NCBI RefSeq assembly: GCF_963974515.1
Contig: NZ_CAXBDD010000003.1
Coordinates: 71,898-135,897, forward strand
DNA: 64,000 nt
Reading direction: 5' to 3'
DNA from: an uncultured Sunxiuqinia sp.
GTDB taxonomy: Bacteria > Bacteroidota > Bacteroidia > Bacteroidales > Prolixibacteraceae
In this document: positions 1 to 64,000 of the stretch, piece by piece
How the letters are laid out: every line of letters starts with the position of its first letter
Numbering within the stretch: position 1 is the first letter of the stretch
Made by a program: the position numbers and the translations under genes
The notes under the pieces: model-generated
What the model saw: only the letters and a program-made list of their open reading frames with translations
Database searches by the model: none
Told to the model about the DNA's origin: nothing

Positions 1-1
1 G

Positions 2-529
2 GATCGCCCGATGGAGGAAGTGTTGGCCGAATTGAGCAAGTATCCGATTAAAACTCGCCTGAACCTGAAAGGAACGCTAATTGTTGCCCGCGATATGGCT
101 CATGCCCGCTTGAAACAAATGATTGATGAAGGGCAGGAGATGCCGGATTATTTAAAGAAGCATCCGGTGTACTATGCCGGACCTGCGAAAACACCTGTAG
201 GTATGGCTTCCGGAAGTTTTGGTCCCACAACCGCCGGCCGAATGGATCCGTATGTCGATTTGTTTCAGAGTCTTGGGGGCTCTATGATTATGCTGGCCAA
301 AGGTAACCGCTCGCAACAAGTAACCGATGCCTGTCAAAAGTATGGAGGTTTTTACCTGGGATCGATCGGTGGCCCGGCAGCAATTCTTGCAAAAAGCAAC
401 ATTAAATCGGTTGAAGTTGTAGATTTTGAGGAACTGGGAATGGAGGCTATCCGAAAGATACGTGTGGAGAATTTTCCCGCATTCATCATTGTTGATGATA
501 AAGGAAATGATTTTTTCAAACAGATTTAA
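2..529 (+). CDS. Class I (Fe-S) fumarate hydratase, C-terminal part (5' truncated by window edge)
   Basis: Motifs [18 protein letters not shown] and GSIGGPAA are typical of the FumA/FumB C-terminal domain; frame is open from base 2. Confidence 0.92.
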
Positions 530-570
530 GTCGGTCAAATTTGATCTTTCTAATAGGAGAAGATTTTATG

Positions 571-608
571 AAAGGGCATTCCAAAGTGCTGGAACGCCCT
601 TTATTTTT
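571..608 (+). terminator. Intrinsic terminator after fumarase
   Basis: Stem aaagggcattcca/tggaacgcccttt followed by a T-rich tract. Confidence 0.7.
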
Positions 609-752
609 GGCCTTATCAAATAGAAACACTCACCTGCACGAATTCCGGAAAAGCAAATTCGGCAGGCTGTTTGAAGAGCAAGAACAACTTGAGTCAACGT
701 TGGTGGTATAACATTTGTATTTGCAATAACTCGTATAAAAACATTGAGAATT

Positions 753-1640
753 ATGAGATATACAACAATTGGTTTAATCGTGATAATAGCCATGCTTGTG
801 GCAGGATGTGGTGCCCCAAAAGTAACAACATCATACCAGAATCTTGCGGAACAGGCCGTAGCCGAAGGAAATTTCGAAGCGGCAACCGCAAATTGGCGAT
901 TGTTCTTTGAGCAGCAATTGCTTGAAGAAAATGAAATTGCTCCGGAGCATTATGCCCAGGCCGGTAAAATGGCTTTTCGCGCCAACCAAGCCGATTTGGC
1001 GCTGGATTGGTTTCAACAGGCTGAATATGGAAATTATGCTGATGCCGGCATGTACCTCGATTTGGCCAACATTTACAAGGAGAAAGGAGATCTGCAAAAA
1101 GAGCTGGAAGCCCTGGAATTTTACCATCGCAATTATCAGGACAAAACGGACTTGGAAGGGGTCAATAGCCGTTTATTTCAGATCTATGCCCAAATTAAGG
1201 ACGAGAAAAAAGCCTTGGAGCTTTGGCCTCAGATGCGGCAGGAAGATCGTCAGGAAGAAGAAAATCTTGCCAACTATTTCGCTATTCAGCGACGGCTCGA
1301 TAATGAATCAGTGAGTGATTCAATTGCGGAAGCACTTGTGGAGATTAATCCAAAAAATATCCCAGCCTTGGAATGGTTGGGGATAAAATATTATAACCAA
1401 GCCGAAGAACGCTATCAACGCGAAATGAAAAAGTACGAAGCAAACAGAACACGGGTTCAGCACATTAAGCTGACTCAGGAGCTGAAAACTGTGACTGCCG
1501 ATTTTCGAAAGGCATTGGAGTATTTTAAACCCTTATGGGAAATTGATCAAAACCCTCGATATGCAGCTTATTTGGTCAATATTTACAACCGCTTTGAAGA
1601 TCCGGACACAGCCAACTATTATCGCAAATATCTGGAGTAA
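753..1640 (+). CDS. TPR-like helical lipoprotein
   Basis: Signal peptide with lipobox LVAGC, then Ala/Leu/Tyr-rich helical repeats; ATG 753 preferred over TTG 744. Confidence 0.7.
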   Translation: MRYTTIGLIVIIAMLVAGCGAPKVTTSYQNLAEQAVAEGNFEAATANWRLFFEQQLLEENEIAPEHYAQAGKMAFRANQADLALDWFQQAEYGNYADAGMYLDLANIYKEKGDLQKELEALEFYHRNYQDKTDLEGVNSRLFQIYAQIKDEKKALELWPQMRQEDRQEEENLANYFAIQRRLDNESVSDSIAEALVEINPKNIPALEWLGIKYYNQAEERYQREMKKYEANRTRVQHIKLTQELKTVTADFRKALEYFKPLWEIDQNPRYAAYLVNIYNRFEDPDTANYYRKYLE

Positions 1641-1741
1641 GCCAGTAGCCAATAAGGCCAAATCGGAAATAAATCTGTTAATGTTGTTTAGGACGAATCA
1701 GCTGAAAATAGTATCTTCGCCGGGATAAAAAATTAGAATTT

Positions 1742-2167
1742 ATGTTGAAAGGAATTATGTCGATATCAGGCCAGCCAGGGTTATTTAAGCTGGTAGCCGA
1801 AGCAAAGAATAGTATCATTGTTGAGTCGCTTGTTACCGGAAAGAGAATGCCGGCTTACTCCACTTCAAAAATCAGTGCATTGGAAGATATTGCAATCTTT
1901 ACCACAACTAGCGAAGTGCCATTGAAAGAGGTTCTTAAATCCATTTCAGAAAAAGAGAACGGAGGCCAGGCAACAATAAAAGGTTCTGGCAATGAGCTGA
2001 AAACCTATTTTGAAGAAGTCTTGCCGGAATACGACAAGGATCGTGTGTACGTTTCAGATATGAAAAAAGTAATTCAGTGGTATAACTTACTGCAAAGCAA
2101 AGAACTTCTGAATTTTGACGAAGAATCGGAAACTGATGGTAACATGGAATCAGAGTCCGAGGCTTAA
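1742..2167 (+). CDS. DUF5606 family protein
   Basis: N-terminus MLKGIMSISGQPGLFKLV and motif DRVYVSDMKKVIQWYN match this Bacteroidota-conserved family. Confidence 0.8.
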   Translation: MLKGIMSISGQPGLFKLVAEAKNSIIVESLVTGKRMPAYSTSKISALEDIAIFTTTSEVPLKEVLKSISEKENGGQATIKGSGNELKTYFEEVLPEYDKDRVYVSDMKKVIQWYNLLQSKELLNFDEESETDGNMESESEA

Positions 2168-2257
2168 GGTTTTTATTGACGTTCGAAATATGGAAGTAGC
2201 AAATCATGCTTTGAAGCAGATTTGCTACTTTTTTTTATTATGCTGAAATTTGATGTT

Positions 2258-3139
2258 ATGGAACAACAAATTATCAGCGAGATCATCAAAAAATACGAAT
2301 CCGAATTTTCGGAAAAGTTGGTCATTAATAATAAGCAATCGGTTGGAGGCGGTTGTATCAGCCACAGTCTGAAACTGGAGACCAACCACGGCGTTTTCTT
2401 TTTGAAATGGAACACCAATACTCCCGATGATTTGTTTGTGCGCGAAGCCGAATCACTCAACGAATTAGGGACAGGTAACCAGTCAGGTTTGCGGATCCCC
2501 AAAGCAATCCTCGCCAATCAAGCGTCAGACCTGCCCGGCTATCTGTTGCTCGAATTCCTCTCCTCGGGCCATACGGCTGCCGAAGATGAAAAACTTGGAA
2601 TTGGACTGGCACGCCTCCATCGAAAAACAAACGATGCTTTCGGCTTTCATCACAACAACTATTGCGGATCGACAGAACAAGACAACCGTTGGAATCCGGA
2701 TTGGATTGATTTTTTCGGACAACAACGAATTTGCTTTCTGGTTGAGAAAATAAGCCAGACCCGATCACTTACATCAACCGAAAGAGAAACTTACAGCAAG
2801 CTGGTTGACCGTTTGCCTAATCTGATTCCTTCAAATCCGGAGGCCTCGCTGATTCATGGCGACCTTTGGTCCGGAAATTATCTGTACACTACGCAAGGGC
2901 CGGCCCTGATTGATCCGGCAAGTTATTATGCCGATCGGGAAATGGAGCTTTCAATGATGACCATGTTTGGCGGATTTTCGCCAACAACCTGGCGCGCCTA
3001 CCAAAATGAGTTTCCATTGCAAGCTGGATGGGAAGAACGCATTCAGCTTTACCAGATTTACCATGTGCTGAATCACTATTTCCTGTTTGGCGGATCCTAC
3101 GGAAGTCAAGCCCTTAGCATGGCCCAACGGTATTTATAA
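2258..3139 (+). CDS. Fructosamine kinase family protein
   Basis: VGGGCIS, FFLKWN, LIHGDLWSGN, IDPASYYADREMEL and YHVLNH motifs. Confidence 0.9.
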   Translation: MEQQIISEIIKKYESEFSEKLVINNKQSVGGGCISHSLKLETNHGVFFLKWNTNTPDDLFVREAESLNELGTGNQSGLRIPKAILANQASDLPGYLLLEFLSSGHTAAEDEKLGIGLARLHRKTNDAFGFHHNNYCGSTEQDNRWNPDWIDFFGQQRICFLVEKISQTRSLTSTERETYSKLVDRLPNLIPSNPEASLIHGDLWSGNYLYTTQGPALIDPASYYADREMELSMMTMFGGFSPTTWRAYQNEFPLQAGWEERIQLYQIYHVLNHYFLFGGSYGSQALSMAQRYL

Positions 3140-3387
3140 ATCGGGAAAATCCGACAACACCAATAGCTTCGCAAGTTCTTGCGGATGATTCACAAGCTCC
3201 TACAAACGCTTCCCAAACTCATATGGATGAGTTCCAAGGCGGTCAAATGAAGGATAATGCTTTTCGGCTAAGGCACCAGCGGCGTCCGATGCACGCCGGA
3301 ATCAATTGCTTACGAATAAATTCCAGGGTCTAATTTCCAAATTCCATCCTACATCCAGCAAATCACCAATTATCCAATCACCAACAT

Positions 3388-4038
3388 TCAAATCTCCACC
3401 AACTGGTTTTTTATGGCGTACATCACCAGTTGTGCGGTATTTTTGCTTTCGCTTTTTTCCAGAATATTGGAGCGGTGTTTATCTACCGTTCGTTTCGAAA
3501 TGTAGAGTTGATCAGCAATCTCCTGGTTCGAAAAACCCTGGCATATCAAGATCAAAATTTCCGTTTCGCGTTCCGAAAGTACGTTTTGTTTTTCGTGGTG
3601 TTGTGATTTGGAGCGAAGGCTGTTGACAAGGTTTTTCAGTAGTTCGGACGAAAAATAGGTACCACCTTCCAGTACAGTTTGCAAAGCTGCTTTCACTTCG
3701 TTGATATCGGAGTTTTTCAGCAAAAACCCCTTTACGCCGGCATCAACCATCTTGTAGTAATAATCTTCTTCGCCATACATCGACAGCGTAATGATTTTCA
3801 GATCAGGCAATTTTTCGAGCGCCAACCGGGCTGCATCAATTCCATCCATCACCGGCATGTCGATGTCGAGCAAAACCAAATCAGGAACGTGCGATTCGAG
3901 CAAATCGATAAACTCCCGGCCGTTTGCTGCTTCAGCAGTCACTTTGTATTCATTCAAATTATTCAACAATATTCGCAAGCCGTTGCGAAATAAAGTATGG
4001 TCGTCGACCAACATGATTCTATACGGTGCTTTACTCAT
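3388..4038 (-). CDS. NarL/LuxR-family response regulator
   Basis: REC domain (LVDDH, DLVLLDIDMP, GFLLK) plus LuxR HTH (LSERETEIL...IADQLYISKRTVDKHRSNI). Confidence 0.95.
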   Translation of the reverse strand: MSKAPYRIMLVDDHTLFRNGLRILLNNLNEYKVTAEAANGREFIDLLESHVPDLVLLDIDMPVMDGIDAARLALEKLPDLKIITLSMYGEEDYYYKMVDAGVKGFLLKNSDINEVKAALQTVLEGGTYFSSELLKNLVNSLRSKSQHHEKQNVLSERETEILILICQGFSNQEIADQLYISKRTVDKHRSNILEKSESKNTAQLVMYAIKNQLVEI

Positions 4039-4990
4039 CGGTTGTTTTTACTTTAATGTAAACCTGTGTTCCCTCCCCGGTTTTGCTTTTAAGCGATATT
4101 TCGCCTTTTAGGGAATTGATACGCGAATAAATATTTGAAAAGCCCATACCGCCCACCAAGGGTTGTTCCTCCAGCTTTTCCATGTCAAAACCGATCCCGT
4201 CATCCTGATATGATATCAAAAGATCACTGGCTTCCTTTTGCAGTTGAATAGAAATGGTCTTTGCTTGAGCATGTTTGATCGTGTTGTTGATCAGCTCGCA
4301 AACCACACGATACAAAACCACTTCAATATTATTGCTGAAACGCTCATTTCCCAGATTTGATTCGAGTTCAATGTGGATAGCCCGGGTGGCATTAATTTTA
4401 TTGCTGAAGTTGCGCAAAGCTCGCAACAAACCAAAGTTGTTGAGTACATGAGGACTCAGATTATCCGATATTTCTTTCAGCGATTTGATAGCCTCATTGA
4501 TCACCATTTCGGTGTTGTCTACAATTTCTTTCGAAGCCTGATCATGCTCCAGCTGGGCCAGCGAAGAGACCGACATCTTTACGGTTGAGAGCAGTGGCCC
4601 AAGTCCGTCGTGCAGATCTTTGGCAAACCGCTTGCGTTCTTTTTCTTCGGTTTGAATGATGGCATTCAGAAACATCTTCTCCGTAAGGCGACGCGAATCT
4701 TCCACCCGTTTCATGTATTTAAAAATACGCTGAATCATAAACACGCCAATAGCGAAAGAGAGGGAAATGACCACTCCAAACCAAACGGCCACTTCACCCA
4801 GTTCCTGAGGCTCAAAATTACTGATGTAAGGCAGAAATTCGAGCATTCGGCTGACGGCCATGAAAATAAAGCCAATGGTCAGTAAAATCCATGAAAAATT
4901 GTACTTCGTCACCCGGGTCAGCTTAATAGCTACGCCAACAGCAAAAATTTGCAGCACAATGGAAATTGCCAATAGAACCTGAAGTACCAT
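4031..4990 (-). CDS. Membrane sensor histidine kinase (HisKA_3 type)
   Basis: Three N-terminal TM helices, H-box ERKRFAKDLHDGLGP, N-box ELINNTIKHA, DDGIGF; overlaps the regulator start. Confidence 0.93.
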   Translation of the reverse strand: MVLQVLLAISIVLQIFAVGVAIKLTRVTKYNFSWILLTIGFIFMAVSRMLEFLPYISNFEPQELGEVAVWFGVVISLSFAIGVFMIQRIFKYMKRVEDSRRLTEKMFLNAIIQTEEKERKRFAKDLHDGLGPLLSTVKMSVSSLAQLEHDQASKEIVDNTEMVINEAIKSLKEISDNLSPHVLNNFGLLRALRNFSNKINATRAIHIELESNLGNERFSNNIEVVLYRVVCELINNTIKHAQAKTISIQLQKEASDLLISYQDDGIGFDMEKLEEQPLVGGMGFSNIYSRINSLKGEISLKSKTGEGTQVYIKVKTTDE

Positions 4991-5251
4991 ATCCGGAGTA
5001 ATTAATCGCTTTCTGCAAATGTACGATTGCCTGCGGGCTTTTCAAACTAAGGAACCACGAGCACTGCTATTTTATCGTTTCCCTCGTAAGTGCGACCTTC
5101 TACCCGTTTTCATAAGCGAATAAAATGAAGCCAGACAATGCGGGGGTTGGTGCGCCTGACCGAAAATGAATCCTTGAAATACCTCATCGGCTTAAAGAAA
5201 AAAATTGTATTTTGACCGGTAAATAATTCGCAAATCACTAATTCTGAAATT

Positions 5252-5419
5252 ATGAGCATTCTTCGTATAATTTTTGCTATTATTCTTCCTCCCCTAGGCG
5301 TTTTTCTCACCGTTGGGTTGAAAGGTGCATTTTGGTTGAATATTTTACTCACCCTACTTGGCTTTATTCCGGGAATCGTGCATGCCGTATGGATCATTGC
5401 CAAGCATGATCAGGCGTGA
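5252..5419 (+). CDS. YqaE/Pmp3 family small membrane protein (55 aa, missing from ORF track)
   Basis: Hand translation MSILRIIFAIILPPLGVFLTVGLKGAFWLNILLTLLGFIPGIVHAVWIIAKHDQA carries the Pmp3 signature LPPLGV...NILLTLLGFIPGIVHA. Confidence 0.93.
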   Translation: MSILRIIFAIILPPLGVFLTVGLKGAFWLNILLTLLGFIPGIVHAVWIIAKHDQA

Positions 5420-6534
5420 GTGGTTCCCAAATCATATTGTTGTCCTTGGCAGCGCTTTTTGTAGTGGCCACAATTGCTTCTCATTTGAAATGGACGGCTT
5501 GGTGGATTCGGCTAACTGATTTCCCACGTCTGCAGATCACCTCAGCGATGCTGGTAATTTTAATTGTGAGTCTGACTTTTTATCGTTTTGATAACGTGTG
5601 GCAGATATCAATCAGTGGCTTGTTGATTTTAAGCATCGCATATCAATTGGAAAAAATCATTCGCTACACCATCTTTTGGCCGAAGCAGGTCATGGATTAT
5701 CACGGAAATAATGAGTCCCAATCTGTTTCATTGATGGTGAGTAATGTGCTTCAAACCAACCAAAATGCGTTGAAATTACTCAAGCTTATTGAAAAAATGA
5801 AGCCTGATATGTTGCTCACCGTTGAAACAGACGATTGGTGGGAGAAGCATATGTGCCCCATTGAAAAGGACTATATACACACCGTGAAAAAAACCTTGGA
5901 TAATTTGTATGGCATGATTTTATACTCCAAACTGGAGCTGAAAGATGCGAAAATAAATTACCTGATTGAAGAAGATATTCCTTCCATTGAGGCACAGGTT
6001 AAGCTGCGGTCGGGCCAGTTCATTCAAATTTACTGTTTGCATCCCAAACCTCCGTTTCCAACCGAAAGTGATACCTCTACCAATCGCGATGGCGAACTGC
6101 TGCTGATTGGGAAGAAAATTGAAAAGGACCGTAAGCCTGCGATGGTTTTCGGCGATTTTAACGATGTAGCCTGGTCTAAATCTACCCGCTTGTTTCAGAA
6201 AGTTAGCCAGCTGTTGGATCCCCGTGTTGGCAGAGGTTTTTTCAATACTTTCCATGCCAATTACGCGCTGATGCGCTGGCCACTGGATCATATTTTTCAT
6301 TCGTCCGATTTTAAGTTGATTCAAATTAAACGCTTGAGGTCAGTTGGGTCCGATCATTTTCCCATGTATGTCAAGCTTCATTTTGAACCAGCTTCAAGTC
6401 ACTTGGATGAAGAGCCGCAGGCAGATCGGCAAGAAGACCAGGAAGCTAACGAAAAGATACGGGATGCGAATCCTAGAAAATATCAGCATTTGGCTGATCC
6501 CGAAAATGACATGAGAATTATTCCGAATCCTTGA
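5416..6534 (+). CDS. Membrane-anchored endonuclease/exonuclease/phosphatase (EEP) family protein
   Basis: N-terminal TM helices; SNV, LTVETD, HPKPP, GDFND, PLDHIF and GSDHFP motifs; GTG start overlaps Pmp3 stop. Confidence 0.88.
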   Translation: MSGSQIILLSLAALFVVATIASHLKWTAWWIRLTDFPRLQITSAMLVILIVSLTFYRFDNVWQISISGLLILSIAYQLEKIIRYTIFWPKQVMDYHGNNESQSVSLMVSNVLQTNQNALKLLKLIEKMKPDMLLTVETDDWWEKHMCPIEKDYIHTVKKTLDNLYGMILYSKLELKDAKINYLIEEDIPSIEAQVKLRSGQFIQIYCLHPKPPFPTESDTSTNRDGELLLIGKKIEKDRKPAMVFGDFNDVAWSKSTRLFQKVSQLLDPRVGRGFFNTFHANYALMRWPLDHIFHSSDFKLIQIKRLRSVGSDHFPMYVKLHFEPASSHLDEEPQADRQEDQEANEKIRDANPRKYQHLADPENDMRIIPNP

Positions 6535-6552
6535 ATCTTCTCATTAATCGTG

Positions 6553-6560
6553 TAATTTTG
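6553..6560 (+). promoter_or_regulatory. Bacteroidota -7 promoter element TAATTTTG upstream of the helicase
   Basis: Matches TAnnTTTG consensus about 58 nt before the ATG. Confidence 0.55.
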
Positions 6561-6617
6561 TCTCAGCACCGGTTGAAGGCCGGATTCAATTTTCAATCGA
6601 CCTCTTAGCATAAACGC

Positions 6618-9600
6618 ATGTCAAAACTCAAAATATACAAAGCTTCGGCCGGTTCGGGAAAGACCTTTCGTCTGGCACTGGAGTACCTGAAAATCGCCTT
6701 GGCGAATGAATGGAATTACAAAAATATTCTGGCGGTAACCTTCACCAATAAGGCAACCACCGAAATGAAAGAGCGGGTGATTGAAGAATTGTACGTGCTG
6801 GCTAAAGAGCAGTCTTCGGCTTATTTGCCCATCCTCATGGATGAAATGAAGCTGAGTGCTGTGGAGATTGCTGACCGGGCCAGAAAAAGCCTAAAAAGGA
6901 TTCTGCATGATTATTCCCGTTTTTCAATCAGCACCATCGACAGCTTTTTTCAGCGGGTCATCAAATCCTTTAACCGCGAACTGGGAATCAATGCCGCTTA
7001 CCAAGTGGACCTGGAAGACAACCTGATTTTGGAAGAAGCGGTGGATGAATTGTTGTTATCTATTGAAGACAATCCGGAGTTGCTGGAATGGCTTAAAACG
7101 TTTGCCAATGAAAAGATACGGGAAGGTGGTGGCTGGAACCTAAAGAACGATATTCTGAAGCTTGGCGTACAGATTTACGACGAGACGTTTAAAGCACTCA
7201 ATCAAACCCTGCATGAAAAGATCAACAACAAACAGTTTATCACCAACTATAAAAAGACATTAAACAGCCTGATTTTTCAGTTTGAAAGTACCCTGAAGAA
7301 AATTGGCCGCGCTGGTTTACAGGCAATGCAGCAACACGGGGTTTCGGTCGATGATTTCAAATACAAAAAAAGCGGAGCGTCCACTTCATTTCAGCGGTTG
7401 GCCGATTTCAACCTTGATACCTGGCCGGGAAAACGCGTGGTTGAAGCGGCTGACGATCCCGAAGTGTGGACCACGCAAACCTCGAAGGTTAATGTGAAGG
7501 AAGCTGTGGCGGCCCTCCAACCACTTCTGCAGGAAGCCGTAACTTTCTATTTTAAAAAACTGCATGAATATAACAGTGCCAAGCTCATTACCAGCCAGCT
7601 TTATACGCTGGGAATTTTGGTCGATTTGCAGTCCATGGTGCGCAAGGTGACGCAGGAAAAGGGCGTGGTGCTCATTTCCGAGTCGGGCACTTTGCTAAAA
7701 AAAATCATTGACGATTCGGACGCACCGTTTATCTACGAAAAGACGGGTGTTTTTTACAATCATTTTATGATCGATGAATTTCAGGATACGTCAGGCTTGC
7801 AGTGGGGCAATTTTAGGCCACTGATCACCAACGCACTGTCAGAAGACCATCTGGGAATGGTGGTGGGTGATGTGAAACAAGCTATTTACCGTTGGCGAAA
7901 TGGTGACTGGAATTTGCTGGCAAGCCAGGTTGGGAAGCAGTTTCCAGCCAATGGAGTGGAGGAGGAGACTCTTCAGAAAAACTGGCGAAGTACCGGCAAT
8001 GTCATTCGGTTCAACAACAGTATCTTCCAGATTTTGCCGAAGTTATTTCAGCAAAACATTAATAGTGAGTTGGAAGAGAACCGGCTTAAAGATACCGAAA
8101 TGGCCAGGCAAATTGAGTTGCTGTATGGCGAAAGCCTGCAAGAAATAGCCAATGTCAAGCTGAATAATGAGGGTGCCGTTCGCATGCGTTTCTTTAATAA
8201 GCCCAAAGATCAAGAGAAAGAGGAATTGCTTGAAACAATTTTGGATGAGCTGGTGGAACGGATCCGGGAGGTGCAAAACATTGGTGCGAAGGGGCGGGAA
8301 ATAGCCGTTTTGGTGCGTAAAAAGGATGAAGCCAAGTTGGTTGCAGACCGGCTGTTGCAGGAAAAATCGAAGTCGGATTTGAACTGCAATTTCAATATTC
8401 TTTCAAGCGAGTCGCTGTTTGTTAAAAATTCGCCCGCCGTGGGTTTTGTGTTGGCTTTGCTCCAGTTGCTTGCCGATCCGAACGATGATGTCGCCTTGGC
8501 GCTTGCGAATCATCTATACTACAACGAGCTGTTTGATCAGCTCAAAAGCATTGGCCAGGTGCCCGATTTGTCGATTTCTTCTTCTCCGCAACTGACCCTT
8601 GGATTTGAGGCGCATGAGAAACCGGATAAAACCAGTTGGTTTGAAAAACGAAAGCATGAAAGCAACGTGCTTTCTGACTTCTTATCCAGCGACTATTTTT
8701 CAGAAACGCTGGGCGGACGAAACATTCAGGAGATCGCCTTTAAAATTTCTGAAATCTTTAACCTGTTTAGTCTGAATGAAGAGCTGGCTTACTTACAGGC
8801 CTTTATCGACCAGGTGGCCGAATTTATGGTAACCCGAACGGCCGATATTGCGGCTTTCCTCGGCTGGTGGGATGAACAGGGACATAAGAAAACGGTTGCT
8901 GTTTCCGAAGAGCTGGACGCCATCCGAATCCAAACCATTCACAAAGCCAAGGGTCTGGAGTATAATTATGTGTTTATTCCCTTTTGCGATTGGAAAACAG
9001 ATGTAGCGGCGCAACATGCACCCATTCTATGGTGTCAACCCAAGTTGGCACCTTTTGACCAACTGGAACTGGTACCCGTTAAATTTGAAAAACGAATGGG
9101 CGAATCTATTTTCTTTCAGGAATATTTTCAGGAAAAGATAAGTCATTACATTGATAATCTGAACATGCTTTATGTGGCCTTTACACGGGCACGCACCGCT
9201 CTGTTCACCTGGTCGGTTACAACCGGCAAGTTTGGAAATATGGCCGACGTACTGCATAATGCCATGGAGCTGGCTGATCATTTGCCTTTAAACGCAGCGG
9301 ATTCGCTTTTTTGCAAATTGTCGGACTACTACGATTCAGACAATTCCTGCTTTTCGTTTGGTGAAATTTCTGTCTCATCGAAAAAAGAAAAAGTGAAAGA
9401 AAACGGACTGGTATTGAATGAATTTCGCTTCGCTGATTTTCATAATTGCCTGAACCTGAGAAAACGCAATGAGCACTTTTTTGCAGCCGATCAGTTGACT
9501 TCAACCAAAATAAACAAAGGCCGGATTTTTCATGAAGTACTGGCCCGGATTTCAACCGCAGCGGATGTTGACTTTGCTGTCAGTGAGCTGGTGTTTAAAG

Positions 9601-9929
9601 GTGTGGTGCAGGCCGCTGAAGGAGAACAAATGAAGCTGCAATTGCATGAGTTGGTCACCGACCCCGAAGTTAAATTATGGTTCGATGGGAGCTATCGGGT
9701 ACTGAATGAGCGATCGATATTAACTGGCACAGAGTTGAAACGTCCCGACCGCATCATGCTGAACGACGAGGAAGTGATTGTGGTGGATTATAAGTCAGGC
9801 GAGATGGAACTGGACAAATATCACTACCAGGTTCGAACTTATGTGAATGAGTTGAAGCGCTGCGGCTACCCGAATGTTTCCGGCTACATTTGGTACACCC
9901 AAACCAATAAACGTGTAAAGGTTGGATGA
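6618..9929 (+). CDS. UvrD/AddA-like ATP-dependent helicase with C-terminal PD-(D/E)XK nuclease
   Basis: ASAGSGKT, TFTNKAT, IDEFQDTS, GDVKQAIYRWR, NWRS, TIHKAKGLE, YVAFTRA; nuclease RPDR...VDYKSG. Confidence 0.93.
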   Translation: MSKLKIYKASAGSGKTFRLALEYLKIALANEWNYKNILAVTFTNKATTEMKERVIEELYVLAKEQSSAYLPILMDEMKLSAVEIADRARKSLKRILHDYSRFSISTIDSFFQRVIKSFNRELGINAAYQVDLEDNLILEEAVDELLLSIEDNPELLEWLKTFANEKIREGGGWNLKNDILKLGVQIYDETFKALNQTLHEKINNKQFITNYKKTLNSLIFQFESTLKKIGRAGLQAMQQHGVSVDDFKYKKSGASTSFQRLADFNLDTWPGKRVVEAADDPEVWTTQTSKVNVKEAVAALQPLLQEAVTFYFKKLHEYNSAKLITSQLYTLGILVDLQSMVRKVTQEKGVVLISESGTLLKKIIDDSDAPFIYEKTGVFYNHFMIDEFQDTSGLQWGNFRPLITNALSEDHLGMVVGDVKQAIYRWRNGDWNLLASQVGKQFPANGVEEETLQKNWRSTGNVIRFNNSIFQILPKLFQQNINSELEENRLKDTEMARQIELLYGESLQEIANVKLNNEGAVRMRFFNKPKDQEKEELLETILDELVERIREVQNIGAKGREIAVLVRKKDEAKLVADRLLQEKSKSDLNCNFNILSSESLFVKNSPAVGFVLALLQLLADPNDDVALALANHLYYNELFDQLKSIGQVPDLSISSSPQLTLGFEAHEKPDKTSWFEKRKHESNVLSDFLSSDYFSETLGGRNIQEIAFKISEIFNLFSLNEELAYLQAFIDQVAEFMVTRTADIAAFLGWWDEQGHKKTVAVSEELDAIRIQTIHKAKGLEYNYVFIPFCDWKTDVAAQHAPILWCQPKLAPFDQLELVPVKFEKRMGESIFFQEYFQEKISHYIDNLNMLYVAFTRARTALFTWSVTTGKFGNMADVLHNAMELADHLPLNAADSLFCKLSDYYDSDNSCFSFGEISVSSKKEKVKENGLVLNEFRFADFHNCLNLRKRNEHFFAADQLTSTKINKGRIFHEVLARISTAADVDFAVSELVFKGVVQAAEGEQMKLQLHELVTDPEVKLWFDGSYRVLNERSILTGTELKRPDRIMLNDEEVIVVDYKSGEMELDKYHYQVRTYVNELKRCGYPNVSGYIWYTQTNKRVKVG

Positions 9930-9930
9930 T

Positions 9931-10140
9931 TAGTTCTGAGGCACCGGTGGCTGTGTGCCTTGTCCGCAAGAACTTGCTAATCATCCAACGGAGTTGGATT
10001 CTGAATGCTCGAACCCGCGCCTTAGTATGTGTTTGTTTTTTTGAATTTGTCCGCCAGCTGGCAGATGGAATTCAATGCGGCGGTCACTGAGTGCCAGTGG
10101 TTCGACGAAACTGGAAACTGCGACTGCGACTAACAACTTA
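9931..10140. repeat. Mosaic of short palindromic/REP-like intergenic repeats
   Basis: tccgcaagaacttgc (9963-9977) is the exact reverse complement of 3171-3185; also ccgccagctggcag and ctgcgactgcgact. Confidence 0.45.
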
Positions 10141-10228
10141 CTGGAAGGTGGCGTTAAATCAAAACATTTCTCCTTTTACTATTGCCACATTTGCCCAAAA
10201 ATGTAATTTTGTCACAAAATTCAACATT

Positions 10229-10672
10229 ATGATTCAACGCATTCAAACGGTCTATATACTTATCGCTTCTATTGTAATCGGACTTTTATTTGCCCTGCCA
10301 TTTGCCGAAATCGCTGCCAACGACAAGTTTTACCTGTTCAATATCCAAGGAATCTTGTATGACGGTGAGGTGGTTGAAAACGGGCTTCCAATTATGTTGT
10401 TTGTTGGAATCATTCTGATTATTCACATCGCGGCCATTTTTATGTATAAGAAACGGATTCGGCAAATGCGTCTTCTTGTTTTTGCTATTCTGCTGATGCT
10501 GGGTCTGTTTGGAATGTTTTATTTTTTTACATTCTACAGTTTTAAAGGTTTTGAAGTGAGCTTTAAAATAGCGGTTGTATTTCCATTGATTGCCATCATT
10601 CTTGATTACCTTGCCATTCGTAACATTGGAAAAGACGAAGCACTGATTCGCTCAATTGATCGGATTCGTTAG
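10229..10672 (+). CDS. DUF4293 family membrane protein
   Basis: Starts MIQRIQTVY and ends KDEALIRSIDRIR, both diagnostic; promoter TAATTTTG at 10204-10211 places the start at 10229. Confidence 0.88.
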   Translation: MIQRIQTVYILIASIVIGLLFALPFAEIAANDKFYLFNIQGILYDGEVVENGLPIMLFVGIILIIHIAAIFMYKKRIRQMRLLVFAILLMLGLFGMFYFFTFYSFKGFEVSFKIAVVFPLIAIILDYLAIRNIGKDEALIRSIDRIR

Positions 10673-10692
10673 TTGGCAGGTTTCCTGGATTG

Positions 10693-10944
10693 CTATTCTT
10701 CCAGTTCGGAGCAATCAACTCCCAAACGGGCCATTTGTATTTCAATGTCTTTGGCGGCAATCCCCGGATGACATTCGATCCTTAAAATTTTTTCCCAATC
10801 TTCCAGGTCAACGTGAATGGAATGGACTCCCTCTGTTTTAGAAAGCAAGTCAATGATTAAATCCACTTTCAGTTGATTGTTGATGTTCGTTCGAAATACC
10901 AAAACTTCCAACTTGGAAGCTAAAACAGAATCTGACTTAATCAT
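10693..10944 (-). CDS. Small HMA-like (ferredoxin-fold) protein
   Basis: VLVFRTNI...VDLEDWEKILRI...GVDCSEL pattern of a Bacteroidota small-protein family; TATATTTG promoter at 10974-10981 (minus). Confidence 0.65.
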   Translation of the reverse strand: MIKSDSVLASKLEVLVFRTNINNQLKVDLIIDLLSKTEGVHSIHVDLEDWEKILRIECHPGIAAKDIEIQMARLGVDCSELEE

Positions 10945-11166
10945 ATAATTTTCAGTTTCGCAGGATACTCATGCAAATATATCGCACTGAATGACTTAAT
11001 GAAAGGGGTAAATACGTCAATCTTACGGGTTGTTTGTGCCAGCCGTAATTCTTTTGGTGAGCAATAACCGCAGACTATCAGATTTGTTTTGACGCGCACA
11101 TGAAAAAATTGACGAAGCAACAATTCAGCTTTCCTGAATGAATTCTTCGGCCATAAACTGAGTATT

Positions 11167-11745
11167 TTACCCAAACTGGTGGGACTGAAAAATGATGAGT
11201 CCGTAAATTCCAAACCTCAAAAGGCGGAACAAGGCAAAGTTCAGGTATCTATTCATTGGATATTCTGTGGTTCCGACAAGCATGCTGATCAGTGACCAAG
11301 GGAGTGGGGTAAGCGCTGCGGTGATAATCAGAAAAGATCCGTATTTTCGAAATAATGGCCAGTATTTGCTGAAAAACTTTCGACCTAAAAAGCGAAACAT
11401 TACCACCTTTCGAAGATAACGACCTATTAAGAAGGCCAGGTAGCCAGCACCATACGATACACCTGCAAAAAATATCAGGTTGAAGACGTAATGCCAGGTA
11501 TCACCTTTGAAATACGCCCACAACATAAAAATTTCGGGCGGAAATAAACCGAAAAAGATTTCGGATCCTATGTAGATTCCATAGATGAGCAACGGCCTGC
11601 TGTAGAATCTTTCAAGCCAAATATCTTGATTGTCGCTGACAATATACTCTTTAGCCAGCAAATACAAAACAGCAAGGATTGCTAACCAAAGCAGCCCTTT
11701 CAGTATGTTTTTAAAAAGGAATTTAAACTTTTTTATTAGTTTCAT
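11167..11745 (-). CDS. DedA/YqaA-like (VTT domain) membrane protein
   Basis: SEIFFGLFPPE, AALTPLPWSLISMLVG and LFRLLRF motifs; several TM helices. Confidence 0.75.
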   Translation of the reverse strand: MKLIKKFKFLFKNILKGLLWLAILAVLYLLAKEYIVSDNQDIWLERFYSRPLLIYGIYIGSEIFFGLFPPEIFMLWAYFKGDTWHYVFNLIFFAGVSYGAGYLAFLIGRYLRKVVMFRFLGRKFFSKYWPLFRKYGSFLIITAALTPLPWSLISMLVGTTEYPMNRYLNFALFRLLRFGIYGLIIFQSHQFG

Positions 11746-11868
11746 TTAGTGTTTTTATGTGACTCCAAATCCGTGTTTAAACGCATTTGGAGCCATTTTT
11801 CAGAAGCACAAACAATAAAAAGTCTTTCATGCATCCGTTGTTGAAAATCCCTTTTTAAAGTGGTACTG

Positions 11869-12099
11869 TTAAACTTTATCAATTTTCGAAGCCAGCTGGT
11901 GGTCTTTGTCGGTTACTTTGCCATCGCTGTGTGAGGTCAGGCTAATGGACACTTTTTTGTACGAATGAATCAGGATGTCGGGATGATGATCCATACTCTC
12001 TGCCAATTCGCCTACTTTGTTAACAAAAGCCAAAGCTTCCTTAAAATCCTTGAACGTAAATTCTTTTGTGATTTTCTCTGTTTCTTTATTCCAATCCAT
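11869..12099 (-). CDS. Pterin-4-alpha-carbinolamine dehydratase
   Basis: FTFKDFKEALAFVNKVGELAESMDHHPDI and LTSH...VTDKD. Confidence 0.92.
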   Translation of the reverse strand: MDWNKETEKITKEFTFKDFKEALAFVNKVGELAESMDHHPDILIHSYKKVSISLTSHSDGKVTDKDHQLASKIDKV

Positions 12100-12152
12100 A
12101 ATACTTGTTTTACTGTTGAAAACAAGTTGATTGTCGCTTAGTTCATTTTAAT

Positions 12153-12728
12153 TCAGTCCTTTAATTTTTTTAAAAGCCAAGCCATATTCTCACCCAGTGT
12201 ATCCATAATCTCCAGTCCTTCTTCGTCTTGCAATACAGCGCCTTGCGGACCTCCAATTGCAAAATTCCAATAACTTGAACCAGGTATGATCATTTGGCTA
12301 ATCAGAAAGAAGTTGTTGAGCGTGGTAAAGGCATGGAGTTGTCCGCCACGTCGAACGGCCAGCACGCCAGCGCCAACCTTTTTCTTTAGCAGATGACCAT
12401 TTCCGCGGGTCACATACCCGGCTACATCAATGAGTGCCTTCATTTCGGTATTTACATCGGCGAAATATACCGGGGACCCCAGCAATATACCATCAGCCTC
12501 GAGCATTTTTTCAATGCATTCGTTAATGGCGTCGTTCTTAATATGACAGCGCCCGTTCTTTATTTCACGGCACTTGCCGCAAGCGGCGCAACCATGCACT
12601 TGTTTCCCGCCAAGCTGGTAAAGCTCCGTTTCAATGCCGGCTGCCTGCAGTGGCTGAAATACCCGTTCGATCAATAATTTGGTGTTGCCATTTTTACGCG
12701 GACTTGCGTTTATTGCTAATACTTTCAC
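12153..12728 (-). CDS. Iron-sulfur flavoprotein (Isf / flavodoxin family)
   Basis: INASPRKNGNT, CAACGKC...C cluster motif, GSPVYF, RRGG. Confidence 0.9.
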   Translation of the reverse strand: MKVLAINASPRKNGNTKLLIERVFQPLQAAGIETELYQLGGKQVHGCAACGKCREIKNGRCHIKNDAINECIEKMLEADGILLGSPVYFADVNTEMKALIDVAGYVTRGNGHLLKKKVGAGVLAVRRGGQLHAFTTLNNFFLISQMIIPGSSYWNFAIGGPQGAVLQDEEGLEIMDTLGENMAWLLKKLKD

Positions 12729-12750
12729 GTTGTTGCTTTATCGTTGATTT

Positions 12751-13407
12751 TTAGTTGCTGAAAACATAGGAAATCAGATTGGCCCCCATCTGAAGGGCTT
12801 TTTTTCTAACTTCTGGTGGATCGTTATGCACGGAAGGATCTTCCCAGCCGTCACTCAAATCTGATTCATACGTGTAAAAACAAGCCAACCGCCCCTCAAT
12901 AAACAAGCCAAAACCTTGTGGTCGTTTATTGTCATGTTCATGAATTTTGGGCAGACCATTTTCAAACTGGTATTTTTGCCTGTAAATCGGATGGTCGGGT
13001 GGGAGTTCCACAAACTCTTGGTCGGGAAATACTTTTTTTATTTCGCGTCGGATATATTCGTCCAATCCATAATTATCATCGATGTACAAAAAACCGCCAG
13101 CTTCCAGATAGACTCGCATATTCCGACTCTCTTCTTTCGAGAAAATCACGTTGCCGTGTCCCGTAAGGTGGACAAACGGGTAATTAAATAATTCGATGCT
13201 GCCAAGCTCAACCGTTGCCGGATTGGGATCAATGTTGGTGCTGATTTCCAGGTTGCAAAACCGAATGAGATTGGGCAAGGCCGTTGGATCAGCATACCAG
13301 TCCCCGCCGCCATTGTACTTTAACAAAGCCACCTTTAAATTCGGGTTTTGGCTGAAAAGTACAGGCGCAAGAAACAAAAATAGAATGGTGACATAGCTTG
13401 TTTTCAT
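12751..13407 (-). CDS. DUF4159 domain protein with signal peptide
   Basis: KYNGGGDWY, TGHGNV, YLEAGGFLYIDDNYG, KIHEHD and DLSDGWED motifs. Confidence 0.88.
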   Translation of the reverse strand: MKTSYVTILFLFLAPVLFSQNPNLKVALLKYNGGGDWYADPTALPNLIRFCNLEISTNIDPNPATVELGSIELFNYPFVHLTGHGNVIFSKEESRNMRVYLEAGGFLYIDDNYGLDEYIRREIKKVFPDQEFVELPPDHPIYRQKYQFENGLPKIHEHDNKRPQGFGLFIEGRLACFYTYESDLSDGWEDPSVHNDPPEVRKKALQMGANLISYVFSN

Positions 13408-13600
13408 GTCCGGTTTTATTTAAAAAACAAAGATAGCAAGAATGAGCAATATCGCCAGTTGGAGGGCGAGTAGAAAGTGAATAAAGCACATCATGAATAA
13501 TTTAGCTCATAGTAATCGATTCAGTTGGAGGCCGACATCGAATGGAGCATAAAATAAGATTCGAAGGTATTTTTATAGAACTGATTTAAATTCCAGTTGT

Positions 13601-13608
13601 TATCTTTG
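13601..13608 (+). promoter_or_regulatory. -7 promoter element TATCTTTG; defines a leader of about 150 nt
   Basis: Exact TAnnTTTG match. Confidence 0.6.
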
Positions 13609-13765
13609 CCGAATGCTAAATAGTGCGAAAAGGATGTAGCGAGTAGGTTTAATCAGAAATCAAGAGACGATGATTAAAGTGCGAGTTGCATGCATTGCTG
13701 CCGCAAGCCGATGAGAAGCAGTTTAGTACAAAAATGATACACAGTTAATTTGAAACGATAAACAT

Positions 13766-15004
13766 ATGAAAAAGAGTTTTACAACCCGGTCGCTTCATGT
13801 TCCTTTTTCGAAAATTGATGCCCACAGGGCGTTGGATATGCCTGTTTATGAATCGGTTGCATATGATTTTGAAACGGCCGAAGATATGGTTGATAACTTC
13901 AGTGGCAGACTGCCTGCTCATGTTTATTCGCGGTCGAGCAATCCTACTGTCGAGTACTTCGAGCAAAAAATGAAAGCGCTCACCGGTGCTCACCAAGCCT
14001 TAGCCGTTGCTTCCGGAATGGCTGCCATTTCCAATACGATTTTAGCTATTTGTAAAAGTGGGGATAACATTATCTCCGGAAATCACTTGTTTGCCCATTC
14101 CTATGCTTTGCTTGACCACAGTTTACGTAATTATGGCCTTGAATCACGCTTTGTTGATACCACCGATGCTGATGCGGTAGAGAAACTGGTAGATAAAAAT
14201 ACCAGGGCGATTTATTTTGAAACAGTGACAAATCCCCAACTGGAGATTGCCGATATTTCAAAATTGGCTGCGATAGCCAGAAAATACGATTTGGTTTTGA
14301 TTGCCGACAGCACGGTTACACCACCCGTAATCTTCAATGGTCGTTTTCATGGCATTGATATCGAAGTGATGTCAACGACCAAACATATTTCAGGGGGAGG
14401 GACTTCATTTGGTGGTGTCATTTTGGATCATGGGAGCTACAACTGGTCGCTTAATCCCAACCTGAAATCCTTCAGCATAAAGTTTGAGAAAGATGCTTTT
14501 ATTGCCCGTCTGCGTAAAAACTATTTTCGAAATACAGGCGGGGCTATGTCAGCTCATACAGCTCATTACCAGATCATGGGACTAGATATTCTTGAGCTTC
14601 GCTTCGAGCGTTCTTATGAAAACTGTCTAAAACTGGGCGAATTTCTGTCTCAGCATTCATTGGTAACAAACGTAACCTATCCCGGCTTAAAAGATTCGGC
14701 TGGATACGAGCTGGCAGTCACGCAGTTTGAAGGAAAACCGGGAACGATCCTAACCTTTGAACTGGAGTCGGAAGCAGCCTGTTTCACGTTTATGAATCAT
14801 TTGCGTACAATTCGGCGTGCCACCAACCTCAATGACAACAAATCGCTGATTATTCATCCTTGGTCAACCATTTATGCTGAATTTACAGAGGAAGAACGGC
14901 TGGCAATGAAAATCAGTCCAACGGCTGTCCGATTGTCAGTGGGGATTGAAGCGGCTGCAGATTTGATTGAAGACATTGAATCTGCTCTGGGGGCGTTGGA
15001 TTAG
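13766..15004 (+). CDS. O-acetylhomoserine aminocarboxypropyltransferase / Cys-Met metabolism PLP enzyme
   Basis: YSRSSNPT, ASGMAAI, YFETVTNP, PLP lysine in STTKHISGGG, IIHPWST, VRLSVGIE. Confidence 0.9.
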   Translation: MKKSFTTRSLHVPFSKIDAHRALDMPVYESVAYDFETAEDMVDNFSGRLPAHVYSRSSNPTVEYFEQKMKALTGAHQALAVASGMAAISNTILAICKSGDNIISGNHLFAHSYALLDHSLRNYGLESRFVDTTDADAVEKLVDKNTRAIYFETVTNPQLEIADISKLAAIARKYDLVLIADSTVTPPVIFNGRFHGIDIEVMSTTKHISGGGTSFGGVILDHGSYNWSLNPNLKSFSIKFEKDAFIARLRKNYFRNTGGAMSAHTAHYQIMGLDILELRFERSYENCLKLGEFLSQHSLVTNVTYPGLKDSAGYELAVTQFEGKPGTILTFELESEAACFTFMNHLRTIRRATNLNDNKSLIIHPWSTIYAEFTEEERLAMKISPTAVRLSVGIEAAADLIEDIESALGALD

Positions 15005-15024
15005 GCGCATCAGCGTTGCAAGGA

Positions 15025-16644
15025 TTATTCCGATACTTCTTTTTTTCTTTCTTGTGCGTCGGGGAGGGTGAATATGAAACGTGATCCTGCACCTTTAGCC
15101 GATGAAACCTGAATTTTTCCTCCAAGCATTTCAATGTATGCTTTCGAAATGGAAAGTCCCAGTCCGGCTCCTTCGTAGGCCTTTGACACCGAAGTGTCGG
15201 CTTGGACAAAACGATCGAAAATAGCGTTCAGCTTTTTCGGCTCAATTCCAATTCCGGTATCATTCACGAAAAATTCAAGGGTGCTACCATGGATTTCATA
15301 TCCAAACTCTACCTTTCCGGTTTCGGTATATTTGATTGCATTGTTGATTAGATTGGTGAGTACTGCCTGGACTTTTTCCTGGTCGCTCAGAATCACCGGA
15401 TGGACGTTGGTAAAGGGCTTTTTGCACAAGAATTGAAGACCTTTTTGTTGAGCCATCGGCAGAAAGAAATTGAAAAGCTTATCCACTTCGATGTTAATAT
15501 TTACCTTGGTTAAGTCGACTTTCATCTGCCCGGATTCAATCTTTGAGATGTCAATGATTTGATTGATCAGGTTGAGCATACGTTCTCCGCTTTCTTCAAT
15601 AATCCGAATATAACGTTGTTGCATTTTGTGATCCAGAAAAGGTTCTTTTAACAGACTTGCAAAGCCTAAAATTCCGTTCATTGGAGTTCGGATTTCGTGG
15701 CTAATATTGGCCAGAAAGGCTGATTTTAGGCGGTCACTTTCTTCTGCTTGTTCCTTCGCCTTGATTAATTCTTTTTCAGCTTTTTTTCGCTCATCAATGT
15801 CTCGTATTGAGCCTTCAAAGCCGACGTATTCATTATCGTTGCCGATGATCAGATGTGCATTGATAGAAACAAATTTCAGGGGGCCGCTTTTCGTCGTAAA
15901 CCTGGCCTCAAAATCCCAAACCTCTCCATCTTTTTTAATCTGTTCGATCAAATGATTGAAAATAGACGGATCTTCAAAAAGAATCGTCGCCCTGCAATTG
16001 ATCAGTTCATTGATCGAATGGCCATTCATGCGGGATATAGATGGGCTGATTTCCATAAGCTTACCGGCTTTGTCAATCTGAAAAAATACATCCTGAATAT
16101 TTTCAAAAATATTCCGGTACTTTTCCTCACTTCGCTTGAGCTCTTCTTCCGCCTTGATTTTTTGCTGTTTCAGGTGCGTTTCAAAAAGTGCCTGTTTAAT
16201 AGCCGGGCATAAGCGCTGGAGGTTTTGTTTGAGGAGGTAATCAGTTGCTCCATATTTTAACATTTCAACGGCAATTTCCTCTCCTAATGTACCAGAAACG
16301 ATAATAAAAGGTGTTTCGGGATAATGTTCGGAGCAAACCTGTAACGCTTCAATCCCATTGTATCCAGGTAAATGATAATCGGCCAATATTACATCAAAAT
16401 TGAACTGATTAAGCGCTTCCAAAAAGTGCTTTTCATTATCTACCCGTCTATAATCGATTTTCCATCCCTCTCTTTTGAGGGTCATCCGGATCAGATCGGA
16501 ATCTTCCGGTGTGTCTTCAAGATGAAGCACGCTGATTTTTTCGATTTCAGTCGTGTCGCTGTATAATTGCCCTGACGAAATTTCTGATGCAGAACGAATC
16601 ATTCGTCTAACAAATCCGCTATCACTTTCTTGCATATTATCCAT
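15025..16644 (-). CDS. Soluble hybrid sensor kinase REC-PAS-HisKA-HATPase
   Basis: REC (LHLED, DVILADYHLP), PAS (YRNIFENIQD), H-box FLANISHEIRTPMNG, NLINNAIKYT, DTGIGI, GAGLGLSI. Confidence 0.93.
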   Translation of the reverse strand: MDNMQESDSGFVRRMIRSASEISSGQLYSDTTEIEKISVLHLEDTPEDSDLIRMTLKREGWKIDYRRVDNEKHFLEALNQFNFDVILADYHLPGYNGIEALQVCSEHYPETPFIIVSGTLGEEIAVEMLKYGATDYLLKQNLQRLCPAIKQALFETHLKQQKIKAEEELKRSEEKYRNIFENIQDVFFQIDKAGKLMEISPSISRMNGHSINELINCRATILFEDPSIFNHLIEQIKKDGEVWDFEARFTTKSGPLKFVSINAHLIIGNDNEYVGFEGSIRDIDERKKAEKELIKAKEQAEESDRLKSAFLANISHEIRTPMNGILGFASLLKEPFLDHKMQQRYIRIIEESGERMLNLINQIIDISKIESGQMKVDLTKVNINIEVDKLFNFFLPMAQQKGLQFLCKKPFTNVHPVILSDQEKVQAVLTNLINNAIKYTETGKVEFGYEIHGSTLEFFVNDTGIGIEPKKLNAIFDRFVQADTSVSKAYEGAGLGLSISKAYIEMLGGKIQVSSAKGAGSRFIFTLPDAQERKKEVSE

Positions 16645-17113
16645 TCATTGAAATTTGTGCATTCTACTACCTTATCTACCACATGGCAAAAACAATTACG
16701 CCTATGCTGAATTTAATTAACAACAGGCGTTTTATTTTGTGCCCTTCGCTTAATATGGGCACATCAAATTTCTTTAAACTCTCTCTTAGCTTTTCTCAAG
16801 CTGGCACAAATAGAATGGTTTTGACGACGTTCATTAAGTTGACTAGTCAAAAAAAAGTCTCGCAACCCGAAAGCACTGGCGGGGAATTACAAATCCCTGC
16901 TTTCCAAATATAAATAATTCAGAATACATTACGTCTAAAAGTGGGAGATTTTTGTTTAAATAGCTTTCGGATAAGATATTACTTTTGCCGTTGAGTTGGC
17001 ACTCGTTGAAGTATGGACAAATTCGAAATATGGAATCTTGAAATTTTTAGGATTGAAAAATGATGTCAATGTCAACCAGGTCGTGAATCGCAGTGCTATA
17101 GAAGGAGCATCTC

Positions 17114-17149
17114 AAAAAAAAACGGGTTGCCATCGTCATGGCAACCCGT
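17114..17149 (-). terminator. Strong intrinsic terminator (minus strand) with no annotated CDS upstream
   Basis: Perfect 11-bp stem acgggttgcca/tggcaacccgt with a 9-nt T tract on the minus strand. Confidence 0.75.
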
Positions 17150-17530
17150 AATTCATAATTTAGTTTAGTTAGACCAGAAAATAAATATTGGTTTAAAGAG
17201 AGAAAAGGTATTCTATAATTCTTTCATTTAAAAGTAGTTGTTTTCAAATGCTCTGCTAATATAGCAACTATTTCATTTGAATATTAAAAAAACCTTAAAA
17301 TTTCTTAATGAATAGGAAATACTGCAATTTGGTCATGATATAAATATTTGTTTATCAGACGTTAAAAAATGTAAATATGTTGTACAATACATTTGAAACT
17401 GTAACATATTTGATCGAAAATGTTTCAATATTCCAGAAATGTCATCGAAAAACTGTGAACTTGACAAGACAAAACGGTCTTTTATTCCTAATCATGAAGT
17501 TTTTTTATCTTTGCGAGCAAATTTCTGAAC

Positions 17531-18583
17531 ATGCAATTGTATAATCGATTCAACAAAGAAGAGCTGAAAGTGCGCTTGATGGCTGAGACATTCAAACGAA
17601 AAACCATTTCATTTTATCGTTATGTGTCGATTCAGGAACCTCTGGAATTTCGAAATCAACTGTACCACGACTGGAGCGCCTTGGGTTGCCTGGGGCGAAT
17701 TTATGTTGCCCGCGAAGGTATCAACGCTCAAATGAGCGTCCCTGAACACCATTTGGAAACATTTTTGGCTCAGCTGAACGAGGCACCCGAGTTGAAAGAG
17801 ATACCAATTAAATATGCGATTGAAGATGATGGTAAATCATTTTACAAGTTGACGATCAAAGTACGCCCAAAGATTGTTGCGGACGGATTAGATGAAAACG
17901 TCTTCGACGCCAGCAATGTCGGAAAACACTTAACCGCGACGGAATTCCACGACCTAGTGGATGATCCGGAATGCCTGCTAATAGATATGCGAAACCATTA
18001 CGAAAGCGAAATTGGTCACTTTAGAGGAGCTATTTGCCCCGAAGCCGATACTTTTCGTGAAGAAATTGAGCTTGTCGTCAATGACCTGAAGGACCAGAAA
18101 AATCGAAAAATTTTGTTGTACTGCACTGGAGGCATTCGTTGCGAAAAAGCCAGTGCCTATCTGAGGCATCACGGGTTTAATGATGTCAACCAACTGCATG
18201 GCGGAATTATTGAATATGCCCGGCAAATTAAAAAGCTGAACCTGAACTCGAAGTTTGTTGGCAAAAACTTTGTTTTTGATGAGCGGCTGGGTGAAACCGT
18301 CAATGGAGAAGTGATTGCGCATTGTCACCAATGTGGGCGGAAGTCTGATACGCACACCAACTGCGCCAACAATCTGTGCCACATCCTTTTTATCCAGTGT
18401 GAAGCATGTGCGAAGGAATTTGAAGGATGCTGTACAAACGAATGTAAAACGGTTTTACACGCCTCCGAAGAGGAACGCTTGTTGTATGTTCAAACTTTCA
18501 AGCGTAAATTTGGCAACCGAAAAAGCTTTCGGAAAAGCATCGATAATAAGTTAAATCTCGATGGTCAGGCAGCAAAGGCATAG
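17531..18583 (+). CDS. trhO: Oxygen-dependent tRNA uridine(34) hydroxylase, rhodanese domain
   Basis: [48 protein letters not shown] and Cys-rich tail; promoter TATCTTTG at 17506-17513. Confidence 0.9.
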
Positions 18584-18585
18584 TA

Positions 18586-19593
18586 ATGAGTAATTTTTGG
18601 CAAGATATTAAACAACCGATCATGGCATTGGCACCGATGGAGGATGTGACGGATACTTCCTTTCGTGAGTTGGTAGCCAGCATTTCAGAAACCGGATGTT
18701 TGCATGTGTTATTTACCGAATTCACAGCGGTAGATGGTATGAACCACCCCAAAGGCAAGCTGCGGGTTGCGGAACGGCTTATTGTGAGTGAGACCGAACG
18801 GCAACTTCTGAAAGAAAAAGGGATTCGGCTGGTGGCACAGATTTGGGGAAACAAGCCGGAGGTGTTCCACAAGATTACCAAAGAAATTACCGAAGAGTAT
18901 GCGTTTGACGGCATCGACATCAATATGGGTTGCCCGGTAAAAAATGTGGTAAAACAAGGATCGTGTAGTGCCTTGATCGATCAGCCGGCCTTGGCGCAGG
19001 AAATTATTCAGGCCTCAAAGGAAGCCACGCATCTGCCAGTTTCGGTAAAAACCAGGACAGGTGTTAAGCAACACGATACGGAGCGGTGGATTAACCAACT
19101 GCTGGAAACCAGGCCGGCGGCCATTACTTTACACGGCCGCATTCAAAAACAGCAATCGGAGGGCGAAGCCAACTGGGGCGAAATCGCCAAAGCTGTTGGG
19201 TTGCGGGATGCGTCGGGCCTTAAAATTCCGATTCTGGGAAACGGTGATGTGCTATCTTATGGGCAGTCGGCTGACTATTCGCAGCAATATGGGGTGGATG
19301 GCATTATGATCGGACGAGGGATTTTTCACAATCCCTGGTTTTTCAATTCCATTCCCAAAAATCCAGATAAAGCCGAGAAACTTGAGCAACTGGTTAGGCA
19401 CACCCGACTCTTTGAGAAGAATTGGGGAGGCATTAAAAACTTCAATATTTTGAAACGCTTTTATAAAATCTACGCCAATGGATTTGAAGGTGCTGCCCAT
19501 TTAAGAGCAGAGCTCATGAATGCCAACACATTCGACGATGTTTACCGGCTAATACAAATGCAAAATTACCCCGTCGATTTTTCCGAACGCTAG
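18586..19593 (+). CDS. tRNA-dihydrouridine synthase (Dus family)
   Basis: LAPMEDVTD, TEF, AQIWG, DINMGCP, SVKTR, LHGR, GNGDV, GIMIGRG. Confidence 0.93.
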   Translation: MSNFWQDIKQPIMALAPMEDVTDTSFRELVASISETGCLHVLFTEFTAVDGMNHPKGKLRVAERLIVSETERQLLKEKGIRLVAQIWGNKPEVFHKITKEITEEYAFDGIDINMGCPVKNVVKQGSCSALIDQPALAQEIIQASKEATHLPVSVKTRTGVKQHDTERWINQLLETRPAAITLHGRIQKQQSEGEANWGEIAKAVGLRDASGLKIPILGNGDVLSYGQSADYSQQYGVDGIMIGRGIFHNPWFFNSIPKNPDKAEKLEQLVRHTRLFEKNWGGIKNFNILKRFYKIYANGFEGAAHLRAELMNANTFDDVYRLIQMQNYPVDFSER

Positions 19594-19949
19594 TGCGAAC
19601 ACGAATCGTGATCTCTGCAAACGGAATTATCAGGCTGGTAGTCCTTGTTCTTCCAACGTTCAATAGCGGCTTCAATTGATCCGCTAAAACCCGCTACAAC
19701 CTCAATATTTACTGATTGTAGTTTGTTGATGGCTCCTTGTCCGATGCCGCCAGCCAACAAAACCGATATTCCTTTGGCTGCCAGCTCCTGTGCCAGGTTG
19801 CTTTTGCATCCGCAATTTTCTGCTGCAGCCATTTTGTACCGTTTTGTAACTTGCAGTTGGTCATTCAATTCAACGACCGAAAAGTATTCGCAATGACCAA
19901 AATGTTCGTCAATTTGATCTGCTTTGGAGGGTATGGCAATTTTTTTCAT
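19590..19949 (-). CDS. NifB/NifX (FeMo-co-binding domain) family small protein
   Basis: HFGHCEYF, CGCKSN, LLAGGIGQGA and a C-terminal Cys/His tail. Confidence 0.85.
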   Translation of the reverse strand: MKKIAIPSKADQIDEHFGHCEYFSVVELNDQLQVTKRYKMAAAENCGCKSNLAQELAAKGISVLLAGGIGQGAINKLQSVNIEVVAGFSGSIEAAIERWKNKDYQPDNSVCRDHDSCSH

Positions 19950-20033
19950 CTTTTTTTGATTTTATTTTTGTTTATTTTTGGTGCAATTTTCGATACAAAT
20001 ATAAAGAACAAATGCTCTTAAAGGCAAGTTTTA

Positions 20034-20588
20034 ATGAAAATCAGACGTCTGTTACGAATTTGGCATCGCGACCTGGGATACTTCATCACTGGTTTAGTGC
20101 TTATTTATGCGGTTTCAGGAATCGCACTTAACCATCGCAAAGATTGGAATCCGGATTACCGGGTGGTTTCCGAAACAATGCTGTTTGATGAGAGACCATG
20201 GAGAGCGTACAGTGCTGAAGAAATAAGGCAGGTGCTAAAGCTTTTCGATCACGGACCGGTTTATAAAAAGCATTTCAACAGCAATCAAAAAGTCGTAAAG
20301 ATATTTATTGAAAATGGGATGATAATTTATGATCCGCTCAATGGAACCGCTGAAATGGAGCTGCTTGTCAGACGACCAGTTTTCTATCACATCAATAAAT
20401 TACATATGGCAGCTACTTCCAAAGCTTGGATTTGGGTGTCTGACATTTTATCGGTCGTTTTGATCTTTGTGTCGGTATCCGGATTATTTCTGCTTGGTGG
20501 GAAAAATGGACTTTCCGGAAGGGGATGGTGGCTGACCTTGTTGGGTTTCATTGTTCCTCTGTTCTTTCTGATTTTTTACATATCTTGA
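20034..20588 (+). CDS. PepSY-associated TM helix protein
   Basis: WHRDLGYF...YAVSGIALNH, NKLH and SVSGLFL motifs. Confidence 0.85.
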   Translation: MKIRRLLRIWHRDLGYFITGLVLIYAVSGIALNHRKDWNPDYRVVSETMLFDERPWRAYSAEEIRQVLKLFDHGPVYKKHFNSNQKVVKIFIENGMIIYDPLNGTAEMELLVRRPVFYHINKLHMAATSKAWIWVSDILSVVLIFVSVSGLFLLGGKNGLSGRGWWLTLLGFIVPLFFLIFYIS

Positions 20589-20614
20589 CCGTTAAAAACT
20601 AAAAATTGAGTTGT

Positions 20615-21172
20615 ATGAAAAAACTTAGCTTTATTCTATTTGGTTTATTGATTCTCGCAGCCTGCCAGTCATCGCGCCAAAATTCGGAAAGCTCAAATGA
20701 AGAACTTCTCACTTTTACAGTAGATGAAATTCAGCAACAAGGTGATGATTTTGTTGGAAAGGAAGTTGTTGTCACCGGAATGGTTTCGCATGTTTGCAAA
20801 CATAGCGGCGCCCGTTGCTTTTTAATGGGAAGCCAGGAGGAGGCAACCATTCGCGTTGAAGCCGGCCACCAGATTGGCTCCTTCAACCAGGAGCAAATGG
20901 GGAGTGACTTAAAAGTGAAGGGCGTATTGCAGGAAATTCGGATTGATGATGCCTACGTAGCCGAGATGGCGGCTGAAATAGAAGATGAAGGCACCGTCAG
21001 CGACGCGGATCATGCCATGGGGCACGATGGAAACCATGAAGTTGATGGCGGAGATCATGATCAGGATCAAGTGAATCAGCTTGCGAAAATGCGCCAGAAA
21101 ATCGAGGCCAGCGAAAAAGGTTACTACTCTATTTTCTACCTCGATGGAATATCAAGCGAAGAAGTTGAATAA
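20615..21172 (+). CDS. Lipoprotein with OB-fold-like domain
   Basis: Lipobox LAAC; VVVTGMVSHVCKHSGARCFL; acidic/His-rich linker. Confidence 0.65.
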   Translation: MKKLSFILFGLLILAACQSSRQNSESSNEELLTFTVDEIQQQGDDFVGKEVVVTGMVSHVCKHSGARCFLMGSQEEATIRVEAGHQIGSFNQEQMGSDLKVKGVLQEIRIDDAYVAEMAAEIEDEGTVSDADHAMGHDGNHEVDGGDHDQDQVNQLAKMRQKIEASEKGYYSIFYLDGISSEEVE

Positions 21173-21211
21173 GTTGACAGAGCCCGTGTGCTTGGCAGCC
21201 TCTTTTTAATG

Positions 21212-21670
21212 TTATTTCGCTTCGCTTGCGGGTACGAATTTCAAAGAAACTGAATTTACACAATGGCGGGTGTTTTTAGCCGTAAAACCTTCACCGGTAA
21301 AAACATGGCCCAAGTGTCCTCCGCAATTTGTGCAGGTAATTTCGGTCCGTCTTCCGTCGGCATCGGTCGTTCGTTTAACGGCTCCTGCGATTTCATCATC
21401 AAAGCTGGGCCAGCCACAGCCCGAATCAAACTTATTGGCCGACTGGTACAAAGGGGCGTCGCATTGTTTACAAATATATGTGCCCGCTTCTTTGTGCTTG
21501 TCATATTTTCCGGAGAAAGCAGGTTCTGTGCCTTTATGGATGATGACATATTCTTCGAACTGATTTAACTGATTGTATTCCATGATTGTATTGTTTTTAA
21601 GATTCTGTGTACAGGCGGGTACGGACCAGTCCAGCAATAGGAGCAATATAAAATAACTGAATTGTTTCAT
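21212..21670 (-). CDS. msrB: Peptide-methionine (R)-S-oxide reductase
   Basis: [41 protein letters not shown]; start is 21670 or 21583. Confidence 0.95.
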
Positions 21671-21906
21671 CTTCACTCGTTGTTCCACCTGAAAGAAAAA
21701 GAATGTCACTGTTTTTTTATACAGACAGCCAGATGGATGATTTTGTTCGGCAATCATTACCCTCTGTTATTTTTGTCATATTTTGCGCTTTTGGTGTTCT
21801 GAGTTAAAAATGATTTGAAAAATATTGAATGGAGCTTTGGCTTTAACTGTCAAAAGTAAGGTATCTTGCGGCCGAAATCAGAAACAGAAAATAATTCCAA
21901 TAATTT

Positions 21907-22593
21907 ATGGAAATACCCATAATCTACCAGGATGAATATCTTTTGGTTGTTGATAAGCCAGTTGATCTGCCGGTGCATAAAAACGATTTTATGCCTCACG
22001 ATGCGCCGTACCTGACCAAATTGATTGGCGACGAGACCGGACAGTGGATCTACAATGTGCACCGGCTCGACTCAAAAACATCCGGCCTGATTATTCTGGC
22101 TCGCTCATCGGAGGTGGCGCATCATCTAACGTTACAGTTTGAGCGAAAGGAAGTTGATAAGGAGTACTTGACTATTGTGTTGGGGGAAGTGCCCGATAAA
22201 GGCTTTTTTGACGGGAAGGTAGTCGTTAAGAAAAAAAGCAAGTTCAAAAAGGATGCCTTGACACGCTTTCAGCGGGAGCGGCTGGTGCAAACCAATATTT
22301 CGTATAAAGAACACACCAATGTTTGCCTGAGTCTGGTTCGTGTAATGCCGGATACGGGACGTTGGCATCAAATCAGGCAGCACTTTGCCAAAAACCGACA
22401 CGACATTGTTGGCGACTCGCACCATGGCGATTTCACCCTGAACAAGCTAATCAAAGCCGAATGGGGATTTAGCCGGTTGATGTTGCACGCGTCGAAACTG
22501 GCCTTTACTCACCCGGTGTCGGGTGAAAAGCTAAGTTTTGAAGCTAAATTTCCAGATGAGTTTGAACGATTGCTTGAGGCTGTTCAAGCATAG
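21907..22593 (+). CDS. RluA/TruC-family pseudouridine synthase
   Basis: VVDKP, HRLDSKTSG catalytic motif, TGRWHQIRQH, GD..HG, LMLHA. Confidence 0.9.
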   Translation: MEIPIIYQDEYLLVVDKPVDLPVHKNDFMPHDAPYLTKLIGDETGQWIYNVHRLDSKTSGLIILARSSEVAHHLTLQFERKEVDKEYLTIVLGEVPDKGFFDGKVVVKKKSKFKKDALTRFQRERLVQTNISYKEHTNVCLSLVRVMPDTGRWHQIRQHFAKNRHDIVGDSHHGDFTLNKLIKAEWGFSRLMLHASKLAFTHPVSGEKLSFEAKFPDEFERLLEAVQA

Positions 22594-22702
22594 TTATGAG
22601 GTAGTAGTCATTTTTGTTGTGGGCGAGTCGGTTCTTGAAGGTGCTATCGACAGGGATGAACAGGTGGAATTTGAAACTGCAACTGAAGGGAGGCCAGACT
22701 CC

Positions 22703-23371
22703 TCAAGAATTTGAAATCGCCTGGATCGGAAGCAGGTACAAAAATGAGAAAAAGTGGCAGATGGAGCCACCTAAAATGAATAGGTGAAAAACGAGATGGA
22801 AAAATGGCACTTTTGGAAACAGATAAAAAATGGCTCCCGATGTGTAGCTTAGTCCGCCCGCCAGCAAAAACCAAAGCGACGTGTTGGGGACATTCTGAAT
22901 GACGGGTACAATAGCCACAACAATCAGCCAACCCATAGCCACATAAAGCCAAGCCGAAAGGTTACGCCATTTAGAGGAGTAGAACCGCATCTTAAAAACA
23001 ATTCCAGCAATAGCCATCCCCCAAATCAGTCCAAAAATCGTCCAGCCAATCCATCCACGAAGCGAAATCAACGAAATGGGCGTGTACGAGCCAGCAATCA
23101 GAATGTATATGGCCGAGTGGTCTACTCGGTTCAGTTTGGCTTTTAGCCGCGGATTTTTGGCACTGTGAAAGAGGGTCGAAGCAAGGTACAACAAAATCAT
23201 GCTGGCTCCAAATACTGCAAAACTGACAATGTGCCAGGCATTGCCGTAAAGCGCACCAAACACGGTTAAAATGGTTACTCCGGCTATTGCCAGCCCAATC
23301 CCGATGCCATGCGAGATGCTATTGGCGATTTCTTCCGCCCGAATTAAGTTCTTTCCTTTTACTTTTTTCAT
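22703..23371 (-). CDS. Hemolysin III / PAQR family membrane protein
   Basis: EEIANSISHG, STLFHS, DHSAIYILIAGSYTP, FHLVFHLF. Confidence 0.92.
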   Translation of the reverse strand: MKKVKGKNLIRAEEIANSISHGIGIGLAIAGVTILTVFGALYGNAWHIVSFAVFGASMILLYLASTLFHSAKNPRLKAKLNRVDHSAIYILIAGSYTPISLISLRGWIGWTIFGLIWGMAIAGIVFKMRFYSSKWRNLSAWLYVAMGWLIVVAIVPVIQNVPNTSLWFLLAGGLSYTSGAIFYLFPKVPFFHLVFHLFILGGSICHFFSFLYLLPIQAISNS

Positions 23372-23574
23372 TTTGTCCGATCTGTTGTTTGCTGTCCGTA
23401 TTTCTCAGCCAGCTCCCATTTCAAATGGCCAAGTGCTTTTGTCAGCCATTTGATTTCTCTGCAAGGACAAAATTAGAAATAAATCAGAAAAACTGATTGA
23501 TTCAATTTCCCGCCAGATGTAGCGCGAAAACACCAGCACCGATCGACACCCATTTGTTGCCTTCAATAAAACCA

Positions 23575-24531
23575 TTATTTGTTTTCATAGGCTTTTTTCA
23601 GCTCGGCAATATCCAGCTTTTTCATTTGCATCATGGCCTTCATTACTCTCCCTGACTTTTCAATGTCGGGATCGCCAATCAAATCAGCCATTATTGAGGG
23701 GACAATTTGCCAGGAAACGCCATATTTATCTTTAAGCCAGCCACATTGCTGTGCATTCAAATCGCCTCCTGTAGATAGGTTATCCCAGAAATAATCGACT
23801 TCTTCTTGTGTTTGACAGGCAATCATCATTGATATTGCCTCTGTGAACGCAAAAGCGTGTTGTAAACTACTATCCATCGCTGCAAATTGCTGTCCGTCAA
23901 GTTTGAATGCCGCATAATTGAGTGTTCCTTCGGTGCCGCCTTCGCCTTCTTTGTAGCGGCTGAGCGCCCCAACCGAAGAGTTCTCAAAAACAGAAGTATA
24001 GAAATGAATGGCCTCTTCTGCCTTCCCATTATTTCGACCTACAAAGAGGAGCGACGGAACAATCCTCGCCATATCGTTGGTGAGATTTAATTGCCACGAT
24101 AGGCCATACTTATCTTCAATCCACCCATATTTTTCGCTAAACGGGTACTTGTTTAGTGGCATTAGTGCGGTACCTCCCTCTGAAAGCCGTGCCCATAAGC
24201 GATCAACTTCTTCCGGGGTCTGACAGTTGATGAAGAAAGAAATCGCGGGGGTAAATTTAAAATGGGGCCCAGCATTCAAGGCTGTAAACTGAAATCCTTG
24301 AATTTGAAAATCAATGGACAAGACAGTTCCCGGTTCCATCCGGTGGGTTTCCTTTCCTGCTTCGCCATAGTAGGAAGTTCGGCCAATACGCGAGTTGTCG
24401 AATAGGGAGGTGTAAAAAGCGGTTGCTTCTTCAGCCTGGTCGCTAAACCATAGGCATGGTCTGATTTTTTGTTGATGTTCTTTTTCGTTTGTGCCATTCC
24501 TTGCAGGATGACTCTTTTCTGTCGTTTTCAT
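23575..24531 (-). CDS. Tandem-domain VOC / PhnB-like protein
   Basis: Two repeats of the PCLWF...AEEA..FY and QEEVD..W...GW..DKYG.SWQ pattern. Confidence 0.9.
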   Translation of the reverse strand: MKTTEKSHPARNGTNEKEHQQKIRPCLWFSDQAEEATAFYTSLFDNSRIGRTSYYGEAGKETHRMEPGTVLSIDFQIQGFQFTALNAGPHFKFTPAISFFINCQTPEEVDRLWARLSEGGTALMPLNKYPFSEKYGWIEDKYGLSWQLNLTNDMARIVPSLLFVGRNNGKAEEAIHFYTSVFENSSVGALSRYKEGEGGTEGTLNYAAFKLDGQQFAAMDSSLQHAFAFTEAISMMIACQTQEEVDYFWDNLSTGGDLNAQQCGWLKDKYGVSWQIVPSIMADLIGDPDIEKSGRVMKAMMQMKKLDIAELKKAYENK

Positions 24532-24651
24532 ATTTCATTTATTTTCTGTTGATCGATATACAAACTTAATAATCACTTTCGTTGTTAACAATGTGTAATG
24601 CCGTCATATTAAAGGGCGTATTGCGACATTAAACCACAAAACCTGAAAACA

Positions 24652-25662
24652 ATGAAACATGTATCAATACTTATTCCGAATGGACATTATAGTCTCGTGA
24701 ACATTGAGGGGACTCACCAGATTTTTTCCTGGGTGAATGAATTTCTGCAATCAACCAACCGCGAACCCTTGTTTAATTTGCATTTGGTTGGTGTTTCCCG
24801 GTCGATGACCCAAACCAATGGTCTGTTTACGATTAACCCCGATTTGCTGATTGATGAAGTCACAAAGACCGATCTGATCATCATTCCAGCCATTCATGGC
24901 GACCTGCGGCAAAACCTGCGGATGAATGCTTTCCTGGCGCCTTGGATTGTTAATCATTACCACCGTGGTGCCGAAGTAGTCAGCTTGTGTATTGGCTCCT
25001 TTTTTCTGGCAGCTACGGGCTTGCTGAATGGAAAGCCCTGTTCCACCCACTGGCAGTTTGCGCACGAATTCAGAAAGCAGTTTCCGAAGGTTATTCTGAA
25101 GGATCATAAGATTGTGACCGAAGCAGATGGTATTTATACCAGCGGAGGAGCATATTCATTCACCAACCTGCTGATGTATCTCATTGAAAAATATACTGAT
25201 CGCGAGCTTGCAGTCATGGCTTCGAAAGCTTTTATGATTGACATTGAACGTTACAGCCAGTCGCCGTTTATGATGTTTATGGGGCAGAAAGCACATCAGG
25301 ATGAGGTGGTTTTGAAGGCGCAGGAGTTTATTGAGCAAAATTTTTCGGATAAAATTACCATTGACAAATTGTCGCAGCAGGTGAACGTCGGGCGACGAAC
25401 GTTGGAGCGCCGGTTCAAGCGGGCAACATCGAATACCATTGCCGAATACATGCAGCGGGTAAAAATGGAAGCCGCGAAAAAAGAACTGGAAGCGGGAGTT
25501 AAAACTGTGAGCGAAGTGATGTATGATGTGGGTTATGTCGATGTGAAGGCTTTTCGCGATGTGTTTAAAAAAGTGGCTGGTATTTCGCCAATCGAATATC
25601 GGAATAAGTACTCATCTAAAAGTGAGAAAGTGAAGCATGTGAAAGAAAGGCTGGCAGTTTAG
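24652..25662 (+). CDS. GlxA-family regulator (DJ-1/PfpI plus AraC HTH)
   Basis: SLCIGSFFLAATGLLNGK..STHW and YTSGG; C-terminal RTLERRFK...VGY AraC HTH; divergent from the VOC gene. Confidence 0.92.
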   Translation: MKHVSILIPNGHYSLVNIEGTHQIFSWVNEFLQSTNREPLFNLHLVGVSRSMTQTNGLFTINPDLLIDEVTKTDLIIIPAIHGDLRQNLRMNAFLAPWIVNHYHRGAEVVSLCIGSFFLAATGLLNGKPCSTHWQFAHEFRKQFPKVILKDHKIVTEADGIYTSGGAYSFTNLLMYLIEKYTDRELAVMASKAFMIDIERYSQSPFMMFMGQKAHQDEVVLKAQEFIEQNFSDKITIDKLSQQVNVGRRTLERRFKRATSNTIAEYMQRVKMEAAKKELEAGVKTVSEVMYDVGYVDVKAFRDVFKKVAGISPIEYRNKYSSKSEKVKHVKERLAV

Positions 25663-25714
25663 TTCAACGAATTGAATCAACCCACCAGCGCTATTCATCT
25701 CTTGACTCATCTAA

Positions 25715-26101
25715 CTACAAAGCCGCAATCACACGCTTAAGTCGGTCAGTAATATCTGTAGCAATCGCCTCCAACGCTGGATTCTCTACGGCCATCATGG
25801 AGGCAATCGGATTCACAGCGGCCACTTCAACTTTGTTGTTACTGGTTTCCTGTACAATGACATTGCAGGGCAGCATGGTGCCAATCTTATCTTCAGCTTG
25901 CAAGGCCTGATAGGCTGCCGGTGGATTACAGGCACCGAGGATCCGATATTTCCGGAAGTCAACATCCAACTTTTCTTTCAGCTTTTCGTGGATGTTAATT
26001 TCAGATAAAACACCAAATCCCTCTTTTTTCAACTCTTCTGTCACTTTTTCAACGGCCTCGTCAAAGGTGTAGTCCGTCACTTTATCAATGTAATACTTCA
26101 T
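25715..26101 (-). CDS. DUF302 domain protein
   Basis: GFGVLSEIN, YRILGACNP, IGTMLPCNVIV. Confidence 0.9.
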   Translation of the reverse strand: MKYYIDKVTDYTFDEAVEKVTEELKKEGFGVLSEINIHEKLKEKLDVDFRKYRILGACNPPAAYQALQAEDKIGTMLPCNVIVQETSNNKVEVAAVNPIASMMAVENPALEAIATDITDRLKRVIAAL

Positions 26102-26297
26102 GATTATTGTTCTTTTAGGTGATTAATAAAATTTATTTAAATCGAGTTTAAATCGTCATATGTTCATTGTTGTTAAGCTAACAACAGTTTGGAGTTCGCC
26201 TTTGTTTGCTCCTGTCGAATTTGTCAGATCGGTAAGGACTCAAGTAGGAATTTAGCTGTAATTTACGAATATAAAAATGTTGGGGCAGGCTGTGCAT

Positions 26298-26522
26298 TTA
26301 CTTCAGATCCTTTCTGCGTTTTTCATACTCCTGCTGGTCAATTTCTCCTTTGGCGTAACGGTCTCTCAGAATATCAAAGGCCGTTTTATGTCTTCTTCTC
26401 GGTTTTCGCTTACGCTTTCCAACCGTGCGCAAGAGAAGCCAAAGCATGGCCAAAATCAGAATAAGAACAATGGTCCAGCCAAAGCCCATTCCCCAGCCAT
26501 GAAATTCAAATCCATTCATCAT
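26298..26522 (-). CDS. SHOCT domain small membrane protein
   Basis: HGWGMGFGW plus TM helix; TAFDILRDRYAKGEIDQQEYEKRR. Confidence 0.88.
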   Translation of the reverse strand: MMNGFEFHGWGMGFGWTIVLILILAMLWLLLRTVGKRKRKPRRRHKTAFDILRDRYAKGEIDQQEYEKRRKDLK

Positions 26523-26545
26523 ATCAGGTCTCCTTTTCTTAAAAA

Positions 26546-28825
26546 TTAGTGGTTAATATGTAGTTTCTTTTTTAACAATTGGGCATTGATGGCGACAATG
26601 ATAGTGCTAAGACTCATTAATCCTGCTCCAAGTGCCGGGCTGATAAGTATGCCCGATTGGTACAAAACACCTGCAGCCAAAGGAATCGCCACAATGTTGT
26701 AAGCTGTTGCCCAAACAAAATTCTGGATCATTTTTCTGTAAGTTTCCTTTCCAAACATCACCAGCGAAACGATGTCGTTTGGATTGCTGTTAACCAGAAT
26801 GATATCAGCAGTTTCGGCAGCAACATCGGTCCCTGATCCGACAGCTATACCAACATCGGCTGTGGCCAGAGCAGGCGCGTCGTTGATTCCATCGCCGGTC
26901 ATGGCCACAAACTCGCCTTGTTGCTGAAATTCCTTTACTTTATCCAGCTTTTCGTCGGGCAGAATGCCGGCAAAATAACCATCCAAGCCCAGTTCCTCGC
27001 TGACACTTTTGGCTACTTGCTCGTTGTCGCCAGTCATCATGTAAACCTTCATTCCATTCTCTTTCAATGTTTTTATTGCCTCGTACGATTCTTCACGAAT
27101 CTCGTCGGCCATGGCAATAAAGCCTGCAAGCTGGTCATCAACCACGACAAAAACAATAGTTTCCTTCCCATTCTGACTGGCTTCATCCGGAATATCTAGG
27201 TTGTTTTCCTTTAGAAAGCCAGGACTGACCACTTTTACTTTTCGCTCCCCAATGTCCGCTTCAATTCCCTTTCCGGTCAGGGCTTTGAAATTCTCGATGT
27301 CCGGAAGTTTAATTGTCTCTTCTTTCACTTTATCCAAAATGCCGATCGCCAGCGGGTGTTCGGATTCAGATTCGACTGCACCGGCCAGCTTTAAAATTTC
27401 GTCATCTGACAACTGTTCTTGGACTGACTGAAAGCGCGTCACCCCAAAATTGCCTTTGGTCAGCGTACCGGTCTTGTCGAAGGCCATTAAGGATATTTTA
27501 CGCGAATTTTCAAAGGCTGTCCGGTTGCGGATCAGCAGGCCGTTTTGTGCCGATATGGATGTTGAAATGGCCACCACCAGAGGAACTGCTAATCCCAATG
27601 CATGTGGACAAGTAATGACCATCACGCTGGCCATGCGCTCAAGCGCGAAGGCAAAAGGCTCGCCAGCTGCCAACCAAACCGCCAGGGTGCCAAAGCCAAT
27701 GGTCAGGGCTACAATGGTCAACCAAAAGGCAATGCGATCTGCTAAATGTTGAGTTTTTGATTTTTTATTTTGGGCATCCTGCACCATGTTAATGACTTTT
27801 TCAAGGTACGCATCTTCACCTACTTGCTCCACCTTTATCTTAAGCGAGCTGTTGCCGTTGATTGTTCCACCGATCACCTGGTCGTCTGTTGATTTTTTGA
27901 CCGGCTGCGATTCACCGGTAACCATAGCCTGGTTTACGTTGCTTTCTCCCTCGCTAATTACCCCGTCAACGGGTATTTTTTCACCCGGACGCACCAGCAC
28001 CAGGTCTCCTTTTTCAAGCTGATCAACAGTTACATCTTCTGTATCGCCATTTTTCAGTCGGTGGGCTTCCGACGGCATCAAGTCAACCAGCTGTTGTAAC
28101 GATTTTGAAGCTCCCATCACCGATTTCATCTCAATCCAGTGCCCGAGCAGCATAACATCAATTAATGTAGCGAGTTCCCAGAAAAAGGTTTTGCCTTCCA
28201 GTCCGAAGGTGGTGGCCGAACTGTAACCCCAGGCGATGGTAATAGCCACCGCAATCAACGTCATCATGCCCGGTTGTTTCTTTTTAAGCTCGTCAGCCAG
28301 ACCTGTCAAAAAAGGCCACCCACCATAAAAGTAGACGACGGACGACAAGCTGAACAGGACATAATTGGAAGCATCAAAGGTCAGTTCATAGCCAAGCAAA
28401 TCCTGGATCATCGGTGACAGAATGAGAATCGGCAAGGTAAGTGCTAACGATATCCAAAACCGTTTTTTAAAGTCCTGGATCATGGCCGCATGATGCCCGG
28501 AATGGTCATGAGAACCATGATCGTGATGATCCCCTCTCACATTTTCTTCTTCCCGGGAATGATGATGGTGGTGTTCTTTTTCCTCCGCTGATTCGCTTCT
28601 CTTTTCGGGAGTGTTGTGGTTCTGCTTGTTCCTGTCAAATGAGGGATTGTGATGGTCGTGCTTCTTTTTTGTTCCTGATTTCGTTTCGGATTTTTCGTGT
28701 CTGCTTTCATGGGCTTGCTCATTTTGTTTTTCATGTTTTCCGGAATGCTCCTTGTGATGCTGATCGTCAGATTGATCTCTGTTTTTATTGTGATCACTGA
28801 GATCTGAGTGCTTGTGTTGGTCCAT
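26546..28825 (-). CDS. copB: Copper-translocating P1B-3 ATPase (CopB type) with His-rich N-terminus
   Basis: TM motif CPH (VITCPHALGLA), DKTGTLT, GES, SEHP, GDGINDAP. Confidence 0.92.
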   Translation of the reverse strand: MDQHKHSDLSDHNKNRDQSDDQHHKEHSGKHEKQNEQAHESRHEKSETKSGTKKKHDHHNPSFDRNKQNHNTPEKRSESAEEKEHHHHHSREEENVRGDHHDHGSHDHSGHHAAMIQDFKKRFWISLALTLPILILSPMIQDLLGYELTFDASNYVLFSLSSVVYFYGGWPFLTGLADELKKKQPGMMTLIAVAITIAWGYSSATTFGLEGKTFFWELATLIDVMLLGHWIEMKSVMGASKSLQQLVDLMPSEAHRLKNGDTEDVTVDQLEKGDLVLVRPGEKIPVDGVISEGESNVNQAMVTGESQPVKKSTDDQVIGGTINGNSSLKIKVEQVGEDAYLEKVINMVQDAQNKKSKTQHLADRIAFWLTIVALTIGFGTLAVWLAAGEPFAFALERMASVMVITCPHALGLAVPLVVAISTSISAQNGLLIRNRTAFENSRKISLMAFDKTGTLTKGNFGVTRFQSVQEQLSDDEILKLAGAVESESEHPLAIGILDKVKEETIKLPDIENFKALTGKGIEADIGERKVKVVSPGFLKENNLDIPDEASQNGKETIVFVVVDDQLAGFIAMADEIREESYEAIKTLKENGMKVYMMTGDNEQVAKSVSEELGLDGYFAGILPDEKLDKVKEFQQQGEFVAMTGDGINDAPALATADVGIAVGSGTDVAAETADIILVNSNPNDIVSLVMFGKETYRKMIQNFVWATAYNIVAIPLAAGVLYQSGILISPALGAGLMSLSTIIVAINAQLLKKKLHINH

Positions 28826-28850
28826 AGCTGTCTTTTTTCAATCTAAAACT

Positions 28851-28865
28851 GAAAAAACCATGCCA
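28851..28865 (-). promoter_or_regulatory. Candidate sigma54 (-24/-12) promoter for the copB cluster
   Basis: Minus strand TGGCATG-GTTT-TTTC versus consensus TGGCACG-N4-TTGC, about 25 nt before the ATG. Confidence 0.4.
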
Positions 28866-29156
28866 TCAAGAGTTCGATTTTTCAATCCTGCGGAGTACGC
28901 TGAAATAGCCTGATAATAAGTTTGATTGTTTGTTTTTGTACGTGGCAAACAGTACACGGGTGTTGTACTTTTTCTACACCAAGAATCTAATGTTAAAATA
29001 GCCGATCAGAAAGTTGTCAGATGCAAAACACCGGGGTAAAATTTTCGAATTAAGCGTCACGATTACCATGTTGAATTTAAATGCTACCTTTGCGTCCTTT
29101 ATTTATCATCCCATCACTTTTAGAAACTATTTTTAGATGGGAACAAAAATTAGTGA

Positions 29157-30410
29157 ATGACACCATTTGAAAAGTTAGAAATCATTGAGCCAATTCTGAA
29201 GGCCTTAAAAGAAGAAAATTACACGAATCCAACCCCGATACAAGAAAAAGCCATCCCCATCATACTCTCTCGAAAAGACGTGCTTGGAAGCGCTCAAACC
29301 GGAACGGGAAAAACAGCTGCTTTTGCAATTCCCATTCTGCAACACCTTTTTCATGACCAGCGGCAACGTAATCACCAGCGCATGATCAAGTCGTTGATTA
29401 TTACGCCAACCCGCGAGCTGGCTATTCAGATTGGGGAAAGTCTGTCGACTTACGGAAAGTACACAGGCATTAAAAATACCGTGATTTTCGGCGGGGTGAA
29501 GCAAGGTGCCCAAACAAATGCCTTGCGCAGTGGTATCGATATTTTGGTTGCCACGCCAGGACGCTTGCTCGATTTAATGGATCAGGGCTTTATTAGCCTG
29601 AGTCATATTGAGTATTTTGTGCTTGATGAAGCCGACCGCATGTTGGATATGGGTTTCATCAACGAAATTAAAAAGATTATTGCCAAACTGCCTGCAAAGC
29701 GACAGTCGCTGTTTTTTTCGGCCACCATGCCCGACAATATTGTTGAGCTGTCATCCAAAATCCTGAGAAACCCGGAAAAGATTGATGTCAGTCCGATTTC
29801 GTCTACTGCCGAAACTATTACTCAGTACTTGTATTATACCAACAAGAGCGACAAGAACGACCTGCTGGTTCACATTCTGAAGAACCAGAAACTGGACCCG
29901 GTATTGTTGTTTGCCCGTACCAAGCATGGAGCAGACAAAATTGTACGTAACCTGCAAAAGCACAAGATTGAATCGGCTGCCATTCACGGTGATAAGGCCC
30001 AAAATCAGCGGCAAAAGGCGCTGGCTAAATTCAAAGACCGCGAAATCAGGGTGCTGGTAGCTACTGACATTGCTGCGCGCGGAATCGACATTGACAAGCT
30101 GAAGTATGTGATTAATTACGACATTCCGAATGTGGCTGAAACCTACGTACACCGCATTGGTCGGTCGGGCAGGGCAGGCGACGAGGGGGTTGCCATTTCA
30201 ATGTGCGAGCCCGAAGAGAATGCTTATGTCAAAGATATTGAGCGCCTGATCAATCAACGGATTGAACGCGTACAGCAAAATCCTTATCCGCAAACGGATA
30301 AGCCTATGACGGCCAATGAAAAAAAGGCCTTTGAAAAGGAAAAGAGCAAGCGAAAGCAGGAGTTCTTCGCCAATCGAAATAAATCGCAAAACCGATCATA
30401 TCGGCGATAA
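29157..30410 (+). CDS. DEAD-box RNA helicase (RhlE-like)
   Basis: PTPIQ, AQTGTGKT, PTRELA, TPGRL, DEAD, SAT, HRIGRSGR; promoter TACCTTTG at 29085-29092. Confidence 0.95.
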   Translation: MTPFEKLEIIEPILKALKEENYTNPTPIQEKAIPIILSRKDVLGSAQTGTGKTAAFAIPILQHLFHDQRQRNHQRMIKSLIITPTRELAIQIGESLSTYGKYTGIKNTVIFGGVKQGAQTNALRSGIDILVATPGRLLDLMDQGFISLSHIEYFVLDEADRMLDMGFINEIKKIIAKLPAKRQSLFFSATMPDNIVELSSKILRNPEKIDVSPISSTAETITQYLYYTNKSDKNDLLVHILKNQKLDPVLLFARTKHGADKIVRNLQKHKIESAAIHGDKAQNQRQKALAKFKDREIRVLVATDIAARGIDIDKLKYVINYDIPNVAETYVHRIGRSGRAGDEGVAISMCEPEENAYVKDIERLINQRIERVQQNPYPQTDKPMTANEKKAFEKEKSKRKQEFFANRNKSQNRSYRR

Positions 30411-30444
30411 AAAAAAAGAAGCCAATTTTGGCTTCTTTTTTTTT
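30409..30444. terminator. Bidirectional terminator between convergent genes
   Basis: A-run, gaagcca/tggcttc stem, T-run. Confidence 0.85.
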
Positions 30445-30448
30445 ATCG

Positions 30449-31222
30449 CTACAGTTTTCTTCCCACATAGAATACATAGCCGTAATAGGCTTTATACTTA
30501 ATGTACAGCTTTGCTTCGTGCCGTTGGTTGGCGATCAACGCTTTGGCTGTTTGATTTCCTGCATGCTTCTTTCGAAAAGCATCCTGAGCCGAAACTTGTG
30601 GTACATAAAAATGTTCGATCCAGCAGTTTTCGGGCAAGATAAAGCTGGCCACAGGAACATAGCCGGCATGTTGCATTTGGCCCAACTTGTTGGGAATAGT
30701 GTCAATTCCCGGGTAAGCATCCTGCCAGAAGGCATCGATTTCGTCAGGCCGCTCTTCGGTGAACCACGAAGCTTCTGTGATGGCGATGTACCCACCAGGT
30801 TTCAGAAATTTCCGCCATTCGTTTAAGCCCCGTTCAAAGCCGATATTGTAGATCGCGCCTTCCGACCAGATCATGTCTAAGGTTTCCGGTTGAAAAGGAA
30901 GCTTGTCCATCGAACCTACAACGCCTTTTACGCGATCCTGCAAGTTCAGCTTGCCGGCGTTGTGGTTAAAAAGGTCGATAAACACGGGAAATAAATCGAT
31001 GCCTGTAATTTGTCCCGGCGCATGCTGTGCCAGCACCATGGTTTGTCCGCCAGTTCCGCACCCAATGTCAGCAATGTGCGATTCACCGCTCAGTCCACTA
31101 ATAAAACTCAAGGCTTTTAAAGTCACTTCGGGGCTTCCCGGCCCTTGTCGTTCCAGGTTTGAAAAATATTCGCAAATTAAATCGAAGTCAAATTCGTGAA
31201 TAGATGTATGATCGTTATCCAT
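30449..31222 (-). CDS. Class I SAM-dependent methyltransferase
   Basis: [37 protein letters not shown]. Confidence 0.92.
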
Positions 31223-31234
31223 GAGTGTTGAAAT

Positions 31235-31333
31235 TTATAGGATTGAAACCCTTAAGCAAAGAATGTACGATTGCTCTTCAGATTTCAACAGGTTATTAAA
31301 ATCGAGATGTGAAAATAACTCCGACAAGTACAT
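31235..31333 (-). CDS. Putative 32-aa leader peptide upstream of the methyltransferase
   Basis: MYLSELFSHLDFNNLLKSEEQSYILCLRVSIL*; lies between promoter TACCTTTG (31433-31440) and the CDS start 12 nt downstream. Confidence 0.3.
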   Translation of the reverse strand: MYLSELFSHLDFNNLLKSEEQSYILCLRVSIL

Positions 31334-31611
31334 GCCCGAGTTCAATTGAGGGATAACCAGCGGCGAATGCCCCGGGTTATTTACTTTACCCGATCCGTTT
31401 CAATTTTAAACATCCAATGGTTTTAGATCAAACAAAGGTAGGAATTTCTTTAGACGCAGAGGGCATCCGCCAAACAATAAAGTCGGTGCAAAGCAATTAG
31501 CTCTTCTCGTTAAGCAGAAACCTTTCCGTGTAATGTAGGAATTTTTAGATGGAAGTGTAGAGTCAAGCATCCAGAATCCAGAATCGAGAATCAGCAATCA
31601 ATCCTCAATCT

Positions 31612-32088
31612 CTATACCATCTTTGCGAAAAAATACCAGGCCATCATGCCCGAGACAATCAGTTTAAGCAGGGTTCCCACTAAAAAGCCGAGAAACGAAC
31701 CGAAGCCGGATCGAAAAGCCTCGCGCGATTGTTTGCCGCTGCTGAGTTCGCCCAGCACTGCGCCCAAAAACGGGCCGACAATAATTCCGAAAGGCGGAAA
31801 AAGCAACATTCCGACCAGTAGACCAATGATACTTCCCCAAACCCCGCGTTTGCTTCCGCCAAACTTTTTGGTGCCCCAAATCGGAATGAGGTAATCGAGC
31901 AAATACACGACGATGGTAATCACACCCCAAACAATTAAGAAGTTGGTGGAAAACTGGTAGCGCTCCGTGAGGTGTAACAGGATCAGCCCCACATAACTTA
32001 ATGGCGGCCCGGGAAGAACTGGCAATATACCCCCTAAAATACCACTGATGATAAAGAGAACGCCCAACGTAATTAAAACGTAATCCAT
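31612..32088 (-). CDS. DUF456 family membrane protein
   Basis: LPVLPGPPL, KKFGGSKRGVWG and GPFLGAVLGE motifs. Confidence 0.9.
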   Translation of the reverse strand: MDYVLITLGVLFIISGILGGILPVLPGPPLSYVGLILLHLTERYQFSTNFLIVWGVITIVVYLLDYLIPIWGTKKFGGSKRGVWGSIIGLLVGMLLFPPFGIIVGPFLGAVLGELSSGKQSREAFRSGFGSFLGFLVGTLLKLIVSGMMAWYFFAKMV

Positions 32089-32090
32089 AG

Positions 32091-32915
32091 CTAAGTTGTT
32101 GGTTGTGTTTGTTTTCGGGCAACCGTGGCCAGCAGGCCAATCAACACCAGACTCAGTCCGGCTACCAGGTAGCTGACCATTAGCTGCTCTTCCTTCTCAA
32201 GCAGGAAGAAGGAGAACTGGCTGATCTCGTCCCAATATTCGATGGACAGCAGTACCAGTATATTATTGATGGAGTGCCCTATGATGCAGGCTAAAATATT
32301 GCGCGTAATAACCATCACCCAGCCCAACAGCAAGCCCAGTAAAAAAGTAGCCGGAAATTGCCAGGGGTTTAAATGAAACAAGGCGAAGAACAAGGCCGAT
32401 ACCAAAATGGCGATAATCTTGGGGTAGTTGCGCATAAAGCCATGCATAATTACACCACGGAAAATCAGCTCTTCAACAATGGGGGCAACAATGGCGACTT
32501 TCAAAAAGGCGCCTAAAAAGCCATAATCGTTTTCAAAGATTCGTTCGAAAAGCTCCCAAAACCAAGGCGGGGGAGGAAACACCTGGTCGATTTTCTTGTT
32601 GATTTCACCCAAAAACACATGTGCTGCCGCTAAAAAAGTCAGCACAGGAATAAAAATAAGCAGGTTAAACCGCTTGATTGGAAACAAGATGCCGAGTTTG
32701 GTTTGAGCTTTCCGGTAGGCAAAATAAAGGATAAACAAGATGGAGCCGAGCGAAAGGGCGATCTTCTTAATCGGATTCGACAAATACTCTGTACCATGGT
32801 AATAATCCCAAATCGCCAATGGAAAATCAACCACGGTTTGAATGAAGATGTATAAAATAACCAAATGTGCCGCCCCTAAGATTGTCGGGAAGTAAGGTCT
32901 CTGAGTCGAATTCAT
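32091..32915 (-). CDS. CPBP family intramembrane metalloprotease
   Basis: APIVEELIFRG, FALFHLN, IIGHSINN. Confidence 0.92.
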   Translation of the reverse strand: MNSTQRPYFPTILGAAHLVILYIFIQTVVDFPLAIWDYYHGTEYLSNPIKKIALSLGSILFILYFAYRKAQTKLGILFPIKRFNLLIFIPVLTFLAAAHVFLGEINKKIDQVFPPPPWFWELFERIFENDYGFLGAFLKVAIVAPIVEELIFRGVIMHGFMRNYPKIIAILVSALFFALFHLNPWQFPATFLLGLLLGWVMVITRNILACIIGHSINNILVLLSIEYWDEISQFSFFLLEKEEQLMVSYLVAGLSLVLIGLLATVARKQTQPTT

Positions 32916-33018
32916 AGTTCGTTTTAAACTTGCTCTAAAATAGCGGACTTTTCCTTAAAATGAAACAGGAGACGCTATAATTAGCACCTCCTGCTTTATT
33001 TCCTTATCAGTTTCTTTG

Positions 33019-33663
33019 CTACAAATCTTTTCTGGCCAGGTAAAAGTCAACCATTTCGTAGTCCGATTTTTCGCGTTCCTCCATATCCGGAACTGTTTTT
33101 GGCGGTGGAACAATGACTTTTTCTCCGGGAACCCAGTTCAACGGAAGGGCCACACCATGTTTGTCGGCTGTTTGCAAAGCTTTCAACACCCGCAGAATCT
33201 CATTCATGTTACGCCCAACATTCAGCGGATAATACATCATCAGTCGAACCTTGCCGGTTGGATCAATAATAAACACCGCACGAACGGCTGCCGTTTCGCT
33301 TTCGTTGGGCTGCAGCATGCCGTAAAGCTTCGACACTTTCATGTCAATATCAGCAATAATCGGAAAATTGAACAACACACCGCTGTTCTTTTTTACATTG
33401 TTCACCCAAGCCACGTGAGCATGAATGCTGTCGATACTCAAACCCATCAGTTTGGTGTTTAATGCTTTAAATTCGTCGCTTTGTATGGCAAAACCACTCA
33501 TTTCAGTGGTACAAACCGGCGTAAAGTCAGCCGGATGCGAAAACAGGATGACCCAACTTCCTTTGTTATACTCCGAGAATTTTAACGGCCCATAGGTGGT
33601 ATCGGCTGTAAAGTCAGGAGCCATATCACCAATCCGAGGCATTTGATTAATTTGTTCTTCCAT
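33019..33663 (-). CDS. Peroxiredoxin (Prx6 / 1-Cys type)
   Basis: FSHPADFTPVCTTE, VRAVFIID, GRNMNEILR. Confidence 0.93.
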   Translation of the reverse strand: MEEQINQMPRIGDMAPDFTADTTYGPLKFSEYNKGSWVILFSHPADFTPVCTTEMSGFAIQSDEFKALNTKLMGLSIDSIHAHVAWVNNVKKNSGVLFNFPIIADIDMKVSKLYGMLQPNESETAAVRAVFIIDPTGKVRLMMYYPLNVGRNMNEILRVLKALQTADKHGVALPLNWVPGEKVIVPPPKTVPDMEEREKSDYEMVDFYLARKDL

Positions 33664-33950
33664 GATCTTTTTTAATTAGGATTAATGTTCTGGTTTCATA
33701 ATAACTTCTTTTTCAGAAATATGTTCATCTTTAAGTGGTGAAAAAGATTACCTTTGTTCGGCTATTAATCATTGGAAAAACACGATTTGCTATCCCATTG
33801 AAACAGAGACCAAAAAAGTTATTTGTTTGTGAACAGTTTGTTGTTGAAAAAACCACGATTTTTTTCTGAAACAATTTGATTTTTACAAGAAAAAGCGCTT
33901 ATTTTGCGAACTGTTTGAAAAATGTGTGATTCTGAATAAAAAATAAGACA

Positions 33951-34193
33951 ATGTCAAAAGTTTGTCAAGTTACCGGTAAAAAAATGATGGTGGGAAACAA
34001 TGTTTCACACTCGAAAAGAAGAACGAAGCGTCGGTTTTATCCGAACTTGTTCAAGAAGAAATTCTATCTTCCAGAGGAAGACCGTTGGATTTCGTTAACA
34101 GTTTCTGCAGCAGGAATCCGTACAATCAATAAAAGAGGTTTGGTGGCTGCGCTGAAAGAAGCGAAGGAAAAAGGATACGTAACGAATATTTAA
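33951..34193 (+). CDS. rpmB: 50S ribosomal protein L28
   Basis: [10 protein letters not shown]...[19 protein letters not shown]. Confidence 0.97.
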
Positions 34194-34205
34194 AAGCGTA
34201 GAAAA

Positions 34206-34388
34206 ATGGCTAAAAAAGGTAATAGGGTTCAGGTTATTTTAGAATGTACCGAGCATAAAGACAGTGGTGTGCCCGGAACATCACGGTACATTTCAACCAA
34301 GAACAGGAAAAATACACCTGATCGTTTGGAATTGAAAAAGTACAACCCGGTTTTGAAAAAAGTAACTGTTCACCGCGAAATTAAATAA
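34206..34388 (+). CDS. rpmG: 50S ribosomal protein L33
   Basis: [17 protein letters not shown]...[13 protein letters not shown]. Confidence 0.97.
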
Positions 34389-34396
34389 ATTGAGAT

Positions 34397-34549
34397 ATGG
34401 CAAAGAAAGCAGTTGCATCATTGCAAAAAGGTGCCGGTAAAGGTTTTTCCAAAGTAATTAAAATGGTAAAGTCTGAAAAAACCGGAGCATTCACATTTCA
34501 GGAAGAAATGATTCCTAATGAAATGGTTAAAGACTATTTTAAGAAGTAA
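34397..34549 (+). CDS. DUF4295 family small protein (50 aa, missing from ORF track)
   Basis: Hand translation MAKKAVASLQKGAGKGFSKVIKMVKSEKTGAFTFQEEMIPNEMVKDYFKK; usual position after rpmG in Bacteroidota. Confidence 0.92.
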   Translation: MAKKAVASLQKGAGKGFSKVIKMVKSEKTGAFTFQEEMIPNEMVKDYFKK

Positions 34550-34571
34550 AGATATTTGTTTGCTTAAACAG

Positions 34572-34603
34572 AAAAGCTTCCATCGATTGATGGGAGCTTT
34601 TTT
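34572..34603. terminator. Terminator after the rpmB-rpmG-DUF4295 operon
   Basis: aagcttccatc/gatgggagctt stem followed by a T-run. Confidence 0.8.
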
Positions 34604-34633
34604 GTTATCCGTCTTTTAGATTACTCATTCGAG

Positions 34634-35404
34634 TCATTCCGGCGATTTCTCCGGCAGAAACTTCCAATACCGCCGGGGCATATGCTGGCGTTGCAGTTTG
34701 TGGTTCTTTCGCTCCTTAATGTTGATGCTGTCAAAGTAATTCTTCCACAATACCTGGTAGCTGGCTTCCTGCTCCTGTAGCAAGTTGTGATTGACCTTCC
34801 CGTCCAGGCGGGAAAAGGTCTTCTCCGAAATCTCCACTTCCCGAACCGTTTTTAGATCGTAATAAAAGCCATAATCGCGTTTCAGGTCGTAAATCAGCCA
34901 CTGTTGATCGGCAAACCGGTTCTTGAAATGCCGGAGGGTAAAGGGCAATACATCGTATGCCGGTTCAACCGGGGCGAAATAAAGGCCATCTTTGGTTTCC
35001 TGGAATCGAACAAACTGAAGCAGGCGAGAGGTTTCCTGCAGGACTTTCCGTTCCAGCTTTTTCAATTGAAGCACATCTGCATCGCCATAATCGGATTCAA
35101 TGCTGAATTTGGTGTCGAACAAACGGCGGACAAAACGAAACAACATCATCTCGATGCCGGGCTCTGCAGACAAGAAAGCCATGAAAGGCAATTCTTTGTT
35201 TCGTTGATGAAGCTTTTGCCTCAAGGCTTTCCAAACACGATTGGCTTGCTGCTCATTGGTTGAAATAACTTGCTTCTCGGTAAACAAGACTTCCTGAAAA
35301 TCAACTTCGCCACAAATGTCAGTTGGCGTAATTTTTTGTTGATAGCACTGAAAAACAACGCTTAACAAGCCTTCGAACGTTCCATCGTAAATTAAATAAG
35401 CCAT
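34634..35404 (-). CDS. TIGR03915-type putative DNA metabolism protein (DUF4130)
   Basis: YDGTFEGLL, FVRF, HFKNRFADQQWLIYD, WKNYFDSINIKERKN..LQRQHMPRRYW. Confidence 0.88.
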   Translation of the reverse strand: MAYLIYDGTFEGLLSVVFQCYQQKITPTDICGEVDFQEVLFTEKQVISTNEQQANRVWKALRQKLHQRNKELPFMAFLSAEPGIEMMLFRFVRRLFDTKFSIESDYGDADVLQLKKLERKVLQETSRLLQFVRFQETKDGLYFAPVEPAYDVLPFTLRHFKNRFADQQWLIYDLKRDYGFYYDLKTVREVEISEKTFSRLDGKVNHNLLQEQEASYQVLWKNYFDSINIKERKNHKLQRQHMPRRYWKFLPEKSPE

Positions 35405-35408
35405 GCTG

Positions 35409-36713
35409 TTAATTCTTAAAATGAAGCTGTTTGGGACCGCACACCGGGCTGGGCTGAGGAGGGAATAGCATCAGCTGGGTATCTCCTGCTTTCCGGCGTT
35501 TCATCTGGCTCTCAGCCAAAATATGATTTTTCAGGCGTTCAGGTTCCCAGCTGACCATTCGTGGTGGCAATTCGTTACATGTAATAAAGTACTGCGCTCG
35601 TTTCATCACTACGCCAATCTTTTTCAAATGAAAGCTGGTCAGTCGTCGAAAACGTCGGGTATCGACAATCATTCGGGCGGATTGCACCCCAATGCCAGGC
35701 ACTCGTAAAATCAGGTGGTAGTCGGCTTTGTTAATATCAACAGGGAACAAGTGTAAGTTTCGGATCGCGAATGCCAGCTTCGGATCAATCTCCAGATCCA
35801 GAAAAAGTCGCTCCGGCGTAAGAATTTCATCGGGCGAAAACTCATAAAACCGCATCAGCCAGTCGCTTTGATACAGCCGGTTTTCGCGTACCAATGGTGG
35901 TGACTGTATAGCCGGAAGCCGTTTGTCGTATTCATTCACAGGCAAATAACCGGAATAATAAACTCGTTTCAGTTTCTGTTGATGATAGAAGTTTGAGGAA
36001 AGCTGAAGAATGTCCCGATCACTTTCGGGTGTGGCACCTACAATAATCTGGGTGCTTTGTCCGGCGGGTGTAAACTTCGGTACCCTGTGAAACTTTTTGC
36101 GTTCTTCTTTATAGGCTTGAATGCCTTCGCTGATTTGGTTCATTGGCTGCAGAACACTTGCGTAATCTTTTTCGGGCGCCAGCTTTTTCAGTTGCAGTTC
36201 GGTTGGTATCTCAATGTTCACGCTCATTCGATCAGCGTATCGGCCGGCTTCATAAATCAGTTCGCGACTGGCTCCCGGAATGGCTTTCAGGTGAATATAA
36301 CCATAGTAGCGTTCCTTCAAGCGCAGTTTTTTGGCTACCAGCATCATGCGCTCCATCGTGTAGTCCGGATTTTTAATTACGCCGGAGCTTAAAAACAAAC
36401 CCTCAATGTAATTTCTTCGGTAAAAACCAATGGTCAGATCAACGATTTCCTGAACGGTGAAAGCGGCGCGAGGGCGGTCGTTGGTTCGCCGGTTAATGCA
36501 ATAGGCGCAATCGTAAATACAATGGTTGGTCATCAAAATCTTAAACAGGCTGATGCAGCGTCCGTCATCGGTAAAGCTGTGGCAAATACCTGCTGCCACG
36601 GCATTTCCAATTCCATCGTTGTTGTTCCGGCTGTTTCCGCTCGATGAGCAGGATACATCGTATTTCGCTGCATCGGCTAATATTTTTAGTTTTTCTTGAA
36701 TGGTCGCATTCAT
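35409..36713 (-). CDS. Putative DNA modification/repair radical SAM protein (TIGR03916 type) with HhH
   Basis: ILADAAKYDVSCSSSG, GICHS, CIYDCAYC (CX3CX2C), GLFLSSG, RENRLYQSDWL, HhH LLRVPGIG-like segment. Confidence 0.92.
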   Translation of the reverse strand: MNATIQEKLKILADAAKYDVSCSSSGNSRNNNDGIGNAVAAGICHSFTDDGRCISLFKILMTNHCIYDCAYCINRRTNDRPRAAFTVQEIVDLTIGFYRRNYIEGLFLSSGVIKNPDYTMERMMLVAKKLRLKERYYGYIHLKAIPGASRELIYEAGRYADRMSVNIEIPTELQLKKLAPEKDYASVLQPMNQISEGIQAYKEERKKFHRVPKFTPAGQSTQIIVGATPESDRDILQLSSNFYHQQKLKRVYYSGYLPVNEYDKRLPAIQSPPLVRENRLYQSDWLMRFYEFSPDEILTPERLFLDLEIDPKLAFAIRNLHLFPVDINKADYHLILRVPGIGVQSARMIVDTRRFRRLTSFHLKKIGVVMKRAQYFITCNELPPRMVSWEPERLKNHILAESQMKRRKAGDTQLMLFPPQPSPVCGPKQLHFKN

Positions 36714-36770
36714 AATCGATAAGCTTGTATGATTCTTGTTTTTTTATTGGCAAACGAGATGATAAAATTA

Positions 36771-36802
36771 CTAATAAAATTAGTAATTACTAATAGGATT
36801 AG
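36771..36802. promoter_or_regulatory. Two tandem palindromic operators CTAA-N5-TTAG (36771-36783 and 36790-36802)
   Basis: ctaaTAAAAttag and ctaaTAGGAttag; the first extends to attactaa-N5-ttagtaat; both lie between divergent starts next to -7 box TATATTTG (36804-36811). Confidence 0.75.
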
Positions 36803-36815
36803 GTATATTTGGTGG

Positions 36816-37574
36816 ATGAATTTTTTAGCACAGAATATCAAGTATTTACGAAAAACAAAGCAGTGGACGCAGCAACAGTTGGCTGATGAACTTCAGATAA
36901 AACGTGCATTGGTTGGTTCGTACGAAGAGGGTAGGGCAACGCCTAAAATCGCCGTACTTCAGCGGCTGGCTGTCTTGCTGGATACGAAATTGGATGACCT
37001 GCTGGGCAGGCCTTTGGAAGAAAAACAAGAAGGCAGGTCACCTTCAGCCAAGGTGTTGTCCATTGTGGTGGATCAAAATAATGAAGAATTGATTCCCATT
37101 GTTCCTGCAAAAGCTTCGGCAGGGTACCTAAACGGTTTTGCTGACCCGCATTATGTGGAGTCGCTGCCTCGCTTTTATATGCCTATTCCCGAATTGTCGC
37201 GCGAACGCACCTATCGTGTCTTTCAGATCAAAGGCGACAGCATGTTACCTGTGCTGCCTGAATCTTATCTGTTTTGTGAATATGTGCCGGATTTGGAAGA
37301 TTTGAAAAATGGACAAACGTATATCCTCATCACCAAAGATGAAGGTCTGGTTTATAAACGTGTCTTTTTGAAAGCTGCCAGCCAGTTACTGCTGAAGTCG
37401 GATAATCCGGAATACGATTCTTATGTAATTGGCTTGGAGCAAGTGTTGGAATTGTGGAAAGCCAAAGGCGTTTTAAGCTTCGAACTTCCAAAGCCCGAAA
37501 TGATGAGATCAGCCCATATTTCGTCTGTTTTGAAGGAAGTGAAGGATGAGATTCGGAAGCTGAGAAATCAATAG
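36816..37574 (+). CDS. CI/LexA-like repressor (XRE HTH plus S24 autopeptidase)
   Basis: HTH NIKYLRK..WTQQQLAD..IKRALVGSYEEGRA; Ala-Gly site ASAG; catalytic Ser GDSM and Lys VYKRV. Confidence 0.9.
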   Translation: MNFLAQNIKYLRKTKQWTQQQLADELQIKRALVGSYEEGRATPKIAVLQRLAVLLDTKLDDLLGRPLEEKQEGRSPSAKVLSIVVDQNNEELIPIVPAKASAGYLNGFADPHYVESLPRFYMPIPELSRERTYRVFQIKGDSMLPVLPESYLFCEYVPDLEDLKNGQTYILITKDEGLVYKRVFLKAASQLLLKSDNPEYDSYVIGLEQVLELWKAKGVLSFELPKPEMMRSAHISSVLKEVKDEIRKLRNQ

Positions 37575-37756
37575 CTGGTATGATTTATGTTTCACGAATA
37601 TTTTAAGAGTTTCCACTACGCTCGTTTGTTGTCTGACGAAAAAGTCAAATAGCCACCATGAAGTTTCCCCTTTGTTAACTCTTCCATCGCTCCTAAATTT
37701 CAATCGAATTATGTCAGTCAATTTTTGTAAATTGCGCCACTCAAATTCAGAAAGCT

Positions 37757-38707
37757 ATGGGTCTATTCGGATCATTTACAAAATCGAAAAAAGAAAGCCT
37801 GGATCAGGGCCTTTCAAAAACCAAGGAGAGTGTTTTCAAAAAGTTGGGACGAGCCATTGTTGGTAAGTCAAAGGTTGATGATGAAGTCCTTGATAACCTG
37901 GAAGAAGTATTGATTACCTCCGATGTTGGTGTAGATACAACGTTGAAAATTATCCGGCGAATTGAAGAGCGCGTTTCGAAAGATAAATACTTTGGAGTTG
38001 ATGAACTCAATACGCTTTTAAAAGAAGAAATTGCCGCACTGCTCGACGAAAATAACAGCAGCGATGATGCCGATTTTGATCTTCCGCAGAGTGACCTGCC
38101 TTATGTAATTATGGTCGTGGGAGTTAATGGGGTTGGAAAAACAACCACTATCGGTAAGCTGGCCTATAACTTCAAGAAGAACGGAAAAAAAGTGGTGCTT
38201 GGAGCTGCCGATACCTTTCGTGCGGCGGCCATAGACCAGTTGCAAATTTGGGCCGATCGCGTCAATGTTCCGCTGATCAGGCAAAGCATGGGATCTGATC
38301 CTGCTTCCGTGGCCTACGATGCCCTGGCTTCGGCAAAAGCCTCAGGTGCCGACGTGGTGATTATTGATACAGCAGGCCGTTTGCACAATAAAATCAACCT
38401 GATGAATGAGCTAACTAAAATTAAGAATGTGATGCAAAAAATTGTGCCTGATGCGCCACATGAGGTTTTGCTCATTTTGGATGGATCGACCGGACAAAAC
38501 GCTTTTGAACAGGCCAAACAGTTCACTAAAGCAACGGAAGTCTCGGCTTTGGCTCTGACCAAGCTGGATGGAACGGCCAAAGGAGGTGTGGTTATTGGGA
38601 TTTCCGATCAATTTAAAATTCCCGTCAAATACATTGGAATTGGCGAAAAAATGGAAGATTTGCAGGTTTTCCGGCGAAAAGAGTTTGTAGAGTCACTGTT
38701 TTCGTAG
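37757..38707 (+). CDS. ftsY: Signal recognition particle receptor FtsY
   Basis: [33 protein letters not shown]. Confidence 0.97.
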
Positions 38708-38872
38708 ATATCTCTTCGTAAGCGGATGAATGTCATCCTGAACCTGTTTCAGGAACCGTCGCCTTATTAGGTTCCGAAAATAAGTTCGGAATGACTCATT
38801 CCCATAAAGAAAATTAAAAAACCACCATGGATTTAGTTTGTTGTAGAGGTGGAGAAAAAAAGAAGATAAAAG

Positions 38873-40168
38873 ATGAAACGAGGAAAAGTTAATATAACCA
38901 CCCTGGGGTGTTCGAAAAATTTGGTTGATTCGGAAATGCTGCTCAACCAGCTTGATCTGAATGGTTTTAAAGTGGTTCACGACAGTGAAGATGATGATGC
39001 CAATATTGTTATTCTGAATACCTGTGGCTTTATCATGGATGCCAAGGAAGAATCCATCAATTCGATCTTGAGCCACGCCCAGGCCCGAAAAAGCGGAAAG
39101 TTGGATAAGCTGCTGGTTATGGGTTGTTTGTCGGCGCGCTACAAGGAAGACTTGGAGAAGGAAATTCCGGAAGTAGATAAATTCTACGGCAAATTTGACT
39201 ACAAGCAAATTATTCAGGATTTGAATGCCAACTTCTTTGAACAGAAGATGTATCACCGCCTGAAAACAACACCGAGCCACTTTTCTTACCTGAAAATCAG
39301 TGAAGGATGCAACCGGCACTGCTCATTTTGTGCCATTCCCCAGTTTACCGGAATCCATAAATCGCGCAGCATAGAGAGTTTGCTGGAAGAAGCCCAAACA
39401 CTGGTTGATAGTGGAACTAAAGAACTGCTGATCATTGCGCAGGATTTGTCATACTACGGAATTGATATGTATGGCGAAAGCAAGTTGGCCGAACTGATTG
39501 ACCGGTTGGCCGATATTAAAGGATTGGAATGGATCCGCTTGCATTATGCCTACCCGTCTAAATTTCCGATGGACTTGCTGAAAGTGATCCGTGAACGACA
39601 TAACGTGGCCAGCTACCTGGATTTGCCATTACAGCACATAAGCGACCGAATGCTGGGGCGTATGCGCCGAAAAATTACCAAAGACGAAACCATCAGCCTG
39701 ATCAACAGGATCCGTGAGGAAGTACCGGGAATTGCGTTGCGAACTACCTTTTTGGTTGGCCACCCGGGTGAAACTGAAGAAGATTTTGAAGAATTGAAAG
39801 CCTTTGTTGCCGAGCAGAAATTCGATCGCATGGGCGTTTTCGCCTATTCGGACGAAGATGATACTTACGCTTTTAAAATGTACGAGGACGATGTTCCGGA
39901 AGACGTAAAACAGGAACGCGCGGCAGAACTGATGGAACTCCAACAAAACATTTCTGAAAAACTAAATACAGAGAAAGTAGGGAAGACCCTAAAAGTATTG
40001 ATTGATCGCGAGGAGGCAGATTATTTTGTTGGCCGGACTGAATTTGACTCACCTGAAGTGGATGGGGAAGTGTTGGTTGAAAAAGAGGAATCAATTCAAA
40101 TTGGTCAATTCTACCCGATTCAGATCGCCGACTCAACCGAGTTTGACTTGATTGGGAAAGTTTCCTGA
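38873..40168 (+). CDS. rimO: Ribosomal protein S12 methylthiotransferase
   Basis: LGCSKNLVDSE, NTCGFI, CNRHCSFC, TRAM tail with SPEVDG. Confidence 0.95.
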   Translation: MKRGKVNITTLGCSKNLVDSEMLLNQLDLNGFKVVHDSEDDDANIVILNTCGFIMDAKEESINSILSHAQARKSGKLDKLLVMGCLSARYKEDLEKEIPEVDKFYGKFDYKQIIQDLNANFFEQKMYHRLKTTPSHFSYLKISEGCNRHCSFCAIPQFTGIHKSRSIESLLEEAQTLVDSGTKELLIIAQDLSYYGIDMYGESKLAELIDRLADIKGLEWIRLHYAYPSKFPMDLLKVIRERHNVASYLDLPLQHISDRMLGRMRRKITKDETISLINRIREEVPGIALRTTFLVGHPGETEEDFEELKAFVAEQKFDRMGVFAYSDEDDTYAFKMYEDDVPEDVKQERAAELMELQQNISEKLNTEKVGKTLKVLIDREEADYFVGRTEFDSPEVDGEVLVEKEESIQIGQFYPIQIADSTEFDLIGKVS

Positions 40169-40194
40169 TCAGCAGATCCGATAAAGCTATTTTT

Positions 40195-40245
40195 GAAGCA
40201 TCGCCATATTTTCAGGAACAACCTGATGAAATATGGCGATGCTTC
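40195..40245. terminator. Long hairpin between convergent rimO and hydrolase genes
   Basis: 17-bp arm gaagcatcgccatattt pairs with aaatatggcgatgcttc; inner tcagg/cctga. Confidence 0.65.
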
Positions 40246-40273
40246 TTTTGTTTAAGCTGCTGAAGTCAGTGGA

Positions 40274-41266
40274 TCACATTCCCAAAATGTCTTCAGCAAA
40301 ATCAATACAGGCCTGTTCAACTTCGGTTTGGGCTTTTGAGAACATTCCGCAGCCAATCACATGGGTTCCGGCATCAAACGCCTGTTTTCGTTTGAGCGAT
40401 CCCGAAGTTCCCAGCTGATCGTACATTTTCAGCATGGCATCAACCCGAACAACATCATCCTGATGCTCTTCATCCTCATAATAATAAGCCAGAAACACCG
40501 GTTCTTTAACCTTTCTAAATACGCCTTTTTGCATGGTGCATTCAACCAGTTGTTGCAGGTAAACCGTGGCTTCCATGCGGTAGAAGCAGTTCCAGTACAG
40601 GCATTCTTCAGCGCCTAAATCGTCGTTTGTATACCGATAGATTCCGCCGACCGATTGACGCCCGATTTGCAAGCCCCAGGGTTTGGACAGTAAAAAAGCT
40701 GCCGGATTATTGATCCGAATATTGGGAGACAGTAAAATCAGGCCTTCTACTAGTTCAGGAAAATCGGCCGCCAACTTCAAAGAAAGTGTGCCGCCGGTTG
40801 ACGTACCCATCATAATCACCTTCTTGCCCAGCAGATTTGCGATCTGCAATGCCTCTTTCGCTGATTCGTACAAACGATCGGGTGTCATGTCCAGCAATGG
40901 ATCCGTCACATCAAGGCCATGCGAAGCCAGCCTTGGGATGTAGGCGTTGGCCTGAAAATACCGGGCAAAGTTCAGATGGGTTGGATTTCCTTCGAAACCA
41001 GAAGCTGAAAAGCCATGTAGATAAAGCAGGCAGTAGCTTGTTTGGCCCTTTAACAGATCATCGTGCCAAATTACTTTCGATTCATTGTCTGACTTTACTG
41101 GCAAATTGGCTTCTTTCTCCTGGATGAAATTCTCCAACTCATCCAAGGATAGATTCAACTCTTCCAGCTCAGGATTGAATACCGGCTCATCTGGTTTGGG
41201 ACCAACTGTATAAATAAAGGCTGTAAATAGCACGAGAACGATCAATGCACGTAAAATTTTATTCAT
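40274..41266 (-). CDS. Alpha/beta hydrolase with N-terminal anchor
   Basis: YLHGFSAS, nucleophile GTSTGG, HVIG. Confidence 0.85.
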   Translation of the reverse strand: MNKILRALIVLVLFTAFIYTVGPKPDEPVFNPELEELNLSLDELENFIQEKEANLPVKSDNESKVIWHDDLLKGQTSYCLLYLHGFSASGFEGNPTHLNFARYFQANAYIPRLASHGLDVTDPLLDMTPDRLYESAKEALQIANLLGKKVIMMGTSTGGTLSLKLAADFPELVEGLILLSPNIRINNPAAFLLSKPWGLQIGRQSVGGIYRYTNDDLGAEECLYWNCFYRMEATVYLQQLVECTMQKGVFRKVKEPVFLAYYYEDEEHQDDVVRVDAMLKMYDQLGTSGSLKRKQAFDAGTHVIGCGMFSKAQTEVEQACIDFAEDILGM

Positions 41267-41541
41267 TTCGATACGTTTGAAAGGTCACCAAGATAGCAAA
41301 AAATGTGTTTAACTACATGGTGAAACTCAGCTGTGATTAATTGAACAGTGGTTGGCTTTGTAACCAAGCTGCTTTCGAAAATCTATTTGCTTTTCAGTCT
41401 TGGTTCATTCAGGCTTAAAAAACCGACATTGCCGGGTTGAAACTTAAAACCCCTATAAACATTAAAAACAAATGGATTGTTAATGTACCAAAGCAATTAA
41501 AACTATTTTTACAGAACCGTAAACAACCATAAAATCAACAT

Positions 41542-44274
41542 ATGGATAAATTTTCACAAGTAGGTAATCAAGAGATTGCTGCTGTTGAAGAACTCTACCA
41601 GGATTTTTTAAATGACCCTGATAGCGTTGAAGAAAGCTGGAAAAACTTTTTTAAAGGTTTTGAACTGGCGAGGGCAAATTATACTTCCAGAAAGATCCAA
41701 TGGAATGAGCCCATTGATAAGGAATTTGCTATACTAAACCTGATTCATGGCTATCGTCAGCGAGGCCATTTGTTCACAAAAACAAATCCCGTTCGTTCAC
41801 GAAGAACCTACACACCGACTTTATCTATCGAGAATTTCGGACTGGAAGAAAGCGATCTGGATAAGATTTTTCAGGCTGGTACAAATATTGGCATTGGTCC
41901 GGCGAAGCTTAAAGACATTATTGCCCACCTCGAAGCTACTTATTGTAACTCTATCGGGGTTGAATATGTGTTTGTGCGTGATCCAAAAGTGTTGACCTGG
42001 CTTCAGGAAAAGATGGAAGGATCGAAAAATTCGCAGGAGTTTACGGATGAAATGAAACGGCATATTTTCTACCATCTAAAATTAGCAGTTGGGTTTGAAA
42101 GTTTTATTCATAAAAAATTTGTGGGGCAGAAGCGCTTCTCGCTGGAAGGTGCAGAGTCGTTGATTCCAGCCTTGGATGCTGTGATTGAACAGGGAGCTGA
42201 TCTGGGGATCCGTGAATTTATCATCGGCATGGCGCACCGCGGGAGGTTAAACATTCTGGCCAACATCATGAATAAGCCTTACGAATATATTTTTAAGGAA
42301 TTTTATGGTACGGAATACGAAGAAGATATTGCCTTGGGCGATGTGAAGTACCACCTTGGATTTGAAAATGAGGTGACTTCTGATCATGGTGAGAAGATAA
42401 AGCTAAGCTTAATGCCTAATCCTTCGCACTTGGAAGCGGTTGCTCCCCTGGTTGAAGGAATGTCGCGCTCACGCATTGATTCGCTTTACGATGGAGACTA
42501 CGATAAATTGGCCCCCATTATCATTCACGGTGACGCCGCTATTGCTGCACAAGGTGTTGTTTATGAGGTTATTCAAATGTCGCAACTGAATGGCTACAGA
42601 ACTGGCGGTACCATTCACCTGGTGATTAATAACCAAGTGGGTTTTACCACCAACTATCTCGATGCCCGGTCCAGTACTTATTGTACCGATGTGGCTAAGG
42701 TAACCCGTTCTCCGGTGTTTCACGTAAATGGCGATGATGTTGAATCGCTCATATACACCATCAAGCTGGCCATGGAGTTCAGGCAAAAATTCAATAGCGA
42801 TGTTTTCATTGATATTTTGTGCTATCGAAAATATGGACATAATGAGGGAGACGAGCCCCGTTTTACACAGCCTCAATTATATAAGGCCATTGCAGACCAC
42901 AAAAATCCACGCGATATTTATGCCGAAAAACTAATTCGGCAAGGGATTATGACCTCCGAAGAAATTAAAGAGGAGATTAAAGCCTTCGATGAGTTGATGA
43001 ACTCAAAATATAAAGATTCGGAAGAGATTGACAAATTGAAGATCAAACAGTTTTTGGTGAACGAGTACGAATCGTTTGAAAAGCCACACAAAATTGATTT
43101 TTCGGAGGTTATCAAGACTGGGGTTAAACGGACCAGGTTGGTTGAATTGGCGGAGAAGATCAATTCAGTTCCCAAGGGAATGAAGTTTTTCAATAAAATC
43201 AACCGAATCTTATCCGATCGTCGACAAATGATTCTCGACGATCGGCTGGACTGGGGAATGGCGGAACTCTTGGCTTATGGGACCCTGGTTGACGAAGGGC
43301 ACCCCGTACGCATCAGCGGGCAGGACAGCGAGCGGGGAACCTTCGCACATCGACATGCGGCTTTTGTTGCCGAAGACGCTGGGGAAAAATATTTCCCTTT
43401 AAAAAACATTTCACCAAACCAGGGATCTTTTCATATCTACAATTCGCTGCTTTCGGAGTATGGAGTCATGGGGTTTGAATACGGATATGCTATGGCACAA
43501 CCCAATGCTTTAACCATTTGGGAAGCCCAATTTGGCGATTTTGTAAATGTCGCCCAGGTCATTATTGACCAATACATTACATCGGCCAACGAAAAATGGG
43601 GCTTGATGAACAACCTGGTGCTTTACTTGCCGCATGGGTACGAAGGTCAGGGTCCGGAGCATTCCAGTGCCCGTATTGAGCGTTTTCTGGCCCAGGCTGC
43701 AAGCAATAACATGCAGATTATTGAGCCAACAACGCCTGATAATTTGTTCCATATGCTCAGGCGGCACATGAAAATGAAAACACGGGTTCCATTAATTGTG
43801 TTTACACCCAAAAGTTTACTGAGGCACCCCATGGTTACCTGCACGCTGGAGGAGCTGGCTACCGGACATTTTCAGGAACTTATTGATGATAAACAAGTAG
43901 AACCGGATGAGGTGAAGCAGCTGGTAATTACCTCAGGCAGATTGTATTACGACTTGGTGAAAAAACGGGCAGACACAGCTGATAATACCACTGCAATTGT
44001 GAGATTGGAGCAGGTCTATCCACTGCCTGTTGAGCAGATTAATGCAACTATGAAAAAGTATAATAAAGCCGAACGTATTGTCTGGGCACAGGACGAACCG
44101 GCAAATATGGGGGCATGGCCCTTTATTTATCGCAGCTTGAAAGAAATACCTTTTGAAGTCGTTGCACGCTCCGAAAGTGCCAGCCCGGCCGGAGGTTTAA
44201 TGAAACAACATACATTGAGATTAAATAAGATCCTCGATCAAATATTTGATGCAGAAGTTTTAGCAAAAGCATAA
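41542..44274 (+). CDS. sucA: 2-oxoglutarate dehydrogenase E1
   Basis: [69 protein letters not shown]. Confidence 0.97.
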
Positions 44275-44284
44275 GGAAAGAACT

Positions 44285-45568
44285 ATGATCATTGAAATAA
44301 AAGTACCAACACCAGGAGAATCGATAACAGAAGTTGAACTAGGAAAATGGTTAGTGGAGGATGGCGATGTTGTTGATAAAGATGATGAAATAGCCGAGAT
44401 CGAATCGGATAAAGCTACCTTGACCCTTGTGGCTGAGGAAGCTGGAAAAGTTAGCTTTAAGGCTCAGGAAGGCGACACCCTTGATGTTGGCGCCGTGGCA
44501 TGTACCATCGACACATCGGTTCAACCTGAAGAGAAAACAGAAGCGGTAAAAGAGAAACCGAAAGAAGAAACGCAGGAGAAGGAACAAGTTGATGAAGAAC
44601 CTGCGAAGAGCCCAAAACAAGAAGAGTCAAGGAAGGAAAAATCAAAAGACGAATCGGTTGCAAAAGAAGATCAGACTCATGTGAAAACTACTTCAGTGGC
44701 CAAAAAAATGATGGAAGAGAATAACTTGTCGGTTGATGATATTCTCCAGGGACTGAAGCGTATCTCTAAAAAAGAAGTCGAAGTAGTAATGAACTTGCCG
44801 GAGGAAACGGCTGCTCCTTCTCGCAAAAAATCATTTTCGCGAGAGGAAGATCGGGAAAAAATGAGTTCACTGCGGCGCAAATTGAGTCATCGGCTTGTCT
44901 CAGTAAAGAATGAAACAGCGATGTTGACCACTTTCAACGAAATTGATATGAGCCGGGTGATGGAGTTGCGCAAAAAGCACCAAAGCCGGTTCATTGAAAA
45001 ACATGATTTCAAATTGGGCTTCATGGGATTTTTCACCAAAGCAGCGGCTGTGGCCATGAATTTTTATCCGGCAATCAATTCCATGCTTGATGGAGAAGAA
45101 ATTGTCAGTCCCAAATATGTTGATGTGGGCATTGCTGTTCAAACCCCCAAGGGTTTAATGGTTCCAATTATTCGCAACACCGAAAGTAAATCAGTTGTGG
45201 AAATTGAGAAAGACCTGAAAGATTTGGCTGAAAAAGCGCGGAATAAGAAAATATCAGTGGAAGAACTGACGGGTGGCACCTTTACCATTACCAATGGCGG
45301 AACATTTGGCTCCTTGCTGTCAACACCGATTATTAATCCACCGCAGTCTGCTATTTTAGGTATGCATAACATTCTGGACCGTCCGGTAGCTGTCAACGGT
45401 AAAGTTGAGATCCGCCCCATGATGTACGTCGCCCTGTCTTACGATCACCGGATCATCGACGGGAAGGACTCAGTTGGCTTTTTGGTGAAAGTGAAAGAAT
45501 TGATTGAGAACCCGGAGCGACTCTTGAATAATGGTGCAAACCCGGAAGACTTGTTACTGGATTTGTAG
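44285..45568 (+). CDS. sucB: Dihydrolipoyllysine succinyltransferase E2
   Basis: Lipoyl [29 protein letters not shown]. Confidence 0.96.
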
Positions 45569-45594
45569 AAATTGCTGAAGAGATCAAATCAGAG

Positions 45595-45625
45595 AGGCTA
45601 TTTTGGGTACCAAAATAGCCTTTTC
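45595..45625 (+). terminator. Terminator after sucAB
   Basis: aggctattttg/caaaatagcct stem plus tttt. Confidence 0.75.
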
Positions 45626-45703
45626 AATGTTAAAGAGCGGTGAACCAAATTCGATTTTTAGTTTCATTTTGAGTAAATTCGACGCGTTTTAAAAATTCAC
45701 AGA

Positions 45704-46657
45704 ATGAAAATTGTTGTTTTAGATGGCTATACCCTAAATCCCGGAGACCTCAGCTGGGATGCTTTGAAAGCAATCGCGTCCTGCGATATATATGACAATA
45801 CCCCAGATAATCTGCGACTAAAACGGATTGGAGATGCTGAAGTTGTGTTCAGCAATAAAGTGGTGCTTGATGAGGAAATCTTCAAAGCTTGTCCTTCCAT
45901 AAAATACATTGGTGTTTTGGCTACCGGCTACAATGTCATTGATTTAGATGCCGCAGCTGAAGCGGGTATTGTGGTCACAAACATTCCGGCGTACAGCACC
46001 GATTCTGTTGCACAAATGGTCTTTGCCCATCTTTTGCACATCGTTAACCAGGTGCATCTTCATGCCGAAGCGGTAAGCAAGGGAGACTGGGTCAAATCAA
46101 AAAACTTCTCGTTTAGTGTGTCGCCTCAAATCGAGTTGAGCGGAAAAACACTGGGCATCATCGGTTTCGGACAAATAGGAAGGAAAGTGGCCGAAATAGG
46201 ACAGGCCATGGGTATGAAAATCGTGTTTCAGAACCGATCTGTAAAAACAGATGTCCCTGCTGAATTTTTGCAATGTGATCTTGATGCGCTGCTGCGAAAG
46301 TCGGATGTGGTGAGTTTAAACTGCCCGCTAACGGATTCGAATGTCGGTTTTGTCAATAAAAACAAGCTGGACTTGATGAAACCAAACGCCATTATAATCA
46401 ATACCGGCCGGGGGCCGCTAATCAATGAACAGGATTTGGCTGATGCGCTCAACAACGGGCGAATCGCTGCTGCGGGACTTGACGTACTTTCCACCGAACC
46501 GCCAGCGGCTGATAATCCGCTGCTACGCGCAACAAATTGTTACATTACGCCACACATAGCGTGGGCCACAAAAGAATCACGTCAACGTCTAATGGACATT
46601 GCGATCGAGAACCTAAAAGCTTTTCTGAATAGAAAAAAGCTCAACGTGATCAACTAA
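45704..46657 (+). CDS. D-2-hydroxyacid dehydrogenase (glycerate dehydrogenase-like)
   Basis: ATGYNVID, GFGQIG, LNCPL, INTGRG, GLDV..TEP, TPHIAW. Confidence 0.92.
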   Translation: MKIVVLDGYTLNPGDLSWDALKAIASCDIYDNTPDNLRLKRIGDAEVVFSNKVVLDEEIFKACPSIKYIGVLATGYNVIDLDAAAEAGIVVTNIPAYSTDSVAQMVFAHLLHIVNQVHLHAEAVSKGDWVKSKNFSFSVSPQIELSGKTLGIIGFGQIGRKVAEIGQAMGMKIVFQNRSVKTDVPAEFLQCDLDALLRKSDVVSLNCPLTDSNVGFVNKNKLDLMKPNAIIINTGRGPLINEQDLADALNNGRIAAAGLDVLSTEPPAADNPLLRATNCYITPHIAWATKESRQRLMDIAIENLKAFLNRKKLNVIN

Positions 46658-46689
46658 AATTGCTTGATTTGGAAGATGTCTGCTGCTGG

Positions 46690-46878
46690 TTATTCGTCTA
46701 GGTCGTCGTCTGAATTAAAGTCATTAAAATCAATTTCATCATCAAATTCATCATAAATAGACAGGCGGCGTTTTGAGCCTCGCTCTTTCTTTACACTTTT
46801 TGGTGATTTGCTCCTGGAATCAAGGTCTTCAAAATCGGCATGATTTTGTTTCTTTGCGGAGCTGCTTTTCGATTTCAT
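46690..46878 (-). CDS. Small bipolar (basic N-terminus / acidic C-terminus) protein
   Basis: 62 aa; A-rich start context gtaaaattaaaATG; fills the gap between genes. Confidence 0.6.
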   Translation of the reverse strand: MKSKSSSAKKQNHADFEDLDSRSKSPKSVKKERGSKRRLSIYDEFDDEIDFNDFNSDDDLDE

Positions 46879-47137
46879 TTTAATTTTACGGATCTAATAA
46901 TTAATAACTTACTTCTATATCAATACCTTTCAGCATTGCCTTGGTAAACTAGAAAAAAATATTTCTATTTTCCAAATGCCTTAGGTTGTTTTTTATTACC
47001 CAACACGGATTAATTTAAAATTGTTGTGTATTCTGGTTCTTTTTTTCGCTTGATGTTGATATTAACAACAATTCTTCCCAACAAGATTAAGCGAGTGCTT
47101 GTTACATCAACAAGAGAAACAGTTAAAGACAATAATT

Positions 47138-47722
47138 ATGAGTTTTACTTTGAAAATTGGAGCACGTGCAATTGATTTCAACCTTCCTGCAACTGACGGA
47201 AAAAATTATACCCTGGCGGATTTTGATTCTGCTAAATTCTTGGTCGTTTTTTTTACCTGCAACCATTGCCCATATGTCGTTGGAAGTGATGAGCTAACAA
47301 GAACAACAGCAGAGAAATTTAAAGATCAGGGAGTTCAATTCATCGGAATCAACTCAAACAGCGAAAACACGTATCAGGAAGACGACTTCGGCCATATGGT
47401 CGAACGAATGAAAACACATCAGTTTCCCTGGGTCTATTTGCGAGACGAAAGCCAGGAAGTTGCGCAAAAGTATGGCGCGCTAAGAACTCCACATTTCTAT
47501 GTTTTTGATGCCGGACGGCGTTTGGTTTATACCGGTAGGGGAGTGGATTCCCCCAAAGACGCCTCCAAGGTGAAGATCAATGATTTAGAGCGCACGTTGC
47601 AAGAACTCACGTCCGGTAAAATGATTTCAGTACCAGTGACAAATCCGATTGGTTGTAATGTGAAGTGGGATGGAAAAGACAAGCATTGGATGCCTCCCGA
47701 AGCGTGTGACTTGGTGCTTTAG
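47138..47722 (+). CDS. Thioredoxin-fold AhpC/TSA family protein
   Basis: [26 protein letters not shown]. Confidence 0.9.
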
Positions 47723-47864
47723 TCCAAACAAGGAGCATTTTTATATAGAAAATCGCTGCCGTACTTTCGTAATCATGTTGTACTTTTGAATAGAAAAAGA
47801 GAACAGTTAGAAGCAATTATTAACATCATGTGCCGTTATTAATTTTGAACCAATATCTTATATC

Positions 47865-48446
47865 ATGAAAACGATTGTAATCATTTTATTATTCGCGTCA
47901 TTTTGCCTGCCTGCAGCAGCACAATCTCCAATAAACCTTGGTTTAAAAGGTGGGATTAATAGTACGAAATTAACTTCCGATCTGAGTAAATATGATGAGG
48001 AGAGTATCAACAAGTTTCACGCGGGCGCTTTTGTGAGGGTAAATCTTGGAAATATCTATGTTCAGCCCGAAGCGTATTTTAATACCAAGGGTGGCGAATT
48101 AAATGAATCCGGTGGTATCGTCAATTCATTTGATCTGAAAACGGTTGATGTGCCGGTCTTATTGGGCGTCAATATCATTAAAAAGGGTCCCCTGGCTCTG
48201 CGTGCCAATGCAGGTCCTGTCTTTTCCTTTGTCACCGACAAAGAATTTAATGGGGATGAGACTGCATTTAACAGGGATTATATCGAAGACAATTTTTTTG
48301 GCTGGCAATATGGCGTTGGTGCCGACTTTATGATGTTTACCCTGGATGTTCGCATGGAAAACAACTCGGGTGAATTGTACAAAGGACCAGACTTCGAAAG
48401 TAAAAGTAAAAGTTTTGTGATCAGTCTAGGTTTTAAATTACTCTAA
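47865..48446 (+). CDS. Outer-membrane beta-barrel (porin family) protein
   Basis: Signal peptide, GLKGG, YVQPE, VPVLLG, terminal LGFKLL. Confidence 0.85.
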   Translation: MKTIVIILLFASFCLPAAAQSPINLGLKGGINSTKLTSDLSKYDEESINKFHAGAFVRVNLGNIYVQPEAYFNTKGGELNESGGIVNSFDLKTVDVPVLLGVNIIKKGPLALRANAGPVFSFVTDKEFNGDETAFNRDYIEDNFFGWQYGVGADFMMFTLDVRMENNSGELYKGPDFESKSKSFVISLGFKLL

Positions 48447-48515
48447 GGTCACACATCGGACTTATTTCTTTTGATCTGACAAATCTTTTCTATTTTTGGT
48501 CAAGATCTTTTACCA

Positions 48516-49037
48516 ATGAAATCAATTATTTTTTCGATTATTTTTTTCCTTTCAGGATTTACGGTATTTGCCCAAGCCGATTCGGCAAAAACAAGTGCGG
48601 TAAATCCTGAATTTGATTATGTCTACCGGGAATTGTTCAACTTCCTACCCAATTCCACCTTTGGCGAGTTGTCCATCGAGCAGCCAGATTTGGCATCGTT
48701 CGATTTTAACCGGCGACCCGATCTTGTGATTGATTTCAATTCGTTTTCATCCAACAATCGTTTTACCATCTCCAATCATCATTTGACTTATTTTAATCCA
48801 TTTGTCCATTCGCTTGGGATCACCAATCAAGCGCACTATCAATTGAACGATAAGCTTATGCTTGGAGGAAATAGTTTTGTTGCCAATTCAATTTTTAATC
48901 CCCTTCCTGCCAATCCATCTCTTCAGGATATGGGTATTCGCGGGGCTTCCATGTTTCTTCAATACAAAGTTTCAGATAAGTTTAAAATTGGCGGGAGCTT
49001 TAGTATTAGCAATCAAAACCATCCATTTTTCTGGTAA
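48516..49037 (+). CDS. Hypothetical exported protein
   Basis: Signal peptide (..TVFAQ); C-terminal beta-strand pattern FLQYKVSDKFKIGGSFSIS. Confidence 0.65.
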   Translation: MKSIIFSIIFFLSGFTVFAQADSAKTSAVNPEFDYVYRELFNFLPNSTFGELSIEQPDLASFDFNRRPDLVIDFNSFSSNNRFTISNHHLTYFNPFVHSLGITNQAHYQLNDKLMLGGNSFVANSIFNPLPANPSLQDMGIRGASMFLQYKVSDKFKIGGSFSISNQNHPFFW

Positions 49038-49471
49038 TACTCCAAGGTGAGGTAGAAGATATTGAATTGATCCCAGTCATCCGGATCTGGCTTTTTTTTG
49101 GTCGGAGTTGCTGTCTCGGTTGGCTGATTTGATTCGGCTCGTCATTGCAATGGTTAGGGCTGAAACCGGAATTTTCGGTAAAATTCCCAATCGAATAGGT
49201 TGCGAACCTTCAATACCTGTTCCATTCTACTTCTGTGTGACTACCGTTTGTCTCAAAACAAATTTTCAGAAAAAATATTCATGTTTTTGTTGACCGGATG
49301 ATATCGTTCACCCCCTAGATCTTGTTGTTCGTCGAAAGCCGTCTGATTATGACTTGGGGAGGTGTAATTTTTCAATTTGTTACTCGTCTATTAAGTAAAA
49401 AAGCAGAAAACAAGAGACGCTTTTAAGCGCTCAAAACAGAAACAATTTATTAAACGATTAAATCCAAAGTC

Positions 49472-49942
49472 ATGAAAAACAAAGTTATTACAGGAATTAC
49501 CGCATGTGTCCTTTGTCTGGCAACGTTTGCAGTGCAGGCAACAGAAACCGACCGTACATTTAGTGACTACGACATCGTAGCCGTCAACAATCAAGATTTG
49601 TCAGCAAAGGCTGATAAAGCCTGGGTTTTGTCATACGACAACGAAGAGGCTCCAATTGTCATCACGCTGCACGAGACTAAAAGGTCAAAAAATTATGTCG
49701 TTCGTGCTGAACATTTTGAGGTATCGTATGTGTGCTGCAAAAAGGGATTCGGAGCATCGCTGGTCAAGGCCGAATACAGCGAGATTCCAGAAGAAATTAT
49801 CAGCCGCGTGATCAATTCGGAAGAACTAAATCGCCAAAAAATTCTTACTCCCAACCAAGTGACCGAAGATCAGGCGCTTGATTTAATTGCTGCGTATTTA
49901 CCGGATTTAATAAATCCAAGCTATAAACATCTGTTGAATTAG
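49472..49942 (+). CDS. Hypothetical exported protein
   Basis: Signal peptide (..AVQA), A-rich start context, followed by terminator hairpin ggctgcttc/gaagcagct. Confidence 0.7.
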   Translation: MKNKVITGITACVLCLATFAVQATETDRTFSDYDIVAVNNQDLSAKADKAWVLSYDNEEAPIVITLHETKRSKNYVVRAEHFEVSYVCCKKGFGASLVKAEYSEIPEEIISRVINSEELNRQKILTPNQVTEDQALDLIAAYLPDLINPSYKHLLN

Positions 49943-50889
49943 TAATTTTAATAATCAAACAGAATCAATTCGAGAGGCTGCTTCCCCCCAGAAGCAGCTT
50001 TCTTTTTGGCCCGTAGGCAAACCAATCCTGCTGTTTCAAAGGGCCGATGCCAAAACAAAGTCAGGGGTTACAACAGGCCCTGGTGAATGCCCTTCATTCC
50101 ATTTTACTTTTGCTGGCACCATCAGCCACTGGATCTCAAGCGGAATATCTACCCGTAAGCAGGATAATTTACAATTGAGGTTCTATAGACTGGAAGTAGA
50201 TTTAATAACCAGGATAGTTTTATTACACCAGGTCCTCTTAAATCAAATGCTGATTTTTTCAAGACTTTTTTTTTACAGTTTTTTCATTGAATCAAGTTAC
50301 GCCAAATCAAAAAGCAATGATTAGCACGTATGTTGCAAAAGTCTAAACTATGTTGCAACAGGTTACACATGTTTGAGGAGGAGATTCCATGTTTATTTTA
50401 ATTGGCCTACTGAACCGGTCACTCGATGTTGTCAGCTGAGTGGCTTGATTAGTGAAGGATTCATTTCGAGTGCAGCCCGCACTCGCAAGCGATTCCGCAT
50501 ATTGGTCGGATGACTTCGACCTAGCAAGAAGACTTTTTCTACAGATTGCGTTTTCGCTGCCTCAGGCATCAGATGTTTGCAGGAATAACCGGAGCAAGGG
50601 ATGATGCGATCCCCCGGCTGGTATGGTACGGCTTGCATCCTGGCTCCTTATTCTTCAAACAAGTCAATCCGCCGGATTTTAAAATAATGGCCAATGGGAT
50701 GACTTTCGTTTGTGCCAGTCGATACAACAATTGGTAAAAAAAGCAGTATAAGTGCTTAGTATATGAGTTGGTGAGTTGATGGCTCAGGTGTTCTTTGGTC
50801 GCAGGTATTCTTATGGAAGCAAACTATTTCTGTATTCAGTGGTTTGTGTAGTTGTGATGGGCGTTGCTTTAAACCGTAAAACTAGTTCT

Positions 50890-51993
50890 ATGCCAATTTA
50901 TATGGATCGTCATGATGTGTCAGACCAGGTAACTGCCGAAATTGTGGCCGAGTTACATCAGCAGGATTTACAAATTCAGGATCAATTTGATTGTAAAGGT
51001 TTAACCTACTGGTTTGATGAAAAGCGGAAAACCGCTTTTTGTTTGATTGAAGCGCCCAACGCTGATGCCATTCAACAAATGCATGACCATGCTCATGGCG
51101 AAGTCCCGCACCAGATTATTGAAGTAGATACCCACGTGGTCGAGTCATTTCTCGGCAGAATTACTGATCCGGAAAAGTCACAAAACACCGATTTAAATAT
51201 TATTCGCGATCCTGCTTTCAGGGCAATTCTGGTTACCGGGTTTGATGACGGGCCGTTGCTTGATGCACCGAACATCCAGAATTCAGACTTTTCCAGTTGT
51301 ATGAAGTCGTTTTCCAGCGTTTTTGGTCGTTTTGGAGGCCAACTGGTGAAGCAAAGCGGGAACCGTTTCCTGGTTTCGTTTCAGTCGGTCTCGGAGGCTG
51401 TTCGGTGCGCGATCGAGCTGCATACTGTAGACAAGGAAAGGCATGAATCCATGCGGTGTGATACCAATAAACTAAAAACAGGAATCAGTTCCGGAGTGCC
51501 GGTTACAGAAGGGAAGCAGTTTTTTGAAGAGGCGATCCAAACGGCTGAGCGGATGTTTCATATTTCGGATGGCAAGATCGTGATGTCTTTGGAAATCAAA
51601 AAGCTTTACAAAAGCGATAATCTGAATGTTTTTCTTGATGACGAGGTGGTTGAGATCTTGAATCCTTCGGATGAAAAATTTTTAAATCGCTTAATGAGCT
51701 ACATAACGGAGACCTGGCAAAACACGGAGCTGCATGTAGATGATTTTGGAGCGCACCTGGGCTACAGCAGGTCGCAATTGTATCGAAAAATGGTTTCACT
51801 CACTGGCATGTCTCCCAATAGTTTTATCAAGGAATATCGTTTGGCCAAGGCCTTAAGCCTCATCAACCAGCAGTCCGGGAATATTTCGGAGATTGCCTAC
51901 GAAACCGGGTTTAACAGCCCGTCTTACTTTGCCAAATGCTTTCATAAAAAATATGGTCTGTCGCCGTCCGAATACATGAATCAAGTGGAGTGA
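50890..51993 (+). CDS. DUF4242 (SCO4226-like metal-binding) domain + degenerate nucleotide-cyclase-like domain + AraC HTH
   Basis: MPIYMDRH, AELHQQD, YWFDE, FCLIEAP, MHDHAHG; central GNRFLVSF..AVRCA..KTGISSG; AraC SRSQLYRK...EIAYETGFNSPSYFAKCF. Confidence 0.82.
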   Translation: MPIYMDRHDVSDQVTAEIVAELHQQDLQIQDQFDCKGLTYWFDEKRKTAFCLIEAPNADAIQQMHDHAHGEVPHQIIEVDTHVVESFLGRITDPEKSQNTDLNIIRDPAFRAILVTGFDDGPLLDAPNIQNSDFSSCMKSFSSVFGRFGGQLVKQSGNRFLVSFQSVSEAVRCAIELHTVDKERHESMRCDTNKLKTGISSGVPVTEGKQFFEEAIQTAERMFHISDGKIVMSLEIKKLYKSDNLNVFLDDEVVEILNPSDEKFLNRLMSYITETWQNTELHVDDFGAHLGYSRSQLYRKMVSLTGMSPNSFIKEYRLAKALSLINQQSGNISEIAYETGFNSPSYFAKCFHKKYGLSPSEYMNQVE

Positions 51994-52601
51994 TGTAGCT
52001 TCGCTTTTCCTTCCATAGAATCTACTTTCAGACACAAATTTGTAAGTTTTGATTTTTATTTGATCGGGACTTTTTTCTAAGAACCAGAAGATGAAAACCA
52101 AAGGAAAAGTTTGGATCCTTAAGTCCGACACCTGGCCGGAGGCGAAAGCAGGCCAGGGCGTCAAAGTCGCCCGGACCTGCGTTGGCGGGAAGGATAAATC
52201 TGCAGATCTGGAGAAAAGCGTTTTGCGATGAGGCGCAGGCCGACAAAGATCCTCCCAATACTAAAGAATTGCACCTTGTTTGCTGTTGTGCAATTCAACC
52301 CGGGTGCCGTTTCACTACACCTGGGGCAATTGACATTTAACCCTGTTGGGATAACAGGTTTTTCTCGGGGCAGCCGAGAAAATTGGTGCGTCTTGTGCCC
52401 CATCATATTTGTGTATGAAGGCAGTTCCAAAGAATAAAAAGACCTAAATGTATTCATTGTTGAACGGAATGTGTCAGTCCACGGGAGTGATAAGCCCTAA
52501 TTTTGAGTCAATGCATGGGGGCGACTCGATCACCCCCCAAAATCACAACACCAGGCATACAAGTGCCTGTGAATTGAAAATGAAAAAAAAATGAGAAGGT
52601 T

Positions 52602-52976
52602 ATGAGTAAAATGTTATTTGAAAGACTTGGAGGTAAAGAAGGTATTACAAAAATTGTTGATGACGTAGTGGACGCGCACATGAACAATCCGGCGATCAGT
52701 TCCCGCTTTCTTCCTTATCTGGAAACGCCGGAGAAACTAGCGATTGTAAAACAACATACAGTTGATTTTTTTAGTGCCGGAAGTGGTGCCCCCGTGACTT
52801 ACAACGGACGCGATATGCCGGAAGCGCATCGGGGAATGAATATTAGTGCGGCCGAATACATGCATGCCATCGACGATATCTTTTTGGCCCTGGACAAGCA
52901 TCGAATCGACGATGAAACAAAAAAGGATGTACTGTTTATCCTATGGTCGTTAAAAGGGATGATTATGGGCCGGTAG
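52602..52976 (+). CDS. Group I truncated haemoglobin
   Basis: LFERLGG..GI..IVD, YNGRDM..AH, LWSLKGMI. Confidence 0.9.
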   Translation: MSKMLFERLGGKEGITKIVDDVVDAHMNNPAISSRFLPYLETPEKLAIVKQHTVDFFSAGSGAPVTYNGRDMPEAHRGMNISAAEYMHAIDDIFLALDKHRIDDETKKDVLFILWSLKGMIMGR

Positions 52977-52981
52977 TGAAT

Positions 52982-53016
52982 AAAAAAAAGCCACCCTCCC
53001 GTAGGAAGATGGCTTT
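52982..53016. terminator. Terminator between convergent trHb and PFOR
   Basis: A-run followed by agcca..cc/gg..tggct stem. Confidence 0.65.
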
Positions 53017-53045
53017 GAACTATAGTAAACGGTTTTTTTCTCAGC

Positions 53046-56000
53046 TTACTTTTCTTCAGTCGTTTCCGGTGCAAAGTTCATGGCAGCGAACCGTTTGTAG
53101 GAAGCATGACGCCATTTGGCATTTTCTTCCGACGCCTTAAACAGTTCGGCAGCTTGTTCCGGGAATGACTTTTTCAGTGAAGTATAACGAACTTCGCCGT
53201 TCAGGAATTCCTGGAACTTACTCCAGTCCGGATCTTTTGAGTCCATTACGAAAGGATTTTGTCCTTCTTGTTCCAACATGGGGTTGTAGCGGAACAGTGA
53301 CCAATAACCGGCTTCAACGGCTTTTTTCTCTTCAGCTTGTGTTGCGCCCATGCTGGCACGCAGTCCGTGGTTGATACACGGAGAATAAGCGATGATCAGC
53401 GATGGTCCCGGGTAAGCTTCCGCTTCGCGAATTGCTTTCAGGTATTGCGCCTGGTTAGCCCCCATAGCCACTTGTGCTACATAAACATAGCCGTACGACA
53501 TGGCCATAACACCCAAATCCTTTTTGCGGATTTTCTTACCTGAAGAGGCAAATTTGGCAACCGCACCAACCGGAGTCGATTTTGATGCCTGACCACCAGT
53601 GTTCGAATAAACTTCGGTATCCATCACCAATACGTTTACATCTTCGCCCGAAGCCAACACGTGATCCAGACCTCCGTAACCGATGTCGTAGGCCCATCCG
53701 TCGCCACCAAATACCCATACTGATTTTTTCACCAGGTATTTTTTCAGGCTTAGAATGTCTTTGGCATATGGCGCATCGTTTCCAGTCAAAACTTCCAGTA
53801 CCTTCGCTGACGCTTCTTTCGATGCTTCGGCATTGTCTTTTCCTTCGATCCAGGCAGTGAAAACTGCTTTTTCATCATCGCTGATGCCGTTTTGTAAAGC
53901 ATCGCTCATGATCATTGCAATGCGGTCGCGTTGTGCGTTCACACCTTCTGACATACCAAAACCATATTCGGCGTTGTCTTCAAACAGTGAGTTAGCCCAT
54001 GCTGGTCCTTCACCGCTTTCCTTGTGCTTGCAGTAGGGAGTTGCCGGAGCCGATCCACCGTAGATAGAAGAACAACCGGTGGCGTTGGCAATCATCATGC
54101 GTTCGCCAAACAACTGAGTAATCAGTTTGATGTATGGTGTTTCACCACAACCCGCACAAGCTCCGGAGAACTCAAACAAAGGTTGGGCAAACTGTGAGTT
54201 TTTCACCGACTTGAACTTGTCAACCACTTTTTCTTTGTAAGTGACTTGCTTGTCCATATAATCCCAGCGCGCAATTTGCGACTCCTGTGATCCCAGCGGT
54301 TTCATGATCAAAGATTTCTCTTTGGAAGGACACACTTCGGCACAGTTTCCACAACCGGTACAATCCAGTACTGAAACCTGGATGCGGAAATTCAATCCGG
54401 GGAATTGCTTGGTAGGTGTCGCTGTTTTTACCGCTGTTCCTTCCGGTGCATTGGCCAGTTCTTCTTCGGTTAAAAGGAACGGACGGATGGCCGCGTGAGG
54501 ACAAACGTAAGCACATTGGTTACACTGAATACAGTTGTCTTCTTGCCATTCGGGCACGTTGACCGCAATTCCGCGTTTTTCAAACGCAGCGGTTCCTTGT
54601 TCGAAGGTACCGTCTTCATAACCTACAAAGGTTGATACCGGCAGATCGTTTCCTTTTTGTGCGTTGATCACGTCAACAAATTTGCTGATGTAATCCGGGC
54701 GGTCAGTGGCGGCCGCTTCTTCCTCGAGCTTGATATCTTTCCACTCGGCAGGAACAGCAACTTTAACCACGTTTTTACCACCGGCTTCAACAGCGGCAAA
54801 GTTCATGTTGACGATTTTTTCGCCTTTGGAACCGTATGATTTAACAATTGCCTTTTTCATGGAATCAACCGCCTGGTCGTAAGGAATTACTCCGGTGATT
54901 TTGAAGAAAGCCGACTGCATGATGGTGTTGGTACGGGTTCCCAGTCCAAGCTCTTCGCCCAGTTTGGTTCCGTTGATGATGTAGAACTTGATTTCGTTTT
55001 CGGCCAGGTAACGTTTCATGGCGTCGGGCAGGCGTTTTTTGGTTTCCTCTTCATCCCAGATGGAGTTGAGCAGGAATGAACCACCCTTCTTCAGGCCTTT
55101 CAACACGTCATACAGATTCACGTAGGCCGGAACGTGGCAAGCCACAAAATCAGGCGTGGTAATCAGGTAGGTTGAGCGGATCGGGCTGTCGCCAAAACGA
55201 AGGTGCGAACAAGTAAAACCACCCGATTTTTTCGAGTCGTACTCGAAATAACCCTGGCAAAATTTGTCCGTGGTGTCACCAATAATTTTGATGGAGTTTT
55301 TGTTGGCTCCAACGGTACCATCCGAACCTAAACCATAGAATTTTGCTTCGTAGGTTCCTTCAGGAGAAACTTTAATTTCTTCTTTTAACGGAAGTGACTT
55401 GAAGGTCACGTCGTCAACAATACCCAGCGTGAATCCGTTTTTCGGTTCGGGAAGCTCCAGGTTTTCGTAAACCGACATGATTTGCGATGGGGTAGTGTCT
55501 TTTGAACCCAAGCCAAAGCGTCCGCCAACAATCACAGGCGCGTTTTCTTTTCCGTAGAACAGGTCCTTTACTTCAAGATAAAGCGGTTCGCCGTTTGTTC
55601 CAGGCTCTTTGCTGCGGTCAAGAATGGCAATGCGCTTCACTGATTTTGGCAGTACATTCATAAAGTACTTGCCGCTAAACGGACGATACAGGTGCACCGA
55701 CAATAAACCAACTTTTTTGCCTTGAGCAGCCAGATGGTCGATGGTTTCTTTGATGGTTTCGGTAACCGACCCCATCGCGATGATGATGTTTTCAGCATCC
55801 TTGTCACCGTAGTAGGTGAACGGGTGATACTCGCGCCCGGTCAGCTTGGTAATTTCCTGCATATAGCCTTCCACAATGTCGGGAACCGCATCGTAGAATG
55901 CGTTGGAAGCTTCTTTCGCCTGGAAGAAAATATCCGGGTTTTGCGCAGTACCACGGGTTTGCGGGCTTTCAGGGTTTAAAGCGCGATCGCGGAATGCTTG

Positions 56001-56606
56001 CAATGCTTCGTAATCAATCAATGGGCGGATATCTTCCTGGTCAAGAACTTCGATTTTTTGAACTTCGTGTGAAGTCCGGAATCCATCGAAGAACGACAAG
56101 AAAGGTACGCGTGATTTCAGCGTAGCCAGGTGAGAAACACCAGCCAAATCCATTTCTTCTTGTACTGAACCAGCAGCCAACATGGCGAATCCGGTTTGAC
56201 GAGCCGCGTAAACATCGGAGTGATCGCCGAAGATTGACAAGGCGTGACCTGCCAAGGCACGGGCACTCACGTGAAATACAGTCGGCAGCAATTCACCGGC
56301 AATTTTGTACATGTTAGGAATCATCAACAACAAACCTTGTGAGGCGGTGTAAGTTGAAGTCAATGCGCCTGATTGCAACGCCCCGTGAACAGCACCGGCA
56401 GCGCCGCCTTCACTTTGCATTTCGGCTAAACGTACCGGACGTCCAAATAAGTTCTTTTTCCCTTTTGCAGCCCATTCATCCACATATTCGGCCATGGTTG
56501 ACGATGGCGTAATGGGATAGATACAGGCAACTTCGCTAAACATGTAACTCATATACGCCGCTGCGTAGTTTCCGTCACACGTAATGAATTTCTTCTCTTT
56601 TGCCAT
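53046..56606 (-). CDS. nifJ: Pyruvate:ferredoxin (flavodoxin) oxidoreductase
   Basis: YPITPS, QSEGGAAG, GSDGTVGANK, two CxxCxxC ferredoxin motifs, FSGACAGCGET, GGDGWAYDIG; start MAKEKKF. Confidence 0.97.
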   Translation of the reverse strand: MAKEKKFITCDGNYAAAYMSYMFSEVACIYPITPSSTMAEYVDEWAAKGKKNLFGRPVRLAEMQSEGGAAGAVHGALQSGALTSTYTASQGLLLMIPNMYKIAGELLPTVFHVSARALAGHALSIFGDHSDVYAARQTGFAMLAAGSVQEEMDLAGVSHLATLKSRVPFLSFFDGFRTSHEVQKIEVLDQEDIRPLIDYEALQAFRDRALNPESPQTRGTAQNPDIFFQAKEASNAFYDAVPDIVEGYMQEITKLTGREYHPFTYYGDKDAENIIIAMGSVTETIKETIDHLAAQGKKVGLLSVHLYRPFSGKYFMNVLPKSVKRIAILDRSKEPGTNGEPLYLEVKDLFYGKENAPVIVGGRFGLGSKDTTPSQIMSVYENLELPEPKNGFTLGIVDDVTFKSLPLKEEIKVSPEGTYEAKFYGLGSDGTVGANKNSIKIIGDTTDKFCQGYFEYDSKKSGGFTCSHLRFGDSPIRSTYLITTPDFVACHVPAYVNLYDVLKGLKKGGSFLLNSIWDEEETKKRLPDAMKRYLAENEIKFYIINGTKLGEELGLGTRTNTIMQSAFFKITGVIPYDQAVDSMKKAIVKSYGSKGEKIVNMNFAAVEAGGKNVVKVAVPAEWKDIKLEEEAAATDRPDYISKFVDVINAQKGNDLPVSTFVGYEDGTFEQGTAAFEKRGIAVNVPEWQEDNCIQCNQCAYVCPHAAIRPFLLTEEELANAPEGTAVKTATPTKQFPGLNFRIQVSVLDCTGCGNCAEVCPSKEKSLIMKPLGSQESQIARWDYMDKQVTYKEKVVDKFKSVKNSQFAQPLFEFSGACAGCGETPYIKLITQLFGERMMIANATGCSSIYGGSAPATPYCKHKESGEGPAWANSLFEDNAEYGFGMSEGVNAQRDRIAMIMSDALQNGISDDEKAVFTAWIEGKDNAEASKEASAKVLEVLTGNDAPYAKDILSLKKYLVKKSVWVFGGDGWAYDIGYGGLDHVLASGEDVNVLVMDTEVYSNTGGQASKSTPVGAVAKFASSGKKIRKKDLGVMAMSYGYVYVAQVAMGANQAQYLKAIREAEAYPGPSLIIAYSPCINHGLRASMGATQAEEKKAVEAGYWSLFRYNPMLEQEGQNPFVMDSKDPDWSKFQEFLNGEVRYTSLKKSFPEQAAELFKASEENAKWRHASYKRFAAMNFAPETTEEK

Positions 56607-56788
56607 TTTATTCAAGTTAAATTTCAGATTTATATTCTTTTGATTCTCAATTCTTGTTGCAGGATGCTGGACGTTGGTGAACTTTAATTGAAAGTTCACG
56701 AGGCAAATTCCATATTTCCAACTTTTTATAAGACATCCTTTTTATTTATTCTCTTTTCTCTTCAATTCTTTTATTCCGCATCTAGCAT

Positions 56789-57964
56789 CTAATACAAAAA
56801 ACCAAAAAGCCACAAAGGGATCTTATTTTCGCTGCCTGCTTCAATCATGTCGGCAGCAGCATAAGTTCCTTCTTCCGGCTCGGTATATTTTCCACCAATA
56901 ATGAAGTGGTATTTTTCGTTTACCTTAAAGTCAGCTCTGTCCGAGCTTTTTATATGGTGTTGGTATCCCACTTGGTTATAAAAGAAGGTGGTGCGTAAAT
57001 TTCGGTTGCTGGTATTGTTTGGTTCTACGGCAAACAGCAGGTTGGTGTTGTGCATGTATACCAAATCCGGTTTTTTCGACTGATCTTCGCTGCCATTAGG
57101 GAAAAGCAAGTTAATCAGACGCGCATTTTTCAGGTAGCGTATGTAGTTCATAATCGTAGCCCGCGAAGTTTCCACTTCGTTACTTACTTTACTAATATTG
57201 GGCGAAAAAGGTGCCTCGCTGGCTGTAATTTGAAGCAGCTTTCTCAGCTTGGGAAGATACTTCAATTCCAGCTGGTTCAGATAAGTCACATCCAGTTCCA
57301 AAGCCAGATTAACATGTTTGAGCAGCTTCTCGTAGTAAAACGACTTGTTATTCAGAAAATATGGATAAAATCCGGTTTGCAGATATTCCTGAAAGTAGGC
57401 TAACGGCTTGACATGTTCCGTGATTTCCTTTGTAATTTGCTGGTGATTTGTCAATATTTCATCCAGTTTGTAACGCCTGAATTGATGTTTTCCGTGAAAA
57501 TTTAAATACTCGCGGAACGACAAACCTTCGAGATGATAAACCTTGGCGATATTTTTAAGTTTTTCATTTCCCTCAATGACCCGTAAAACAGGTGAGGCGG
57601 TGAAAACGATTTTCAACTCAGGAAGATGATCATAGCATGCCCGCAATTCTTCCGACCACTCCGGATATTTATGGATCTGGTCCAGAATCAGAACTTTGCC
57701 ACCTTTTTTGTAGAATTCGTCGGCAAAATTGTAAATCTTGCGCCGGGTAAAGTAAAAATTGTTCAAATTGACATACAAGCAAGTTTTGTCATCGGCATAT
57801 TTTTCTTCTACCAGGTTAAGCAGGAAGGTGGTTTTGCCGACTCCACGAAAACCCTTGATACAAATCAATCGGTGCGACCAGTCGATCTCATCAATCAACT
57901 CCCGGCGAATTGTTTCACGGGATTGTTCGAAAAGCGTTTGATGTATATGTATAAGATGCTCCAC
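56789..57964 (-). CDS. AAA_14-type ATPase with C-terminal DUF4143-like region
   Basis: Walker A GFRGVGKTT; Walker B ILDQ (atypical); GLSFREYL, GFYPY. Confidence 0.82.
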   Translation of the reverse strand: MEHLIHIHQTLFEQSRETIRRELIDEIDWSHRLICIKGFRGVGKTTFLLNLVEEKYADDKTCLYVNLNNFYFTRRKIYNFADEFYKKGGKVLILDQIHKYPEWSEELRACYDHLPELKIVFTASPVLRVIEGNEKLKNIAKVYHLEGLSFREYLNFHGKHQFRRYKLDEILTNHQQITKEITEHVKPLAYFQEYLQTGFYPYFLNNKSFYYEKLLKHVNLALELDVTYLNQLELKYLPKLRKLLQITASEAPFSPNISKVSNEVETSRATIMNYIRYLKNARLINLLFPNGSEDQSKKPDLVYMHNTNLLFAVEPNNTSNRNLRTTFFYNQVGYQHHIKSSDRADFKVNEKYHFIIGGKYTEPEEGTYAAADMIEAGSENKIPLWLFGFLY

Positions 57965-58152
57965 TTGTTATCGATGCAATTTCTGCAAGCAAAAGTAAAC
58001 ACGAAGTTTGATATTTTGCAATCCAGAGATAACAATTTCATCCAAAATGTGTAATTTATAATTAGTAAAAATAAGCTCTTGGCTGGCTGGCATCATCGGA
58101 GAAATGATGAAGACATTAGATAATGCGTATTTTTGTGAAAATTCAATTGTTT

Positions 58153-60141
58153 ATGGGAATCCAAAATCCTGAATTGCTTTTACCAGCCGGAAATACCGAA
58201 TCGTTTTATGCGGCCTTGGAGGGTGGTGCCGACGCTGTTTACCTTGGCTTGACAAGTTTTAATGCGCGTGGACGTGCGGCTAATTTTGCCGAAGGTCATT
58301 TGCTGGCCGCTGTGCAGGAAGCAAAAAAGCGCAGGGTGAAAATTTACGTTACCCTGAATACGGTAATTAAGAACAAGGAAATTGAGCCTTTGCTGGATGT
58401 GCTTTCTTTTTTGGAGCAAGCCCGCGTTGAAGCTATCATTATTCAGGACTGGGGCTTGTATTATCTTGCGCGGTTGCGTTTCCCAAAACTGGTTATTCAT
58501 GCCAGCACGCAAATGGGAAATCACAATTCGCTTGGTGTAGCGTTTTCGGAACAAAAGCGAATTGCACGGGTCATTCTGGCTCGCGAACTCACGATGACCG
58601 AATTGAGCCAAATTGCCGCCTGCGCGAAAACAGAGCTCGAGCTCTTTGTGCATGGTGCTTTGTGTTATTCCTTTTCGGGCTTGTGTTTCTTCAGCAGTTA
58701 CCTCGGAGGCCGCGGAGCCAACCGAGGATTATGCGCACAGCCTTGCCGCCGTATTTATCAGGATGGTGAACAAAGCAAGTTTCTTTTCAACCTAAAAGAC
58801 AACCAGCAACTGCCTAACCTGGAGAAACTGAAGGCGCTGGGCATCCGGTCGCTTAAAGTGGAAGGGCGTATGAAATCGGCCGATTACGTTTATCGCGTGG
58901 CACAGGCTTACCGTATGGCTATCGACCACCCGGAGAAGAAGCAGGAAGCAGAGGAATTGCTGAAGCTGGATTTTGGGCGCGAGAAGATCGCTTACTTTCT
59001 GGGGAAAGACGTGAAGGACGGAATTGCCGATTCTTCGAACACTGGAATTCCGATCGGTTTTGTGAGCCGGGTGAAAAATAAGGAGGTGACTTTTGAGTCA
59101 AACACCGACCTGCTGGAAGGGGATCGCATTCGGATTCGGAATGTCCGAAATGAAAGTACTTTCAATGCCCGCTTACAGGAACTGAAAAGAGAAAACAGCC
59201 GGTACATGTTTTTACTGGCTGGGAAAGAAACAGTCAACCCCGGTGACGAATTATTCTGGGTGGGACGTAAAGCGAAGGCTCTGCCGACCAAATTTAGAAA
59301 GCTACCACAGTACCGGGTTGTAAGACTCCCACTTTCTGAGAAGAAGCGACTTCGACAGCAACTGGAGATCAAGCAAAAAAAATCAAATTCTCAGGTTTTA
59401 CTTCGGGTTGATGATGCGAAATGGTTCAACTGGCTGCGAACCGACGAGCTCGATGGAATTGTGCTGTCTTTCACTCGCAGACAATTGGAGACCTTTGATT
59501 TTTCTGCTGACTTTGCTCAGATGAACAAACAGAAAATCTACCTTGAACTACCAAAGTTTATTTCGGAAGAGCAGCTTGCCGATTGGAAAACGCAGTTGCA
59601 AAAAATTGAAAAGCTTGGATTTAATCGGTTTTTCGTCAGTCACTTGTCGCAAAAGTTGTTATTGAGCCCATCTGTCCAGGTGTGCAGCAACGAAAATGTG
59701 TACGTTTATAATGATGCCGCGGCCAAATTGCTGAAGGAAAATCAAATGCTCAATTTCTGTTACCCCATAGAAAACGATTTTGAAAATCTGAAAAGCATGA
59801 AGAACAAGCAGGGCCTTGTGGTGCTGCATGCTTATCCCGAATTGTTTTTTTCGCGCATGCCAGTGCCGGTTTCCGGTGCGGAAAGTCGGTTTAAGGATGA
59901 CGGTGGAAAATCGTTTGTCAAGTCGCAAAGAGAAGGGATGACCATCGTGACCCCTACTATTCCGGTTAGCCTTTTTCAATATCGAAAACAACTTGAGCAT
60001 GAGGGCTTTTCGAATTTTTTGATTGACCTGAACCATGAGAAACCTTCGAAAAATGCTTTGAAAAAAGTGATGACCAAGTTTCGGGCGGGAGAGCAGTTTC
60101 AGCCATCCACGGTTTTCAACTTCAAAAAAGGCTTGGTTTGA
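58153..60141 (+). CDS. U32 peptidase-family Fe-S hydroxylase (RlhA-like long form)
   Basis: ELLLPAG, GADAVY, HASTQM, ILARE, CX6CX15CX3C cluster motif, LKVEGRMK. Confidence 0.88.
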   Translation: MGIQNPELLLPAGNTESFYAALEGGADAVYLGLTSFNARGRAANFAEGHLLAAVQEAKKRRVKIYVTLNTVIKNKEIEPLLDVLSFLEQARVEAIIIQDWGLYYLARLRFPKLVIHASTQMGNHNSLGVAFSEQKRIARVILARELTMTELSQIAACAKTELELFVHGALCYSFSGLCFFSSYLGGRGANRGLCAQPCRRIYQDGEQSKFLFNLKDNQQLPNLEKLKALGIRSLKVEGRMKSADYVYRVAQAYRMAIDHPEKKQEAEELLKLDFGREKIAYFLGKDVKDGIADSSNTGIPIGFVSRVKNKEVTFESNTDLLEGDRIRIRNVRNESTFNARLQELKRENSRYMFLLAGKETVNPGDELFWVGRKAKALPTKFRKLPQYRVVRLPLSEKKRLRQQLEIKQKKSNSQVLLRVDDAKWFNWLRTDELDGIVLSFTRRQLETFDFSADFAQMNKQKIYLELPKFISEEQLADWKTQLQKIEKLGFNRFFVSHLSQKLLLSPSVQVCSNENVYVYNDAAAKLLKENQMLNFCYPIENDFENLKSMKNKQGLVVLHAYPELFFSRMPVPVSGAESRFKDDGGKSFVKSQREGMTIVTPTIPVSLFQYRKQLEHEGFSNFLIDLNHEKPSKNALKKVMTKFRAGEQFQPSTVFNFKKGLV

Positions 60142-60201
60142 CCAGATAATTATATCTTAGTCTTACCGTTTATTTTTGAGACAAACATAACTTGACTAAC
60201 T

Positions 60202-61125
60202 ATGAATAAAACGAAACTGCTACTTATAATTAGCCTCTTTATTTCTGCAAGCGCTTTCAGCCAACTAAGCATGGAGCGAACCGATGAGGGCATTTTATTG
60301 ATCGAGGGAAAAAAGAAAATAGCTTTTTATAAGAAAGATGCAATCATGATGAATCTGGACAAAGGGCGTAACAACTATTTTCATCCGGTTTATTTGCCCG
60401 ATGGAACCTTGATTACAGAAGATGCCCCGGCGGATCATATTCATCACCGAGGAATTTTTTGGGCCTGGCACCAGGTTTTGATTGATGGCAAGCTCATTGG
60501 CGATCAGTGGGAGTTGAAGGATTTTATTCATGATGTGAAGTCGGTCGAGTTTCATAGGGTAGAAGAGGGCATGGCGTCTTTGAAAACCATTGTTAATTGG
60601 AATTCGCCAGCCTATGAGAACGGCAAAAAACCTTTTGTGCAAGAGCGGGTGAGCGTATATATTCATGAGCAGCAAAAAAACTACCGCATTCTTCAGTTTG
60701 AAATTGAACTGAAAGCTTTAGTTGAAAATGTAGCCTTGGGTGGATCTGACGATGTGAAAGGCTATGGCGGTTTTTCGGTTCGCGTCAAGTTGCCTGCCGA
60801 TGTCGTTTTTTCTTCGGATGACGGGGTATTGATCCCTCATAATGAGGCTGTTAAGGCTGGAGATTATGTCAATGTTTCCGGCTCTATGGCTCAGCACTCA
60901 CAGCCGGGAGGTGTTTTAATTTATTCGGCCAATGAATTTGAAACCGCAAACGACTGGATTTTACGCAGTGAAAACAGCATGCAAAATGCCGTTTGGCCGG
61001 GGCGTCAACCAGTAGCTTTATCCGAGAGCGAACCGACCGTGCTGCGCTATGCCGTTGTCCTCTACTCAGGCAAGGTCAAGGAAAAACGATTGCTGAAAAA
61101 CCTTCGCAAGTTGTCGTGGAATTAA
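60202..61125 (+). CDS. Exported PmoA-like/DUF6807 family protein
   Basis: Signal peptide; YFHPVY, DHIHHRGIFWAW and KGYGGFSVR motifs. Confidence 0.75.
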   Translation: MNKTKLLLIISLFISASAFSQLSMERTDEGILLIEGKKKIAFYKKDAIMMNLDKGRNNYFHPVYLPDGTLITEDAPADHIHHRGIFWAWHQVLIDGKLIGDQWELKDFIHDVKSVEFHRVEEGMASLKTIVNWNSPAYENGKKPFVQERVSVYIHEQQKNYRILQFEIELKALVENVALGGSDDVKGYGGFSVRVKLPADVVFSSDDGVLIPHNEAVKAGDYVNVSGSMAQHSQPGGVLIYSANEFETANDWILRSENSMQNAVWPGRQPVALSESEPTVLRYAVVLYSGKVKEKRLLKNLRKLSWN

Positions 61126-62168
61126 ACAAAAATGGTTCTGCCTTCTTCGTGGCTTTGCAGGCAACAATTCAGAATATGAATCACATCACGGCTTTCTTCC
61201 GGTTTTACCGCGAGTTCTTTTCCGTTGACCAGAACGTCGTACAGGTTTTCGTAGAATGCCGTGTAGTTTCCTGCCAGAGTTTCAATCGTACCATTGTAGT
61301 TCAGCCCATTCCATTCGGAGTTAATGATTCCCCAATTTTCTTCCGGTTCGGTTCCCCAGCCGTCTTCGTCAGGCAGGTGCCCGGCTTTCAGCATTTCTTC
61401 CTGAAGGTCAATTCCCCATTTATGGAACGTACCCAAAGTGCCATAAAGGCTGTAGCGCGGCCCCGGCTCACGAACCAGGTAGGATGATTTTAGAATAGCG
61501 GCGAAATTTCCGTATTGCAAACGAATATCGTAATAGTCGTTTACCTCGCCGCCATCGCGTAAAATAGCTAAATGTGCAGTCACGGACTGTGGTAATCCGA
61601 AAAGCTGCAACACCTGATCGACCATGTGCGAGCCCAGGTTGAAAAGCACGCCGTGGCGTTTGTCACCTTCTTCTTTCCAGGTTCCCTCCTGTACGTAATT
61701 CCGGTAGCGGTCGAAATGCGATTCAAACTCAACCAGCCGGCCAATCATACCGCTTTCCAAAAGTTTTTTCACAGTCAAAAAATCACCATCCCAGCGCCGG
61801 TTTTGGTAAACCGAAAGCACAAGGTTATTTTCTTTTGCCAACTGAATCAGTTTGTTAGCCTGTTCAATTTCATGGGTAAAGGGCTTTTCAACCACGACAT
61901 GCTTTCCTGCGTCGAGTGCCTGTTTGCACATGGAATAATGAAAGACATCAGGCGTATTGATAATCACCAAATCAACTTCCGGTTGGTTGATCAGGGCTTC
62001 AAAACTTCTGATGATTCGAGCTTGCGGGTAGGCTTCAGCCGACAAGTTTTTAGTCCGTTCCAAAATTGAATGAATATTGAAATTGGGATTAACTCTTAAA
62101 CTGGGGCCATGAAAAACCATCCCTGACATGCCAAAAGAGGCGATTGCTGTTTGTATTATTTTAGCCAT
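61122..62168 (-). CDS. Gfo/Idh/MocA family oxidoreductase
   Basis: FGMSG, HVVVEKPF, YQNRRWDGDF, GSHMVDQ. Confidence 0.92.
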   Translation of the reverse strand: MAKIIQTAIASFGMSGMVFHGPSLRVNPNFNIHSILERTKNLSAEAYPQARIIRSFEALINQPEVDLVIINTPDVFHYSMCKQALDAGKHVVVEKPFTHEIEQANKLIQLAKENNLVLSVYQNRRWDGDFLTVKKLLESGMIGRLVEFESHFDRYRNYVQEGTWKEEGDKRHGVLFNLGSHMVDQVLQLFGLPQSVTAHLAILRDGGEVNDYYDIRLQYGNFAAILKSSYLVREPGPRYSLYGTLGTFHKWGIDLQEEMLKAGHLPDEDGWGTEPEENWGIINSEWNGLNYNGTIETLAGNYTAFYENLYDVLVNGKELAVKPEESRDVIHILNCCLQSHEEGRTIFV

Positions 62169-62326
62169 TGTACAAAGTTTTCCACTAAAATAGCAAAATG
62201 TTTTATGTTGTTAAAAATAGTTTTAAAACATTTCCAAAATAAGGTATTATAGAACAGTTTTTGAATTTTTATACCCTTTCAGTTTGTAGCTTTATTGTTG
62301 CGGAGCTAATTAAAATTCAAATAACG

Positions 62327-63046
62327 ATGAAAAATTTTCTGAGCAACTATTTGTCCGACTTCTCAACCCAGGAGAAGAAAACAAAGTATCCGGGGCCGGT
62401 TGTTATGATTTCGAGGGAATGTGGCTGTTCTGCCAAACCAATTGCGATTAAATTATCAAAAATTCTTTCAGGCTACAGCTACCAGTCCGAAACGCAAACC
62501 GAGTCGGAATGGAAATGGGTAAGTAAGGAGATTATCGAAGAGGCTGCTTTGGAATTGGAAATGGAGCCGGGGAGGATAAAAAGCGTTTTCCTATCCGAAG
62601 CAAAGACTCATCTGCACGAGGTGACCACTGCGTTCTCGGTTGATAAGGTTTACGACGCAGATGACCAAGAGGTCATTGATACGGTTCGCGATGTCATTTT
62701 ACGGATCGCTGAGGTGGGCAATTTTATTATTGTTGGTCGTGCTGCCGGATCGATTGCCCGCGATATTTCACAGAAATTGAGTATTAAACTCCAGGCGCCT
62801 TTAGATTGGCGGATTAACCGGATTATGCAGGTGAGTAACATGACCAAAAGCGAAGCACAAGCTTATGTTATTGAAATTGATCGTCAGCGTGAATTGTTTG
62901 TGGAACACGTGAATGGACAGAAAATGAATAGCTGCGATTTTGACTTGATTTTCAATTACGCCACTATGCAGGATGATTGCATTGTAGATGCAGTGGTCAA
63001 TGTAATGAAAAACAAACGAATGATCGTTGGCAGCGAAAATGAATAG
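62327..63046 (+). CDS. Cytidylate kinase-like family protein
   Basis: MISRECGC, IIVGRAA, LQAPLDWRI, IDRQR..F, DLIFN. Confidence 0.85.
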   Translation: MKNFLSNYLSDFSTQEKKTKYPGPVVMISRECGCSAKPIAIKLSKILSGYSYQSETQTESEWKWVSKEIIEEAALELEMEPGRIKSVFLSEAKTHLHEVTTAFSVDKVYDADDQEVIDTVRDVILRIAEVGNFIIVGRAAGSIARDISQKLSIKLQAPLDWRINRIMQVSNMTKSEAQAYVIEIDRQRELFVEHVNGQKMNSCDFDLIFNYATMQDDCIVDAVVNVMKNKRMIVGSENE

Positions 63047-63074
63047 AGTTTATTGTTAGATCGGGGTTTTTTAT

Positions 63075-63110
63075 GAAAAAAGCCATCTGTCTGATGACGG
63101 ATGGCTTTCT
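63075..63110. terminator. Terminator downstream of rplI
   Basis: A-run; aagccatctgtc/gacggatggctt stem. Confidence 0.75.
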
Positions 63111-63152
63111 ATTGTGTTTGAAAAAATGTGTCTGATGTGTGTAAATCTAAAA

Positions 63153-63602
63153 CTACTCTTCGGTAATTACTTCAAAATCAAAATCAACAACAACTTCTTT
63201 GTGCAGTTTGATTTTGGCAGTGTATTTACCAACTTCTTTAATGCTGTCTTCAGCAATTTTAATTTGTTTCCGGTCAATTTCAAATCCTTTTTTGTTGATA
63301 GCTTCTGCTAACTGGATGGTGTTGACTGAACCGAAAATTTTACCTGAAGAACTGGTTTTGGTTGCGATAACAACTTGCTTGTTTTTCAGTTTTTCTGCAA
63401 TTGCCAAAGCTTCATCTTTCAATTTCGCTTCTTTGTGGGCACGTTGCCGGGTGTTTTCAGCCAAAACTTTTTTAGCTGATTCAGTTGCGACGATCGCTTT
63501 TTTGCCCGGGATTAAAAAGTTACGACCATAACCGTCTTTCACCGTTACCATGTCGTCTTTGCTCCCCAGGTTCTGAACGTCTTGTAATAAAATAATTTCC
63601 AT
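63153..63602 (-). CDS. rplI: 50S ribosomal protein L9
   Basis: MEIILLQDV..LG...VKDGYGRNFLIP, KIFGSV. Confidence 0.97.
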   Translation of the reverse strand: MEIILLQDVQNLGSKDDMVTVKDGYGRNFLIPGKKAIVATESAKKVLAENTRQRAHKEAKLKDEALAIAEKLKNKQVVIATKTSSSGKIFGSVNTIQLAEAINKKGFEIDRKQIKIAEDSIKEVGKYTAKIKLHKEVVVDFDFEVITEE

Positions 63603-63620
63603 CTGTCTAAATTCTTTAAA

Positions 63621-63890
63621 TTATTTCAACATATCTGTTAAGTAGGGCAGCATCGCTAAATGGCGTGATCTTTTAACTGCTTTGGCCACTTTGCGTTGAT
63701 ATTTCAACGAAGTACCAGTGATACGACGAGGAAGAATACGACCTTGTTCGTTCAGGAATTTTTTCAAAAACTCAGGATCTTTGTAATCCACGTATTTGAT
63801 TTTATTCTTTTTGAAACGGCAGTATTTTTTCTTTTTAATTTCAACTGACGGGGGAGTCAGATACCTGATTTCACTTTGATTGTTAGCCAT
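63621..63890 (-). CDS. rpsR: 30S ribosomal protein S18
   Basis: [22 protein letters not shown]. Confidence 0.97.
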
Positions 63891-63893
63891 AGC

Positions 63894-64000
63894 TTAATTC
63901 TCCTTTTCAGATTTTTTAGCTTTCAAATTATTTTTTCTCTTCTCACTGTACTCCGCAGCGTATTTATCCAACTTGAAAGTCAGGAAACGGATGATACGCT
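63894..64000 (-). CDS. rpsF: 30S ribosomal protein S6, C-terminal part (truncated by window edge)
   Basis: Hand translation RIIRFLTFKLDKYAAEYSEKRKNNLKAKKSEKEN*, directly upstream of rpsR. Confidence 0.92.
   Translation of the reverse strand, partial: RIIRFLTFKLDKYAAEYSEKRKNNLKAKKSEKEN

Follow-up and report, generated by a model that had tools for sequence, protein, structure and literature searches.

What does an operon of the TIGR03916/TIGR03915 type do behind a repressor gene of its own, and how much of the cell's response to DNA damage does that repressor govern? This pair of proteins, a radical SAM protein and its partner, is present in roughly one-fifth of prokaryotic genomes (TIGRFAM description) and has been tied repeatedly to DNA-damage regulons. 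A preliminary description of the locus had stated that the pair lacks a demonstrated substrate, and this holds across the literature that we searched. Here, we analyze such an operon in a 64-kb window (the whole stretch of DNA under study) of a Prolixibacteraceae (Sunxiuqinia-like) chromosome. With a probability of roughly 0.7, we read the locus as a minimal, clade-specific SOS cassette in which a private non-canonical LexA switch would drive a radical SAM-DUF4130 output.

The three open reading frames lie where they had been placed, as a two-gene minus-strand operon facing the repressor gene, and the ATG of the partner gene does follow 4 nt past the stop codon of the radical SAM gene (Table 1). 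Profile searches, which had been proposed as a check on the family assignments, put both enzymes above the cut-offs. The radical SAM protein (rSAM) scores 640.8 bits against TIGR03916 (cut-off, 343.5), with residues 5-415 covering profile positions 1-413 of 415, and 37.2 bits against the Pfam model Radical_SAM. The CX3CX2C motif read from the sequence is C65-X3-C69-X2-C72, which is invariant, and the C-terminal HhH segment is recovered as an HHH_3 match at residues 325-356 (26.3 bits, marginally below the 27-bit cut-off). The partner scores 263.4 bits against TIGR03915 (cut-off, 112.25) and matches DUF4130 at an E value of 2e-52. It was described as having no fused uracil-DNA glycosylase (UDG) domain and no udg gene nearby; both statements stand. 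No UDG domain was found in its 256 aa, the 54 orthologues in the clade range from 253 to 293 aa, and the genome's only two UDG-superfamily genes lie on other contigs (C27 and C28), of which the gene on C28 matches only family-4 UDG models in NCBIfam, below their cut-offs, and not TIGR03914. Among TIGR03915 partners generally, ~40% carry a UDG fusion (TIGRFAM description).

Table 1. Genes, operators and candidate promoter elements of the locus (window coordinates)
Feature	Coordinates	Strand	Description
TIGR03915/DUF4130 partner	34634..35404	-	256 aa, without UDG; second gene of the operon
TIGR03916 radical SAM + HhH (rSAM)	35409..36713	-	434 aa; TIGR03916, Radical_SAM, HHH_3
HTH_3 + Peptidase_S24 repressor	36816..37574	+	252 aa; start from orthologue alignment
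Weak terminator-like hairpin (tentative)	34580..34593	-	~40 nt past the stop codon of the partner gene
Operator O3, CTAATATTTTTAG	36677..36689		Exact CTAA-N5-TTAG inside rSAM codons 9-13 (L-K-I-L-A)
Operator O1, CTAATAAAATTAG	36771..36783		Core of the perfect 23-bp palindrome AATTACTAATAAAATTAGTAATT (36766-36788)
Operator O2, CTAATAGGATTAG	36790..36802		Begins 19 bp past the start of O1
Candidate -7 box of the rSAM operon, TAATTTTA	36763..36770	-	Footprint-conserved; TAATTTTG in most orthologues
Candidate -7 box of the repressor gene, TATATTTG	36804..36811	+	In orthologues, TAnnTTT(G) is conserved immediately past O2

The repressor matches HTH_3 (44.4 bits) and Peptidase_S24 (34.9 bits) above the cut-offs as well as the phrog_4 transcriptional repressor (E = 1.9e-23). 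Its N-terminus is of the HTH_3/XRE type and gives no match to PF01726, the winged helix of canonical LexA. The true start is probably the ATG at 36816 MNFLAQNIKYLRK, at which the orthologues begin; the start at 36729, which would give a 281-aa ORF, was rejected because that extension would span the operators and lacks conservation. In the 252-aa numbering, the intact residues noted from the sequence are the Ala102-Gly103 cleavage site, the nucleophile Ser142 (in GDSM) and the base Lys181 (in VYKR), a reading that alignment with a paralogue bears out. [quoted passage not shown]

Two exact CTAA-N5-TTAG sites, conserved in orthologues, lie in the 45 nt that precede the ATG at 36816. These operators, O1 and O2, and a candidate -7 box beside each stand out by phylogenetic footprinting in a spacer that is otherwise unalignable. 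The Bacteroidetes -7 consensus is TAnnTTTG, and we take the two boxes to be -7 elements by their match to it. The box of the rSAM operon departs from the consensus at one position in this window; it directly adjoins the O1 core and reaches into the extended arm of O1. That of the repressor gene starts 1 nt past O2 and stops 4 nt short of the ATG, which implies a leaderless or near-leaderless repressor mRNA. A sigma-70 promoter scan yielded fewer matches than shuffled sequences, and the sigma-70 model is not applicable to Bacteroidetes promoters; likewise, the region has no more terminator-like sites than shuffled sequences would lead one to expect. The spacing between O1 and O2 is 19 bp in 12 orthologous cases and 21 bp in nine. 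Codon choice preserves the third operator, O3: at Leu9, 49 of 59 orthologues (83%) use CTA, compared with 8.9% CTA across 23 further Leu columns that are invariant, and the O3 core is exact in 32 of 60 orthologues and has one mismatch in a further nine. Moreover, distances between O3 and O1 in related loci are phased at ~10.5 bp (R = 0.59, P ~0.008), which is suggestive of helical phasing.

How far does this switch reach? The locus had been called self-contained, and whole-genome motif scans agree in confining the functional operator to this promoter. In the window, all three exact sites lie within 126 bp of the rSAM/repressor promoter. The genome holds 20 exact CTAA-N5-TTAG sites; the other 17 have no extended arms and are mostly within coding sequences or beside unrelated genes. 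Using a position weight matrix (PWM) built from 74 orthologous exact-core sites, the lowest of which scored 15.2 bits, we found sites of at least 15.2 bits only at this locus in the 4.57 Mb: O1 is the genome's top site (31.7 bits) and O3 its second best (19.3 bits), and O2 scores <12 bits because of its GG spacer. The best match elsewhere (on contig C113; 15.1 bits) was rejected, its dyad being broken, as were near-miss sites with one mismatch in the extended operator, for which the neighboring genes examined encode TatA and a sugar isomerase. Scans of the genome in the exact, mismatch-tolerant and PWM modes thus gave no functional operator outside this promoter, and neither at recA nor at dinB did we find the operator of this switch or that of the second switch described below. 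Because no other target was found in the genome, the repressor appears to be a private regulator, and its predicted regulon is a single divergent promoter from which it would control only itself and the rSAM operon. A diverged functional site might be missed because the PWM was trained on exact-core sites, as might a promoter at a contig end because the assembly consists of 229 contigs.

The repressor could be a global SOS master regulator as in Pontibacter actiniarum, with its adjacency to rSAM incidental and its other sites missed by the scans. We consider this very improbable. In PMC8565304, these repressors are described as acting globally, with ~9 operons per regulon in several families, and the restricted training of the PWM leaves room for such sites; the same paper, however, itself reports contracted regulons in some clades, and the extended operator is equally rare in four relatives, in which the remaining sites lie in coding sequence or beside unrelated genes. 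The scarcity of sites in this genome and the regions upstream of recA and dinB, which are without the dyad, also speak against a global regulator. The imuA-imuB-dnaE2 cassette has its own repressor. This paralogue, rep2, is 34% identical to the repressor over the full length, has the Ala-Gly, Ser and Lys residues intact and lies beside imuA-imuB-dnaE2 with an operator, TTGTTAT-N5-ATAACAA, that differs from CTAA-N5-TTAG and is unique in the genome. Judged by this arrangement, rep2 is a predicted second private switch, running imuA-imuB-dnaE2 through an orthogonal operator.

The pairing of repressor and operon is clade-specific. The repressor gene adjoins the rSAM operon at 63 of 80 repressor-orthologue loci, and 24 of the 30 rSAM loci in the same family have the divergent repressor beside them, a recurrence that argues against chance. 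In an even sample of the rest of the phylum, the repressor lies beside rSAM at none of 29 loci, and the pairing was therefore rejected as a general trait of the rSAM operon. The flanks of the locus encode peroxiredoxin, L28, L33, FtsY and RimO, the GC content is flat across it, and neither rSAM nor its partner matches a PHROG; a prophage immunity (CI) module was rejected on these grounds. PADLOC returned generic HTH matches for the repressor and no match for rSAM or the partner. As the enzymes match neither PADLOC nor PHROGs, we dropped the defense-system and phage-cargo readings.

We expect the operon to be damage-inducible, given its operators and homology. This is an expectation, not a new proposal, because PMC8565304 had earlier placed the rSAM/DUF4130 operon among the predicted members of the SOS regulon. 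A search for sequencing runs that contain this stretch returned DNA and metagenome runs only. Were the repressor a phage CI-type protein that the host has domesticated, responding to some other signal or only regulating itself, the operon would not be induced by damage; the phage-like N-terminal domain (phrog_4; RstR-like) and a recA gene outside the control of a CTAA-N5-TTAG operator would suit such a protein. For the family, RecA-dependent cleavage is deduced in PMC8565304 from conserved residues; these residues are intact both here and in rep2, and the same paper describes mitomycin C induction of family members and their targets in three species. Together with the housekeeping flanks, which are free of prophage, and with relatives in which the same repressor forms one unit with the classic SOS genes umuD-umuC-SRAP, this makes a repressor that does not respond to RecA improbable.

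If the switch senses damage, what would its output do? The AlphaFold2 model of rSAM is mediocre (pLDDT 68), and its Foldseek matches are generic radical-SAM cores (PFL-AE, PylB, LipA, viperin and BioB; TM 0.3-0.5), so that the model points to no specific reaction. A search of PDB sequences gave nothing meaningful for rSAM or the partner. In addition to the canonical cluster motif, rSAM has an extra invariant set, C22, C44, H45 and C53, across 61 sequences that include a phylum-wide set. The partner model (pLDDT 86.9) yields weak DHH/RecJ/PAP-phosphatase-like matches, and no DHH or DxD catalytic motif is found among the invariant residues; the partner is therefore modelled as a catalytically dead DHH/RecJ-like fold without UDG.

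Direct reversal by a photoproduct lyase of the spore photoproduct lyase type (SPL; SplB-like) is one reaction to consider, since the enzyme was labelled 'SplB-like radical SAM photolyase'-associated in Biol Direct 2013 and SplB (COG1533) is also listed as a member of the Bacteroidetes SOS regulon in PMC8565304. That list, however, keeps COG1533 and COG4277 as separate members. We found no SPL model among the matches of rSAM in NCBIfam or Pfam, no SPL chain in the PDB sequence search and none in the top 50 Foldseek matches of the weak model (pLDDT 68), and SPL has neither HhH, DUF4130 partner nor the N-terminal Cys3-His set. An SplB-like lyase is accordingly extremely unlikely. A possible but still unlikely alternative is a stress-induced modifier of RNA (tRNA or rRNA) or of DNA bases like MiaB, RimO and RlmN, which would not repair lesions. 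The Cys3-His set is typical of the auxiliary sites of radical SAM enzymes that insert sulfur or methyl groups, LipA and BioB are among the Foldseek matches, a thymine modification has been proposed by Aravind and colleagues, and a preprint (bioRxiv 10.64898/2026.08.19.745780) likens the complex to MiaB, leaving the type of nucleic acid undecided. On the other side, control of the pair by SOS-type switches recurs in unrelated phyla, many partners are fused to UDG, HhH is a DNA-type binding motif, and neither enzyme matches a defense or modification family in PADLOC. It is this regulation and the HhH segment that suggest DNA, as opposed to RNA, as the substrate.

In the SOS cassette that we propose, the repressor would bind the CTAA-N5-TTAG operators, with O1 placed next to the -7 box of the rSAM promoter and O2 next to that of the repressor's own, and O3 would probably contribute through cooperative binding, a loop or a roadblock. 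Upon DNA damage, RecA-ssDNA filaments would trigger cleavage at Ala102-Gly103 by Ser142/Lys181; the repressor dimer would then come off the DNA, relieving repression of its own gene and of the rSAM-DUF4130 operon alike. The output would most likely be a heterodimer of rSAM and DUF4130. We speculate that the rSAM subunit provides the canonical [4Fe-4S] site, a second metal site at the invariant Cys3-His set and the C-terminal HhH, that the catalytically dead DHH/RecJ-like DUF4130 subunit holds single-stranded nucleic acid, and that a 5'-deoxyadenosyl radical abstracts hydrogen from a base or sugar that has been damaged, in DNA exposed at stalled forks. A bolder version, which we hold to be rather doubtful, is that the SOS response of the clade has been dismantled into orthogonal private switches, with rSAM/DUF4130 as the sole output of one RecA-sensing repressor; that the two-cluster enzyme ([4Fe-4S] plus the invariant Cys3-His), with a dead RecJ-like subunit threading ssDNA, uses radical chemistry of a kind so far undescribed to reverse a lesion directly, or to excise it, in ssDNA gaps; and that O3 and O1 form a helically phased repression loop.

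The locus leaves the current picture of SOS regulation unchanged. It illustrates how an SOS network can shrink and break up into private repressor-cargo cassettes with orthogonal operators, and the codon-level evidence for an in-gene operator is a small, concrete addition on this repressor family. Moreover, the clade offers an unusually clean genetic handle on the reaction of the pair: a dedicated repressor with rSAM and the partner as its sole predicted target, three well-defined operators, a partner without a UDG fusion to confound assays, and cultured relatives (Mangrovibacterium and Gaoshiqia).

Among the closest known systems are HdiR of Lactococcus and UmuDAb of Acinetobacter, S24 repressors other than LexA that cleave themselves and whose DNA-damage regulons are small and local; they differ from the repressor here in DNA-binding domain, operators and cargo (umuDC-type polymerases). 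[quoted passage not shown] In that account, the COG4277-COG1573 (rSAM-DUF4130/UDG) operon is among the predicted SOS regulon members of the family regulator, and non-canonical LexA regulators are reported as absent from the order Bacteroidales. The repressor here shares with these proteins the CI-type HTH_3 plus S24 architecture, the Ala-Gly, Ser and Lys residues and autoregulation via CTAA-N5-TTAG dyads, of which there are often at least two per promoter (PMC8565304). In contrast to the global repressors of recA, umuDC and dinB, with their multi-operon regulons, it has a single divergent promoter instead of ~9 operons, with recA, dinB and the imuAB cassette outside; it is physically fixed beside the rSAM operon across the clade; and its third operator lies within the coding sequence of its target. 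It is thus a homologue of the family acting as a local regulator. A local precedent, as described in PMC8565304, is the paralogue in Elizabethkingia anophelis (TTAC-N5-GTAA, beside an error-prone polymerase), which regulates its divergent gene. Its dyad-N5-dyad operator architecture is shared by both switches here, especially that of rep2 and imuA-imuB-dnaE2; unlike in E. anophelis, the cargo of the rSAM switch is rSAM/DUF4130 and not a polymerase, and its operator has not diverged from the consensus.

DNA damage controls this pair of genes elsewhere as well: the pair is activated by DdaA in Acinetobacter (PMC12392091) and regulated by LexA in Alphaproteobacteria and Verrucomicrobia (as cited in PMC8565304), among others. 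Those TIGR03916/TIGR03915 (COG4277/COG1573) operons are parts of large regulons and answer to a canonical LexA encoded at a distance or to a WYL activator, unlike the operon here with its divergent repressor. In many of them the partner is fused to a family-4-like UDG domain, a fusion that no partner of this clade has. With MiaB and RimO, the pair shares a radical SAM core, a further metal site rich in Cys and a module, apart from the core, for positioning the substrate (nucleic acid or protein), and in the MiaB comparison of the preprint (bioRxiv 10.64898/2026.08.19.745780), DUF4130 takes the place of the TRAM/OB domain. rSAM differs from both in having neither UPF0004 nor TRAM, in its accessory, which is a separate DHH-like protein, and in its C-terminal HhH, and Pfam and PDB sequence searches revealed no sequence-level relationship to either. 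Because the repressor type is already known from PMC8565304 to run the Bacteroidetes SOS response, here seemingly only locally, we conclude that the locus represents a known system in a tidy, clade-specific form and not a new system, and that this genome adds to it a one-promoter regulon, a second private switch, a clade-specific pairing, a selected in-gene operator and features of the enzyme.

The genes for the TIGR03916 radical SAM protein (rSAM) and its TIGR03915/DUF4130 partner face the gene for a repressor, in which the Pfam domains HTH_3 and Peptidase_S24 each exceed their cut-off. The listed start of the repressor ORF at 36729, which lies 16 nt from the rSAM start and would require translation through the operators, was rejected. 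The alignment of orthologues begins at the ATG at 36816 (MNFLAQNIKYLRK); the preceding stretch is not conserved as coding. From this ATG, the repressor comprises 252 aa with Ala102-Gly103, Ser142 (GDSM) and Lys181 (VYKR). The source organism belongs to the Prolixibacteraceae, and the repressor is 90% identical in the closest locus, which is from a Sunxiuqinia MAG. According to Sanchez-Osuna et al. (NAR 2021, PMC8565304), the Bacteroidetes SOS response is run by two groups of "non-canonical LexA", and CTAA-N5-TTAG is the operator of one of them, as established by EMSA with site-directed mutagenesis together with mitomycin C induction; the paper also lists the COG1573-COG4277 operon, i.e. the UDG/DUF4130 and radical SAM pair, as a predicted regulon member under both motifs. 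Because the operator matches this published motif exactly and the pair is in the predicted regulon, the core of the preliminary description, in which a CI/LexA-like repressor places a radical SAM pair for repair or modification under SOS control, is right; SOS control of the pair is already in the literature at the phylum level.

The three ORFs were confirmed in the window sequence at the positions first described, and the claim that the partner lacks a fused UDG domain was borne out by NCBIfam and Pfam profile searches, in which it matched TIGR03915 and DUF4130. rSAM is also matched by the Pfam profile Radical_SAM and, slightly below threshold, by HHH_3 at residues 325-356, and its stop codon is separated from the start of the partner gene by 4 nt. 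The neighbors of the cassette are housekeeping genes (for peroxiredoxin, ribosomal proteins L28 and L33, FtsY, and RimO) and the surrounding GC content is flat; a prophage location was rejected for these two reasons. The RimO/MiaB-type radical SAM methylthiotransferase (UPF0004, Radical_SAM and TRAM), encoded 1.3 kb downstream of the repressor gene, is unrelated to the cassette.

Coordinates of the cassette, its predicted regulatory elements, and the locus of the second repressor
Feature	Coordinates	Strand	Remarks
Partner	34634-35404	-	TIGR03915, 263.4 bits; DUF4130 match
rSAM	35409-36713	-	End-to-end TIGR03916 match, 640.8 bits vs cut-off of 343.5
O3	36677-36689		Predicted operator within rSAM codons 9-13 (L-K-I-L-A)
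Candidate rSAM -7 box	36763-36770	-	TAATTTTA in the window; left end of block 1
O1	36771-36783		Predicted operator
O2	36790-36802		Predicted operator
Candidate repressor -7 box	36804-36811	+	TATATTTG; ends 4 nt before the ATG
RimO/MiaB-type protein	38873-40168		
rep2 and imuA-imuB-dnaE2	G000:C17:19978-26605 (source assembly, outside the window)	divergent	rep2 is an HTH-S24 repressor of 270 aa

A perfect 23-bp palindrome, AATTACTAATAAAATTAGTAATT, lies in the divergent spacer and is followed by a second copy 19 bp further on; the cores of the two copies, CTAATAAAATTAG and CTAATAGGATTAG, are exact CTAA-N5-TTAG sites (O1 and O2). In a phylogenetic footprint built from 16 loci with directly adjacent genes, two blocks are conserved and the rest of the spacer is unalignable. 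The -7 promoter element of Bacteroidetes has the consensus TAnnTTTG. Block 1 reads AAAA(T/A)TACTAA-N5-TTAGTA, and its left end, TAATTTTG on the minus strand, presumably represents such an element, which would place O1 directly against the predicted rSAM promoter. In block 2, TAnnTTTG follows directly after O2 on the plus strand, suggesting that O2 occludes the predicted promoter of the repressor gene itself; given how closely this box precedes the ATG, the repressor mRNA would be leaderless or nearly so. O1 and O2 lie 19 bp apart in 12 cases and 21 bp apart in nine.

The third operator, O3, lies within the rSAM coding sequence, and the codon data suggest that conservation of the peptide is not enough to account for that of the site. 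Its first Leu is a CTA codon in 49 of 59 orthologues; CTA makes up 8.9% of codons pooled across 23 further columns of these genes in which Leu is invariant (single-column maximum, 23%) and 5.5% of Leu codons genome-wide in the source genome. Of 60 orthologues, 32 preserve the CTAA/TTAG core exactly and nine more differ from it at one position, and its spacer changes, even non-synonymously, while the core is kept. O3-O1 distances range from 51 to 253 bp and cluster in steps of ~10.5 bp (R = 0.59 for unique values; P ~0.008 against a jitter null after the period scan, with loci that are related). This phasing is suggestive of, and would fit, cooperative binding on one helix face, i.e. a repression loop. 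The 253-bp distance is found in a Sunxiuqinia relative (L009:4740-5000), in which a ~160-bp MITE-like insert with internal inverted repeats between the rSAM start and O1 has shifted O3; the operators themselves are kept.

We propose that repressor dimers on O1 and O2, aided by O3, would close both promoters; that RecA filaments would trigger self-cleavage at Ala102-Gly103; and that cleavage would derepress both transcription units, with re-made repressor resetting the switch. We estimate the probability of this regulatory mechanism at about 0.8.

The cassette had been described as self-contained, and this holds in that exact, mismatch-tolerant and PWM scans all confine the operator to one promoter. 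The 64-kb window has three exact CTAA-N5-TTAG sites, all within 126 bp of the cassette promoter. The 4.57-Mb assembly has 20, of which the 17 outside the locus lie mostly in coding sequence or beside unrelated genes and none carries the extended TTACTAA/TTAGTAA arms. Using a PWM trained on 74 operator sites of orthologous promoters (lowest training score, 15.2 bits), we found scores of ≥15.2 bits in the whole assembly only at the cassette locus (31.7 and 19.3 bits); in the next site, at 15.1 bits, the dyad is broken. One-mismatch extended sites adjoin genes for TatA and a sugar isomerase, and the recA and dinB promoters lack a CTAA-N5-TTAG dyad. Extended sites are likewise scarce in four relatives with large assemblies (two to six per genome); the orthologous locus holds one extended copy in three of the four, and the other copies examined are in coding sequence or flank unrelated genes. 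Overall, CTAA-N5-TTAG is ~five-fold under-represented in the source assembly (20 observed vs ~102 expected from base composition), and ACTAA-N5-TTAGT occurs 2-6 times in the relatives G001-G004 vs 14-54 times for the pattern read backwards. Two possible causes of this scarcity are that spurious operators are selected against and that words containing stop codons are simply avoided.

Among 80 loci with repressor orthologues (44-90% identity), rSAM is upstream on the opposite strand in 63; the two genes are directly adjacent at 44 of the 63, with CTAA-N5-TTAG sites present at all except four of the 44. Intervening genes at some loci are umuD-umuC-SRAP with the repressor last (rSAM-partner <-> umuD-umuC-SRAP-repressor) and at others unrelated small genes. 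Three Prolixibacteraceae loci (L030, L053, L056; ~2150-5000) have this island expanded by umuD-umuC-SRAP, with CTAA-N5-TTAG in the shared divergent promoter, and L040 lacks the rSAM pair but has the umuD-umuC-SRAP-repressor unit. The repressor tree has a well-supported clade of 71 in which rSAM adjacency predominates; the basal flavobacterial-type branches lack it. Within the family, TIGR03916 is present in 36 and absent from 25 of 61 sampled genomes, and a divergent HTH-S24 gene lies within 1.5 kb at 24 of 30 rSAM loci. In an even sample of the phylum, TIGR03916 is present in 41 of 151 genomes, and none of the 29 other rSAM loci has a divergent HTH-S24 neighbor, arguing that the cassette is a clade-specific arrangement and not general to the operon. 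At six loci (L132, L135, L137, L143, L148 and L150), the divergent HTH-S24 neighbor is 35-60% identical and an exact CTAA-N5-TTAG was not found close to the start of rSAM; the operators of these repressors may have diverged. Two genomes of the family carry a TIGR03916 gene that is split or contains in-frame stops (TGA, TAA) (G180:C10:19741-20933 and G159:C222:20412-21528), supporting that the operon is dispensable and decaying in some lineages.

A PDB sequence search found no solved relative of rSAM or its partner. Structure prediction gave a mediocre model of rSAM (pLDDT 68), whose structural matches are limited to generic radical SAM cores. The top 50 of these do not include spore photoproduct lyase (SPL), and rSAM has no SPL family match in NCBIfam or Pfam; the old label "SplB-like" is on both counts without support. 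Besides C65/C69/C72, all 61 sequences examined, among them the phylum-wide set (54-63% identity), have an invariant C22, C44, H45 and C53. These residues precede the CX3CX2C motif, fall in a low-confidence part of the model, and may, given their conservation, make up an auxiliary Fe-S or Zn site; we found no mention of this set in the literature searched. The partner model is good (pLDDT 86.9), and its best matches, all weak, are the DHH/DHHA1 proteins PggH, PAP phosphatase, RecJ and Cdc45. Neither a DHH nor a DxD motif is present among its invariant residues, many of which are Arg, Trp, Phe or Tyr. These model-based results agree with a 2026 preprint (bioRxiv 10.64898/2026.08.19.745780), which describes a confident predicted rSAM-DUF4130 heterodimer with a narrow channel and DUF4130 as a non-catalytic DHH/RecJ-like nucleic-acid binder, without settling the reaction or which kind of nucleic acid is involved. 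No biochemical or genetic characterization of the pair was found in the literature searched. We speculate that the output of the switch would be a heterodimer, a radical SAM enzyme probably with two clusters, which its HhH and DUF4130 would hold on single-stranded or gapped DNA, and whose 5'-deoxyadenosyl radical would abstract a hydrogen from a damaged base or sugar. This enzymology is our preferred reading, at low confidence; the chief alternative is a MiaB- or RlmN-like enzyme that modifies bases in DNA or RNA.

The source genome encodes a second full-length repressor paralogue (rep2), 34% identical and with Ala-Gly, Ser and Lys intact, beside imuA-imuB-dnaE2. Its promoter has the dyad TTGTTAT-TAATA-ATAACAA (C17:20814-20832), of different sequence and the same architecture as CTAA-N5-TTAG, with a degenerate tandem copy at C17:20791; the exact operator occurs once in the genome. 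One-mismatch intergenic copies are at C5:85947, C15:31352, C20:5784, C37:2127, C43:27490 and C80:7407. Because the cassette operator is confined and rep2 has a unique operator of its own, we suggest that at least two private switches, orthogonal in their operators, divide the SOS genes of this genome between them. Altogether, the observation is confirmed and its interpretation supported, and this kind of system has already been described. Its interest lies in the one-promoter regulon and the two orthogonal private switches and, further, in the apparently selected in-gene operator and the invariant extra Cys3-His set of the rSAM family. The Acinetobacter DdaA DNA-damage regulon also includes an rSAM-DUF4130 pair (PMC12392091). 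PMC8565304 describes regulon contraction in some clades and, in Elizabethkingia, paralogues with diverged operators adjoining an error-prone polymerase; compared with these cases, the source genome presents an extreme combination of contraction and a diverged paralogue rather than a new principle.

Follow-up and report, generated by a model that had tools for sequence, protein, structure and literature searches.

What binds the CTAA-N5-TTAG palindromes that lie between two divergent genes, one encoding a radical-SAM protein and the other an HTH/S24 repressor, and what do they control? In the window, by which we mean the whole 64-kb stretch of DNA analysed here, the first-pass annotation had claimed two exact palindromes of this type starting 19 bp apart, at 36771 and 36790, and a perfect 16-bp palindrome at 36779-36794. 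The sequence indeed agrees with both claims. We thus consider the following features.

36771-36783, no strand: O1, exact CTAA-N5-TTAG box, CTAATAAAATTAG (sequence and pattern search)
36790-36802, no strand: O2, exact CTAA-N5-TTAG box, CTAATAGGATTAG (sequence and pattern search)
36779-36794, no strand: inner 16-bp perfect palindrome, ATTAGTAATTACTAAT, formed where the right arm of O1 meets the left arm of O2
36677-36689: O3, exact CTAA-N5-TTAG box, CTAATATTTTTAG, in the radical-SAM coding sequence, codons 9-13 (pattern search)
36816-37574, plus strand: repressor gene, 252 aa, 'non-canonical LexA' (HTH_3 and Peptidase_S24; Pfam, alignments, AlphaFold)
35409-36713, minus strand: radical-SAM gene, TIGR03916 (NCBIfam score 640.8 bits, cut-off 343.5), divergent to the repressor gene
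34634-35404, minus strand: TIGR03915/DUF4130 partner gene, without a UDG domain (NCBIfam, 263.4 bits; Pfam DUF4130)

Three conserved boxes within 126 bp

On the plus strand, positions 36760-36818 read tgataaaattaCTAATAAAATTAGtaattaCTAATAGGATTAGgtatatttggtggATG, which places the two intergenic boxes at -45 and -26 relative to the repressor start codon. Together with its flanks, O1 (36768-36786) is a perfect 7-N5-7 palindrome, TTACTAA-TAAAA-TTAGTAA, while O2 (36787-36805), TTACTAA-TAGGA-TTAGGTA, contains a GG in its spacer and has an imperfect outer flank. Since these two 19-bp sites abut end to end, a 16-bp inner palindrome results, and ATTAGTAATTACTAAT is the junction of the O1 and O2 arms and no separate site. 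When the genome was scored with a position weight matrix (PWM) derived from 96 orthologue sites, O1 received the top score genome-wide (30.2 bits), and O2 scored below 12 bits because of its spacer.

A pattern search found three exact boxes in the window, compared with a mean of 0.53 in dinucleotide shuffles, and all three (O1, O2, and O3) fall inside 126 bp. In the whole assembly (4.57 Mb, 229 contigs, 44.7% G+C), the exact box occurs 20 times against about 102 occurrences expected from base composition, an approximately five-fold depletion, and the remaining 17 boxes lie mostly in coding regions or long ORFs. At the shuffled density, the probability of three boxes is about 2e-10 per 126-bp stretch, which excludes a chance origin. 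An Rfam search returned no match near the boxes, apart from one chance sub-threshold match. With an AT-rich intergenic region and a motif of just 8 specified bases, the palindromes could in principle have arisen by chance in a promoter region of this composition and play no regulatory role. However, a motif that is depleted in the genome and yet occurs three times in 126 bp makes this reading hardly credible, and the conservation and the O3 codon data described below refute it.

We then compared 80 orthologous repressor loci, with boxes sought from -250 to +30 of the repressor start. As a result, an exact box was present in 50 of the 80 loci, and 34 of them carried at least two, with the box at the same place down to 44% repressor identity. 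The conservation in related genomes for which the first-pass annotation had called was thus found, with boxes upstream of 50/80 orthologues. The O1-equivalent box is kept in most of the orthologous loci; in two of them, L004 and L012, O1 is retained and O2 has decayed. Where a locus carries at least two intergenic boxes, the spacing of the last two is 19 bp in 12 cases, namely the window and its relatives among the Prolixibacteraceae, 21 bp in nine, 42 bp with a degenerate box in between in five, and 17 bp and 18 bp in one locus each. The spacer inside each box is invariably N5, while the distance between boxes varies with the clade, suggesting that the CTAA-N5-TTAG units, rather than the inner palindrome, are recognised. 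From 96 sites, the extended consensus is T-A-CTAA-W5-TTAG-T-A.

Since the inner palindrome is perfect and the genome encodes a second HTH-S24 protein, we also considered that the functional unit may be the inner TTAG-N6-CTAA, or that another factor binds here, such as the S24 paralogue encoded on contig C17. Against the inner palindrome, the between-box spacing takes values of 17, 18, 19, and 21 bp while CTAA-N5-TTAG is invariant, and against the paralogue stands its own promoter, described below. We regard this alternative as very unlikely in either form.

The third box, O3, lies within the radical-SAM gene and had been overlooked in the first-pass annotation. On the coding strand, it reads aaa CTA AAA ATA TTA Gcc, encoding K-L-K-I-L-A (codons 8-13). 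It is located 94 bp from O1, centre to centre (about nine helical turns), which would correspond to about +70 to +82 in the transcript predicted for the radical-SAM gene. The full O3 motif is kept in 35 of 64 repressor-linked orthologues, and 12 more linked loci deviate from it solely by a TTG at the second leucine. CTA encodes the first leucine of O3 in 53 of 63 repressor-linked orthologues; its share of leucine codons elsewhere in the same radical-SAM genes is 9.1%. As controls, we used 18 radical-SAM orthologues that have neither a repressor within 1.5 kb nor an upstream box, drawn from a sample with a single genome for each family of the GTDB order. In these controls, CTA was found at the O3 leucine in 2/18 and the full motif in 0/18 (Fisher p = 1.8e-8), although the peptide at this position is the same, usually KLKILA. 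The difference in CTA use thus does not stem from protein constraint. The three linked loci that lack an intergenic box (L009, L024, and L052) also lack CTA at the O3 leucine. Furthermore, TTA, which is more AT-rich and the commoner leucine codon, appears only once at this position, so that AT-richness of the 5' end cannot account for CTA. Judged by this codon usage, O3 is evidently under selection at the DNA level, acting on the choice of synonymous codons.

The distances from O3 to the next box in the relatives form clusters at 51-52, 71-73, 82-85, and 92-95 bp, and distances of 89, 112, and 118 bp lie outside them. A periodogram of these distances peaked at 10.5 bp, with a phase of -0.09 turn and R = 0.71 over all loci; with unique distances only, R was 0.58 (p about 0.01 against uniform random distances). 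Helical phasing is thus suggestive but no proof, since the loci are related and not independent. The O3 spacing would be that expected of a helical-face-dependent interaction, such as looping, with O1 and O2.

The repressor and its neighbourhood

The repressor gene encodes a protein with an HTH_3 domain (PF01381) at residues 8-62 (E = 1.3e-11) and a Peptidase_S24 domain at residues 95-207 (35.3 bits against a cut-off of 23.3) in Pfam. The cleavage site Ala102-Gly103, Ser142 (in GDSM), and Lys181 are invariant both among 30 aligned sequences, which are 90% to 45% identical to the window protein, and in an alignment of 82 sequences. An ORF beginning at 36729 was rejected as an artefact, and the orthologue alignments begin at the methionine at 36816. 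In the AlphaFold2 model (mean pLDDT 80.8), five N-terminal helices (residues 4-64) are followed by a disordered linker (65-88, with pLDDT below 50 at 71-78), a beta-rich domain (91-220), and a long terminal helix (227-250, pLDDT about 60-78). The closest relatives are from Sunxiuqinia (90% identity), Mangrovibacterium, Gaoshiqia, and other Prolixibacteraceae, with the NCBI lineage Bacteroidota, Bacteroidia, Marinilabiliales. A sequence search of the PDB with the repressor returned generic HTH_3 domains only. By fold, the best Foldseek matches are a lambda-186 hybrid repressor, the phage 186 repressor, and LexA of several species, and the S24 domain resembles the C-terminal domains of LexA and CI.

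Bacteroidetes have been reported to lack canonical LexA and to possess instead S24 repressors with a CI-like HTH (PF01381), which form two clusters binding either GGA-N5-TCC or CTAA-N5-TTAG (Sanchez-Osuna et al., NAR 2021, PMC8565304). In that study, the Pontibacter actiniarum protein bound CTAA-N5-TTAG in EMSA, also in its own promoter, and mutations of the dyad or of the spacer length abolished the binding. The first-pass annotation had named CTAA-N5-TTAG as one motif reported for CI-derived LexA proteins in Bacteroidetes, correctly so, as it is the EMSA-validated motif of PMC8565304. The same study described autoregulation of the regulator gene and a regulon that includes the COG1573-COG4277 UDG/radical-SAM system; it found at least two boxes per promoter to be common, and the regulon to be variable in size and very small in some clades. 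The terminal helix after S24 was noted there as a feature peculiar to non-canonical LexA, which was proposed to derive from phage repressors, and paralogues were often found to have palindromes that had diverged but kept the arrangement of dyad and spacer. Draconibacterium and Prolixibacteraceae bacterium WC007 bear the label 'L2_L2_M2' in the RecA tree of PMC8565304, and Draconibacterium is also among the genomes used there for comparative genomics, so that the Prolixibacteraceae were already covered.

[quoted passage not shown] Indeed, it combines a phage-repressor-type rather than winged HTH, an S24 domain with Ala-Gly and a Ser-Lys dyad, a terminal helix after S24, boxes in its own promoter, and a Bacteroidota lineage. 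The trait of the group that it lacks is box control of a recognised SOS gene network (recA, dinB, umuDC, imuAB-dnaE2, and others). This limits the use of the label 'SOS master regulator' here and leaves the family membership intact.

Divergently from the repressor gene, the radical-SAM gene encodes a protein with the Pfam domains Radical_SAM and HHH_3 in addition to TIGR03916, and the TIGR03915 gene begins on the same strand, 4 nt past the radical-SAM stop codon. A 2026 preprint predicted that the TIGR03916/DUF4130 pair forms a tight complex and may act on single-stranded nucleic acid, and a connection of DUF4130 with UDGs and with radical-SAM enzymes of the SplB-like type was drawn by Aravind and co-workers. 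The radical-SAM gene is divergent from and upstream of the repressor gene in 64 of the 80 orthologous loci, in many families. The locus is flanked by ftsY, rimO, and a peroxiredoxin gene; by eye, flanking ORFs also resemble ribosomal proteins L28 and L33.

These data bear on the possibility that the boxes form the immunity region of a prophage or another mobile element, with the S24 protein as a phage CI repressor. Indeed, the best NCBIfam match of the N-terminal domain is to phage RstR-type repressors, although below the cut-off, and the best fold match is the lambda-186 hybrid repressor. However, the flanking genes are housekeeping genes, indicating that the locus is chromosomal and no prophage, and among the window ORFs no phage genes adjoin the repressor/radical-SAM pair. 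The ftsY, rimO, peroxiredoxin, and L28/L33-like neighbours, and the synteny of the pair in 64/80 genomes across many families, make such an immunity region highly improbable.

Proposed operators at two predicted divergent promoters

Bacteroidota sigma-A promoters carry TAnnTTTG at -12 to -5 (PMC9723704), and with this consensus the following elements were predicted.

36804-36811, plus strand: predicted repressor -7 box, TATATTTG (TAnnTTTG), 1 nt after O2
36763-36770, minus strand: predicted radical-SAM -7 box, TAATTTTA, with one mismatch to TAnnTTTG, abutting O1
O1 relative to the predicted promoters: radical-SAM -13 to -25, repressor -33 to -45
O2 relative to the predicted promoters: radical-SAM -32 to -44, repressor -14 to -26

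The repressor mRNA is predicted to be leaderless, since its -7 box would set +1 on the first base of the start codon, at 36816 (the A of ATG); leaderless mRNAs form a class of about 5.5% in Flavobacterium psychrophilum (PMC9723704). For the radical-SAM gene, the predicted transcription start site (TSS) is at about 36758, giving a 45-nt leader. Of 54 loci, eight have an exact -7 box 1-3 nt past the proximal operator, and seven of these eight belong to the closest relatives. On the radical-SAM side, 25 of 58 loci have CAAAnnTA immediately next to the first intergenic box, a count that rises to 31 when its first base is relaxed. The two predicted promoters are near mirror images, with a 1-bp offset, about the palindrome centre at 36786/36787. 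All of these promoter positions are predicted, from a short consensus. The first-pass annotation had placed the boxes between the divergent promoters; they are indeed located at both, but instead of separating the two predicted promoters they occupy the core (-13 to -45) of each.

We thus favour, with a probability of about 0.88, the reading in which the adjacent HTH_3/S24 repressor binds the three boxes as dimers, with the boxes as its operators, and controls both divergent units. O1 and O2 would fill the core of two overlapping, back-to-back promoters, with each box placed between -7 and -33 of the promoter closer to it and covering the -33 region of the other, so that bound repressor would shut off its own gene (negative autoregulation) as well as the TIGR03916/TIGR03915 operon. 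From the conserved spacing, we infer that the dimers may bind cooperatively. A third dimer may bind O3 and reinforce the repression, either via looping to O1/O2 or as a roadblock. In response to DNA damage, RecA filaments would cause the repressor to cleave itself at Ala102-Gly103 with its Ser142/Lys181 dyad, and this cleavage would part the DNA-binding domain from the dimerisation domain and derepress both units.

Another possibility is an ordered switch, for which the OR2/OR3-PRM logic of lambda CI is the model. Here, O1 would be filled first and repress the radical-SAM promoter (centre at -19), while from -39 the repressor would activate, or spare, its own leaderless promoter; the weaker O2 (centre at -20) would be filled at high repressor concentration only, capping repressor synthesis. 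The prediction of a leaderless mRNA and the placement of the box centres, at -39 and -20 from the predicted TSS of the repressor, are in line with such a switch, as are the difference between O1, a perfect 7-N5-7 palindrome of 30.2 bits, and O2, below 12 bits, the retention of O1 where O2 has decayed (L004 and L012), and the proposed phage-repressor origin of the family (PMC8565304). However, the analysis gave no sign of activation, and the switch would presuppose that Bacteroidota sigma-A can be activated from -40. The geometry of boxes and promoters also differs in other clades, which have 21-bp arrays and long leaders, and the TSS is only predicted. We therefore consider an ordered switch unlikely, and return to simple repression of both units by the adjacent repressor as the preferred reading.

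Regulon and comparison with known systems

To see how far the control by this repressor would extend in the genome, the following loci on other contigs are of interest.

C16:23791-24816: recA
C4:102893-103966: dinB
C17:20855-26605: imuA-imuB-dnaE2
C17:19978-20790: paralogue, a second HTH-S24 protein, divergent from imuA-imuB-dnaE2

Upstream of recA, dinB, and imuA-imuB-dnaE2, no CTAA-N5-TTAG was found within one core mismatch, and the other published motif, GGA-N5-TCC, was not found near recA, dinB, or imuA. The genome has no umuC beyond dinB and imuB. The PWM scan of the genome gave high scores for the local boxes only, while a one-mismatch scan of non-coding DNA yielded 34 candidates, two of which, near DNA-related genes, were compared across 11-12 same-genus genomes. 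The CTGA-N5-TTAG upstream of gyrA was rejected as a LexA target, as it never reaches the consensus in 11 same-genus genomes, and so were the 'mutY' matches, which are 100% conserved yet always TTAA-N5-TTAG. The 'mutY' matches actually lie in the coding start and 5' leader of an apparent divergent HU gene. Exact intergenic boxes at rpe, at a gene for a large repeat protein, and on contig C195 were set aside as having no link to repair.

The first-pass annotation had suggested that the motif could be used to map a genome-wide regulon with boxes at repair genes. The scan does find its own locus, but with no box at the SOS genes and no convincing further target, what the motif maps here is a one-locus regulon. 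The regulon in this genome looks contracted to the repressor and the radical-SAM/TIGR03915 operon, in agreement with the small regulons that PMC8565304 noted for some clades. Since the classic SOS genes carry no box, the label 'SOS box' rests on family membership and not on the local regulon.

The paralogue is 30% identical to the window protein, with AG, GDSM, and K conserved. Its 64-bp intergenic region contains TTGTTAT-TAATA-ATAACAA, a perfect 7-N5-7 palindrome, and TTGTTAT-ATTTA-TAAACAA, 23 bp apart, and both of these GTTAT-type palindromes are kept in same-genus genomes. Its own promoter thus carries GTTAT-N5-ATAAC, conserved in the genus, which together with the low identity speaks against the paralogue as the factor that binds O1 and O2, although, on sequence alone, some cross-binding by it is conceivable. 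More distant paralogues in other genera have GATTA-N5-TAATC instead. The paralogues thus appear to share the same geometry with other half-sites, consistent with the published divergence of motifs among paralogues. The absence of a CTAA box at imuA is explained by the adjoining paralogue with a different palindrome, which would guard the imuA-imuB-dnaE2 cassette.

The system is known and already described; the locus adds a new genome to it, and some modest detail. A published Bacteroidota SOS box can thus be recognised from raw sequence, and the established picture is unchanged. The locus offers perfect, weaker, and intragenic operators together as a compact test case, and makes modest additions to the understanding of SOS evolution: an O3 with selected codons and an apparently phased position, a regulon made up of the repressor and the radical-SAM/DUF4130 module, and paralogues in the same and related genomes that share the geometry with different half-sites.

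A broader and rather doubtful proposal, to which we give slightly more weight than to the ordered switch, is that a lambda-like three-operator logic was taken over from the phage ancestor, with a strong O1, a weaker O2, and a looping, phased O3, while separate half-sites insulate the modules from one another. If true, the repair operon would be turned off first and the repressor capped later, a concentration-dependent control unlike simple on/off SOS repression. In addition, the 5-N5-5 operator would have been re-specified at least three times (ACTAA, GTTAT, and GATTA), insulating damage-response modules in one cell.

Among known systems, the locus is most directly compared with the non-canonical LexA of Bacteroidetes (PMC8565304), with which it shares the motif, the N5 spacer, HTH_3, Ala-Gly, the Ser/Lys dyad, and the C-terminal helix. 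The box in the own promoter, the COG4277 radical-SAM target, the multiple boxes, and the two paralogues per Prolixibacteraceae genome are likewise common to both. Unlike in that system, recA, dinB, and imuA-imuB-dnaE2 are without a box here, and the radical-SAM partner has no UDG domain. The published survey scanned -250 to +2 and did not discuss intragenic boxes; it describes no intragenic operator, helical phasing, or promoter overlap of the kind proposed here.

In phage lambda, CI acts at OR1-OR2-OR3 between the divergent PR and PRM, with looping to the distal OL and RecA-dependent inactivation. Like lambda CI, the window protein is an S24 repressor with an all-helical HTH, and the locus has adjacent dyad operators at divergent, overlapping promoters (predicted here), a leaderless repressor mRNA (also predicted here), a distal operator at what looks like a helically phased distance, and, as proposed here, RecA-dependent inactivation. 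Unlike in lambda, the locus is chromosomal, with two proximal operators instead of three and no Cro-like antagonist, and the distal site lies 94 bp away within a coding sequence, compared with 2.4 kb. Canonical LexA (for example in E. coli, CTGT-N8-ACAG, in tandem at lexA) is alike in its palindromic operators over damage-inducible promoters, including that of its own gene, and in the chemistry of S24 self-cleavage, whereas its DNA-binding domain is an unrelated one, a winged HTH (PF01726) in place of HTH_3 (PF01381), and both the motif and the spacer length differ.

Leader and upstream region of the repressor gene

In the window, the predicted -7 element of the S24 repressor gene ends only 4 nt upstream of its ATG (36804-36818), and the repressor mRNA is accordingly predicted from sequence to be leaderless, as are those of three orthologous loci (L001, L002 and L007). 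Since leaders of ~52 nt are predicted for the gene in sister genera (L003 and L005), whereas the former four would lack one, the leader length of the repressor appears to have been altered within the family.

In one clade (L040, L043, L044, L050 and L070), the box array and the repressor gene are separated by an extra small ORF, starting MRNFRSLNIWK..., which lies ~500 bp upstream of the gene, and its product resembles, by eye, the four-helix-bundle "23S rRNA intervening-sequence protein" family. In L026 and L032, the stretch that separates the boxes from the repressor ATG contains, just upstream of the start, tandem repeats of a short sequence (atccagtatccagcatccaacatcc...) as well as a "ccgaggctacggagggcaaagccagcatcc" unit that recurs.

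Operon end and box-like sites in the genome

At the other end of the radical-SAM operon, several weak, sub-threshold Rfam matches of leader- or terminator-like type (E = 0.01-0.15) cluster in one interval:

window 34543-34627, Rfam match cluster between the end of the L33-like ORF and the end of the TIGR03915 gene

This interval is probably a bidirectional intrinsic terminator that separates the convergent genes.

The genome as a whole contains 20 CTAA-N5-TTAG sites where ~102 would be expected from base composition. This roughly five-fold shortage may reflect either avoidance of spurious repressor sites or a general avoidance of TAG/CTAG-type sequences. We also noted a site one mismatch from the box, TTAAAATATTTAG (contig C38, ~6617-6664), directly upstream of the start of an HU-like gene that is divergent from mutY. 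Conservation of the site across 12 genomes of the genus (L120-L131) is 100%, and a role in HU expression is more likely for it than LexA binding.

Paralogous repressor and its palindromes

A second HTH-S24 repressor is encoded outside the window:

own genome, contig C17:19978-26605, HTH-S24 repressor gene together with the divergent imuA-imuB-dnaE2 cassette

This protein of 270 aa shares 30% identity with the window repressor. The intergenic region between its gene and imuA contains a perfect 19-bp palindrome, TTGTTAT-TAATA-ATAACAA, and a second one of the same length, TTGTTAT-ATTTA-TAAACAA, with a spacing of 23 bp, and the pair is kept in same-genus genomes (L083-L088). The palindromes probably represent a separate operator specificity that guards the mutagenic polymerase cassette.

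The closest paralogues of the C17 repressor in the order's other genera (L089, L090, L092 and L094; 40-45% identity) are preceded by GATTA-N5-TAATC palindromes, of which the longer form TTTGATTA...TAATCAAA is frequent. The N5 geometry is unchanged, and the half-site is a third one.
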